Shown in pieces: positions 1-64,000 of a DNA stretch of 64,000 nt (its first letter is position 1; each line of letters starts with the position of its first letter). The notes under the pieces were generated by a model. It did not search any database. It saw only the letters and a program-made list of their open reading frames with translations, and was not told the origin of the DNA. Both the position numbers and the translations under genes were made by a program. The stretch is from assembly GCA_963514005.1 (NCBI GenBank), contig OY740807.1, positions 2,356,001 to 2,420,000 on the forward strand. The letters run 5' to 3'. The DNA is from Raja brachyura. Lineage: Eukaryota.

Positions 1-240
1 GAGCAGTGCGAAATACAAATATATTCTGTTGCATAAAATGTTCATTGCACTCCATAGATTCCCTGTGTACTGTAAAGTTAGCTTTCTACATTACATAAAG
101 ATATGTTTAAATGGAATAAAGATGTTCCCTGTGTGTTTTGTCTCATGGCAACGCAATTATCACAATCAGTCTGTTGCATGCACCACCTGCTGGTCACTCT
201 CGGTCAGTAAGAATAGATTGGCAAGTGATGTTCTCACCAT

Positions 241-336
241 AGGTAGACAAAAGTGCTGGAGAAACTCAGCGGGTGCAACAGCATCCATGGAGTGAAGGAA
301 ATAGGCACCATTTCGGGCCGAACCCCTTCTTCAGAC
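241..336 (-). mobile_element. 96-bp Penelope-derived element with hammerhead-like core
   Basis: 12-bp TSD TGTTCTCACCAT (229-240, 337-348). Confidence 0.8.
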
Positions 337-744
337 TGTTCTCACCATGCTGTTCACCTGTGTAGCCACTTGCTAGTAACTGTAGACAATATACAATAGA
401 CAATAGACAATAGGTGCAGGAGTAGGCCATTTGGCCCTTTGAGCCAGCACCGCCATTCAATGTGATCATGGCTGATCATCCCCAATCATCCGACAAACAC
501 AGGGTCATCCTCTCCCAGACTGTTTACGATCTCATCACCAATTCTCCTATTACCTGCCACACTTTGTCCTGCCCCTCCTCTCTTGTTGCTTTCTTCCCCT
601 CCCTCCCCTACAATCAGTCTGAGTAAGGGTCCTAACTTGAAACGTCACCTATCCAAGCTCGCTGGATATGCTGCCGGACCTGCTGAGTTGCTCAAGCACT
701 TTGAGTCTTTTTCTGTCTTTTTATTTCTGGCCTTTGTCCAACCA

Positions 745-1681
745 TCTGCCTATCTGGAAAGGGATCCTAGCAGAAAAGAGGATGGAACAGCAATGGCAGG
801 AATTTCTGGGCATAATCTGGAAGACGCAGGATCATTTCATTCCAAAACGTAATAAAGAATCTAAGGGGAGTAGGCGGCAACCGTGGCTGACAAGAGAAGT
901 TAGGGATAGAATAGGACTAAAAGAAAAGATGTATAACACAGCAAAGAATAGCCAGAAGCCAGAGGACTGGGAAACTTTCATAGGACAACAGAAGGAAGCA
1001 AAACGGGTAATACGGGCTGAAAAGATGAAGTACGAGGGGTAGCTAGCCAGGAATGTAAAGAAGGACAGCAAAAGCTTCTTTAGATATGTTAAGGGAAAAA
1101 GATTAGCAAAGTCAACTGTGGGTCCCTTGAAGGCAGACACGGGTGAAATTATTATGGATAACAAAGAAATGGCAGAAGAGTTGAATAGGTATTTCGGATC
1201 TGTGTTCAATAAGGAAGGCACAAACAATCTCCCAGATGTACTGGAGGACGGAGGATTCTGCAGTTGTACAGGGTTCTGGTAACGCCACATCTGGAGTATT
1301 GTGTACAGTTTTGATCTAATTTGAGGAAGGACATCCTTGTGATTGAGGCAGTGCAGCGTAGGTTCACGAGATTGATCCCTGTGATGGTGGGACTGTCATA
1401 TGAGGAAAGATTGAAAAGACTAGGCTTGTATTCACTGGAGTTTAGAAGGATGAGGGGGGGATCTTATAGAAACATATAAAATTATAAAAGGACTGGACAA
1501 GCTAGATGCAAGAAAAAATGCCCCCAATGGCGAGTCCAGAACCAGGGGCCACAGTCTCAGAATAAAGGGGAGGCCATTTAAGAGTGAGGCAAGGAAAAAC
1601 ATTTTCACCCAGAGAATTGTGAATTTGTGGAATTACCTGCCACAGAGGGCAGTGGTGGCCAACTCACCGGATGGATTTAAC
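745..1681 (+). mobile_element. Internally deleted CR1 ORF2 fragment
   Basis: QQWQEFLGII..PWLT..; jumps to the RT C-terminus at about 1260. Confidence 0.85.
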
Positions 1682-4600
1682 AGAAACATAGAAAATAGGT
1701 GCAGGAGTAGGCCATTCGGCCCTTCGAGCCTGCACTGCCATTCAATGTGATCATGGCTGATCATCCAACTCAGTATCCCGTACCTGCCTTCTCTCCATAC
1801 CCCCTGATCCCTTTTGTAACAAGTGCCACATCTAACGCCCTCTTAAATATAGCCAATGAACTGGCCTCAACTACCTTCTGTGGCAGAGAATTCCAGAGAC
1901 TCACCACTCTCTGTGTAAAGAATGTTTTCCTCATTTCGGTCCTAAAGGAATTCCCCCTTATCCTTAGACTGTGACCCCTTGTTCTGGACTCCCCCAACAT
2001 CCGGAACAATCTTCCAGCATCTAGCTTGTCCAACCCCTTAAGAATTTTGTAAGTTTCTATAAGATCCCCCCTCAATCTTCAAAATTCCAGCGAATACAAG
2101 CCGAGTCTATCCAATCTTTCCTCATATGAAAGTCCTGACATCCCAGGAATCAGTCTGGTGAATCTTCTCTGTACCCCCTCTATGGCAAGGATGTCTTTCC
2201 TCAGATTTAGAGACCAAAACTGTACGCAATACTCCAGGTGTGGCCTCACCAAAACCCTGTACAACTGTAGTAGAACCTCCCTGCTCCTATACTCAAATCC
2301 TTTCGCTATGAATGCTAACATACCATTTGCTTTCTTCACTGCCTGCTGCACCTGCATGCCTACTTTCAATGACTGGTGTACCATGACATCCAGGTCTCGT
2401 TGCATCTCCCCCTTTCCTAATCTGCCACCATTCAGATAATAGTCTACCCTCATGTTTTTGCCACCAAAGTGGATAACCTCACATTTATCCACATTATACT
2501 GCATCTGCCATGCATCTGCCCATTCACTCAGCCTATCCAAACCACCCTGCAGCCTCCAAGCATCCTCCTCACACCTAACTATACCCCCCAGCTTGGTATC
2601 ATCTGCAAATTTGGAGATGTTGCATTGAATTCCCTCGTCCAAATCATTAATATATATTGTAAATAGCTGGGGTCCCAGCACTGAGCCTTGCGGCACCCCA
2701 CTAGTCACTGCCTGCCATTCTGAAAAGGACCCGTTTACTCCTACCCTTTGCCTCCTGTCTGCTAGCCAGTTCTCTATCCACATCAATACCGAACCCCCAA
2801 TACCGTGTGCTTTAAGTTTGTATGCTAATCTCTTATGCGGGACCTTGTCGAAAGCCTTCTGAAAGTCTAGATATAACACATCCACTGGTTCTCCCTTATC
2901 CACTCTACCAGTTACATCCTCGAAAAATTCTATCAGATTTGTCAGACATGATTTACCTTTCGTAAATCCATGCTGACTTTGTCCAATGATTTCACCACTT
3001 TCCAAATGCGCTGCTATCCCATCTTTAATAACTGACTCTAGCAGTTTCCCCACTACCGATGTTAGACTAACTGGTCTGTAATTCCCCGCTTTCTCTCTCC
3101 CTCCTTTTTTAAAAAGTGGGGTTACATTAGCTACCCTCCAATCCTCAGGAACTACTCCAGAATCTAAGGAATTTTGAAAAATTATCACTAATGCATCCAC
3201 TATTTCTGTGGCTACTTCCTTGAGTACTCTGGGATGCAGACTATCTGGCCCTGGGGATTTATCGGCCTTCAATCCATTCAATTTACCCAACACCACCTCC
3301 CGGCTAACCTGGATTTCACTCAGTTCCTCCATCTTATTTGACCCCCGTTCCACTGCTATTTCCGGCAGATTATTTATGTCTTCCTTAGTGAAGACAGAAC
3401 CAAAGTAGTTATTCAATTGGTCTGCCATATCCTTGTTCCCCATGATCAATTCACCTGTTTCTGACTGCAAGGGACCAACATTTATTTTAACTAGTCTCTT
3501 TCTCTTCACATATCTATAAAAACATTTGCAGTCAGTTTTTACGTTCCCTGCCAGTTTCCTTTCATAATCTATTTTCCCTTTCCTAATTAAGCCCTTTGTC
3601 CTCCTCTGCTGGATTCTGAATTTCTCCCAGTCCTCCGGTAGGCTGCTTTTTCTGGCAAATTTGTATGCCTCATTTTTTTTTTATACTATCCCTGATTTCC
3701 CTTGTTATCCATGGATGCACCACCTTCCCCGATTTATTCTTTTGCCAAACTGGTATGAACAACTTTTGTACTTCATCCATGCAGTCTTTAAATACCTTCC
3801 ATTGCACATCCACTGTCAACCCTTTAAGAATCACCTGCCAGTCTATCTTGGCCAATTCACATCTCATACCTTCAAAGTTACCTTTGTTCAAGTTCAGAAC
3901 CCTTGTTTCTGACTTAATTTTGTCACTCTCCATCCTAATGAAGAACTCAACCATATTATGGTCACTCTTGCCCAAGGGGCCACGCACAACAAGACTGCTA
4001 ACTAACCCTTCATCATTACTCAATACCCAGTCTAGAATAGCCTGCTCTCTCGTCGGTTCCTCCACATGTTGGTTGAGAAAACTATCCCGCATACATTCCA
4101 GGAAATCCTCTTCCTCAGCACCCCTGCCAATTTGATTCACCCAATCTACATGCAGATTGAAGTCACCCATTATAACCGTGTTACCCTTGTTGCACACATT
4201 TCTAATTTCCTGTTTGATGCCATCCCCAACTCCAATACTACTGTTAGGTGGCCTGTACACAGCTCCCACTAGTGTTTTCTGCCCCTTAGAGTTTTGCAGC
4301 TCTACCCATATCGATTCCACATCCTCCACGCTAATGTCCTTCCTTTCTATTGCATTAATCTCCTCTCTCACCAGCAACGCTACCCCACCTCCTTTTCCTT
4401 TTCGTCTATCCCTCCCGAGTGTTGAATATCCCTGGATGTTCAGCTCCCAGCCTTGGTCATCCTGGAGCCATGTCTCCGTGATCCCAACTATAGCATAGTC
4501 ATTAATCGCTATCTGCACCTTCAACTCACCCACCTTATTACGAATGCTCCTCGCATTGAGACACAAAGCCTTCAGACTTGTTTTTACAACACTCTTACTC

Positions 4601-6000
4601 CTTATACAATTATGTTGACAAGTGGCCCCTTTCACATCGATCCCTATTACACTTGGCCATACTCTCCTATCCCTTTGTGAGCTTTCTTTCCCGTTAATTC
4701 TGGGGTCATTAACCATCCCTTTACTCTCTTTCCCTTTAACTCCGTTCTCGATTATCCCATTTGACACCCCACCCCCCTTATTCAGTTTAAAACCATCCGT
4801 GTAGCAGTGGCAAACCTGCTGGCCAGAATGCTGGTCCCCCACCTGTTAAGATGCAATCCGTCCCTTTTGTACAAAACCTTACTCCAAAACAGATCCCAGT
4901 GATCTAAGAATCTAAATCCCTGCCCCCTGCACCAGTCCCTCAGCCACACATTCAGGTCCCGTATCTCCCTGTTCCTGCTCTCGCCAGCACGAGGAACTGG
5001 AAGCAAACCGGAGATAACAACCCTGGAAGACCTGCTTTTCAGCATTTTTCCAAGCTCTCTGAAGTCCCGCTGCAAAATATTCATCCCCTTCTTTCCAACA
5101 TCATTTGTGCCAACATGCACGACCACTTCCGGCTGTTCACCTTCGCCCTTGAGGATTGTCTGCACTCTATCCGTAACATCCTGGATCCTGGCACCAGGAA
5201 GGCAGCACACCATCCTGGAATCCCGTCTGTTGCCTCAAAAACCCCTGTCCGTACCTCTCACAATGGAGTCTCCAACTACAATGGCGTTGCCCGACTTTGG
5301 CCTCTTTGGTTTTGGCTCATCAGCCCTTTTTGTTTTGCAAGCCAGTCCGCCGCTCAGTGAGATACCGTCTTCTGTCCCGGCAGCTTCCACGTGGGTGAAC
5401 CTGTTCACAAGAGGTACAACACCCGGGGACCTTTGCATTCCATGTTTTCCTCCCTTTCTCACCGTCACCCACCTTCTCTCTTCTAGTGCCTTGGGTGTAA
5501 CAATCTTACTGAAGGACTTGTCGAGGAACGACTCAGTTTCTCGGATGAACCTGAGGTCATCCACTTGTTTCTCCAGTTCTCCAACACGGTCCTTCAGGAG
5601 CTGTACCTGGATGCACTTCTCACATTTGTAGCATCCAGAGGCACCAGCAGTGTCCTTGACCTCCCACATACTGCAAGCATCACACTGCATCAGCTTGCTT
5701 GACATCTCCTTCTTTTGCCTCGGTCTCTCCCTATCCAGTGTTTTGCGCAGCCTCCTCTCCGAAGACTCTCGAGCCAAAGACTCACACTTTACTCACAGGG
5801 CACTTCCCTCACTGCCGCTCCCCAAGAGCTGCCTTGCTTATATTGACTGTTCAATTGCCTAATTTACAAACCAAATTCCTCAGTTTTCAACTGTTTTCCC
5901 CCTCTGACTCACTGAGAACTCTCCACCCACTTGGCTAGAGCCAATCAGTGCTTTCTCCTGCTTCTCTTTGTTGCTGTTGCTTCAAAATCCACGGGAAGCA
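1682..6000 (-). mobile_element. Near full-length CR1 LINE, inactivated
   Basis: ORF1 (4782-5705): CxxC..CxxC, coiled coil, SGNH esterase GDSIVR/HVGTND/DGLH, one nonsense at 5235. ORF2 APE+RT (1770-4842, FADD): frameshift at the T-run near 3675 and nonsense at 2079. CTATGTTT-type tail. Confidence 0.95.
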
Positions 6001-6170
6001 CAAGAGAGTTAGATAGAGCTCTAAGGACGTGGAATCAAGGGATATGGGGAGAAGGCAGGCACGGGTTATTGATTTGGGACGATCAGCTATGATCACAATG
6101 AATGGCAGTGCTGGCTCCAAGGGCCGAATGTCCTCCTCCTGCATCTATTTTCTATATTTCTATGTTTCTA
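6001..6170 (+). mobile_element. CR1 3' end fragment
   Basis: 3' UTR with TATGTTTCTA tail. Confidence 0.8.
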
Positions 6171-6224
6171 AATCTTAGAGATTGTAGCCACAAAAGCATT
6201 TTATTCTGGTTTTAGTTCGAAAAT

Positions 6225-6341
6225 CAGGGGAGAATGCAGACCCCCGCTATCACAAATGTTGCAGTTGAGTATCCCGCATTTGGGGACATTGTAGGCGTCA
6301 GCACACCCGAAATGCAATGGGATAGCCTCGTCCTGGAGAAC
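6225..6341 (-). pseudogene. U1: 5'-truncated U1 snRNA copy
   Basis: Minus strand reads GTTCTCCAGGACGAGGCTATCCCATTGCATTTCGGGTGTGCTGAC..CCCCAAATGCGGGATACTCAACTGCAACATTTGTGATAGCGGGGGTCTGCATTCTCCCCTG. This matches U1 from about nt 41 to the 3' end (U1A loop, Sm site, stem IV). Confidence 0.9.
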
Positions 6342-6344
6342 TCT

Positions 6345-6662
6345 TTAAACATTATTTCAAAATAGACTTTATTCAAGTAATAAATATATACAATACAGGA
6401 ACCGTGCAAAAATGTCATCTGACAATTTCGGAGGCTATACAAACATTCAAAACTGTTTACACAAATTTCACACATTTATCCCCCACGTTTGCCACTCATG
6501 AGACCCACTGGCATGGAATCCCTTCCCTTATTTTTGAGGGGCATCCCCACCACACCCTGCCCGCCAATGTCCAGCAGCGGAATGACCCTCGACCCTGGTC
6601 TTCCCCCACAGAGCCTTGGCATTGGCTGCACCAAGCTTCAGTGCATCCCTCAGCAAATACCC
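6345..6662 (-). mobile_element. Tx1-like LINE 3' end
   Basis: ORF2 C-terminus YLLRDALKLGAANAKALWGKTRV and 3' UTR ending AATAAAGTCTATTTTG. Confidence 0.65.
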
Positions 6663-7256
6663 AAGTTCAAGTTCAAGTGAGTTTATTATCATGTGTCCCT
6701 GATAGGACAATGAAATTCTTGCTGTGCTTGAGCACACAGAACATAGAAGGCATTTACTACAAAACAGATCAGTGTGTCCATATACCATATATAAATATGT
6801 ACACACATGAATAAATAAACAAATAAAGTGCAAATAACAGACAATGGGTTATTAGTTATCAGAGTTTTGTCCGAGCCAGGTTTAATAGCCTGATGGCTGT
6901 GGGTAAGTAGCTATTCCTGAACCTGGTCATTGCAGTCTTCAGGCTCCTGTACCTTCTACCTGAAGGTAGCAGGGAGATGAGTGTGTGGCCAGGATGGTGT
7001 GGGTCTTTGATGATACTGCCAGCCTTTTTGAGGCAGCGACTGCAGTAAATCCCCTCGATGGAAGGAAGGTCAGAGCCGATAATGGACTGGGCAGTGCTTA
7101 CTACTTTTTGTAGTCTTTTCCTCTCCAGGGCGCTCAAGTTGCCGAACCAAGCCACGATGCAACCGGTCAGCAAGCTCTCTACTGTGCACCTGTAGAAGTT
7201 AGAGAGAGTCCTCCTTGACAAACTGACTCTCCGTAATCTTCTCAGGAAGTAGAGGC
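6663..7256 (-). mobile_element. Rex1/Babar LINE 3' fragment
   Basis: FYRCTVESLLTGCIVAWFG..IIKDPHHPGH..LPSGRRYRS..RFRNSY..AIRLLN; AATAAA plus (TGAACT)n tail. Confidence 0.88.
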
Positions 7257-7590
7257 TTCCTAAAATTTATAAGGAAAATCCTATAATTTTAAGCAATATA
7301 CGTATTTGGAAACAAATAGTTAAGACTTTACATTTAGAAACTATGCCGCTTTGTTTAACAATTATGAATAATCCTCTGTTTAAGCCCTCGTCATTGGATG
7401 TGGGGTTTAGACATTGGAAAAAATTAGGAATTATAAGGATAGAACATCTTTACAGGAATGGGAAATTTCTCTCATTTCAGGAGTTGAAAGATATTTATGG
7501 ATTGCATGCAAATAACTTACTTAGATATTTACAAATCAGGGATTATGTCAAATCAAATACGCAAGATTATAGAAATAGAGAACCAGGTTT
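7257..7590 (+). mobile_element. L1-clade ORF2 fragment
   Basis: NNPLFKPS..W..LGI..SFQEL..YLQIRDYV, same family as 16099-17703. Confidence 0.8.
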
Positions 7591-7618
7591 ACTGGTTATT
7601 AAAAGGGGGTTGGAATGG

Positions 7619-9061
7619 CAGGGTAACAAACATTTTATGTGAAATAATGTGCGCGCGGCGCACATCATGAGTGCGAAGCCCATCGTGGCCGGGGTCCAGG
7701 GCCCGCTTAAGGGCCCAGGAAGCACTGGGGTTTTAGATGCTCTTTGAAGCATTCGGAGCCTTATTTTGGAGCATTTATGCACCAATTTTATGACCAATAT
7801 TTCAGAAATAATTTTGTTTGAGTCAAGAGTAATGAGTGGGTGGAATGGGATGATTGGGGTAATTGTTGTAATCATTTTTTTTAAATCAAGAATTGTTGTC
7901 CTTTTTTATAATCAAATTGTACTGTTGTAAAATGTTATGTAAAATGTTATAAAGGAGCATGTAGAAACTGCAAATAAAATACTATAAGTTTTTGCAGTAA
8001 AGAAAACCCTTTTCAGAAAATGTTTTGTTTATTGATTTGATTGCCTGTTACTGTTAGACTGTGTTAGTGTGTGCAGTGCACCTTTAATGGTCCTCCTGAC
8101 CGAACAACTCAACATCACATCAATTGCAACATGGAATAGTGATGTGAATACAACATTTAGTTCGACTTCAATTTCCATCATTAAAATTGAAGTCAAACTA
8201 AATGATGCCTTTACATTACTACGACCGCTTTCAAACTAACCAAACTAATAGTATGACCTACTGTCATACTATTATAACAAATTCTAGTTCCATGATGATT
8301 CATAAACAAGATCACAAATCACATTTTGAATTCTCAAACAAAATGTGATTTTGAATAATTGCAGAGCTGCCAAGTTTCACCGAGCATTTCCGTATTTTGA
8401 TGGCTCCAATCAGTATTTTGTTGGGGAAATTGGTATTTCTCACATGAATGCAATAGAACGTACTACACAGAATTTTCAGTATTTTGCATGCAACCTCATG
8501 GATTCTCAAATATCAGTATGGAATACTGAAAATCTGTCCAACTGAATTGTGAAATCATTTATGAAACGTGAATTTATAATTCTTGATTTTGATTCCATAA
8601 CATCAAAAATATATAGCATAACATCAAATTCACATTTCATCATAGAGCTTACCAAACAATCAAACATGCCGGCATCATGCTGCATAATCATTCAGGTGCT
8701 CCTGGTAAATGTCACATAAACGTGAGTAGCATGGTAAGTACAATTTAAAAGAATCACCCAGTGTTAATATTGTTGAGCCATGCTGACTAGCATGACTGGA
8801 ATTAGTTCACTGTCACTCAGCACCCAGCATGCTGGCATGATGCTGCAAAATCATTCAGGTGCTTCTGAATGTATATTGCCATTTGTCACTACTGTCACTA
8901 CTTCTACTAATGCAAGGGCATTCGTTGGCCTTAGCCTATATGCCATCCCTGGTTCCACGAATATAGCACCTCAGACCAGTTTATCTAGCAAGGCAGTCAT
9001 CAGATTGTTAATGCTGTCAAAGCATGTGTCGTTCCGCAGTACACTGATGTAGGTGACCCTA
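7619..9061. mobile_element. Possible non-autonomous hAT-like DNA transposon
   Basis: Imperfect TIRs CAGGGTAACAAACAT / ATGTAGGTGACCCTA (11 of 15 match); GC-rich palindromic subterminus GGGCCCGCTTAAGGGCCC. Confidence 0.3.
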
Positions 9062-9074
9062 CTTCTATCTCTTC

Positions 9075-12000
9075 TTGCAGTGCCGCAAGGCTCGGTGTTG
9101 GGCCGCAACTGTTTACCATATATATTAATGACTTGGAAGAGGAAATTAGGAGCAACACTAGCAAGTTTGCGGATGACACAAAGCTGGGTGGCAGTGTGAA
9201 CTGTGAAGAGGATGTTGGGAAGTTGCAGGGTGACCTTGCCAGGTTGAGTGGGCAGATGCATGGCAGATGCAGTATAATATAGATGTGAGGTTATCCACTT
9301 TGGCGGCAAAAACAAGGGGGCAGATTATTATCTCAATAGGGTTAGGTTGGGTAAGGGGGAGGTACAGCGAGACCTGGGCGTCCTTGCACACCGGTCACTG
9401 AAAGTTGGTGTGCCGGTACAGCAGGCAATGAAGAAAGCTAATGGAATGTTGGCCTTCATAACAAGAGGATTTCAGTGTAGGAGTAAAGAGGCTCTTCTGC
9501 AGTTGTTTTGGGCTCTGGTGAGACCACATCTGGAGTATTGTGCACAGTTTTGGTCTCCTAATTTGAGGAAGGACATCCTTGTGATTGAGGCAGTGCAGCT
9601 TAGGTTCACGAGATTGATCCCTGGGATGGCGGGACTGTCATATCAGGAAAGATGGAAAAGACTAGGCTTGTATTCACTGGCGTTTAGAAGGATGAGGGGG
9701 GATCTTATAGAAACATAAAACATTATAAAAAAAACTGGAAAAGCTAGCAGCAGGAAAAATGTTCCCAATCTTGAATGAGTCCAGAACCAGGGGCCACAGT
9801 CTTAGAATAAAGGGGAGGTCATTTACGACTGAGGTGAGAAAAAACGTTTGATAAGGCACAATCAATCACAAAGTTCCACATAATGTTATGTGGAACAGAG
9901 GGATCTAGGAATAACTGTGGATAGTTCCCTGAAGGCGGAATCACATGTAGATAGGGTGGTAAAGAAAGCTTTTGGTTTGCTGGCCTTTATAAAAGAGCAT
10001 TGAATATAGGAGTAGGGAAGTAATGTTAAAATTGTACAAGGCATTGGTGAGACGAATTCTGGAGTATGGTGTACAATTTTGGTTGTCTAATTATAGGAAG
10101 GATGTCAACAAAATAGAGGGTACAGAGGAGATTTACTACAATGTTGCCTGGGTTCCAGCAACTAAGTTACAGAGAAAGGTTGAACAAGTTAGGTCTTTAT
10201 TCTTTGGAGCGCAGAAGGTTAAGGGGGGGACTTGATTGAGGTCTTTAAAATGATGAAAGGGATAGACAGAGTTGACGTGGATAAGCTTTTCCCATTGACG
10301 GTAGGGAAGATTCAAACAAGAGGGCATGACATGAGAATTTAGGGGTAACATGAGGGAGAACTTCTTTACTCAGAGAGTGGTGGCTGTGTGGAATGATCTT
10401 CCCGCAGAAGAGGCGGAGGCAGGAATGATTTTAACATTTAAAAGTAAAGTGGATAGGTATATGGAGAAGGCCTGTTTCCGTGCTGTAATTGTTATATGGT
10501 TATGTGGTTATAAAGTCAAATGTGGGTCCCTTGAAAGCAGACACATGTGAAATAATTATGGGCAACAATGAAATGGCAGAAGAGTTGAATAGGTACTTCG
10601 GATCCCTCTTCACTAAAGAGGACACAAACAATCTCCCAGATGTACTGGAGGACAGAAGACCTAAGGGGGTAGAGGAACTGAAAGAAATCTTCATTAGGTG
10701 AGAAATAGTATTGGGTAGGCTAATGGGATTGAAGGATGATAAATCCCCTGGGCCTGATGGTCTGCATCCCAGGGTGCTCAGGGAGGTGGCTCTAGAAATA
10801 GTGGATGCATTGGTGATCATTTTCCAATGTTCAATCGAATCAGGATCAGTTCCTGTGGATTGGAGGATAGCTAAGGTTATCCCACTTTTCAAGAAAGGAG
10901 CGAGTGAGAAAACGGGGAATTACAGACCAGTTAGCCTGACTTCGGTGGTGGGAAAGATGCTGGAGTCAATTATTAAAGAAGTAATAATGGAGCATTTGGA
11001 TAGCAGTAAAAGGATGAGTCCAAGTCAACATAGATTCATGAAAGGGAAATCATGCTTGACTAATCTTCAGGATTTTTTTGAGGATGTGACAAGTAAAATA
11101 GATGAAGGGCTGCCAGTGGATGTAGTGTATCTAGACTTTCAGAAAGCCTTTGATAAGGCCCCGCACGGGAAACTGGTGACTAAAATTAGAGCACATGGTA
11201 TTGGGGGTAGGGTGTTGACATGGATAGAAAATTGGTTGGCAGACAGGATGCAAAGAGTAGGGGTGAACGGGTCCTTTTCAGAATGGCAGGCAGTGGCGAG
11301 TGGAGTGCCGCAATGCTCGGTGTTGGGGCCGCAACAGTTTACCATATATATTATTGATTTGGAAGAGGGAATTAGGAGCAACACTAGCAAGTTTGCGGAT
11401 GACACAAAGCTGGGTGGCAGTGTGAACTGTGAAGAGGATGTTAGGAGGTTGCAGGGGGACCTGGACAGGTTGAGTGAGTGGGCAGATGCGTGGCAGATGC
11501 AGTATAATATAAATAAATGTGAGGTTATCCACTTTGGCGGCAAAAACAAGGGGGCAGATTATTATCTCAATGGGGTTAGGTTAGGTAAGGGGGAGGTACA
11601 GCGAGACCTGGGTGTCCTCGTACACCAGTCACTGAAAGTTGGCGTGCAGGTACAGCAGGCAGTGAAGAAAGCGAATGGAATGTTGGCCTTCATAACAAGA
11701 GGATTTCAGTACTGGAGTAAAGAGGTTCTTCTGCAGTTGTATAGGGCTCTGGTGAGACCACATCTGGAGTATTGTGTACAGTTTTGGTCTCATAATTTGA
11801 GGAAGGACATCTTAGTGATTGAGGCAGTGCAGCGTAGGTTCACGAGATTGATCCCTGGGATGGCGGGACTGTCATATGAGGAAAGATTGAAAAGACTAAG
11901 CTTGTATTCACTGGAGTTTAGAAAGATGAGGGGGGATCTTAGAGAAGCATATAAAATTATAAAAGGACTGGACAAGCTAGATGCAGGAAAAATGTTCCCA

Positions 12001-12310
12001 ATGTTGGGTGAGTCCAGAGCCAGGGGTCACAGTCTTAGAATAAAGAGGAGGTCATTTAAGACCGAGCTAAGAAAAAACTTTTTTACCCAGAGAGTTGTGA
12101 ATTTATGGAATTCCCTGGCAGAGGGCAGTGGAGGCCAAATCACTGGATGGATTTAAGAGAGAGTTGGATAGAGCTCTAGGGGCTAGTGGAGCCAAGGGAT
12201 ATGGGGAGAAGGCAGGCACGGGTTATTGATAGTGGACGATCAGCCATGATCACAATGAATGGCGGTGCTGGCTTGAAGGGCCGAATGGCCTCCTCCTGCA
12301 CCTATTTTCT
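9075..12310 (+). mobile_element. Three tandem CR1 ORF2 fragments (about 9075-9850, 9890-10510, 10510-12310)
   Basis: RT motifs; a 481-aa open RT at 10711-12156; subfamily-specific tails. Confidence 0.9.
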
Positions 12311-14110
12311 TTTTTTTTCGTCACTTAAATTTTTATTGATTTTTTAAGAGATATTTTCAAAACAGAGCAACACCATCACAATAAATAAAACAAAGTAAAA
12401 AAAAATAGCAATGAAATTAAGAAAATATGTAGACAGGGAAAAAAAAGAGAAATAAAAAGTAAATAAATTAAAAAATTGGAATAAGACCGTGTGGTTCACT
12501 TACCAAAATAAAAAAAATAAAAAACATTACATTGATTAGTTATCTGGAGATAATTCAACATTCATACAAACATACCGTCTAGTTCTATATAACGCAATCT
12601 TCCCATATCTAGCTCGGCATTTATCTAATTGGTGTCATGGCTCAAATAAACAGTCCATTTTTCCCAGATCTTCTCAAATGAATTCTCCTTGACTCTCAAG
12701 GAATATGTCAATTTCTCCATATTAAAGATGTCTCGCACAATTTCTCACCACTGGTTCCTGTTTTGGACTTTTTTCATTAAGCCATGCCTGGTAATGGCCT
12801 TCTTACTTGCTGCAAGCAAAGCTTTAATCAAATATGTATCTTCTATTTTTACACCAGATACATCACAGGGCAGGTATTTGGGATTTTATAACCCAAGATA
12901 TTATTTACAGCTGCATGAACATTTTCCCAGTATGACCTTATCTTTGCACAGTTCCAGAAAATATGCGAGTGGTCTGCCTCCGTACTCCCACACAGCCTCC
13001 AACAGTGTTGTTGGACAGCAAGTTGTCTGCTTTTTATTTTGGGTGTTATAAAAAAGCGAGGTAGATTCTTGCAGCAAAATTCTCTCCATACTAGTGAGCT
13101 TGTGGATGAACATTGTGTTTCACACATTTGATACCATTCTTCTTCTGTTATTTGAATCTTTAATTCTGCTTCCCATTTTGTTTTTATGTAGAGCGTTGAT
13201 TCTCCCCCGCTTTCCACCAGAGCTTGGTAGAAAGCAGAGATGACCCGAAACCCCTTCTGTTTGTATGCATCCACAATCACCTTGATCACATTATTTGAAG
13301 TTTCATCTCGTTCTGGCCTTATCTCTTTTATAAAGTAGTCTCTTAATTGCAAGTATCTAAAAACATCTTTGTTTTCGAGACCATACTTTGACTTTAAATC
13401 TTGGAAGCTCATAAACTCGCCATTTTCTGAAACTGTATACATTGCCGTTATGCCTTTTTGTGCCCATTCTTTGAATTTGGAATCATACACCCCTGGCTTA
13501 AACTTTGAGTCATATGCGAACCACTTCAATGCGTGAACCCCTCTTTTTAATTTGTATTTTTACACTATAACATTCCATATTTCTAACGTAAATGCTACTA
13601 ATCGATCCATAGCATGTTTCAAAGCCCCTCTCAGATATTTGTCTCCCACCAAAATCTGGGTCAGGTAACCCTGTATCTCCCTTTCCGTTCATAATCAGGT
13701 CTACACCAACAAGCCAGAGGTCTGAGGTGAGCTGCATAAGAGTATTTCTTCAGATTTGGTAAAGCCATTCCACCCTTGCTTTTCGGCAGTTGAAGTGTTG
13801 TTAGTTTTATTCTTGGTTTTTTGCTATTCCAATTGAATCTAGAGATCATTTTATCCCTGGCTATGAATTTATCTCGGGGAACATTAATTGGGAGAGATTG
13901 GAATAAATATAGTAGTTTAGGTAGGATATTCATTTTTACCGTTTGTATTCTGGCACTGAAGTCTGGAGGAAGGGTCGACCACCTCTCAACATCCTTTTTG
14001 ATGTTTTCTTCAATGTTGTTATATTTAGTTTCAAACAAGTTGGAAAGTGTTTTGGTTATAGTTACACCAAGATACTGCATCGTTTTAGTTCCATTTCAGA
14101 TTATATGCGT
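12311..14110 (-). mobile_element. L1-clade LINE 3' part
   Basis: [27 protein letters not shown]; C-terminal zinc knuckle CWRLC..H.FW.C; AATAAA and poly(A) at 12311-12337. Confidence 0.88.
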
Positions 14111-14403
14111 CTCTGATTTGTTGGGATGGAGAATAATTGAATGAAAGAATTTGTGTTTTTGTTATATTTAATTTATACACTGAGTAGTATCCATATGTTT
14201 CAAATAGGTTCATTAGATTTGGGATATGATCACAATGAATGGCAGTGCTGGCTCAAAGGGCCAAATGGCCTCCTCCTGCGCCTATTTTCTGTGTTTTTAT
14301 GTTTCTATGCCCTGTTTGGGCTCCCAAAGTATGAAGGGATTAGCAGACAGTTCAAGGTTCCTCTCACAGACTTTGATAACACTCTTGCCAGTTAGCCATA
14401 TAC

Positions 14404-14742
14404 CACATTTTCCAGTTCCATTTTCCGAGAATGTAATTTTGTAAACCTAGTCACCACTTTGTCCAAGTCATGGGCAAAGTCATAGTGAATGTGCATTAAG
14501 CCAAGTGCAGACAGCCTGTCATTATTCATGGAAGTCCTGGTGTAGTGATGCAGGCAACAGACACTCGTGGCACGCCGGCATATATTGTCATTTAGCCATA
14601 AATCAGGTTTTCCAGTTCCATTTTCCAAGAATGTAACTGCGTAAACCTAGTCCCAACATTGTCCAAGTTATGGACAAAGTCATAGTGAATATGGATTAAG
14701 GCGATTGCAGACAGCTTGTCATTGCTCATGGAAGTCCTGGTC
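14404..14742 (-). mobile_element. hAT transposase C-terminal dimerisation-domain remnant, duplicated
   Basis: SMNNDRLSALGLMHIH..DLDKVVTRFTKLHSRKMEL; two copies of about 135 bp (14407-14540, 14608-14740). Confidence 0.7.
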
Positions 14743-14829
14743 TTTGCTTCTTCGTGGATGTGAAAACATGTTTGTCCTCATTGGCTGGATCAAAGTAAGA
14801 TTCCGAGCGAGATCGCGCCCACTGCAAGC

Positions 14830-15165
14830 ATGCTGCCCGATGCGAGAGTCTCTCCGCCGCTCAGGCTCCTGACCAAAGGTCCCGGCCACCTCCGCAGTCA
14901 AATGGAGGGGGACAGGTGGGGTCGGCAGAGCACTGTGGAGAGACTGGCTGCCAACAAGGCTAATTACTTGAAGAGCCAGACGGCGAGGGGGTGCAAAGTG
15001 GAGCCCAAAGTTTTGGGCATCTCTGCCTCCGAGGAAAGCAGCAGCAGCAGGGCCAGCAGCAACACCAAGACGTATGGGGCTGTTCAACTTGGGCGACCTA
15101 ATCCGCGAGTTAAGAAGAGTGTCTTTAACCTTCAAGCTCGAGGGCACTCGCCTGGAACGCCTTGA
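14830..15165 (+). pseudogene. FAM110-family N-terminal fragment
   Basis: PLRLLTKGPGHLRSQME..RQSTVERLAANKANYLKSQ resembles the FAM110_N signature (PLRxLNKGPxYxRRQ..SAVERLxADKAKYVKS). Truncated, with no C-terminal domain. Confidence 0.7.
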
Positions 15166-15209
15166 GCTGGATCGACCATCCGCATTGAAAATGCAAGCTT
15201 TATTGACTG

Positions 15210-17832
15210 ACCAAAGAGAGTTAGATAGAGCTCTAGGGACTGGTGGAATCAAGGGATATGAGGAGAAGGCAGGCACGGGTTATTGATTTGGGACATCAGC
15301 CATGATCACAATGAATGGCGGTGCTAGTTCGAAGGGCCGAATGGCCTCCACCTGCACCTATTTTCCATGGACAAGGGAGAGCCCAGTACAAACCTGATTT
15401 TCCCAGTATCCCTGCATGTTGAAATCTCCCATAAACCACCGTAGCATTACCTTTGTTACATGCCAATTTTAACTCCTGATGTAACTTGCACCCCATGTCC
15501 AAACTACTGTTTGGGGGCCTGTAGATAACTCCCATTAGGGTCATTTTACCCTTACAATTTTGCAGTTCTATCCACAATGACTCTGCATCTTATAATTCTA
15601 TGTCACCCTTCGCAAGGGACTGGATTTCATTCCTTAGTAATCCATAATATGATTAGTTTTAAGCTGCAATTTGAGAAGGAGAACGTTAAATCGGAAGTGG
15701 CAGTGATGCAGTTGAACAAAGGGGACTATGAAGGCATGAGAGGGGAGCTGGCCAAAGTAGACTGGAAAGGGATCCGAGCAGGAATGACGGTGGAACAGCA
15801 ATGGCAGGAATTTCTGGGCATAATCCGGAAGACGCAGGATCATTTCATTCCAAAAAGGAAGAAAGATTCTAAGGGGAGTAGGAGGCAACCGTGGCTGACA
15901 AGAGAAGTTAAGGATAGAATAAAACTGAAATAAAAGATGTATAACACAGCAAAGAGTAGCCGGAAGCCAGAGGATTGGGAAACTTTCATAGGACAACAGA
16001 AGGAAATAAAACGGGCAATACAGGCTGAAAAGATGAAGAACGAGGGGAAGCTGGCCAGGAATATAAAGAAGGACAGTAAAAGCTTCTTTAGATATGTTTT
16101 TTTAAAAATATTTTTATTAGAAGCAATGCATGTTGCCAATGATATAACAGTCTTTCAAATACACATTTAACTGGTTTCAAAAGTTATACAAATATTATGA
16201 AATGATTTATATAAGCTTATATGATTTTTTTTTAGAAAGTAAAGAGGTGAAAGAATAGGTGTATAATCAATGAAGATTGTGATTAAATAATATTGATTAT
16301 GATTATATAAGAAAAAAAATAAAATAAATTTAAAAAAAAACAATAAAAATAAATAATACAAGCAAACAATTATTATATTTTTTAAAAATTGTAGTATACA
16401 TCTTAACAATGAATGGAACAATTTCACATAACAGTATCTATAGAGACGTGTATACAAATCTCAGAATAGATCTTTTCATCTAATCCTACAACCGGGTATT
16501 TATTGAGTTACAATGCTGAGCTCAGCTACCCCTTCATATAGTCAGTGAATGGAGACCATATTTGTTCAAAAAGTTCATATTTGTCCATTAGGACAAACCT
16601 GATTCTCTCCAAATGCAGCGTCTCCAACATTTCCCCTGTCCACATTTTAATTGTGGGGGATAATGTTCCCTTCCAGAATTTTAATATTAATTTTTTTCCA
16701 ATTATCAAACAGTAATCAAGAAAATTTATTTGATTTACTGTTAATATTAGGTTTGAATCTGAAACTCCTAATATTATTAGCTTTGGGTCAGGATCCAATT
16801 TAGTCTTAAGAACTACGGAAATGATTTAAAAAATTTCAGTCCAATAACTATTAAGATTTATACATGTTACAAAACTATGCGTTAAATTAGCTTCTGAATT
16901 CTGACATTTATCGCAAATAGAGGAGATGTTAGAAAAAATTCTATTTAATTTCGTTTTTGAATAATGTAATCTATGTAATACTTTGAATTGTATCAAAGTA
17001 TGTCTGGCATTTAACGAACAACGGTGTATACGTTGTAGACTTTCTTCCCAAGTGTCTTTTAATATAGATAAACCTGTTTCATTTTCCCATATTTGTCAGT
17101 ATGATTCTGTTGTTGGAATTTCCCTATCCAAAAGAGTATTATATATATATGCTATTAGTTTTTCCGTATTTGGGTGCTTGTTGAGCTCTTCATCCAATAA
17201 TCCTAGTTCTCTATTTTTATAATATTGCATGTTTGACTTGATATAGTCTCAAATTTGTAAATACCTAAACAAGTTATTTGTGTGCAATCCATACATATCT
17301 TTTAACTCTTGGAATGAGAGAAATTTTCCCTTCCTGTAAAGGTGTTCTATCCTTATAATTCCTAAGTTTTTCCATTGTCTAAACCCCTTATCCAATATAG
17401 AGGGTTTAAATGAAGGGTTATTCATAATTGGTAAGCAAAGCGACATATTATCCAAATGTAGAGTCTTAACTATTTGTTTCCAAATACGTCTATTGCTATA
17501 GATTATACGATTTTCACTATAAAAATTTTTTTGTACCTCCCTTGGAGCAAGGAGAATCGAGCTTGTATCGAAAGGTAAACAGTCTTCCTTTTCCATTTTT
17601 AGCCAAGCTGGTTCCTGATCCATATTTACCAACCAAAAATTCATATTCTTAATCTGAACCGCCCAGAAGTAATATAAAAAAATTAGGTAGTGCTAATCCT
17701 CCAGAAAAGATGAAGAACGAGGGGAAGCTGGCCAGGAATATAAAGAAGGACAGTAAAAGCTTCTTTAGATATGTTAAGGGAAAAAGAGTAGCAAAGTCAA
17801 ATGTGGATCCCTTGAAGACAGACACGGGTGAA
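15210..17832. mobile_element. Rearranged CR1 fragments split by an L1 and cut by a DIRS
   Basis: 3' end (+) 15210-15370; APE piece (-) 15370-15635; ORF2 (+) 15635-16098, resuming at 17704-17832. Confidence 0.8.
16099..17703 (-). mobile_element. 5'-truncated L1-clade LINE with 72-bp flanking direct repeat
   Basis: ORF2 C-terminal pieces (16526-16798, 17249-17644), AATAAA and poly(A) at the left end. Confidence 0.88.
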
Positions 17833-18375
17833 ATTTTACTTCGGAGTCATGTGAGTGATTCCGTGAAGAAGACCTGCCAGGCCGCATGCGCACCAGTGCA
17901 TCAGCCGCTCCTGCCAGCAGTAAGTTAAACCTAGAAGGTAAGTTTTTTACTTACCAGGGTTTTTCAGGCAGGAGCCTCTTTTTGCAGAGGTTTTCCTGCC
18001 AGTTTCGCAGCCCGATGAGTGTGCCGGTTATGGACTGTGGGGAAACCCAGTCCGACCGCGGAAGCAGATAACCGGCAAAAGATTGGGTTGTGAGATAAGG
18101 AGCCGCTAACAAGGCAGTCAGCGGCTCCCAGCCTGCGGGGATGCCGTAAAAACGGCAAGAAATTCAAGTAGAGTCTCTGACAATGTAGTCAGTGGCTCCC
18201 AGCCTGCGGGAATTCCTTTGGAACGGCAAGGAAGTAATGCTAGAGTCACTGACAGTGGGGTCAGTTGCTCACAGACGTTGGTCCCCAGGCAAGGAATTAA
18301 ATGGGACTAATTCAGCCCTATTTGGACTCAGGTGAGTTGGGCTACAAAGGGTTCTCCTTATAATAAAATGTATGT

Positions 18376-19942
18376 AGAAACATAGAAACATAGAAATTAG
18401 GTGCAGGAATAGGCCATTCGGCCCTTCGAGCCTGCACCGCCATTCAATATGATCATGGCTGATCATCCAACTCAGTATCCCGTACCTGCCTTCTTTCCAT
18501 ACCCTCTGATCCCCTTAGCCACAAGGGCCACATCTAACTCCCTCTTAAATATATCCAATGAACTGGCCTCAACTACCCTCTGTGGCAGAGAATTCCAGAG
18601 ACCCACCACTCTCTGTGTGAAAAAATTCCTTCTCATCTCGGTCCTAAAGGATTTCCCCCTTATCCTTAAGCTGTGACCCCTTGTCCTGGACGTCCCCAAC
18701 ATCGGGAACAATCTTCCTGCATCTAGCCTGTCCAACCCCTTAAGAATCTTGTAAGTTTCTATAAGATCCCCTCTCAATCTCCTAAATTCTAGAGAGTATA
18801 AACCGAGTCTATGCAGTCTTTGTTCATAAGACAGTCCTGACATCCCAGGAATCAGTCTGGTGAACCTTCGCTGCACTCCCTCTATGGCAATAATGTCCTT
18901 CCTCAGATTTGGAGACCAGAACTGTACGCAATACTCCAGGTGTGGCCTCACCAAGACCCTATACAACTGAAGTAGAACCTCCCTGCTCCTATACTCAAAT
19001 CCTTTTGCTATGAAAGCTAACATACCATTGGCTTTCTTCACTGCCTGTTGTACCTGCATGCCTACTTTCAATGACTGGTGTACCATGACACCCAGGTCGC
19101 GCTGCATCTCCCCTTTTCCTAATCGGCCACCATTTAGATAGTAGTCGGTTTTCCTATTTTTGCCACCAAAGTGGATAACCTCACATTTATCCACATTATA
19201 CTGCATCTGCCAAACATTTGCCCACTCACCCAGCCTATCCAAGTCACCTTGCATTCTCCTAGCATCCTCCTCACAGCCAACACTGCCCCCCAGCTTAGTG
19301 TCATCCGCAAACTTGGAGATATTGCCTTCAATTCCCTCATCCAGATCATTTATGTATATTGTAAATAGCTGGGGTCCCAGCACTGAGCCTTGCGGTACCC
19401 CACTAGTCACTGCCTGCCATTGTGAAAACGACCCGTTAACTCCTACTCTTTGCTTCCTGTTTGCCAGCCAGTTCTCTATCCACATCAATACTGAACCCCC
19501 AATGCCATATGCTTTAAGTTTATATACTAATCGCTTATGTGGGACCTTGTCGAAAGCCTTCTGGAAGTCCAGATACACCACATCCACTGGTTCTCCCCGA
19601 TCCACGCTACTAGTTACATCCTCGAAAAATTCCACAAGATTCGTCAGACATGATTTACCTTTCGTAAATCCATGCTGGCTTTGTCCAATGATTTCACCAC
19701 TTTCCAAATGTGCTGCTATCCCATCTTTAATAACTGACTCTAGCAGTTTCCCCACTACCGATGTTAGACTAACTGGTCTGTAATTCCCCGTTTTCTCTCT
19801 CCCCCCCTTCTTAAAAAGAGGGGTTACGTTTGCTACCCGCCAATCCTCAGGAACTACTCCAGAATCTAAAGAGTTTTGAAAGATTATCACTAATGCATCC
19901 ACTATTTCCGGAGCTACTTCCTTAAGTACTCCTTAAGTCCTT
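18376..19942 (-). mobile_element. Young 5'-truncated CR1 with open RT
   Basis: 476-aa ORF 18472-19902; 10-bp TSD AAATGTATGT at 18366-18375 and 19943-19952. Confidence 0.95.
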
Positions 19943-20139
19943 AAATGTATGTTATAGTGTTTTTCTTAAAGTTAAAAGCAAAGTTAAAGTCATAAAAAGT
20001 TATTGTTATATGTCGCTAACAATGTAATCCTTGTTGTTTAGCAGAAGGTGCTGTGAATTGTTTTAACCCTTCACAGGTAAAACTGTACACTAAAAATGTT
20101 GATTAGTGAGCTTACACTGTAATAGCGCAGGCCTATGGG

Positions 20140-20365
20140 ACAGGCCACGCCAGCAGCGCCTGACAGGGCTGCTTCATGTACGAAAGTGCCGGCCTACGGG
20201 AGAGCCGTGCCAGCAGCGCCTGGTACAGGGCTGTTTCATTTGTGACATTACCGGCCTACGAGAGAGCCGTGCGAGCAGCACCTGGTACAGGGCTGTTTCA
20301 TGTCAAAAAGCACCGGCCTTTACGAAAGGCAGCACCAGCAACGCCTGGGACAGGGTTCCTCATAT
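20140..20365. repeat. About 60-bp tandem repeat in the degenerate DIRS
   Basis: CAGCAGCGCCTGGTACAGGGCTG units near 20151, 20211, 20273, 20336. Confidence 0.8.
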
Positions 20366-21704
20366 TCACACATAATCTGCTACGTCCATGGAGTCGGGAG
20401 ATGATTCTCCACCAGGGCTGGATTGCAAGGCCCCCGGAATCGGGGATGAATTCCTCACCGGGGCTGGATAGTGGGTTTGAAACGACTATCCCAAATACAG
20501 TAACTGTTGCATACAGTGCTACAGAGGTCTCCCTCTTGGAGGCAGAGACCAAGACGAGTCAGTATCCTGCTTACACTGAGTCTCAGGGTATGGCCGTGGG
20601 ACATACCCCAAGGGATGAAGGGCACGTGTCAGAGGTACCTTTTTCCTGACAACAAAGTTGCCATCCCAGCAGAATATTCTATTTGGGTTAAGGCCAATGG
20701 GTTTGTATCAGTATCGGTATCTTGCGGCCTGCAGCAGCGCCTGTTTAGGGTTGCCTACGAATCACCCTCTCTGAGGAAGGAAGAGCAAAAGGTCAAGATA
20801 TAACTGACTCCAGGCTCTAAAGAAGTCAATAGAACATACTTAAGCACATCTTTGCTGGCAGTGAACAGCGCCAACAGGGGGATGTGAGAGCTAGCCGCTG
20901 AATCTGTTATTCAGGTGGTCCTATTCAACAGGGGAAGAAAGCCTGGCAGACGAATCAATTAGGCCAACGGCAGGCATGTCACCGTTTCAGAACGCACCCC
21001 AGGCGCTCATCGACAGTAAGCTGTTCACTGGAGCTGGTGGCAGCATGATAGCTCAGAAATTCCATGCACCTTACTGATCCTTCTCAACAAAATGGGTCTA
21101 GCACTTCCAAAATATGGGTAGTGCACCGTTCACAAGCTGTACTATTTACATTTGTTTTCTACACCATACAAAGGGTAAAAATATTTGGTTGAGGCACAGT
21201 CGGAGCATTCCAAGCAAGTTTGGATTATGGCCAGGGTTGTTTTAAAAAAAATTAAGGATCGGAAACTAGGCAAAATTTCTCATGCAAACCACCCACGGAA
21301 TAAGGCAGGAGTGGCATGTTATTATGAAGAATGTAGAGTGTCGGGCATATGAACTTTCCGAATATGAAAACTTATTTTCCTGACTAACAACAGATTCATA
21401 AGGGTCAGAGATCCATGCTATGCAAATCACATTACAGAGGTTATCAAAGACAATATACCTGTACTATAACAGTAAAGCTTTGGGGTATGGGATAAACTGT
21501 TGGACATTGGGATTTACCTTTAATTTTACTTCGGAGTCACGTGAGTGACTACGTGAAGACCCCGTCAGCACGCATGCGCGACATATCGTCGTACGCATGC
21601 GGAAGCGACGGTCGGGAGGAGCGGGGCTCCTCCAGCACAAGTTTAAATAGCTTACGCCAGGTAAGTCTCACCGGAGGAGTGAGTCGACGACATAGTGTAT
21701 AGCG

Positions 21705-22910
21705 ATGGAAGCACGAAAATCGAAAAGAACAGCGGCCAAAGCAGCTGCCAAGGAGAGCAGCCAGCAGAGAGCCGTCTCTCCAGAGCTACAGGTTTTACCT
21801 GCAGCTCCCGACTTATCGCCCTTTGGGACCGTTGGTACGCCACGGTCGGGCGGGAAAACCACCCGGAAGTCGGCCGGGGCCGACTCAGCGGAGTCCGGTC
21901 CCGAGGACACCCCGTTCGCAGATAGCGACGGAGGTCGTCTAAACCGCATGGAGCGGATGATGGAGCAAATGCTCCAACGTGACCTGCTAATGCAGGGGCA
22001 GGGTCACAGTGGTACTCCTAGCAGGCCCACGGCAAGTTCCTATCGAGGACTGCCCAATGTCTCCCCCTCTATACAGGGGAGCATTGAGGGTCAGAACTGG
22101 GCTGACCCAGAAGAAGGGGAGCTGGCTGAATTACCGACGGTGTCAGGGGTGTGTGAAGACTACATGGATATGGTAAGCAAGCATGCTATGCCTAACAAGA
22201 AGGGCTTACCAATCCACCCTAAGCTGGCTACCAGCATTAACTATATGGCAACGAACCAGCTGCAGGAACAGGCCATTAATGCTACTGCAGATAAATATAT
22301 GGCACCTGAGAACTGCAACTCATTGAATGTACCTGCAGTAAATAACCCTATATGGGGAAACATGAGCCCCTCAAGTAGAGGCCAGGAGATCAAACTTCAG
22401 AGGATTCTGAAGCTCCTAACCGCAGGGATTACGGCAGTGGCAAGAACTGCAGTGGGTGTGGATATGCCGGAAGAATTACAGGATGCTTTGGCTCTACTCT
22501 GTAATACTCAGTATGAGATCAACAATTTTAGAAAAAACATCATAAAGCCGGCGCTTAACCCCAAGTTTGCGGGGTTGTGTAAGCCTGGGAAGACTCAGCC
22601 TCCAAGCCTGCTGTTCGGGGAAGATCTCCCAAAGCAGGTTAAAGACCTTGATGAGGAGGACAAGGCTTTGGGCCTTATAAAACCTGGCTACACTAAGCCG
22701 CATCACCCACACAGACAGCACCCCTACACATCCACCGGGCAGAGTTACCATAACAGGTCTGCCGGTGGTGAAAGCTCGAAGGCCGGCATTCCTGCACAAC
22801 GGTCTTTTTTAGGCCAAGGCCCAGGCCAGCCTTCTTGGAAGATGCGCCACTCCCAGAACACCCACAACCAACCAAGGAAGCAAGGACAGAAACCTCCACA
22901 CCGGCAGTAA
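21705..22910 (+). CDS. DIRS ORF1 (gag-like)
   Basis: 401-aa ORF, first in the element, good Kozak (GCGATGG), LFGEDL..VK motif typical of DIRS ORF1. Confidence 0.85.
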   Translation: MEARKSKRTAAKAAAKESSQQRAVSPELQVLPAAPDLSPFGTVGTPRSGGKTTRKSAGADSAESGPEDTPFADSDGGRLNRMERMMEQMLQRDLLMQGQGHSGTPSRPTASSYRGLPNVSPSIQGSIEGQNWADPEEGELAELPTVSGVCEDYMDMVSKHAMPNKKGLPIHPKLATSINYMATNQLQEQAINATADKYMAPENCNSLNVPAVNNPIWGNMSPSSRGQEIKLQRILKLLTAGITAVARTAVGVDMPEELQDALALLCNTQYEINNFRKNIIKPALNPKFAGLCKPGKTQPPSLLFGEDLPKQVKDLDEEDKALGLIKPGYTKPHHPHRQHPYTSTGQSYHNRSAGGESSKAGIPAQRSFLGQGPGQPSWKMRHSQNTHNQPRKQGQKPPHRQ

Positions 22911-22912
22911 CC

Positions 22913-24847
22913 ATGGAGGTAGGTGGGTCTGGGGTCCCCAGAAACACATCTGGTCTAAATTCACTTTGTGTAGGGGGCAGGTTGCACATGTTCTTCGAGA
23001 ATTGGCTCACTTTTACCTCTGATCCTTATATACTCAGAAGTATTCAGGGCTACAAAATTGAATTTATTCACGAACTCCCTACCCCGGTACAGCATGCACC
23101 TAGCCGAAAATTCGTCCTTTCCCAAAAAGAAAGGGCAGCAGGGCATGCTGAACTACAGAGATTAATAGAAAGAGGGGTAATTGAGAAAGCCATCAAAGAA
23201 CCTCAGGAGTTCGTGTCTAATATATTCACTAAAAATAAAAAAGACGGCGGGTGCCGCATCATCATAGATTTGACCGATCTGAATACTTTTGTCCAGTATA
23301 TTCATTTTAAAATGGACACCTTCGATACTGCTATACAGTTAATAGCTAATGGGTACTACATGGCATGCATTGACCTCAAAGATGCATATTATTCAGTACC
23401 CATACACAAGGATCATAGGAAATACTTAAAATTTATCTGGATGGGACAATTATGGCAATACAAAGCTTTGCCTAATGGGTTGTCGTCAGCACCCAGATTG
23501 TTTACCAAGATATTAAAACCAGCTTTGGCCTATTTAAGGAAACAGAAACATACTGTTATGGCCTATCTTGATGACATCCTCATAGTGGGGGAGAATTTGG
23601 AAATGGCTACTTTGGCAGTTACAGCCACGAAACATCTTTTTCAGAAGCTGGGATTTTTGATCCATCCAGATAAATCAATATTGGAACCCTCTACCACCAT
23701 GAAATATCTGGGGTTCATTATTGACTCAGTGCAAATGTCTGTCACGTTGCCACCAAGCAAGGTGGAAGACCTGATAGAGGCTTGCAGGAGCCTCATTGGC
23801 ATTAAGGTCCCATCCATTCGGCAGGTGGCCAGGGTGATTGGGAAGATAGTAGCTGCATTTCCTGCAGCACAATTTGGGCCCTTACATTACCAAAACTTAC
23901 AAAGAGCCAAAATTACAGCGCTCAAAAATCATACTGGCCATTTCGACAGGCCTATGAAAATTCCGGGAAAGGCAAAAGCCGAATTATATTGGTGGATGGG
24001 TAATGCCCAAAATTGCTCCAAACCTATCAATATCATCAATCCCTTGATCATCTTACAAACGGATGCCAGTGCCAAAGGGTGGGGAGCTACTAACACTACC
24101 TCTAGCTGTGGAGGTAGATGGAGTGCACCAGAGTTAACCCTATTCAAAAACTTGGGGATTAACTATTCAGAAATGCTGGCAGCATTTCACGGCCTTAAAG
24201 CATACTGCACTAATATGCACAAAGTTCATATTAGAATACAAATTGACAACACCACGGTGGTAGCATATATTAACCATATGGGCGGTATAAAGTCGATATC
24301 GTGTGATGAATTGGCTAACAATATCTGGCACTGGTGTCTGCAAAGAGAAATTTGGATCTCAGCTACTTACCTTCCAGGTAAGCTAAATACAGTGGCAGAC
24401 ACCAGATCACGTAAATTCAACGACAACATAGAATGGATGTTGGATCGGAATGTGTTTTCAGATATTGTAGAACGTTATGGAACACCAGATATCGACCTTT
24501 TCGCGTCCAGGCTAAATCACCAACTACCAACATATGTTGCTTGGGAGCCAGACCCGGGGGCAGTAGCGATGGATGCCTTCTCGCTACATTGGGGGGATCT
24601 ATTTTGCTATGCATTTCCCCCTTTCTGCCTCATCAGTCGGGTCTTGCAGAAAATAAAGCAAGACTATGCATCGGGTATTTTGGTGGTGCCCGACTGGCCT
24701 ACCCAACCATGGTTCCCTATGGTACAGAAGATGGCCACAGAACCCTGTATCAGGGTGAACAAAAGACCAAGCCTGCTCGTTCATCCTGTTACAGGAGAAT
24801 GTCATCCATGTCATGACCGCATGGACTTGTTAATTTGCAGATTTTAA
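22913..24847 (+). CDS. DIRS pol: reverse transcriptase + RNase H + N6-adenine methyltransferase-like domain
   Basis: RT motifs IDLKDAY, LPNGLSSAP, YLDD. RNase H motifs TDAS..GWG, DNTT, N.VAD..SR. MT motifs DLFASRLN and YAFPPF. ATG at 22913 in ACCATGG context; the ORF track opens the frame at 22835. Confidence 0.95.
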   Translation: MEVGGSGVPRNTSGLNSLCVGGRLHMFFENWLTFTSDPYILRSIQGYKIEFIHELPTPVQHAPSRKFVLSQKERAAGHAELQRLIERGVIEKAIKEPQEFVSNIFTKNKKDGGCRIIIDLTDLNTFVQYIHFKMDTFDTAIQLIANGYYMACIDLKDAYYSVPIHKDHRKYLKFIWMGQLWQYKALPNGLSSAPRLFTKILKPALAYLRKQKHTVMAYLDDILIVGENLEMATLAVTATKHLFQKLGFLIHPDKSILEPSTTMKYLGFIIDSVQMSVTLPPSKVEDLIEACRSLIGIKVPSIRQVARVIGKIVAAFPAAQFGPLHYQNLQRAKITALKNHTGHFDRPMKIPGKAKAELYWWMGNAQNCSKPINIINPLIILQTDASAKGWGATNTTSSCGGRWSAPELTLFKNLGINYSEMLAAFHGLKAYCTNMHKVHIRIQIDNTTVVAYINHMGGIKSISCDELANNIWHWCLQREIWISATYLPGKLNTVADTRSRKFNDNIEWMLDRNVFSDIVERYGTPDIDLFASRLNHQLPTYVAWEPDPGAVAMDAFSLHWGDLFCYAFPPFCLISRVLQKIKQDYASGILVVPDWPTQPWFPMVQKMATEPCIRVNKRPSLLVHPVTGECHPCHDRMDLLICRF

Positions 24848-25818
24848 AACGGCCACTTCACGGATTCGGACTCTCCAACAGGACCATTGATACCATCACA
24901 GCAGCCTGCAGAGAGTCCACAAGAAAGCAGTACCTGACCTACATCAGGAAATGGGAAGGATTCTGCGTCACAGCCAACACGACATATGAAACCGCCACCA
25001 TAACGGAAGTGCTGGAATTTTTGGCTACCCTTCATTTCGATGAAGGTTTGAGCTACAGTGCCATTAACTGTGCCAGGAGTGCCCTATCATCCTACTTGGG
25101 CAAGGGGAGTGACCAATTGGGAATTGGGTCACATCCTCTAGTATCCAAATTTATGAGGGGAATATTCAATTCTAATCCCCCCAGGGCCAGATATAGCCAT
25201 ATTTGGGATATCAGCACAGTCTTGACTATGCTGCGAGGATGGACACCAAACACGGGACTCCCTTTGGCAAAACTCACCTACAAGATGGTCATGATTATGG
25301 CACTTATCACGGCACAACGGGTCCAGTCCCTGCACAAACTCAACCTGGATGAAATGACAATCACCAGTTACAAAATCACTTTCTATGTGCAGGGACTGTT
25401 GAAACAAGATCGACCCGGAGTGTCTGGACATACTTTGGAGTTTCTGGCTTACCCAGCAGATCCTCGTCTTTGTATCGTCACATTAATCTTACGATACATT
25501 ACAGTCACTCAAAATCTCAGGGGCACGGAAACAGCTTTGCTTGTTAGTCACAAGAAGCCCCATCACAGAGTCACGGTGCAAACCATTTCCAGATGGTTAA
25601 GGGTGGTACTGGATGCGGCGGGGGTGGATACCAACAAATATAAATCTCACTCCACCAGGGCAGCATCCACCTCGGCGGCTAGAAGGATGGAGGTACCGTT
25701 GGATCACATCCTGGCTACAGCGGGTTCGAGTAATGAAAAGACCTTCCACCGCTTTTACTATAAACCCGTGACCTCCCCTGACACTTATGCAGGGAGGATT
25801 TTGAGTGCTGCCAGATAG
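24835..25818 (+). CDS. DIRS tyrosine recombinase (YR)
   Basis: SAM-like N-terminus (Y..W..F, RSALS) and catalytic TAQR, HSTR, F.RFY. No in-frame ATG until residue 107. Confidence 0.93.
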   Translation: MQILKRPLHGFGLSNRTIDTITAACRESTRKQYLTYIRKWEGFCVTANTTYETATITEVLEFLATLHFDEGLSYSAINCARSALSSYLGKGSDQLGIGSHPLVSKFMRGIFNSNPPRARYSHIWDISTVLTMLRGWTPNTGLPLAKLTYKMVMIMALITAQRVQSLHKLNLDEMTITSYKITFYVQGLLKQDRPGVSGHTLEFLAYPADPRLCIVTLILRYITVTQNLRGTETALLVSHKKPHHRVTVQTISRWLRVVLDAAGVDTNKYKSHSTRAASTSAARRMEVPLDHILATAGSSNEKTFHRFYYKPVTSPDTYAGRILSAAR

Positions 25819-25975
25819 TTACCCTTTGGGGACATTATTTTTGTTTGGTATGAATAAATACCTGATTTTTGTTTTTCAGCCAGTGTCTTGTCTGAATTGC
25901 GTTCATCCTCTTATCCGAACTTTAGCGGTGTGTGAGCATGGAGCTTCCAGGGCATGAAATCACAGAGCTTTGAAA

Positions 25976-26088
25976 TCTTCACGTAGTCACTCACGTGACT
26001 CCGAAGTAAAATAGTAAGATTAAACGAGAACTTACCAGTTTGAAGTTTGATCTTTATTTTATGAGGAGTTACGATGAGGGATTACGTG
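25976..26088 (+). repeat. DIRS internal complementary region (ICR)
   Basis: 25976-26012 is the reverse complement of the left terminus 21523-21559. 26010-26088 is the reverse complement of the right extension 26236-26314. Confidence 0.95.
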
Positions 26089-27825
26089 CCCTCCGCTCCC
26101 AACCCTCTATTATAAAGATCACCTGGTATGGAAGTTCTCTTTTTTATCTTACTATATTAGTCATTGTGACTGTATTTTCTGTGATTTCACACCACTGCTT
26201 TGAAGAATGTCGCGCATGCGTGCTGGCGGGGTCTTCACGTAATCCCTCATCGTAACTCCTCATAAAATAAAGATCAAACTTCAAACTGGTAAGTTCTCGT
26301 TTAATCTTACTATTATAATTAGCCTTGACTTCGCCTTGTGGCCAGAGATTGGAGTTATAGCAATCTGTTACAAAACTGAGTTTTATTTTCATCAAGAGTA
26401 GCCATATAATAACCATATAACAATTACAGCACGGAAACAGGCCCTCTCGGCCCTTCCAGTCCATGCCGACCATTTATTTTCCCCTAGTCCCATCTACCTA
26501 CACTCAGACCATATTACCTTCCCGTACATATACCTATCCACTTTACTTTTAAATGTTAAAATCGATCCTGGCTTCACCACTTCTGCTGGAAGCTCATTCC
26601 ACACAGCCACCACTCTCTGAGTAAAGAAATTCCTCCTCATGTTACCCCTAAACTTCTGTCCCTTAATTCTCATGTCATGCCCTCTTGTTTGAATCTTCCC
26701 TACCCTCAATGGGAAAAGCTTATCCACGTCAAATCTGTCTATCCCTTTCATCATTTTAAAGACCTCAATCAAGTCCCCCCCTATCCTCCTACGCTCCAAA
26801 GCATAAAGACCTAACTTGTTCAACCTTTCTCTGTAACTTAGTTGCTGGAACCCAGGCAACATTCTGGTAAATCTCCTCTGTACTCACTCTATTTTGTGGA
26901 CATCCTTACTATAATTAGGCAACCAAAATTGTACACCATACACCAGAATTGGTCTTACCAATGCCTTGTACAATTTTAACATTACTTCCCTACTCCTACA
27001 TTCAATACCCTGATTTATAAAGGCCAGCACACCAAAAGCTTTCTTTACCACCCTATCTACATGCGATTCCACCTTCAGGGAACTATGCACAGTTATTCCT
27101 CGATCCCTCTGCTCCACAGCATTCCTCAATTCCCTACCATTTACCATGTACGTCCTATTTTGATTTATCCTGCCAAGATGTAGCACCTCACACTTATCAG
27201 CATTAAACTCCCTCTGCCATCTTTCAGCCCACTTTTCCAAATGGCCCAAATCTCTCTGTAGACTTTGAAAATGTACTTAATTATCCACAGCACCACCTAT
27301 CTTAGTATCATCTGCATACTTACTTACCCAATTTTCCACCCCATCATCCAGATCATTGATGTACATGACAAACAGTGGACCCAACACAGATCCCTAAGGC
27401 ACCCCACTGGTCACCGGCTTCCAACCTGACAAACAGCCATCCACCATTACTCTCTGACATCTCCCATTCAGCCACTGTTGAATCCATCTTGCTACTCCGC
27501 CATTAACACCCAAAGATTGAACCTTCTTAACCAACCTTCCATGGGGAACCTTGTCAAAGGCCTTACTGAAATCCATATAGACAACATCCACCGCTTTACC
27601 CTCATCAATTTCCCCAGTAACCTCTTCAAAAAATTCAAGAAGGTTTGTCAAACATGACCTTCCAGGCACAAATCCAGTTGACTGTTCCTGATCAGACCCT
27701 GTTTATTCAGATGCTTATATATATTATCTCGAAGTATCCTTTCCATTAATTTGCCCACCACTGACGTCAAACTAACAGGTCTATAATTGCTAGGTTTATT
27801 CTTTGAAGCCTTTTCAAACAATGGG

Positions 27826-28204
27826 TTAAAAGAAGGTTGGGGGGGACCGATAGACAGAGTTGACGTGGATAAGCTTTTCCCATTGAGGGTAGGGAAGATT
27901 CAAACAAAAGGGCATAACATGAGAATTAAGGGACAGAAGTTTAGGCGTAACATGAGGAGGAACTTCTTTACTCAGAGAGTGGTGGCTGTGTGGAATGATC
28001 TTCCAGCAGAAGTGGTGGAGGCAGGATCGATTTTAACATTTAAAAGTAAAGTGGATAGGTATGTGGACGGAAAGGGAATGGAGGGGTATGGCCTGAGTGC
28101 AGGTAGATGGTACTAGGGGAAAATAAATGGTCGGAACGGATTGGAAGGGCCGAGAAGGCCTGTTTCCGTGCTGTAATCGTTATATGGTTATATGTTATAT
28201 GGTT
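27826..28204 (+). mobile_element. 5'-truncated CR1 (second subfamily) inserted antisense in the CR1 above
   Basis: ORF2 C-terminus NFFTQRVVAVWN plus ATATGGTT tail; AATGG on both flanks. Confidence 0.85.
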
Positions 28205-28838
28205 AATGGAACAACATGCGCAGTACGCCAATCCTCCGGCACTATTCCCGTTTCTAATGACATTTGAAATATTTCTGTCCTAGCTACTGCTATTTCTACA
28301 CTAACTTCCCTCAATGTCCTAGGGAATATCCTGTCAGGACCTGGAGACTTATCCACTTTTATATTTTTCAAATGTGTCAGTACCTTCTCATCTTTGAATC
28401 TCATAGTTTCCATAGCTACTCTACTTTTTTCCCTTACCTCACAGAGTTCAATATCCTTCTCCTTGGTGAATACTGAAGAAATGAAATTGTTCAATATCTC
28501 CCCCATCTCTTTTGGCTCTGCAGATAGCTGTCCATTCTGGCTCTCTAATGGTCCAATTTTATCCCTCGTTATCCTTTTGCTATTAATATAGTTGCAGAAA
28601 CACTTTGGATTTACTTTCACCTTTCTTGCCAAAGCAACCTCATATCTTCTTTTAGCCTTTCTAATTTCTTTCTTCAGATTTGTTTTACATTCTTTATACT
28701 CCTCTTGCACCTCATTTACTCCATGCCTCCTATAATTATTGTAGATATCTCTCTTTTTTCGAAACAACTGTCCAATTGCCCTTGAAAACCATGGCCCTTT
28801 CCAATTTTTACTATTTCCTTTCAACCGAACAGGGACAT

Positions 28839-28968
28839 GTCTGAAGAAGGGTCTCGACCCGAAACATCGCCTATCTCCTTCACTCCTTAGATACTGCTGC
28901 ACCCGCTGAGTTTCTCCAGCTTTTTGTGTAACCCTCGATTCTCCAGCATCTGCAGTTCCTTCTTTAAC
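28839..28968 (+). mobile_element. 130-bp Penelope-derived element with hammerhead-like core
   Basis: 10-bp TSD ACAGGGACAT (28829-28838, 28969-28978); interrupts CR1 ORF2; begins GT-CTGAAGAAGGGTCTCGACCCGAAAC. Confidence 0.85.
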
Positions 28969-31900
28969 ACAGGGACATAAAGATTCTGTACTCCTACAAT
29001 TTCCCCTTTAAATGTCCTCCATTTCTCTTCTACATCCTTCCCATAAAACAAAATGTCCCAATTCACTCTTTTTAAATCCTTACGCATTCCCTCAAAGTTA
29101 GCCTTTCTCCAATCAAAAATCTCAACCCTAGGTCCAGTTCTGACTCTCTCCATAATTATATTGAAACTAATGGTATTGTGATCGCTGGTCTCGAAGTGCT
29201 CACCAACGCATACCTCCGTCACCTGACCTGCCTCATTTCCTAACAGGAGGTCCAGCACTGCCCCTTCTCTGGTCGATACCTCTATGTATTGCTGCAAAAT
29301 ACTATCCTGCACACATTTTACAAACTCCAAACCATCCAGCACATTTACAGAATGTGTTTTCCAGTCTATTTTTGGAATTGAAATCTCCCACAATCACTAC
29401 CTTGTGCTTACTACTAATATCTGCTATCTCCTTACATATTTGCTCTTCCAATTCTCGCTCCCCATTTGGCGGTCTATAATACACCCCTAAAATTGTTGCT
29501 ACACCGTTCCCACTTCTCAGTTCCACTAAAATCGCCTCCCTAGACGAACCCTCTAATCTATCCTGCCAAAGCACTGCTCTAATATCTTCTCTGACAAGCA
29601 ATGCTCCACCTCCACCTCTGGTCCCTCCAATTCTATCACACCTGAAGCAACAAAATCCTGGAATATTTAGTTTCCAATCACAGCCCTCCTGCAACCATGT
29701 TTCACTGATTGCCACATCATATTTCCAGGTGTCAATCCAGGCTCATCCACCTTTCTTACAATGTTCCTAGCATTAAAATATACACATTTTGGAAACCCAC
29801 CATCCCTTATTCTCTGTTTATTATCTTTTTCCTCTTTCTCGCCTACATTTTGGGTCCGAGTGCTTCCCTTCTCTGCCTCTTGCCCCACACCCTGTCCCCT
29901 AGCCCCCTCTACCCATGTCCCTCCCCCCAGCCTTTCTAGTTTAAAGTCTCCCCAGTAGCCTTTGCAAATCTCCCTGCCACGATATTGGTCCCCCTCGGTT
30001 TCAAGTGCAACCCGTCCTTTTTGTACAGATCATGCCTTCCCCAAAAGAGGTCCCAGTGATCAAGAAACTTGAATCCCTGCCCACTGCACCAGTCCCTCAG
30101 CCACGCTTTTATCCTCCACCTCATTCCATTCCTACTCTCACTGTCACGCGGCACAGGCAGTAATCCTGAAATTGTTACCCTTTTGGTCCTTCTCCTTAAC
30201 TTTCCCCCCAACTCCCTAAATTCTCCTTTCAGGACCTCTTCTCTTTTTCTGCCTATGTCATTGGTACCTATGTGTACCACAACATCAGGCTCCTCTCCCT
30301 CCCTTTTCAGAATCTTTTGGACACGTTCCGACACATCCGAGACCCTGGCACCAGGGAGGGAAACTACCATCCGGGTCTCCCGACTGCGTCCACAGAATCG
30401 CCCATCCAACCCCCTAACTATGGAGTCCCCTATTACAATTACCCTCCTCTTTTTGCTACCCTTCCGAGCATTAGGGCCGTTCTGTGCCGGAGGCCCGGCC
30501 GCTGTTGCTGCCCCCAGGTAGGCTGTCCCCTCCAATCGTACTCAAACCAGAGTACCTATTTTCCAGGTGTACAGTCACAGGGGTACTCTCTAGCCCCTGC
30601 CTCTGCCCCTTGCCCTTCCTAACTGTGACCCACTTGTCTGTCTCCTGTGGTCTGGGAGTGACCACCTCCCTGTAGCTCCTCTCTATGACCTCCTCACTCT
30701 CCCTGACCAGACGGAGGTCATCGAGCTGCTGCTCCAGGTTCCTAACACAGTCCTTTAGGAGCCCCATCTCGACACACCTGGCGCAGATGTGGACGTCTGG
30801 AGGGCTATCAGCTTCCCTGACCACCCACATCTGACATCCACAACAGTACACTGCCTTGGCCTTCATACTCCCCCCTTACACAGGATACAATATCAACACA
30901 ATACAAAGTACACAACAAACTGCTGGAATCTGACTGCCAATCAGCTGCTTACCCTAGTCCACTTCCCACCAATCAGCGGCTTCCTCAAAAAACCAAAAAA
31001 AAAACACTTCTCCGAGTAATTGGCAATATAGCAGCTGTGTTTCAGCCGAGCAAATCTAGGAACTGATATCGTGTAAGTAGCAATTAGACCATTGTTAACA
31101 ACCTCATGCTATTGTCAGCTGAAGCTACCTCAGCCACAATGATGAAGTAACAGTATTCAGCATTGCTGAACATGACAATAAGTAATTGAACTTAAACTTG
31201 AACTTGAAACTCGCTACAGTAGTGTGGTCAGTTGAATTCAGTTATTACAAACTGATGCTTAGGACTCTAGATGAGAAGTTCCGAATACCATCACCTATGG
31301 TATTGGAGATTGCATGAATTACCAATTCTTCAATTGTTGGTATCAACTTATTCCAAAGAGGAAGAAAGATTCCAAGGGAGTAAGAGGCAACTGTGGCTGA
31401 CAAGGGAAGTTAGGGACAGTGTAATACTAAAAGAAAAGGTGTATAACATAGCAAGAGTAGCAGAAATCCAGGGGATTGGGAAGCTTTCAAAGGACTTCAG
31501 AAGGTAACAAAAAAGGCAATACGGGGTGAAAAGATGAAGTACGAAGGTAAACCCGCCAAGAACATGAAGAAGGATAGTAAAAGCTTATTTAGGTATGTTA
31601 AGAGAGAAAGATTAGTTAAGATGTTGGTCCCTTGAAGATCAGAAGCAGGTGAAATTATTATGGGGAACAAGGAAATAGCAGAAGATTTGAACAGCTTCTG
31701 TCTTCATTAAGGAAGACACAAACAATCTCCCAGATGTACTAGAGGACAGAGGATCTAGGGAGACAGGGAACTGAAATAAATTTGCATTAGACTAGAAATA
31801 ATATTGGGTAGACTAACTGGACTGAAGGCTGATAAATCCCCAGAGCCTAATAGTCTGCATCCCAGGGGACTCAAGGAGGTGGCTCTGGAAATCGTGCATG

Positions 31901-33414
31901 CATTGGTGATCATTTTCCAATGTTCTATTGTTTCAGGATCAGTTCTGGATTGGAGGATAGCTAATGTTATCCCACTTTTCGAAAGGAGCGAGAGAGAAAA
32001 CGGGGAATTATAGACGAGTTAGCCTGACATCGGTGGTGGGGAAGATGCTGGAGTCAATTATTAAAGTAGTAATGACAGTGCATTTGGATAGCAGTAAAAG
32101 GATTGGTCCAAGTCAGCATGGATTTACTGTATGAAGGGGAAATCCTGCTTGAATATTTACAATATATATTAAAAATTTAGATGGAATTAAAAGTAACACT
32201 AGCAAATTTGCAGATGACACAAAGCTGGGTGTGAGTATAAACTGCAAAGAGGATGAGGTTGCAGGGTGACTTGGACAGGTTGAGTGAGTGGGCAGATGCA
32301 TGGCAGATGCAGTATAATAGTAAGATTAAACGAGAACTTACCAGTTTGAAGTTTGATCTTTATTTTATGAGTCGTCGAGTTGAGGGACTACGTGAAGAAC
32401 CCCGTACAGCCGTTCGTGCGTCAATCTTCAAAGCAACGGTGTGAAATCACAGCAAATAATAACTGAAGTATAATGTAAGATAAAGACTAGAACTACCAGA
32501 TGAAATCTATAAGGGCTGGGAGCGGAGGGCACGTAGTCCCTCAACTCGACTCCTCATAAAATAAAGATCAAACATCAAACTGGTAAGTTCTCGTTTAATC
32601 TTACTATTTTACTTCGGAGTCACGTGAGTGACTACGTGAAGACTTCAAAGCTCTGTGATTTCATGCCGTGTGAAACGAGTATACACAACCACAGCTGCTT
32701 CATTGACAAATGAAGGGAAAACATTCATAATGCATACAGTCATAACATAGATGTAAAACATGCTGATGCTGTTTAAATGAAACAATAATATTTCTATCTC
32801 TCACCCAGATGGAACATATAACCAGAACATAAATAGAGTTAACAATACTCCTGGTTCACCAATGGGTCATTACAGATGTTTGGAGATTCATTCGATGGAC
32901 CATACTCCAGCCGCAACAATGCGACCCAGCGGAACATAAGTACCCTTGCTGCTGATGTTGTAGCAGCCCTGGTGGAATGAGATCTGGAAACAGAATCCAT
33001 TAGTACATAACACAACTCCGTTTTCCTCATCTGGAATGCCATGAACAATATGTTCTCCCAAATTCTTTGTGACTAACAACATTGCTAGTCCAGAACTCCA
33101 AGGCTCTTGATGACCTTGACATATTGTTGTATACATGTGTGCTTACCTTATCAAAGGTCCCCTGGTATGCCTGTGACTATTTTGAGACCTGACCCCCTTC
33201 TGGTCTGCTCAAGTATTTATAACATATTATATATTATAATTTACAGACATTATCATCCTGTACCATCACAATTATTTAGCGACTGAACCTGCTGCACTAA
33301 ACCAGTGCCAGAAGGATAACTACCTAATAAACTCCAGCCAAATTTAAGGATATAGTTGCTGCCTCCTGGTGAAATAGTGTTCACAAATATCAACATCGCA
33401 TATGGCATTATGGT

Positions 33415-34068
33415 ATGGTATGTTAGCTTTCATAGCAAAAGGATTTGAGTATAGGAGCAGGGAGGTTCTACTTCAGTTGTATAGGGTCTTGGTGAGGCCA
33501 CACCTGGAGTATTGCATACAGTTCTGGTCTCCAAATCTGAGGAAGGACATTATTGCCATAGAGGGAGTGCAGCGAAGGTTCACCAGACTGATTCCTGGGA
33601 TGTCAGGACTGTCTTATGAACAAAGACTGCATAGACTCGGTTTATACTCTCTAGAATTTCGGAGATTGAGAGGGGATCTTATAGAAACTTACAAGATTCT
33701 TAAGGGGTTGGACAGGCTAGATGCAGGAAGATTGTTCCCGGTGTTGGGGAGGTCCAGGACAAGGGGTCACAGCTTAAGGATAAGGGGGAAATCCTTTAGG
33801 ACCGCGATGAGAAGGAATTTTTTCACACAGAGAGTGGTGGGTCTCTGGAATTCTCTGCCACAGAGGGTAGTTGAGGCCAGTTCATTGGATATATTTAAGA
33901 GGGAGTTAGATGTGGCCCTTGTGGCTAAGGGGATCAGGGGGTATGGAGTGAAGGCAGGTACGGGATACTGAGTTGGATGATCAGCCATGATCATATTGAA
34001 TGGCGGTGCAGGCTCGAAGGGCCGAATGGCCTATTCCTGCACCTAATTCCTATGTTTCTATGTTTCTA
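33415..34068 (+). mobile_element. Young 5'-truncated CR1 inside non-autonomous DIRS
   Basis: 189-aa ORF2 C-terminus, ATGTTTCT tail. Confidence 0.93.
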
Positions 34069-36244
34069 TTATACTGGTCCTGGGACCTATGTTGAAGATA
34101 TCCTACCCCTTGATAACCGGTGTGGACCCGACAGCGAGTCTTGTTTGTTACAGCCAATTCAATGAGGAAGCTCATCGAGCCAATTAATGGCCGTATAACT
34201 CCATAAGTAACAGACAATCATTTAGCATGAACTCGAAACATTAGCAATCAATACCATTTTCCATGGAACATGAGCATAACAAACTCTTCCATCTCCTGGA
34301 AAAGAAATTCAGCCATTTGGTGCTATGCAAACACTTTGAACACATAGGATAGATGTAACAACCCAAACCTTAGGACAGTTTGTTAGACCTGCAGAACATA
34401 AATTTGAGTTTATCATGCAACATCTGATTTCCGAAACCTCAGGCTGAACAAGCAAATTCAAGTTTAAAATAACCAATAAGGTTATATAATTATTTGCAAC
34501 AAATCGGGAATCAATTTGCATAATCACACAATAGGAACTTAAAGCCTCTTAATTACTTTATTTGAAACATCGATTGATGAGACAAAATGGAGGTAGCCAT
34601 AAAAGACCCACCTGCTCCTTTTGGCGAGAATGTATCTTTCGTCACTGCTATGCCAACTATTTTGCAACCAGTGAAATAAACATGAAACCAACATACATAT
34701 GTATACACATATATTCATATCAGGTGTTCCATTCAACCAGAATTTCATAATACAGTGCGATTCAACACCAACTCTGTGTTGCCATTACCCACACTTGATG
34801 ATTCTCCTGTGGCAACAAAATTATGTAACCATTCCAGTGATTCTTTAACCGATTGCACCCTCGTGACTAACATATGCCATCATCACAATGCATCAACCTG
34901 AACATGAGCATGACAATATGCTTATTTGTCCAATCACTCTATAGCCCATACAATGCCCATAGAGTCTATAAATAGTTGATACTAATAACAGAACTTTTTG
35001 GGCAAGTCATGCAAATCTGTTCCATCTCCAAACTCGAGATGATCTTTCAGCTACTTGGTAACTACCTTAAATAGCAACTGTGGCCCGATTTCCGAGCCAG
35101 TCTAGCAAGACAATCTTGGTCCTTATACTGAACCTGTCCAATTCTAACCTGCTTGAAAACCAATATTGTATATTTTACATTTACCGTTCAAAGTAGCTGA
35201 TAATGTCTCAATCATTTGTACTGTATAACTAAGTATACACCTTACCAAACTGCAAGTGGTCCCTTAATTGTAGAGTAGCACAAGTCCAGTGCGTGGAACC
35301 TCTGGCCAGCTTTCATGCTGCCAGCAACTTCAGTGAACCGCTACTGCCAAAAAAGACATGGGATGCATTGTTGCCAAAACTATGAAACCTTGCTTGTTCC
35401 AATAGCTTGTGCTTCGCCCTCCAGGTTTCACCTATGGAAAAGTCTTACCTGAATAGAGGATTCGGCAGCCAACTGTAATGTCCCCCTCAGAGCGGTGTTC
35501 ACTGCATATTGTGTTTGGGATGGTAACTTTCTTGCCAGGCATAGACCTCTGGCACATGCCCCGATCTCTTGGGCATGCTCTATGGCTATACCCTCAGACT
35601 CGGCGTTAAACTATACCAATCCCACATGCTCACCTCTTACATGAGGGAGCCATAAAGCAGGCCTGCTACAAAGCCCTGCTGACACCATTTCCCATTTAGG
35701 CCATTAGCACCAATTTGCAATAGAATAAAAGGTTTACCTAACAACTACTAGAGCAGTAATGAACACTGTTTGTCCATCATCGTGACATTATTAATTTCAG
35801 CTGGTGTTAACAATGACCTAGATGGCACTTACTAATTAACCATTTAACAAAATAACTGTTGCACTACTTACACACCTGAATTGCATCTATGCACTTAACA
35901 ATTAGTCCAACGACTAGAACTGTTTTATACCAACAACTGTTACCAAAGTCTTATTGACTGCAATCTGTTGCCCAGGCCGGCATCATGGCCAATTGAATAC
36001 CTAAAAGTAAATCCCAACATCCTACAAATCTATTTGATAGGACTTAATCTAACTGGATAGAGGAGCCCAATTTCTCAAATATAGTTTGAGACTAGACAGC
36101 GGATTTTAGCACAAGCGCTTTTAAACTGTGTATAGTTTTCTTTGAATACTTTTGTCATCATTCTGTTATATTGCCTTATCCTAACAATGCCTCCTCATCC
36201 CCCATGATCACTGTGAATGGGAATACCCTACTAAACTGCTATTC

Positions 36245-36760
36245 CCATAAAGCAGCCCTAACAAGGTACCCCTGGTGCCCATGAAGCAGCCCTGAACAAA
36301 GTAGCTGCTGGCCCGGACTTTCCCATAGCCCAGTATTTGCCGTAGATTTGGCATTCTCATCAAGCAGCCCTGAGCAAAGGTGCTGCTGGCATAACCTCTC
36401 CAATAGGCTAGCCTACCATAACTTGGCATTCCCTTAGAGCAGTCCTGAGCAAAGGTACTGCTGGCACCGCCTCTGCAATAGGCTAGCCTGCCATAGTTTG
36501 GTATCCCCATGAGCAGCCCTGAGCAAAGGTGCTGCTGGCACAGCCTCTCCAATAGGCTAGCCTGCCATAGCTTGGCATCCCCATGAGCAGTCCTGAGCAA
36601 AGGTACTGCTGGCACAGCCTCTCCATCAGGCTAGCCTACCATAACTTGGCATCCCCATTAGCAGTCCTAAGCAAAGGTACTGCTGACACAGCCTTTCCCA
36701 TAGGCTGGCACTGCCATAACTTGACATTCCCATGAAGCAGCCCTACCCAAAAGTGCTGCT
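36245..36760. repeat. About 74-bp tandem repeat, about 7 copies, inside non-autonomous DIRS
   Basis: GCAG(C/T)CCT(G/A)AGCAAAGGT recurs at 36364, 36439, 36513, 36587, 36661, with a degenerate copy at 36737. Confidence 0.9.
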
Positions 36761-36959
36761 CTCTAAATTAATTCCTAGAGGTGAAATCTCCCAACTTTCC
36801 CAATTGTACTGATTATTTTGTCCATATCCTGGGGATTATTGTAGTTTGAGAAACCCATAGGTGAATTTCCCCTCACCAGGAATCCATATAAATATAATAT
36901 ATATATAAATATATACCCACGGTACCCTCATGGCACGCAGGCTAATGATTTATGTGAAT

Positions 36960-37315
36960 TAACCCCATTACCTGGGGACTACTGTGGTCTGGGAACCACA
37001 CATATACCTGGGTTTCCCCTGCACCGGGAACCCAGCCTAACCTTTAGGTTTGTTTTAACCCCATGCGCTGGGGACTACTGCGATGTAAAACCGCATATAC
37101 TTGGGATTCCCCTGCACCGGGAACCCAGCCTAACCATTTAAGTTAGTTTTACCCAATGTCCCCGGGACTACTGCGGTCTAGAACCGCATATGCTTGAGTT
37201 TATCCTCCCCGGGAACCCAGGCAGACCGTTCAGGTCCGTTAAGCCCCATCCCCTAGGGACTACTGCGGTCTAAAACCGCACTATTCTCGGGTTTCCCCTA
37301 CCCGGGAACCCAACG
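36960..37315. repeat. About 92-96-bp tandem repeat, 4 copies
   Basis: GGGACTACTG..CCGGGAACCCA recurs at 36975, 37071, 37164, 37256. Confidence 0.88.
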
Positions 37316-39299
37316 TGTGGAGTCACTCACCGCGTTATCAGTGACTCCGATCGCGAACCCGACTTTCCCAGCTCTCCGCTTCCGCGGTCGGACCAGGGTT
37401 TTCCCCCAAAGCCCTAGGCTGGTTCCCTCGTCGGCTATCGCGAACATCCACTGCAAAAACCCCGGAGGTTCCTGCAGAGACCTAGAACAGGTAAGAAAAA
37501 TAACACTTACCTGCAACTTTTTTAGACTTACCATGGAGGAGCTGCGCTGCTCCACAGTCGTCTGCACGAAAAACGTCTGACGCAATGACGCACGAACGGC
37601 TGTACGGGGTTCTTCACGTAGTCACTCACGTGACTCCGAAGTAAAATGTAGATAAATGTGAGGTTATGCACTTTGGCAGAAAGAACAAGGAGGCAGATTA
37701 TTATCTCAATGATTCAGAAAAAAGGAAGTGCAATGAGACCTGGGTGTCCTTGTACACCAGTCACTGAAAGTAAACATGCAGGTACAGCAGGCAGTTAATC
37801 CCTGGAATGGCGGGACTGTGGTATGAGGAAAGATTGGAAAGATTGGGCTTGTATTCACTGGAATTTAGAGGGATGAGAGGGCCTTATAGAAATGTATACA
37901 ATTATAAAAGAACTGGACAAGCCAGATGGAGGAAAAATGTTTCCAAAGTCGAGGGAGTCCAGAACCAGTCTCCAGTTTAAAAGGGGAGACCTTTTAAAAC
38001 TGAGATGAGAAAAAATGTTTTCACCGAGAGTTGTGAATTTGTGGAATTCTCTGCTACAGAAGGCTGTGGAAGCCAATTCACTGGATTAATTTAAAAGTTA
38101 GAAAGAGCTCTTGGGGCTAATCGAATCAGTGGGTATGGGGAGAAGGCAGGCACAAGTTACTGATTGTGGATGATCAGCCATGATTGCAATAAACCGCAGT
38201 GCTGGCTCGATGGGCCGAATGGCTTCCTCCTACACTTATTTTCTCTGTTTCACAAAGCCAAATGCCATCTCGATGGTAAGCCATCGTTTCCGGTATTGCC
38301 AATTCCTGAATATGTTTTATATATTTCAAAAATAAGTTTCACTCAGAAAAAAAATATATACCATGTAACCATATAACCCTATAACAATTACAGCACGGAA
38401 ACAGGCCTTCTCGGCCCTTCCAGTCCGTGCCGACCATACAAAACAAAAACGGTGCAAGACCTCTTTATACGTTCTCAGTGTCTATATTTAATAGTGTCAT
38501 ATGCAGTAGTGTTCTCTTTAAAGACAATAACTTTGCCACGTTATACTCCATTAAGCTTGAAAGGACAAGAATCAGAATGTAGACAAAAATGCTGGAGAAA
38601 CTCAGCGGGTGAGGCAGCATCTAGGGAGCAAAGGAATAGACGACATTTTGGGTCGAGACCCTCCTTCAGACACGAAACGTCACCTGTTCCTTCGCCCCCT
38701 AGATGCTGTCTCACCCGCTGAGTTTCTCCAGCATTTTTGCCTGCCTTCGATTTTTCCAACATCTGCAGTTCTTTGTTAACCATCAGAATCAGGATCAGTT
38801 TCTTTCCATCTGTTGGAAATATACAAAGTGCTGGAATAACTCAGCAGGTCAAGCGGCATCCCTGGAGAACATGGATAGGCGTGATTTTGGATTTGCAGTC
38901 TGAAGTAGGGTCTCGACAGGAAACATCATCTATTCATGTTTTCCAGGGATGCTGCCTGACCCGCTGAGTTATTGCAACATTTTGTGTCTTTCCATGTAAA
39001 TCAACATCTACAGTTCCTTGTTTCTACTTTTTCCTATAAGGTGTTTCTACATCTGCTATCAGGCTTCTGAATGGTTCTTGCATAAGTTAGAATACTCTCT
39101 GTTTCCCCTCTACCCCACTGGGGACATTGGACTTTGTCTCTGAAACTGGTACACTATGGTAAGCAACCAGGCACCATGTGGTTAGTTGCTGAGAACTACA
39201 TTCTGCCCCTGTATTTTGGTGAGACCAAGCGGAAACCTTGCTCTCGACCCAGTATTCACTGGAGTTTAGAAGGATGAAGTTTAAAAGGTTAAGATTTTT

Positions 39300-41445
39300 A
39301 TAGTGTGAGTGAGTTGATTTAATTTGGGGGTAAGCCATGTCAGTTGAGATTGGCCCCATGGTTTGCTCATCCTGCAAAATGGGAGATCAGGGATATGGTC
39401 GGTGTCCCTGGTGACTACGTGTACAGGAAGTGTGTCCAGCTGCAGCTCCTGGCAGACCGCATTGAACGATTGGAGCTGCGGTTGGATTCATACTGGAGGA
39501 TCCATGATGCTGAGGAAGTCGTGAATAGCACGTAGAGTGAGTTGGCCACACCGCAGGTAAAAGTTAAAAGGACAGAAAGGGAACGGGTGGCCACTAGCCA
39601 GCATAGCAGTAGGGAGGTAGTGCAGGAGTCCCCTGCAGTAATCTTCCTCCTAAACAGATATACCATTTTGGATACTGTTGGAGGAGATGGCTCACTAGGG
39701 GAAGGCAGCAGCAGCCAAGTTCATGGCACCGTGGGTGGCTCTGTGGCACATGAGGGAGGAAAAAGAGTGGAAGGGCTATATTAATAGGGGATTCAATGGT
39801 AAGGGGAATAGATAGGCATTTCTGCGGCCTTAAACGAGACTCCAGGATGGTATGTTGCCTCCCTGGTGCAAGGGTCAGGGATGTCACTGAGCGGCTGCAG
39901 GATATTCTGGAGGGGGAGGGTAGACAGCCAGTTGTCGTGATGCACATTGGCACATACGATATACGTAAAGAACGGGATGAGGTCCTACAAGGTGAATTTA
40001 GGGAGCTAGCAGAAACACTTAAAAGTAGGACCTCAAAGGTAATAATCTCTGGATTACTACCAGTGCCATGTACTAGTTAGAGTAGAAATAGGAGGATATT
40101 GCAGATGAATACGTGGCTTGAAAAATGGTGCAAGGGGGAGGGATTCAAATTTCTAGGGCATTGGAACCAGTTCTGAGACCAGTACAAACAGGACGGTCTG
40201 CACCAGGGCTGGAATGGAACCAATGTCCTTGGGGGAGTGTTTGCTAGTGCTGTCGGGGAGGATTTAAACTGATATGACAGGGGGATGAGAGCATGAGCAG
40301 AGAGACAGAGGGGTGTAAAATGAGGGTAGAAGCAATAGGTAGCAAAGTGAAAAGTAAAAGTGGCAGGCAGACAAATCTAGGGCAAAAATCAAAAAGGGGC
40401 ACCTTTCAACATAATAGTATAAGGGGTAAGAGTGTTGTAAAAACAAGCCTGAAGTCTTTGTGTCTCAATGCAAGGAGCAGTCATAATAAGGTGGATGAGT
40501 TGAATGTGCAGATAGTTATTAATGAATATGATATAGTTGGGATCACGGAGACATGGCTCCAGGGTGACGAAGGCTGGGAACTGAACATCCAGGGATATTC
40601 AATATTCAGGAGGGATAGACAGAAAGGAAAAGGAGGTGGGGTAGCGTTGCTGCTTAGAGAGGAGATTAATGCAATAGAAAGGAACGACATTAGTCGTGCC
40701 CCAACATCGGTTGTGGGGAAAATACTAGTCATCAAAGATGGGATAGCAGCACCTTTGAAAAGTGGTGAAATCATTGGACAAAGTCAGCATGGATTTATGA
40801 AAGATAAATCAAGTCTGACGAATCTTATACGATTTTTCGAGGGTGTAACATGTAGAGTGGATAAGGGAGAACCAGTGGATGTGTTATATCTGGACTTTCA
40901 GAACGCTTTCGACAAGGTCCCACATAAGATATTAGTATGCAAACTTAAAGCACACGGTATTGGGGGTTCAGTATTCATATGGATCGAGAACTGGCTGGCA
41001 GACAGGTAGCAAAGGGAAGGAGTAAATGGGTCCTTTTCAGAATTTAGAAGGATGAGAGGGGATCTTATTAAAACATGTAAGATTATTAAGGGTTTGGACA
41101 CGGTAGAGTCAGGAAACATGTTCCCGATGTTGGGGGGTCTGGAACCAGGGGCCACAGTTTAAGAATAAGGAGTAAGCCATTTAGACCGGAGAGGATGAAA
41201 CACTTTTTCACACAGAGAGTTGTGAGTCTGTGGAATTTTCTGCCTCAGAAGGTGGTAGAGGCCAGTTCTCTGGATACTTTCAAAAGAGAGCTAGATATGG
41301 CCCTAAAAGATAGCGGAGTCAGGGGAAATGGGAAAAAGGCAGGAACGGGGTACGGATAGTGGATGATCAGCCATGACCACTTTGAATGGCAGTGCTGGTT
41401 CGAAGGGGCGAAATACTACTCCTGCACCTATTGTCCATTGTCTAT
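39300..41445 (+). mobile_element. CR1 with ORF1 remnant and internally deleted ORF2
   Basis: ORF1 zinc finger/esterase remnants 39344-40270; APE fused to RT at about 40695; second deletion at about 41040. Confidence 0.88.
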
Positions 41446-42500
41446 TGACAACACTTCTTCTCACTCTACTAAAGACTCTATCCCCTACTCCCAATTCCTC
41501 CTTCTACGCCGCATTTGTGCCCAAGATGAGGTGTTCCTTATTGGAACATCCGAGATGTTCATATTCTTTAGGGAACGGGGCTTCCCCTCTCCCATCACAG
41601 ATGAGGCCCTCACTCATGTCTCCTCGGTACCCCACAGCTCTGCCCTTGCTTTCCCTAGGTGCAACAGAGACAGGAGTCCCCCTAGTCCTTACCTTCCACC
41701 CCATCAGCCGTCGCATAGAACACATAATCCTCAGAAATTTCCGCCACCTCCAATGGGATCCCACCACTAGCCACATTTTCGCATTTCCACCCCTTTCCTC
41801 AGAGACCGTTCCCTCCGCAACTCCCATTCCTTCCCACCCAACATACTTCCTCCCCAGGTACCTTCACCTGCAATCGCAGAGATGCAACACCTGTCGCTAT
41901 ACCTCCTCCCTCGACTCTGTCCAGGGACACCGACAGTCCTTTCAGGTTAGACCGAGGTCCACTTGCATCTCCTCCAACCTCGTCTACTGTATCCGTTGTT
42001 CAAGATGTGGACTCTTATTCATCGGTGAGACCAAACGCAGACCGGGCGATCGTTTCGCAGAACACCTTTAATTCTCCTTCCCATTCCTACATAGACCTTA
42101 ATGTCCTCGGTCTCCTCCATTGTCAGAGTGAGGCTAAACGCAACTTGAATATCTTTTATTCATCATTCTTTATCTCTCAACATCACCTTTTATATTTCTC
42201 GAATCCCCTCCACCACCCGTCGCACTAGCTTCTCATTTTCACCCGACAAACAGTTTACCATGGCCTGTTTCCTTTATCATTGTTACTTTTTTTGCATATC
42301 TTTTATTCATTGTTCTTTATCTCTCAACATCACCTTTTATATCTCTCGATTCCCTTACCCCTAATCAGGCTGAAGAAGGGTCCCGACCTGAAATATCACC
42401 TACCAATGTTCTCCGGAAATGTTGCCTGACCTGCTGTGTCCAGCACTGTCTTTATTTGTAAACCAGCATCACCAATTGTTTGTTTCTGTAGTCTGCACCT
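41446..42500 (+). mobile_element. Penelope-like element remnant
   Basis: SIPYSQFL.LRRIC; GIY-YIG CISSNLVYCIRCSRCGLLFIGETKRR; 3' CTGAAGA..GAAA motif at about 42370. Confidence 0.85.
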
Positions 42501-43388
42501 TTCCCCTTTGCTCCTTGACGTGAGTTTGATGATTGTATTTATGTATAGTGTTATCTGATCTGATTGTACAGTCTGCAAATCAGAGCGTTTCACTGTAACT
42601 CGGTACATGTGACAATAATCGCACTACATCTCTCTCCCTGCCCCTCATCTCTTTATCCAATTCATTGAGCACTCCAGTAGGTCTGGAAAAGTATTTTTCG
42701 TCGAGTGATCTATCTTGCTTGCTATAGGATCTTTGGTCCAAAGTAGTGGATGGGAAGGAGGGGTGAGGCGGGGACTGGGATGCGATAGGTGAAAGCAGGT
42801 AGACACAAAAAGCTGGAGTAACTCAGTGGGTCAGACAGCATCTCTGGAGAAAAGGAATAGGTGATGTTTTGGGTCGAGACCCTTCTTCAGACCCGACCCT
42901 TCAGTCTGGACCCGAAACGCCACCTATTCCATTTCTCCAGAGATGCCGTCTGAGTTCTATCCCACACATTAGGTGAAACCCGGTGTTCGGGGAGGAACAA
43001 TGAACCAACAAGAAGTTGCCCTGGTGGTTTGGTAATTGCTTGAGGGGACTGGGGGGAGGGGGTGGGAAGAAAGATTGACCATGGAGAAGTAACTCGGCTG
43101 TTGTTATTGTACTTACCTCAACTACCTCCTCTGGGAGCTCATTCCATATACCCACCACCATCTGTGTTACTCCTTAGGTTCCTATTGCATCTTTCCCCTA
43201 TCAGCTTACACCTATGCCCATTGGTTCTTGATTCTTCTACATTGGGTAAAAGACCATGCATTTACCCAAACTTATGCCCTCATGATCTTATACACTCAAT
43301 AAGAACACCCCTCATCTTCCTGCGCTCCAAGAAATGAAGTCCTAGCCTGCTCAACCTCTCCCTATAGTTCGGGTCCTTAATTCCTTAA

Positions 43389-44497
43389 TTGCAAAGAGTA
43401 GGAGTAAACGGGTCGTTGCAAAGAGTAGGAGTAAACGGATCGTTTTCACAATGGCAGGCAGTGACTAGTGGGGTACCGCAAGGCTCAGTGCTGGGACCCC
43501 AGCTATTTTCAATATACATAAATGATCTGGATGAGGGAATTGAAGGCAATATCTCCAAGTTTGCGGATGACACTAAGCTGGGGGGCAGTGTTAGCTGTGA
43601 GGAGGATGCTAGGAGACTGCAAGGTGACTTGGATAGGCTGGGTGAGTGGGCAAATGCATGGCAGATGCAGTATAATGTGGATAAATGTGAGGTTATCCAC
43701 TTTGGTGGCAAAAATGGGAAAACAGACTATTATCTAAATGGAGGCCGATTAGGAAAAGGGGAAATGCAGCGCGACCTAGGTGTCATGGTACACCAGTCAT
43801 TGAAAGTAGGCATGCAGGTACAGCAGGCAGTGAAGAAAGCGAATGGTATGTTAGCTTTCATAGCAAAAGGATTTGAGTATAGGAGCAGGGAGGTTCTACT
43901 TCAGTTGTATAGGGTCTTGGTGAGGCCACACCTGGAGTATTGCGTACAGTTCTGGTCTCCAAATCTGAGGAAGGACATTATTGCCATAGAGGGAGTGCAG
44001 CGAAGGTTCACCAGACTGATTCCTGGGATGTCAGGACTGTCTTATGAACAAAGACTGCATAGACTCGGTTTATACTCTCTAGAATTTAAGAGATTGAGAG
44101 GGGATCTTATAGAAACTTACAAGATTCTTAAGGGGCTGGACAGGCTAGATGCAGGAAGATTGTTCCCGGTGTTGGGGAGGTCCAGGACAAGGGGTCACAG
44201 CTTAAGGATAAGTGGGAAATCCTTTAAGACCGAGATGAGAAGGAATTTTTTCACACAGAGAGTGGTGGGTCTCTGGAACTCTCTGCCACAGAGGGTAGTT
44301 GAGGCCAGTTCATTGGCTATATTTAAGAGGGAGTTAGATGTGGCCCTTGTGGCTAAGGGGATCAGAAGGTATGGAGAGAAGGCAGGTACGGGATACTGAG
44401 TTGGATGATCAGCCATGATCATATTGAATGGCGGTGCAGGCTCGAAGGGCCGAATGGCCTACTCCTGCGCCTAATTTCTATGTTTCTATGTTTCTAT
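43389..44497 (+). mobile_element. Young 5'-truncated CR1 nested in an older minus-strand CR1
   Basis: 336-aa open RT C-terminal half; 27-bp tandem duplication at the 5' junction. Confidence 0.93.
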
Positions 44498-44899
44498 ATT
44501 TCCTGGCACCATCCTTGTAAATCATCCCTGCACTCTTTCCAGCTATAAAATCCTTCCAAAGGCAGGGAGGCCAAAACTGAACACAATACTGTAAATCGGC
44601 GCATACACAATACTCAAAGTCATCCATTCCTTCTCTCCAGCTGTTAGTGTCTTTCAGTTTAAACCAGCATCTGCAGTTCCTTCTTACACATCCCAACTTC
44701 TACACTCAATACCATGACTGATGAAGGCCCATGTACTGAAAGCCCCTCAGATCACCACTCAGCCTCCTGTGCTCAAAGGAATACAAAGTCCTACCCTGCC
44801 CATCTTCTTGCTAAAGCTTCAAAGGTACTTTATTGTGTCATGTATCTAAGTACAATTAAATTCTTTGTGGAAGCGTGGAAAAAAGAAACCGGGAGTGAG

Positions 44900-45235
44900 A
44901 AAAAGCTGGAGAGATGACCTCAGGTGAGCAGATTCCCTGATAGGCCAATTGTTGGATAAAAACAGGTGAGAGCCCAAGGGGAATAAATAGTTGTGAACTG
45001 TGATGCTGGGGGGGGGGGGGGGGGGGAATATGAGGTGCAGTTCCTCCAATTTGTGTGTGGCATCACTCTGGTAATATTGAAGGCCCAGCAAGGTAAGTGT
45101 GGGAATAGGGAGCGGAGTTCAGTTAGCAACCCAGAGATCCCGTGGGCCTTGGCGGACTGAGCGCAAGTGTTCGACAAAGTGGTCGCCAAATCTATGCTTG
45201 GTCTCGCTGACGTGCACTAGGCCACATCTACAGGG
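44900..45235 (-). mobile_element. Penelope GIY-YIG remnant
   Basis: GDHFVEHLRSVRQG..HKLEELHLIF. Confidence 0.65.
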
Positions 45236-45339
45236 AGGCCATTAATATGTGATTAATGGTGGGATCCTATTGGAGGTGACGGTAATGTCATGAGGGATCT
45301 CATACAGGACAGAGGCACAGGAGAGGCTAGAAGTTGGTA

Positions 45340-48240
45340 TGGAGGGTGGTGTGGGAAAGGTTAATGTACTGAATAGGCAAAAAGCCGGAGAGAGGGGAAG
45401 GAGGGTTGGTTAAACTGCATGTATTTTAATGCAAGGGGCTTGACGGGTAAGGCAGATGAGCTTAGGGAGTGGATAGCTACGAGTGACTGGGACGTTGTAG
45501 CCATGACTGAAACCTGGAAAGGGGAGGGGCAGGACTGGCAGCTCAATGTTGTGGGGTACAGGAGCTTCAGGAGAAACAGGGTGAGGAAAAAAGAGTTGTA
45601 TTGTGGTTAAGGAGGATGTCACGGCTGTGTTCAGAGGTGACATTATGGACAGTTTGTCTAGTGGGTGGAGCTGAGCAACAAGAAAAGGATGATCACCTTG
45701 TTGGGAGTGTACTACAGACCCCCCCACACGTGAGAGAACAACGGTGGATCTAGTATTGGGAAATTGGGAAGGGCAAGTTAATGAAGTGTGTGTGGAGCAG
45801 CCTTTTGGGACATGTGACCACAGTTCGATTAGTTTTAAGATAGCTATGGGTCGGGACAGAGAGGGTCCACATGTTAAAATGCCCAACTGGGGTAAGGCCA
45901 ACTTTGAGGGTATGAGAGTAGGTCTTGCTCAAGTTGACTGGAGCAGGTTATTTGATGAAAAGGGACATCGGCCAAGTGGGATGTCTTCAAAAGTGTAATG
46001 ATGAGAGCTCAGGATGTGTACGTCCCCGTTAAGAGTAAAATGCAAAGCAGGCAAACGTAGGGAAACTTGGCTGACAAGGGAAATGGAGATGTTAGTCAAA
46101 AACGAGAAGGATGCATGGGACTGGTATAGGCAGATGGGATCAAGTGCATCCCTTCAGAAGTTTCGGGAAGCAAGGAGCAAATTAAAAAAGGAGATCAGAA
46201 GGGCAAAAACAGGCCAGGAGATAGCTCTGGTGGGTAGCATGAAAATAATCCCAAAAGATTTTATAAATACTCGACCTTCACACGGGAGGCCTGGTCCCCA
46301 ACGCAATTACCTCGCCATCCCTCCTTCTACCCCTCTCCTCCTCCATTCTCCCTCATCCTGCAGAACTCCCCTCACGCTTCACCCTCCCTCTTCTTTTTCC
46401 TCTCCTCCTCCCCTCCCCCACTGCCACCCTCACCTCTCCCTCCCTTCTCCCTCCCTTTCATTTCCCCTCCCTCACTCACTCAATGAAAATCGTAATGTTT
46501 CCAAATGAAACCTCCCCCCTATCCCATCCCTTCAAAATGATAATCGCGATGTTTTTTTTGAAAAAAGCATTTTTTAAAGTAAGTGAGATTCGGGATCGCA
46601 TTGTGCCGTCATACGCTGCTAACGGGCTGTACAAGTGGAAGTGATTTTTGTCAAAGTGGTTTTCGTACAATTTAAAATGTGAATAACCGAGTTACCCCTC
46701 GGATTTGTATTAAATCTTTTCCCCTTCACCTTGATCCAATGTCCTCTGGTCCTCGATTCCCATACTCTGGGTAAAAAACTCTGTGCATCTAACTGATCTA
46801 TTCCTCTCATGATTTTGTATGCCTCAATAAGATCCCTCATCCTCCTAAGCTCCGTGGAATAGAGACCCAGCCTACTTAACCTCTCCCTGTAACTCACACC
46901 CTCTAGTCCTGGCAACATCCTCGTAAATCGTTTCTGAACCCTTTCAAGCTTGACAATATCTTTCCTATAACATGGTGCCCAGAACTGAACGCAATATTCT
47001 CAATGCAGTCTCACCAACATCTTATATAACTGCAACATGACCACCCAACTTCTATACCCAATACTCTGACTGATGAAGGACAAAGTTCCAAAAGCCTTTT
47101 TGACCACCTTATCTACCTGCGACTCGACCTTCAACGAACCATGCACCTGTACTCCTAGATCCCTCTGCTCTACAACAAGACCCAGAGGCCGACCATTTAC
47201 TGTGTAGATCCTGCCCTTGTTCGACATCCCAAAATGCAACACCTCACACTTCTCTGTATTAAATTACATCAACCATTCCTCCGCCCACCTGGCCAATCGA
47301 TCCAGATCCTGCTGCAATCGTTCACAACCATCTACACTATCTGCAAAACCACTAACCATCAGCAAACTTGCTAATCTTGCCCTGTACGTTCTCATCCAAA
47401 TCATTGATGTAGATGACAAACAGTAATGGGCCCAGCACCGAACCCTGTGGCACACCACCAGTCACATGCCTCCATTCTGAGAACCAACCTTCCACCATCA
47501 CCCTCTGCTTCCTTCTATGGAGCGCTTTTGCTTCCATTCAGCTATCTCTCCTTGGATCCCATGAAATCTAACCTTCCAGTGCAGCCTACCATGCGGCACC
47601 TTGTCGAACACCTTACTAAACTCCGTGTACACTACATCTCCAGCGCTGCCCTCATCAACCTTTTTGGTCACGTCTTCAAAACAATCGATCAGATTTGTGA
47701 GACACGACCTCCCAATTACAAAATCATGCTGACTGTCCCTAATCAGCCCTTGCCCATCCAAATGCCTGTATATTCTATCCCACAGAATACTCTCCAGTAA
47801 CTAACTAACTACAGATGTTAAGCTCACCGGCCTATAGTTCCCAACATTTTCCCTGAAGTCCTTCTTGAAAAGAGGCACAACATTTGCCACCCTCCAATCC
47901 TCTGGCACCTCTCCTGTATTGAAGGACGACTTATAAATTTCAACCAGGGCTCCCGCAATTTCCTGCAATATCCTCGGATATATCTGATCAGGCCCCAGAG
48001 ATTTGTCTACCTTCAAACACGACAGTACCTTCAGTACTTCCTCGACGGTAACCCTGACTGCTCTCATGACACTTCCAGTGACCGCTCCAATTTCCTCCAT
48101 CCTCCTGTCTTTCTCATCAATAAATACAGAGGAGAAATACTCATTGAGGACTTTACCCATCTGCTGTGGCTCCACACAGAGGTGACCGCTTTTATTCCTG
48201 AGAGGTCCTACTCTCTCTCTAGTTACCCTTTCCCCTCTAT
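45340..48240. mobile_element. One CR1 ORF2 in two orientations (45340-46268 +, 46690-48238 -)
   Basis: The APE half ends at NPKRFYKY and the minus part starts at RGKRVTRERVGP, contiguous in ORF2. Confidence 0.75.
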
Positions 48241-48529
48241 CTATCTGTCAGTCTGTCTGTCTGTCTGTCTATCTTTCAAACTCTCATCTTGTATGTTTGT
48301 CTGTCTATGAGAGTGGTCCTGCAATTAAGTCAACACGATAGCGCAAATATTTTTGGCTTACCTTACCATTGTCCTGTGGTGTGGTGTATGAAAGTTTTGT
48401 TCAGATTGATGGTATATTTTACAAGTTATTCACATTATAAACTTTACAAAAAGCACTTTTACAAACATAACTTGCCCTGCAGCAAGCATATGACCTCATG
48501 ACGTCACACAGCCAACGACGTCATGATAT

Positions 48530-50290
48530 CACCATATAACCATATAACAATAACCACATAACAATTACATCACGGAAACAGGCCTTCTCGGCCCTTCTAG
48601 TCCGTGCCGACCATTTATTTTCCCCTAGTCCCATCTACCTGCACTCTGACCATACCCCTCCATTCCCTTCCCATCCATATACATATCCACTTTACTTTTA
48701 AATGTTAAAATCGATCCTGCCTCCACCACTTCTGCTGGAAGCTCATTCCACACAGCCACCACTCTCTGAGTAAAGACGTTCCCCTCATGTTACCCCTAAA
48801 CTTCTGTCCCTTAATTCTCATGTCATGCCCTCTTGTTTGAATCTTCACTACCCTCAATGGGAAAAGCTAATCCACATTAACTCTGTCTATTCCTTTCATC
48901 ATTTTAAAGACCTCAATCAAGTCCCCCCCTTAACCTTCTGCGCTCCAAAGAATAAAGACCTAACTTGTTCAACCTTTCTCTGTAACTTAGTTGCTGGAAC
49001 CCAGGCAACATTCTAGTAAATCTCCTCTGTACTCTCTCTACTTTGTTGACATCCTTCGTATAATTAGGCGACCAAAATTGTACACCATACTCCAGAATTG
49101 GTCTCACCAATGCCGTGTACAATTTTAACATTACTTCCCTCCTCCTATATTCAATGCTCTGATTTATAAAGGCCAGCACACCGAAAGCGTCTTTACCACC
49201 CTATCTACATGCGATTCCACCTTCAGGGAACTATGCACAGTTATTCCTAGATCCCTCTGTTCCACAGCATTCCTCAATTCCCTACCATTTACCATTTACC
49301 ATGTACGTCCTATTTTGATTTGTCCTGTCAAGATGTAGCACCTCACACTTATCAGCATTAAACTCTATCTGCCATCTTTCAGCCCACTCTTCCAAATGGC
49401 CCAAATCTCTCTGTAGACTCTGAAAATCTACTTCATTATCCACAGCACCACCTATCTTAGTATCATCTGCATACCTACTTATCCAATTTTCCACCCCATC
49501 ATCTAGATCATTGATGTACATGACAAACAACAGTGGACCCAACAGTGGATCCCTGAGGAACCCCACTGGTCACCAGCTTCCAACCTGACAAACAGCCATC
49601 CACCATTACTCTCTGACATCTCCCATTCAGCCACTGTTGAATCCATCTCGCTACTCCGCCATTAACACCCAAAGATTGAACCTTCTTAACCAACCTTCCA
49701 TGGGGAACCTTGGCAAAGGTCTTACTGGAATCCATATAGACAACATACACTGCTTTACCCTCATCAATTTCCCTTATAACCTCTTCAAAAAATTCAAGAA
49801 GGTTTGTCAAACATGATCTTCCAGGCACAAATCCATGTTGACTGTTCCTGATGAGACCCTGGTTATCCAGATGCTTATATATATAATCTCTAAGTATCCT
49901 TTCCATTAATTTGCCCACCACTGACATCAAACTAACATGTCTATAATTGCTAGGTTTATTCTTTGAACCCTTTTTAAACAATGGAACAACATGCGCAGTA
50001 CGCCAATCCTCCGGCACTATTCCCGTTTCTAATGACATTTGAAATATTTCTGTCATAGCTCCTGCTATTTCTACACTAACTTCCCTCAATGTCCTAGGGA
50101 ATATCCTGTCAGGACCTGGAGACTTATCCACTTTTATATTTTTCAAAAGTATTTCCTCCTCTTTGAATCTCATAGTTCCATAGCTCCTCTACTTTTTTCC
50201 CTTACCTCACAGAGTTCAATATCCTTCTCCTTGGTGAATACCGAAGAAAATAAATTGTTCAATATCTCCCCCAACTCTTTTGGCTCTGCA
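48530..50290 (-). mobile_element. CR1 (ATATGGTT-tail subfamily) 3' part
   Basis: RT ORFs 49508-50173, 49282-49566, 48913-49179. Confidence 0.9.
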
Positions 50291-50594
50291 AAATTATATT
50301 CGTTATATTATATTTATATAATATAATTATATATAATTACACTCACATTCACAAGCATACATATTTGTTAAAACAGCAGCACAGAATTAAGCTCCCATGC
50401 AGTAATATGGGTGTTAGACACTAGATGGCGCCTACTTTTTCGACATCATATTCTAATTGGATTCATGAATTAATGTGCAACTTTTTGCACTGACGAGTTA
50501 TGACTTCCTTCTCAATTATGTTATATCTAAATCTGTGCAAACTTTCAAGTATTTCCCAGACACGGGTGACACAAATTCTAGACACATTTTCTAG

Positions 50595-52712
50595 AATGGA
50601 AGACATTTAAAGACTGCATGGATGAACTAAAAAAAATGTTCATCCCAGTTTGGCAAAGAATAGATCAGGGAAGGTAGTGCATCCATGGATAACAAGGGAA
50701 ATCAGGCATAGTATCAAAGCAAAGGATGATGTGTACAAAGTAGCCAGAAAAAGCAGCATACCAGAGGACTGGGAGAAATTCAGAGACCAGCAGAGGAGGA
50801 CAAAGGGCTTGATTAGGAAAGGAAAAATAGATTATGAAAGAAAACTGGCAGGGAACATAAAAACTGACTGCAAAGTTTTATAGATATGTGAAGAGAAAGA
50901 GATTAATTAAAACAAATGTAGGTCCCTTGCAGTCAGTAACAGGCGAGTTGATCATGGGGAACAAGGATATGGCGGACCAATTGAATAACTACTTTGGTTC
51001 CGTCTTCACTAAGGAAGACATAAATAATCTGCTGGAAATAGCAGGGGACCGTGGGTCAAAGGAGGACTTGAGTGAAATCCAGGTTAGTCGGGAAGTGGTG
51101 GTGGGTAAATTGAATGGATTAAAGGCCGATAAATCCCCAGGGCCAGATAGGCTGCATCCCAGAGTACTTAAGGAAGTAGCTCCGGAAATAGTGGATGCAT
51201 TAGTGATAATCTTTCAAAACTCTTTAGATTCTGGAGTAGTTCCTGAGGATTGGCGGGTAGCAAATGTAACTCCCCTTTTTAAGAAGGGGGGGAAAGAGAA
51301 AACGGGGAATTACAGACCAGTTAGTCTAACATCGGTAGTGGGGAAACTTCTAGAGTCAGTTATTGAAGATGGGATAGCAGCACATTTGGAAAGTGGTGAA
51401 ATCATTGGACAAAGTCAGCATGGATTTACGAAAGGTAAATCATGTCTGACGAATCTTGTGGAATTTTTCGAGGATGTAACTAGTAGCATGGATAGGGGAG
51501 AACTAGTGGATGTGGTGTATCTGGACTTCCAGAAGGCTTTCAACAAGGTCCCACATAAGAGATTAGTATATAAACTTAAAGCATACGGCATTGGGAGTTC
51601 AGTAATGATGTGGATAGAGAACTGGCTGGCAAACAGGAAGCAAAGAGTAGGAGTAAACGGGTCGTTATCACAATGGCAGGCAGTGACTAGTGGGGTACCG
51701 CAAGGCTCAGTGCTGGGACCCCAGCTATTTACAATATACATTAATGATCTGGATGAGGGAATTGAAGGCAATATCTCCAAGTTTGCAGATGACACTAAGC
51801 TGGGGGGCAGTGTTAGCTGTGAGGAGGATGCTAGGAGACTGCAGGGTGACTTGGATAGGCTGGGTGAGTGGGCAAATGTTTGGCAGATGCAGTATAATGT
51901 GGATAAATGTGAGCTTATCCACTTTGGTGGCAAAAATAGGAAAACAATTATCTAAATGGAGGCCGATTAGGAAAAGGGGAAATGCAGCACAACCTGGGTG
52001 TCATGGTACACCGGTCATTGAAAGTAGGCATGCAGGTGCAGCAGGCAGTGAAGAAGGCGAATGGTATGTTAGCTTTCATAGGAAAAGGATTTGGGTATAG
52101 GAGCTGGGAGGTTCTACTTCAGTTGTATAGGGTCTCGGTGAGACTACACCTGGAGTATTGCGTACATTTCTGGTCTCCAAATCTGAGGAAGGATATTATT
52201 GCCATAGAGGGAGTGCAGAGAAGGTTCACCAGACTGATTCCTGGGATGTCAGGACTGTCTTATGAACAAAGACTGCATAGACTCAGTTTATACTCTCTAG
52301 AATTTAGGAGATTGAGAGGCGATCTTATAGAAACTTACAAAATTCTTAAGGGTTGGACAGGCTAGACGCAGGAAGATTGTTCCCGATGTTGGGGAAGTCC
52401 AGGACAAAGGGTCACAGCTTAAGGAAAAGGGGGAAATCCTTTTGGACCGAGATGAGAAGGACTTTTTTCACACAGAGAGTGGTGGGTCTCTGGAACTCTC
52501 TGCCACAGAGGGTAGTTGAGGCCAGTTCATTGGCTATATTTAAGAGGGAGTTAGTTGTGGCCCTTGTGGCTAAGGGGATCAGAGGGTATGGACAAAAGGC
52601 AGGTACGGGATACTGAGTTGGATGATCAGCCATGATCATATTGAATGGCGGTGCAGGCTCGAAGGGCCGAATGGCCTACTCCTGCACCTAATTTCTATGT
52701 TTCTATGTTTCT
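50595..52712 (+). mobile_element. 5'-truncated CR1
   Basis: RT ORFs 50888-51955, 51982-52365, 52353-52616; ATGTTTCT tail. Confidence 0.93.
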
Positions 52713-53257
52713 ATTTTCGATGCTCGGCCCACAGCTTACAACCAAATGTGACTAGCCCGGCATGCCAACTTGGTCGGAGGGGTAAGGTGACCTGAAGGGC
52801 CTGTTTCTGTGATGTGCTGCTCTATAATTTAATGACTGGTCTCAATAAAAAACGCTGTTTATCCGGTTGGAATTTCTTACCTCATGACACAAGTCTTTGC
52901 ACCCTGACAATCTCCATATTTTTATTTACACTTCTCTAACCATTCATTGAGACTTACGGCACATACAATATCGGTATGCAGCATTAAACTCGGCATCCTG
53001 ACTTTCCTTATACTTTACACCCAATCTCCAGCTCCCACCTTCTCCTCAATCATCAACCCCAATGAAATGGCTTCACCCAACCCCTCAGACACCCATTTCA
53101 CCTCATGATCGTTTGTGTGGGCATTCATTGAATTATTTGTGAGAGTCTGCGGTTGTAACTCACATCGCGTGTGTCTAATTAATGAACCGATCAATAAATG
53201 CTCATGTATTAACAAAATAAAGCCCTGTCTTTAATAGGACCATTCACAGCCCGGTGG

Positions 53258-54615
53258 TAGACAAAAATGCTGGAGAAACTCAACGGGTGAGGCAGCATCT
53301 ATGGAGCGAAGGAGATAGGCAAAGTTTCGGGTCGAGACCCTTCTTCAGACTGATGTGAGGGTGGGGGGCGGGAAGAAGAAAAGAAGAAATGTATAGGCGG
53401 AGACAGTGGGTTTGAGGGAGAGCTGAGAAGGGGAGGAGAAAGCAGGGACTGCCTGAAACTGGAGGTCAATGTTCAAACCACTGGGGTGTAAACTGCCCAA
53501 GCGAAATATGAGGTGCTGCTCCTCCAATTTATGGTGGGCCTTACTTTGGCCATGGAGGAGGCCAAGGACTGAAAGGTCAGATTCGGAATGGGAGAGCGAG
53601 TTGAAGTGCTGATCCACCGGGAGATAAGGTTGGTTAATGCGAACCGAGCGGAGGTGTTGGGCGAAGCGATCGCCAAGCCTACGCTTGGTCTCGCCAATGT
53701 AGAGCAGCTGACACCTATAGCAGCGGATGCAATAGATGAGGTTGGAGGAGGTGCAGGTGAATCTCTGCCGCACCTGGAAAGACTGCTTGGGTCCTTGAAT
53801 GGAGTCGAGGGGGGAGGTAAAGCTACAAGTGTAGCATTTCCTGCAGTTGCAAGGGAAAGTGCCAGGAGAGGGGGTGGTTTGGGTGGGATGGGATGAATTG
53901 AGCAGGGTTACAGAGGGTGCGGTCTCTGTGGAAAGCAGACAGGGGAGGAGATGGGAAGATGTGGCCAGTGGTGGGATCCCGTTAGAGGTGGCGAAAAAGT
54001 CGGAGAATTATTTGTTGTTTGTGACGGCTGGTAGGGTGGAAGGCGAAGACAAGGGGGACTCTACCCTTGTTACGAGTGGGCGGTTGGGGAATGAGAGCAG
54101 AGTTATGGGGTATAGAAGAGACCCTGGTGAGAGCCTCATCTATAGTAGAAGAGGGGAAGCCCCGTTCCCTGACGAATGAGGACACCTCTGATGCCCTGGA
54201 GTGGAACACCTCATCCTGGGAGCAGATGCCGCGAAGACGGAGGAATTGGGAGTGGGAGATGGAGTCCTAACAGGAAGCGGGGGGAGAAGAAGCTTAGTCC
54301 AGATACCCATGGGACTCAGTGGGTTTATAGTAGATGTCGGTCAGTAAGTAGATGTACTGGCCGACACCCACTGACCCCTATGGCTATCTAGACTGCACTT
54401 CTCCAATTCCAGGTAGTCCCTGCTTTCTCCTCACCTTCTCAGCTCTCTTTCAGCCTACTGTCTTCGCCTCTTCCTTTCTTGTCCCCCCCCCCGCCCTCTG
54501 GACCCGAAACGTTGCCTATTTCCTTCGCTCCATAGATGCTGCCTCACCCGCTGGGTTTCTCCAGCATTTTTGTCTACCTTCGATTTTCCAGCATCTGCAG
54601 TTTATTCAGAAACAT
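53258..54615 (-). mobile_element. Penelope-like element with inverted 5' piece
   Basis: GIY-YIG ORF 53345-53773 (YCIRC..YIGETKRRLGDRF..H), TDIYYKPT at about 54340, inverted pLTR-like copy 54352-54615. Confidence 0.88.
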
Positions 54616-54895
54616 TCACAACCCGGTGATCAGCTCTTGTGTACTTTAGTGTTCACCCATTAGGCCCTCAGTAGCGAATGCTTCCCGAGAGATAGCGTCA
54701 CACTTACTGAGTTCTGAGAACTTCGTTCATTTATAGCGGCAACTGCAAACAAGCAACTGCAGATGCTGGTTTACCATGGAAAGGCATTGGTAATGGGTCG
54801 GATAGCATCCATGGAGAACATGGATAGGTGACGGGGGTACACAAAAGGCTGGAGAAACTCAGCGGGTGAAGCAGCATCTACGGAGCGCAGGAGAT

Positions 54896-54927
54896 AGGTG
54901 ACGTTTCGGGTCGAGACCCTTCTTCAG
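54896..54927 (-). ncRNA. Minimal hammerhead ribozyme-like motif
   Basis: CUGAAGA-A-GGGU(CUCG)ACCC-GAAAC-GUC; stems I and III minimal. Confidence 0.55.
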
Positions 54928-55397
54928 CGTTTAGGTTCGTAAACTCGGTTAAAATCTAACCGAGTTTTCACCTACCCACGTGTTCCGTGGATGGTTCAGA
55001 GCGGAAGAGTCCAGCTCCGTGTTTCGTGTGTGTGTCCCCGCCCCCAAATTTGACTAAAGAGCGGCGAGATTGTGCATCTGGCATCCAGAGGGAGCGGTGG
55101 GGGGGGGGGGGTAGGTGGGAAATGGGGAGCAGGATAAACACGTGAGGTTGCGATGGAGGTAGGGGAGACGGGACGCAGAATAGAGGGACCGGCAGACGGC
55201 GGGAGAGGGGGGAAGAGGTCGGTGCGGGACACAGTGTGCTATTGATCAAGAGGAGCAGAATGAGCCGTTTGAGCGGAACTGGTTGTAGTTGTGAATAAGG
55301 CGGCTCCTGGTCGCCAGGTCTTTGCGCCAAACCCCTCAAAGTACTGCGAGGAACCGCGTGAAAATAGACCAATGGAATCACACCGCAGTTTTTCCTT

Positions 55398-55403
55398 TTT
55401 ATT
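55398..55403 (-). terminator. Probable polyadenylation signal of the IgL gene
   Basis: AATAAA on the minus strand about 270 nt after the C-exon stop. Confidence 0.65.
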
Positions 55404-55670
55404 AAGAGCTGCGATACACCAGATCCAATCACAACACGGTTACTGTCTACGTGGGAATCTCCCCCCACTCTGCAGCCAGAGGCAGGAAAACACAGGGGAC
55501 AAATCGACAAAGAAATTCGCACTGATCTCTGAGATAATTACATATTCGTGTTGTTCCCAGAAGTGGACATTGCTATAGGTTACATTGCTCAAGGTGGCGG
55601 CAGACCACAGTGAAGCTCTCTCTGTGTTAAACATAGCAGAGAATTGGCAGCCGATGCCAATGGCACGAAC

Positions 55671-55999
55671 TCAGTTCGCGCAGGTGGACGACGAGACGGT
55701 GTGTCGCAGAGGCGAGCTGAGCGAGCTATGTCCGACGCTGCAGGAATAGCTGGAGCCCTTGTCCCATGCGGCGGCGGGGACCCGCAGGTAACTGCTCAGC
55801 CTGTACGTCTGTTCGGCGTCCGGGGACACGGCGCCCGACGTCACCCCGCTCTCCGTCTCCACGCCGTCCACGGCCCAGCGCAGCGCCACGAAGCCCGGCT
55901 TAAAGCCGCTCACCAGGCAGCTGAGTGTGGCCGAGCCCGTGCCAGTTTCATCCGGAGACGGAGGGAGCAGGAGAAGTGAGGGCTTCCGAGACTCGCTAC
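55671..55999 (-). CDS. Ig light chain type I constant exon
   Basis: Acceptor TCTCCACACACAG|GT. SESRKPSLLLLPPSP..ATLSCLVSGFKPG..W..YRLSSYLRVPAAAWDKGSSYSCSVGHSSL..STCAN*: a C1-set domain with a near-terminal Cys. The three exons total 49+360+329=738 nt, giving an open 245-aa protein. Confidence 0.96.
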
Positions 56000-56116
56000 C
56001 TGTGTGTGGAGAGGCGGAGGAGAAGAGAAACATTAGTTGATGGAGACCGTCGGCAGCGCCACACACCGACCCCAACGCGAGAGAAACGAACTCGGCCACG
56101 GAAAGTGTCAGTGACT

Positions 56117-56440
56117 GGGCGGCGCGGTGGTGCAGCGCTGGAGCAACTGTCTTACAGCGCCAGGGAGCCGGGTCGGATCCTAAATATAGGTGCATGTCTG
56201 TACGGAGTTTGTACGTTTATCACCGTGACGTGTGTGCGTTGGTTTTCTACGAGATCTTCGGTTTCCTCCCGCACCCCTAAGACGTACAGTTGTGTAGGTT
56301 AATTGACTTGGTATCAATGTAAAATTGTCCCTAGTGTGTGTAGGGTAGTGTTCGTTTGCGGGGATCTTTGGTCGGTGTGGACTCGGTGGCCGAAGGGCCT
56401 GTTTTCGGGCTGTCTCTAAAACTAGAACTAAAACTAAAAG
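56117..56440 (+). mobile_element. tRNA-derived V-SINE (HE1-like) in the J-C intron
   Basis: A/B-box head, V-domain GGAGTTTGTACGTT..GGTTTCCTCCC, CR1-like tail GAAGGGCCTGTTT, (CTAAAA)n. Confidence 0.82.
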
Positions 56441-56579
56441 ACCGTCATCACCCCGGCCCCGTCCCCGTCCCTCCACCTGGCGCCGCTCGGCTTTACGTCG
56501 CTCTGTCGAGACGACTTCATTGCGGGGTTCAATAATTCCCCAGCTCTGGAATTCGCTCGAATGTGAATTTGCGAATGTA

Positions 56580-56902
56580 GCTATTTTAGGAGACACAGCA
56601 TGGAAACTGGCCCTCCGGCCCACCGAGTCCACACTGACCATTATTACCCGTTCACACTAGTTCTATGATATCCGCTTCTCGCCCACTCCCCGTACACTCG
56701 GGGCAATTCACCGACGGGCAATTAACCTCCAAACCCGCACGTCTTTGGGATGTGGGGGGGGGGGGGACCGGAGCAATCGCACGGGGTCACAGGGAGAACT
56801 TGCAAACCCCACACAGACAGCACCCGAGGTCAGGCTCGAACCGGGGAATCTGGCGCAGTGAGGCAACATATCTACCATTGAGCCAATGTGCCGCACCCAC
56901 TT
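56580..56902 (-). mobile_element. Second V-SINE, opposite orientation
   Basis: Head GGCACATTGGCTCAATGG..GGTTCGAGCC, V-domain, same tail. Confidence 0.8.
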
Positions 56903-57429
56903 TAAGGAGTTATGGCGGGAAGTACCGGTACCGGAGAGGCCTCCGGATATCCAACACTCCCTGTCAAGTGACGCAAGGGGAGCGGCGGGACGCAGCGCGG
57001 CTCCGCAAACCATTGAGAGGTGAAGAGACGAGGAAGCGACCGGTTCATCCCGGATTACACCCCGAGCCCGCACCAACACGTCCTTTCCCGCTACACTCTC
57101 TAACCGACTTGCCCAACCCGCTGCACAGTATTTCCCTCAATGTCATTCATCAGAATGCCTGCAAATTGTCTTCCTTGTTTCCCCAACATTAACGCGTTTG
57201 ATTGTCGCAAACTGCGACTTGTGTTAACGATGCAGGAATCCCCGCGGGCTAGCGTTCCCCGCAGGCGGGAATACTCTCCCGACCGCTGACATACGGCGCG
57301 GACCCGATGGGCAGAATGGCCTCCCGCGCCGAGTAGAGGCAGAGCAAGTTTTTCCGGAGCGTTCCCGGACTGGGGAATGAGAACGACTGCAAAGGGGATT
57401 CATGGGAACAGAACGAGGGAGTCACTTAC

Positions 57430-57789
57430 TCTTTATATCCAGGATACTCCCAGGGCTGAAGATGTATCCCACGTTGTTTTCCCACACTGCACAGTAGTAG
57501 ACGGCGGCGTCTCTGGGCTCCAGGGTGCCGATGGTCAGGATGTAGCTGTTGGCGGAGGTATCTCTGGACGGTTGGAACCGGTCTGTGATCCCACTGCCAC
57601 GGAATATATCATTATTCGTTTTATACCTTATCACCCGCTCTGGTCTCTCCCCGGGACGCTGTCGATACCAAGTTACAGTGTAACTTGCAACATTTCCGTT
57701 CTGCATCCGACACTCTAAGCGGACGGTTTGTGCCGCGGAGACAGGTCCGGACGTTGGGGTCTGATTCAGGACTGGGATCGCCAGGAGAC
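57430..57789 (-). CDS. Ig light chain type I, germline-joined VJ exon
   Basis: Acceptor TTTTGTTGAAG|GT and donor A|GTAAGT. Encodes GLLA-IPVLNQTP..LECRMQNG..WYRQRPG..DRFQPSRDTSANSYILTIGTLEPRDAAVYYCAVWENNVGYIFSPGSILDIK. V runs directly into J with no RSS. Resembles shark/skate type I VL as I recall it. Confidence 0.95.
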
Positions 57790-58171
57790 CTTCAACAAAA
57801 CACAATGAAAACCTTAATCAAAGCCTCAGAACTAATGGACATTCCTTTAGAATGAGATGATGAAGAGTTTCTTTAGTCCAAGGGAGGTGAATTAATTGCC
57901 ACAGACGGCGGTTTAGGCCAAGCTAAGGCAGAGATAGATAGATCCGTGTTTCGTACGGGTGACAGGGGTTATGGGGAGAAGGCAGGAGAATGGGGTTAGG
58001 AGAAAGAGATAGATCAGATAGAGATTGAATGGCCCGTCACTTATGGACAGATGAAACGACTGGGTGATCTGGAGCCCACAGAAGGTTAGACACGCGTAGA
58101 GCACCGACGATGGTGGAGATTTTAACGAGCCTCGTTGCAGATAATCAGTCGTGAACCAACCCGAGTCTCAC

Positions 58172-58220
58172 CTGCTGGGAGCAGCAGCAGAGGCCACAGG
58201 AGGTACAGCGCTGGGGCCAT
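58172..58220 (-). CDS. Ig light chain type I (sigma-cart/NS5), leader exon
   Basis: ATG at 58220 encodes MAPALYLLWPLLLLPA+G (hydrophobic signal peptide). 49 nt, followed by donor G|GTGAGA (phase 1). Too short for the ORF track. Confidence 0.92.
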
Positions 58221-58319
58221 TCTTCCGGACAGGCGAACACCAAATCTTCAGACCCACTCGTGTTGTACTGCAAAGTCCGGGAGCCGCTCGGGGTCCAGTG
58301 TCTGGAAACCAGAGCCTCT

Positions 58320-58425
58320 GGTTGTCTTTATTAACCGGAATGTAATGAGTGGGAGGGGCCAGGAAACCTGTGTGGGCGGAGACTGATTTCCGGCGCTTTC
58401 GAATCTGCTGGCGGCAAATTAAATG
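58320..58425 (-). promoter_or_regulatory. Putative IgL promoter
   Basis: TATA-like TTAATAAA (58327-58334) about 105 nt upstream of the ATG, GGAA (ETS-like) cores, and a degenerate octamer ATTTGCCG near 58412-58419. Confidence 0.35.
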
Positions 58426-58539
58426 TCGTTTAATTCTTATTGAAATTAATTTATTAGCCAAGTATGTAAACATACCAGGAATTTGATTTGCCAACAATCA
58501 TTCAAAAAACAACAAGATACATAACCACATACAAATTAC

Positions 58540-58900
58540 ACATCGACTTAAACAGCCACCACAGCGGTGTGTGAGAATCCCCAGGGCCACAGCATAAGCG
58601 GAGACCCAAAGCCATCAGTTCAATGTCCGGGCCACACACGCGCTCCTTCACCGTGATGTGACCAGAGTTGTACCGACCGCAGTCACTCTCTCTGCAGTCC
58701 CTGTCCGCCCGAACCGTCCCGTCCACACTCGCAGACTCCGGGATGTCCTCACGGAGCCATGTCCCTGCAAAACACCGAGATCACTGAGCTCACGGCACTG
58801 CCTCCGAGTCCTCACCAGTGCAGGCAGCAAGTCCATCTTGTTTTTCCGGCGACCTCACATTCCCCACTGTGATGGAAGTCAAATAACTTATCCCTAATTT
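58540..58900 (-). mobile_element. Degenerate Rex1-like endonuclease fragment upstream of the IgL promoter
   Basis: RADRDCRES..GHITVKERVCGPDIELMALGLR. Confidence 0.6.
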
Positions 58901-59056
58901 TCTCCCAGCTCCGCGATGTTAAAGCCGTTGTGCAGACGAGATACGTTGAAAAAGTCGCATCTCCGTCGAGGAAAGAGATTTTAAAAAATGGTCCCCCCCC
59001 CCCCCCCACATAATACAAAATGGATGTACATTAAAAATGTATGTACAGAGGAGATT

Positions 59057-62000
59057 TAGAAACATAGAAACATAGAAAATAGGTGCAGGAGTAGGCCATT
59101 CGGCCCTTCGAGCCTGCACCGCCATTCAATGTGATCATGGCTGATCATCCAACTCAGTATCCCGTACCTGCCTTCTCTCCATACCCCCTGATCCCTTTAG
59201 CCACAAGTGCCACATCTAACGCCCTCTTAAATATAGCCAATGAACTGGCCTCAACTACCTTCTGTGGCAGAGAATTCCAGAGACTCACCACTCTCTGTGT
59301 AAAGAATGTTTTCCTCATTTCGGTCCTAAAGGAATTCCCCCTTATCCTTGGACTGTGACCCCTTGTTCTGGACTCCCCCAACATCGGGAACAATCTTCCA
59401 GCATCTAGCTTGTCCAACCCCTTAAGAATTTTGTAGGTTTCTATAAGATCCCCCCTCAATCTTCTAAATTCCATCGAGTACAAACCGAGTCTATCCAATC
59501 TTTCCTCATATGAAAGTCCTGACATCCCAGGACTAGAATGTTGCCTGAGTTCCAGCAACTAAGTTACAGAGAAAGGTTGAACAAGTTAGGTCTTTATTCT
59601 TTGGAGTGCAGAAGGTTAAGGGAGGACTTGATTGAGGTCTTTAAAATGATTAAAGGGATAGACAGTTGACGTGGATAAGCTTTTCCCACTGAGGGTAGGG
59701 AAGATTCAAACAAGAGGGCATGACATGAGAATTAAGGGACAGAAGTTTAGGGGTAACATGAGGGGGAACTTCTTTACTCAGAGAGTGGTGGCTGTGTGGA
59801 ATGATCTTCCAGCAGAAGTGGTGGAGGCAGGATCGATTTTAACATTTAAAAGTAAAGTGGATAGGTATATGGACGGGAAGGGAATGGAGGGGTATGGTCT
59901 GGGTGCAGGTAGATGGGGCTAGGGAAAAATAAATGGTCGGCACGGCCTGGAAATTCTCAGAAATTTTTCAAAATTCCTTAGATTCTGGAGTAGTTCCTGA
60001 GGAGTGGAGGGTAGCTAATGTAATCCCACATTTAAAAAAAAGGAGGGAGAGAGAAAGCGGGGAATTACAGACCAGTTGCCTAACATCGGTAGTGGGGAAA
60101 CTGCTAGAGTCAGTTATTAAAAATGGGATAGCAGCGCATTTTGAAAGTGGTGAAATCATTGGACAACGTCAGCATGGATTTACGAAAGGTAAATCATGTC
60201 TGACAAATCTGATAGAATTTTTCGAGGATGTAACTAGTAGAGTGGATAAGGGAGAACCAGTGGATGTGTTATATCTTATATATAGGCTTTCAGAAGGCTT
60301 TCGACAAGGTCCCGCATACAAACTTAAAGAGATTAGCATACAAACTTAAAGCACACGGTATTGGGGGTTCAGTATTGATGTGGATAGAGAACTGGCAAGC
60401 AGACAGGAAGCAAAGGGTAGGAGTAAACGGGCACTTTTCAGAATGGCAGGCAGTGACGAGTGGGGTATCGCAAGGCTCAGTGCTGGGACCCCAGCTATTT
60501 ACAATATATATTAATGATTTGGACGAGGGAAATCAATGTAACATCTCCAAATTTGCAGATGACACCAAGCTGGGGGGTATAGTTAGGTGTGAGGAGGATG
60601 CTTGGAGGCTGCAGGGTGATTTGGATAGGCTGAGTGAATGGGCAGATGCATGGCAGATGCAGTACAATGTGGATAAATGTGAGGTTATCCACTTTGGTGG
60701 CAAAAACATGGGGGTAGACTATTATCTGAATGGTGTCAGATTAGGAAAAGGGGAGATGCAACGAAACCTGGGTGTCATGGTACACCAGTCATTGAATGTA
60801 GGCATGCAGGTGCAGCAGGCAGTGCAGAAAGCAAACGGTATGTTTGCATTCATAGCGAAAGGATTTGAGTATAGGAGCAGGGAGGTTCTAGTGCAGTTGT
60901 ACAGGGTTTTGGCGATGCCACACCTGGAGTATTGCGTACAGTTTTGGTCTCCAAATCTGAGGAAAGACTTTCTTGCCATTGAGGGGGTACAGAGAAGATT
61001 CACCAGACTGATTCCTGGGATGTCAGGACTTTCATATGAGGAAAGACTGGATAGACTCGGCTTGTACTCGCTGGAATTTAGAAGATTGAGGGGGGATCTT
61101 ATAGAAACGTACATAATTCTTAAGGGGTTGGACAAGCTAGATGCTGGAAGATTGTTCCCGATGTTGGGGGAGTCCAGAACAAGGGGTCACAGTCTAAGGA
61201 TAAGGGGGAATTCCTTTAGGAAAGATGAAGAAAACATTCTTTACACAGAGAGTGGTGAGTCTCTGGAATTCTCTGCCACAGAAGGTAGTTGAGGCCAGTT
61301 CATTGGCTATATTTAAGAGGGCGTTAGATGTGGCACTTGTGGCTAAAGGGATCAGGGGGTATGGAGAGAAGGCAGGTACGGGATACTGAGTTGGATGATC
61401 AGCCATGATCACATTGAATGGCGGTGCAGGCTCGAAGGGCCGAATGGCCTACTCCTGCACCTATTTTTCTATGTTTCTATGAGAAGGCCTGTTTCCGTGC
61501 TCTAATTGTTATATGATTATATGATTATAAAAACATACAAGTAAACACAAAACAAAACAGCAACCTCTAGCCTGAAAACGTTTCATCTTTGGTTGGACAC
61601 AGAGCATAGTACAATGCAGCACAGAAATAGGCCCTTCGGCCCGCAATGCACAAGTCTCTTACCGCTAAATTTCGTATCCGCGATTAAATATAAACCAATC
61701 GTCAAATTTTGAATCTTCAACTACAGGTTTAATCTCCGGCTTCAGCTTCAGGCTGGTGAAGATTTTATTAATATCAGGGTAGAATGGTTTCAGACATTCG
61801 GATTGGTTATTGTGGTCTGAGCCGGCGGGCCATTCAGTCCATCGCTTCTATCCCACCGGTCGATGAGATCAAAGTTGCTCCGCATCATATTGATCAACCC
61901 CGCGCAAACACTCTCTGCCCGCAGCGAAACTGTCTCATCAATGAACAGGTTCAGATCTGGGATTGGGAAAACCTTGCAGGAAACCAGACGCATCTGTACT

Positions 62001-63292
62001 TTGCCTGTTTAAATATAGAATAAAACTAATCCCCAAAATGCATAACACCCAATTGACTGGCGACCGTTTCCCAAGAGCAGCCGGAACGCGAACCTGGAGA
62101 ATCGCGATTCGCCTCAAACAGTTGGGCCAGGCTTTGCGCAAACTAAGATTATTAGGACATTGAAGAAACATCAGTACAGCACATGAACAGACCCTTCGGC
62201 CTGCCAGACCAGTCGCTAGGCAAAAGCTCCTCTCCATGCACATAATCCATATCCCACATTTCCTCGGATATGCAAATGTCTCTTAAACGCCACTGTCTAA
62301 ACCACCGCTCCCGGCAGCGTGATCCAGGCATCCACCAACCTCTGTGTAAAACCCCTGCCCCACACATTTGATTCATACTTTGCCACTCTCACGTTTAAAA
62401 CTGTACCCTCTAGTATTTGACTTGGGTACAATACAGTATAATACAATTTGACTTGGGTACACTACCGTATAATATTGATAAATGTGAGGTTATCCACTTT
62501 AGCGGCAAAAACAAGGGGACATTTTATTATTATCTCACTGAGATTAGGTTAGGTAAGGGGGAGGTACAGCGAGACCTGAGTGTCCTTGTACACCAGTCAC
62601 TGAAAGTTGGCTTACAGATACAGCAGGCAGTGAAGAAAGCTAATGGAATGTTAGCCTTCATAACAAAAGGATTTCAGTATGGGAGTAAAGAGGTTCTTCT
62701 GCAGCTGTATAGCGGTGAGACCACATCTGGAGTATTGTGTTCAATTTTTGTCTCCTAATTTGAGGAAGGACGTCCTTGTGATTGAGGCAGAGCAGCGTAG
62801 GTCCACAAGATTGATCCCTGGGATGGCGGGACTGTCATATGAGGAAAGATTGAAAAGACCAGGCTTGTATTCACTGGAGTTTAGAAGGATGAGGGGGGGT
62901 CTTATAGAAACATATAAAATTATAAAAGGAGTGAACAAGCTAGATGCAAGAAAAAATGTTCCCAATGTTGGGCGAATCCAGAACCAGGGGCCACAGTCTT
63001 AGAATAAAGGGTAGGTCATTTAAGACTGAGGTGAGAAAAAACGTTTTCACCCAGTCAGTTGTGAATTTATGGAATTCTCTGCCCCAGAGGGAGTGGAGGC
63101 CATTTCACTGGATGGATTTAGAAGAGAGTCAGATAGAGCTCTATGGGCTAGTGGAATCAAGGGATATGGGGAGAAGGCAGGCACGGGTTATTGATAGGGG
63201 CCGATCAGCCATGATCACAACGAATGGCAGTGCCGGCTCAAAGGGCCGAAAGGCCTCCTCCTGCAAATATTTTCTATGTTTCTATGTTTTAT
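59057..63292. mobile_element. CR1 cluster: 59057-59533 (-), 59535-59950 and 61481-61530 (+), 59955-61480 (+), 62425-63292 (+)
   Basis: RT ORFs and tails; the 59955-61480 copy splits the tail of the preceding copy. Confidence 0.88.
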
Positions 63293-63481
63293 GTTCTGAT
63301 TGTTGATCTTATTTGTGCCCCATAACTTTATATACGTCCATTAGGATTCCCTGCAACTCCCAGCGTTTCAGAGAATGCAACCAAGTAGCTCAAATTTCTT
63401 ACTGTAGTTGACAATCCAGGCATCGGCCTGTTCAATGTTTTTTGGAAGCTAATCCACACAGCCCCAGTACATCACTGCAGG

Positions 63482-64000
63482 AGTTCTTGGTTCTTGGTTA
63501 CTTGGTCCTCCGAGATATTCCAACTTGAATTTAAACTGGAGGTGGTGAAGGGAGGGGTTTAGCCAGAGAGGGTTATTGGGAAGAAAGTGCCACTTTAAAT
63601 TTAGTTGCATCTGGTTGGGCAACCGTGGCTTGGTGGAGATTATTCCATGCTTTAATAGTGTGTGGAAAGAACTAATGTCAGTATACGTCCGTCTTTGAGG
63701 CTGGGACCACAAATTGGATCGAATGCCCTCGTCTGCTCCTAATTGGTTTGGGGTCTTGTGATCTATGTCTAGCTGACCATTTAACATTTTGCAAAAACAG
63801 GTCAAACGGTGAGCTTCACGTCTGTCTTGGAGAGGGTTGCACCCCAGAGAATTCAGAAGTTTGGTGACACTCACTTCTCTCTCGTAGGTGTTAGTAACAA
63901 ATCAAGCGGCCTGTCTTTGGACACGTTCGATGGATGAAATGTTTTTATCTGTGTATGGATCCCAAGCTGCAACTGCGTAGTCCAGATGAGGTCTAACGAG
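63482..64000 (-). mobile_element. Divergent CR1/L2-group LINE 3' end running off the window
   Basis: RPHLDYAVAAWDPY..IERVQR..SVTKLLNSLG..LQDRR..RL; AAGAACC-type tail. Confidence 0.75.

Follow-up and report, generated by a model that had tools for sequence, protein, structure and literature searches.

An intact, germline-joined type I immunoglobulin light-chain cluster in Raja brachyura

Structure of the cluster and its surroundings

The window, i.e. the whole 64-kb stretch of DNA that was analyzed (64,000 nucleotides), carries an intact immunoglobulin light-chain cluster on its minus strand, with 738 nt of coding sequence for 245 amino acids and a stop codon (Table 1). Both introns are of the GT-AG type and in phase 1, all four splice sites are canonical GT/AG, and the fused VJ exon lies between the acceptor ...TTGAAG and the donor GTAAGT. 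Pfam analysis of the 245-residue product gave a V-set domain (E 3e-16) and a C1-set domain (E 4e-21). The split leader, the single V-set domain with its J segment, the single C1-set domain and the compact layout are those of a cluster-type light-chain gene. The original prediction, made by a model from the letters of the DNA, had described this leader, VJ and C anatomy with phase-1 splicing and a 245-residue open frame, and both the coordinates and the Pfam domains agree with it; the CDR3 is CAVWENNVGYIF, as it had been read.

Table 1. Coordinates of the cluster, its neighboring signals and the contigs that bridge the V-J join (window positions).
Feature	Positions	Strand	Remarks
Leader exon, coding part	58172..58220	-	49 nt; ATG at 58220; phase-1 donor GTGAGA
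Leader intron	57790..58171	-	382 nt, GT..AG; high-copy repeat (depth at 57856-58043)
Fused VJ exon	57430..57789	-	360 nt; V-set domain; J motif F-S-P-G; V and J in one frame
CDR3	57461..57490	-	10 residues from second Cys to J Phe; spans the V-J join; no RSS
J-C intron	56000..57429	-	1430 nt, GT..AG; high-copy short repeats
C exon (C1-set), single	55671..55999	-	329 nt; TGA at 55673-55671; end ...TCAN-stop; Cys near end
AATAAA, likely poly(A) signal	55398..55403	-	267 nt past stop; kept in 11/11 clusters
TATA-like TAATAAA	58327..58333	-	~113 nt upstream of ATG; putative promoter role
CpG-rich stretch over gene	55001..59000	.	observed/expected 0.81-0.96 per kb vs 0.41 for bases 1-54000
Bridging contig, run X1	57432-57831		
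Bridging contig, run X3	56877-57831		
Bridging contig, run X10	57395-57688		
Bridging contig, run X12	57405-57592		
Bridging contigs, runs X19 and X20	57398-57800		no gaps, 27-29 differing letters

The region upstream of the gene was searched with the usual TATA and octamer motifs. No consensus octamer was present within 300 nt upstream of the ATG, and the nearest site with one mismatch was found at -316. The block CCCACTCATTACATTCC at 58340-58360 (minus strand), which precedes the ATG by ~130 nt, is almost fully conserved in the two type I subfamilies of this genome (see below), neither of which has a consensus octamer; this block is a candidate promoter element.

Most of the window consists of reverse-transcriptase relics. 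It contains 19 stop-to-stop frames of at least 200 aa, none of which resembles a host gene (6 judged by Pfam and the rest by eye). The claim that the cluster is the only intact gene here therefore stands for host genes among frames of this length, and a retrotransposon at ~21.7-25.8 kb has three open frames. This element (21696-25818, plus strand) has overlapping frames of 404, 691 and 333 aa, which in this order match no family, a reverse transcriptase (Pfam RVT_1) and an integrase N-terminal SAM-like domain. It looks like a tyrosine-recombinase retrotransposon with intact frames, presumably of the DIRS type, and a 62-nt tandem repeat is located upstream of it at 20130-20319. Two further tandem arrays were seen at 36278-36744 (period 74, 6.2 copies) and at 36959-37312 (period 93, 3.8 copies).

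The whole 64-kb window has an inverted twin at contig 29:1963970-2026507, aligned in blocks of 9850 nt at 99.94%, 8533 nt at 99.29% and 44070 nt at 99.74% identity. The twin lacks a 1.57-kb insert present at 18376-19945 of the window, which either entered here very recently or was lost from the twin. The insert itself is a reverse-transcriptase fragment with a 486-aa open frame. By spot checks the inverted arms could be followed over no less than 140 kb, between ~2.300 and 2.440 Mb, and for one stretch at 2.27-2.28 Mb no match was obtained in the two stretches tried. In three twin pairs of clusters the leader and VJ exons are identical, and the C exons differ at 0, 2 and 1 positions. The twin is compatible with a recent segmental duplication and also with a second haplotype that was retained in the assembly, and the number of type I clusters in this genome may be 8 and not the 11 given below.

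Isotype and inherited state of the V-J join

A protein search limited to 211-2000 residues gave 75 matches among 550 candidates, and the most identical named protein was a type I immunoglobulin light chain of the little skate, Leucoraja erinacea (P0015). Identity to this protein was 85% across the VJ exon and 98/108 (91%) in the C exon, as compared to 38-47% between the C exon and the light-chain C exons on contigs 30 and 32, and both chains have a 10-residue CDR3 and the J motif F-S-P-G. The best 60 matches of a PDB search were engineered mammalian antibodies only. In a V tree of 36 sequences (7 type I sequences and 9 other V loci of this genome, together with 20 of the 75 database proteins) the window gene, four paralogues and P0015 formed one clade with a support of 99/97. 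This clade lies within a larger one of relatives from rays and sharks, and the light-chain V sequences of contigs 30 and 32 are separate from it. CDR3 lengths of 8, 10 and 11 occur among the type I relatives in the tree, where the ray and shark entries may be germline joins, cDNAs or gene models. Judged by sequence identity and the V tree, the gene belongs to the type I (sigma-2) isotype, and the closest named protein points to a skate as host. The type I chains of horn shark and the NS5 chains of nurse shark share this isotype in the tree, with a V identity of 58-67% for horn shark. UrIg and UrIg2 also have a single VJ exon and a split leader but are described with three or more C exons (PMC12227049); such an identity was ruled out for the window gene, where a single light-chain C exon contains the stop and is followed by AATAAA.

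The genome searched comprises 2.7 Gb in 1647 contigs. A DNA search with the VJ exon gave 11 matches, each aligned over the entire V and J; contig 29 carries nine of them (at 1.52-2.41 Mb), and the other two are on contig 47. The matching C exons were likewise 11, one beside each VJ exon at a distance of 1.4-2.1 kb. When the V protein alone was used (150 of 273 candidates scored), the same 11 loci were recovered before identity dropped to 41%, and no split type I cluster was seen among the scored candidates. All 11 type I clusters found are joined, with the introns and both flanks kept in each, and 10 of them are intact, the copy at contig 29:1.527 Mb being frameshifted. The nine copies on contig 29 have one junction length, with variants of one or two residues. 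The pair on contig 47 forms a second subfamily at ~73% DNA identity, with the junction AVRETDAVYY of the same length and the J motif F-G-G-G, and groups with an Amblyraja radiata protein in the V tree (100/100).

Contigs from 8 of 22 public sequencing runs were aligned to the gene. In six of these runs, with six organism labels and from six studies, we found contigs that bridge the join and enter the intron (Table 1); these may be of paralogues and not of this exact locus, and one of the runs may be the source of the assembly. The remaining two (X5 and X7) had no bridging piece among the contigs listed, although one is implied for X7 by a difference at 57462, which lies 58 letters inside a contig end. 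In X19 and X20, second contigs and loose ends suggest that the other subfamily is joined as well. The join is inherited and is not a captured lymphocyte event, since a single lymphocyte could not account for a join found alike in nine paralogues and in six organisms.

Recombination signal sequences (RSS) were sought in the window with consensus patterns, allowing up to 3 mismatches. This gave no 12-spacer RSS (0.85 expected) and one 23-spacer match (0.70 expected) at 46643, ~9 kb away from the gene, and a script scan of all 11 clusters found no RSS after the type I V exons. When 20 other V loci of the same genome were scanned in a similar way, RSS were picked up at 9 of them (three TCR-gamma-like, two sigma-like and four heavy-chain), and the absence at the type I genes is therefore meaningful. 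V and J in one exon, no RSS and retained introns are the properties of a germline-joined gene. Taken together, these results are in line with the original prediction that this is a skate type I light chain, which the comparison with chondrichthyan proteins and the tree clade supported; that it is joined in the germline, as seen in 11/11 clusters and bridged in 6/8 runs; and that no RSS separates V from J. The captured lymphocyte rearrangement that the prediction had named as its possible refutation is contradicted by the nine paralogues on contig 29 and the six organism labels, and its argument from the introns against a processed retrocopy holds, such a copy being ruled out by the presence of both introns in 11/11 copies.

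The comparison of CDR3 among paralogues that had been proposed was made with the five distinct intact contig-29 copies, so that each twin pair was represented once and neither the frameshifted copy nor the contig-47 subfamily was included. Variable sites amounted to 15/69 in CDR1 and CDR2, 2/30 in CDR3, 9/258 in the framework, 78/1602 in the introns and 2/324 in the C exon, so that CDR3 and C hardly vary while CDR1 and CDR2 do. Fisher tests against the introns gave p-values of 2e-6 for CDR1 and CDR2, 0.43 for the framework and 9e-5 for C; these are descriptive only, because the sites are non-independent and the CDR bounds were drawn post hoc, by a Kabat-like rule, after the sequences had been seen. 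For the five copies, pN was 0.13 and pS 0.08 in CDR1 and CDR2, the framework and CDR3 had no silent differences, and C had no replacements. The replacement-rich CDR variation and the conserved C exon point to selection acting on the family.

Other light-chain and antigen-receptor loci of the genome

Two C-domain searches, in which 150 of 280 and 150 of 289 candidates were scored, gave three groups at ~43% identity and above, with 11 members of type I, 27 on contig 30 (including one partial copy that contains a stop) and 2 on contig 32, all of these being lower bounds. No fourth C group that could represent kappa was seen in the best 150 of 280 and 150 of 289. The region at contig 30:11.87-12.93 Mb holds ~26 light-chain clusters, which we take to be lambda-like, with at least three V groups that differ in CDR3 length, and 11 of the 11 V exons examined there are joined. 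Two clusters on contig 32, at 20.06 and 20.09 Mb (L078 and L079), presumably sigma-like, face apart and have open C exons, and are the only split light-chain loci seen among the V loci examined. In both, V is followed by a 12-spacer RSS and by J ~390 nt further on, where a heptamer is present; no J nonamer was found within three mismatches at 12 or 22-24 nt. Possibly, the light-chain repertoire is almost wholly hard-wired, with 11 joined type I clusters, ~26 lambda-like clusters (11/11 examined joined), no kappa and two split sigma-like clusters, a reading that we put forward only tentatively.

At contig 8:88.18-89.24 Mb we observed an array of single-exon VJ-type domains without RSS (L023-L030, L033-L038). 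These have 39-41% identity to type I V and form long branches within the type I clade, and multi-V shark and ray proteins that resemble them top the protein search; we assume that they could be NK-receptor (NCR3-like) genes. Among heavy-chain loci, a V exon at contig 24:41.95 Mb (L072) is joined in frame to J, three joined-looking relics (L069, L076 and L077) are out of frame, and split clusters are located on contigs 2, 3, 9 and 10.

CpG richness was considered as a mark of joined genes, as values for whole loci had hinted. For the V exon plus 500 nt the observed/expected ratio was 0.90 for type I (n=11) and 0.95 for lambda-like (n=11) joined genes, and 0.83 for sigma-like (n=2), 0.97 for TCR-gamma-like (n=3) and 0.71 for heavy-chain (n=4) split genes. 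With 0.71-0.97 at the split loci, the mark is not specific to joined genes. Immunoglobulin and TCR-like V loci, split or joined, lie at 0.7-1.0 as compared to 0.41 for the background of the window and 0.54 for the contig-8 array, which may reflect low germline methylation of antigen-receptor loci in general. Among the papers listed by our literature search, none was relevant to CpG richness of joined genes.

Origin of the join and its meaning

The gene is real and of a known kind, textbook for skates since 1995, when type I genes were reported to be all germline-joined; in the little skate at least 89 clusters were counted and none was unjoined (PMC2192082). These Leucoraja (Raja) erinacea type I (sigma-2, sigma-cart, NS5) clusters have, as here, a V-J-C order with all copies joined, and are described as expressed and 'potentially somatically mutated' (PMC2192082). 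The same source describes the variation pattern seen in our five copies, with inter-copy differences in the CDRs that are mostly replacements. Its count of at least 89 clusters compares with the 11 found here (lower bounds; 8 if the three twin pairs are alleles), and its 'sequence groups' may correspond to the two subfamilies that are resolved on two contigs in the present genome (PMC2192082). In the clearnose skate this isotype is reported to exceed lambda in embryo and hatchling (PMC5192425), and little skate kappa is given as 'not determined' in PMC5985310. What is added here is modest, namely the light-chain inventory of the genome and the finding that the entire window has a near-identical twin in inverted orientation. 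Our literature search, to which subscription papers were mostly inaccessible, yielded no inventory of skate light chains at the level of a whole genome.

We regard the gene, with a probability of about 0.9, as an intact skate type I (sigma-2) cluster whose V-J fusion is inherited and likely goes back to a RAG-mediated germline join in a skate ancestor, followed by copying of the whole cluster. The origin through RAG in germ cells is carried over from the nurse shark kappa (NS4) genes. By this analogy the spacer would have been deleted when RAG cleaved a 12/23 pair of RSS in a germ cell of an ancestor (PMC2193156), and the joined cluster would then have been duplicated whole; one join would suffice for the nine contig-29 copies, and one or two for all eleven. 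The NS4 genes likewise have a joined VJ with introns and serve as the model for germ-cell action of RAG, but they are of another isotype and their joined and split sisters coexist, which dates the joins (PMC2193156), whereas here no split sister was seen. A RAG footprint (P/N nucleotides, trimming) is unreadable, because no split type I relative was seen among the 150 of 273 candidates scored in the genome.

The alternative that survives best bears on the copy and not on the identity of the gene: this cluster could be intact but silent or redundant, either as a passenger of a recent large duplication or as a second haplotype kept twice. The inverted twin of the whole window, at 99.3-99.9% identity and with identical coding sequence, the missing consensus octamer (within 300 nt upstream) and the frameshift in 1/11 copies are in line with it. 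However, the pattern of CDR replacements and C conservation suggests selection at the level of the family, and joined skate type I genes are reported to be expressed (PMC2192082, PMC5192425), and we therefore consider a silent copy unlikely.

Quite improbable is that the gene was never split, i.e. that a single-exon VJ from before the RAG transposon was kept in skates and that shark type I genes were split later. There is some room for such an old unsplit state, because gar, coelacanth and turtle likewise have a joined sigma-2 (PMC5985310); in addition, the direction of change for skate type I was graded 'probable, but not conclusive' (PMC2193156), and the V matches that rank next after type I are the single-exon VJ genes of contig 8. 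Against this, type I is split in horn shark, and nurse shark NS5 has two split genes and one joined (PMC5192425), as compared to 11/11 joined here. Moreover, the sigma-like sister isotype of this genome is split and carries a 12-RSS, the type I relatives differ in CDR3 length (8, 10 and 11), which fits repeated joining, and recent germline joins are documented for NS4 (PMC2193156). A somatic B-cell rearrangement captured by the assembly, or a cDNA-mediated (retro-converted) copy, is barely credible, for even though the records name no tissue for the assembly or the runs and the gene is surrounded by many reverse-transcriptase elements, both introns and the upstream and downstream flanks are kept in 11/11 copies, nine paralogues have a single junction length and the join is present in contigs of six organism labels.

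With an inherited RAG-made join as the preferred reading, a B cell would transcribe the gene and splice leader, VJ and C without recombination, and the chain would pair with a heavy chain via its C-terminal Cys. Diversity would come from the choice among diverged germline copies and from somatic hypermutation, and not from the junction. Antibody genes that are already joined in the germline form a recognized exception to somatic V(D)J recombination and are the chief indication that RAG can act in germ cells; to this the present copy adds a species record and no new concept. A countable inventory with the CDR1 and CDR2 of every cluster makes hypermutation and one-chain-per-cell expression directly measurable. 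If the sigma-like pair on contig 32 rarely rearranges, B cells must choose one light chain from ~35 ready-made genes, and, should the repertoire be hard-wired as tentatively suggested above, the complete inventory would make light-chain exclusion without recombination directly testable in single cells.
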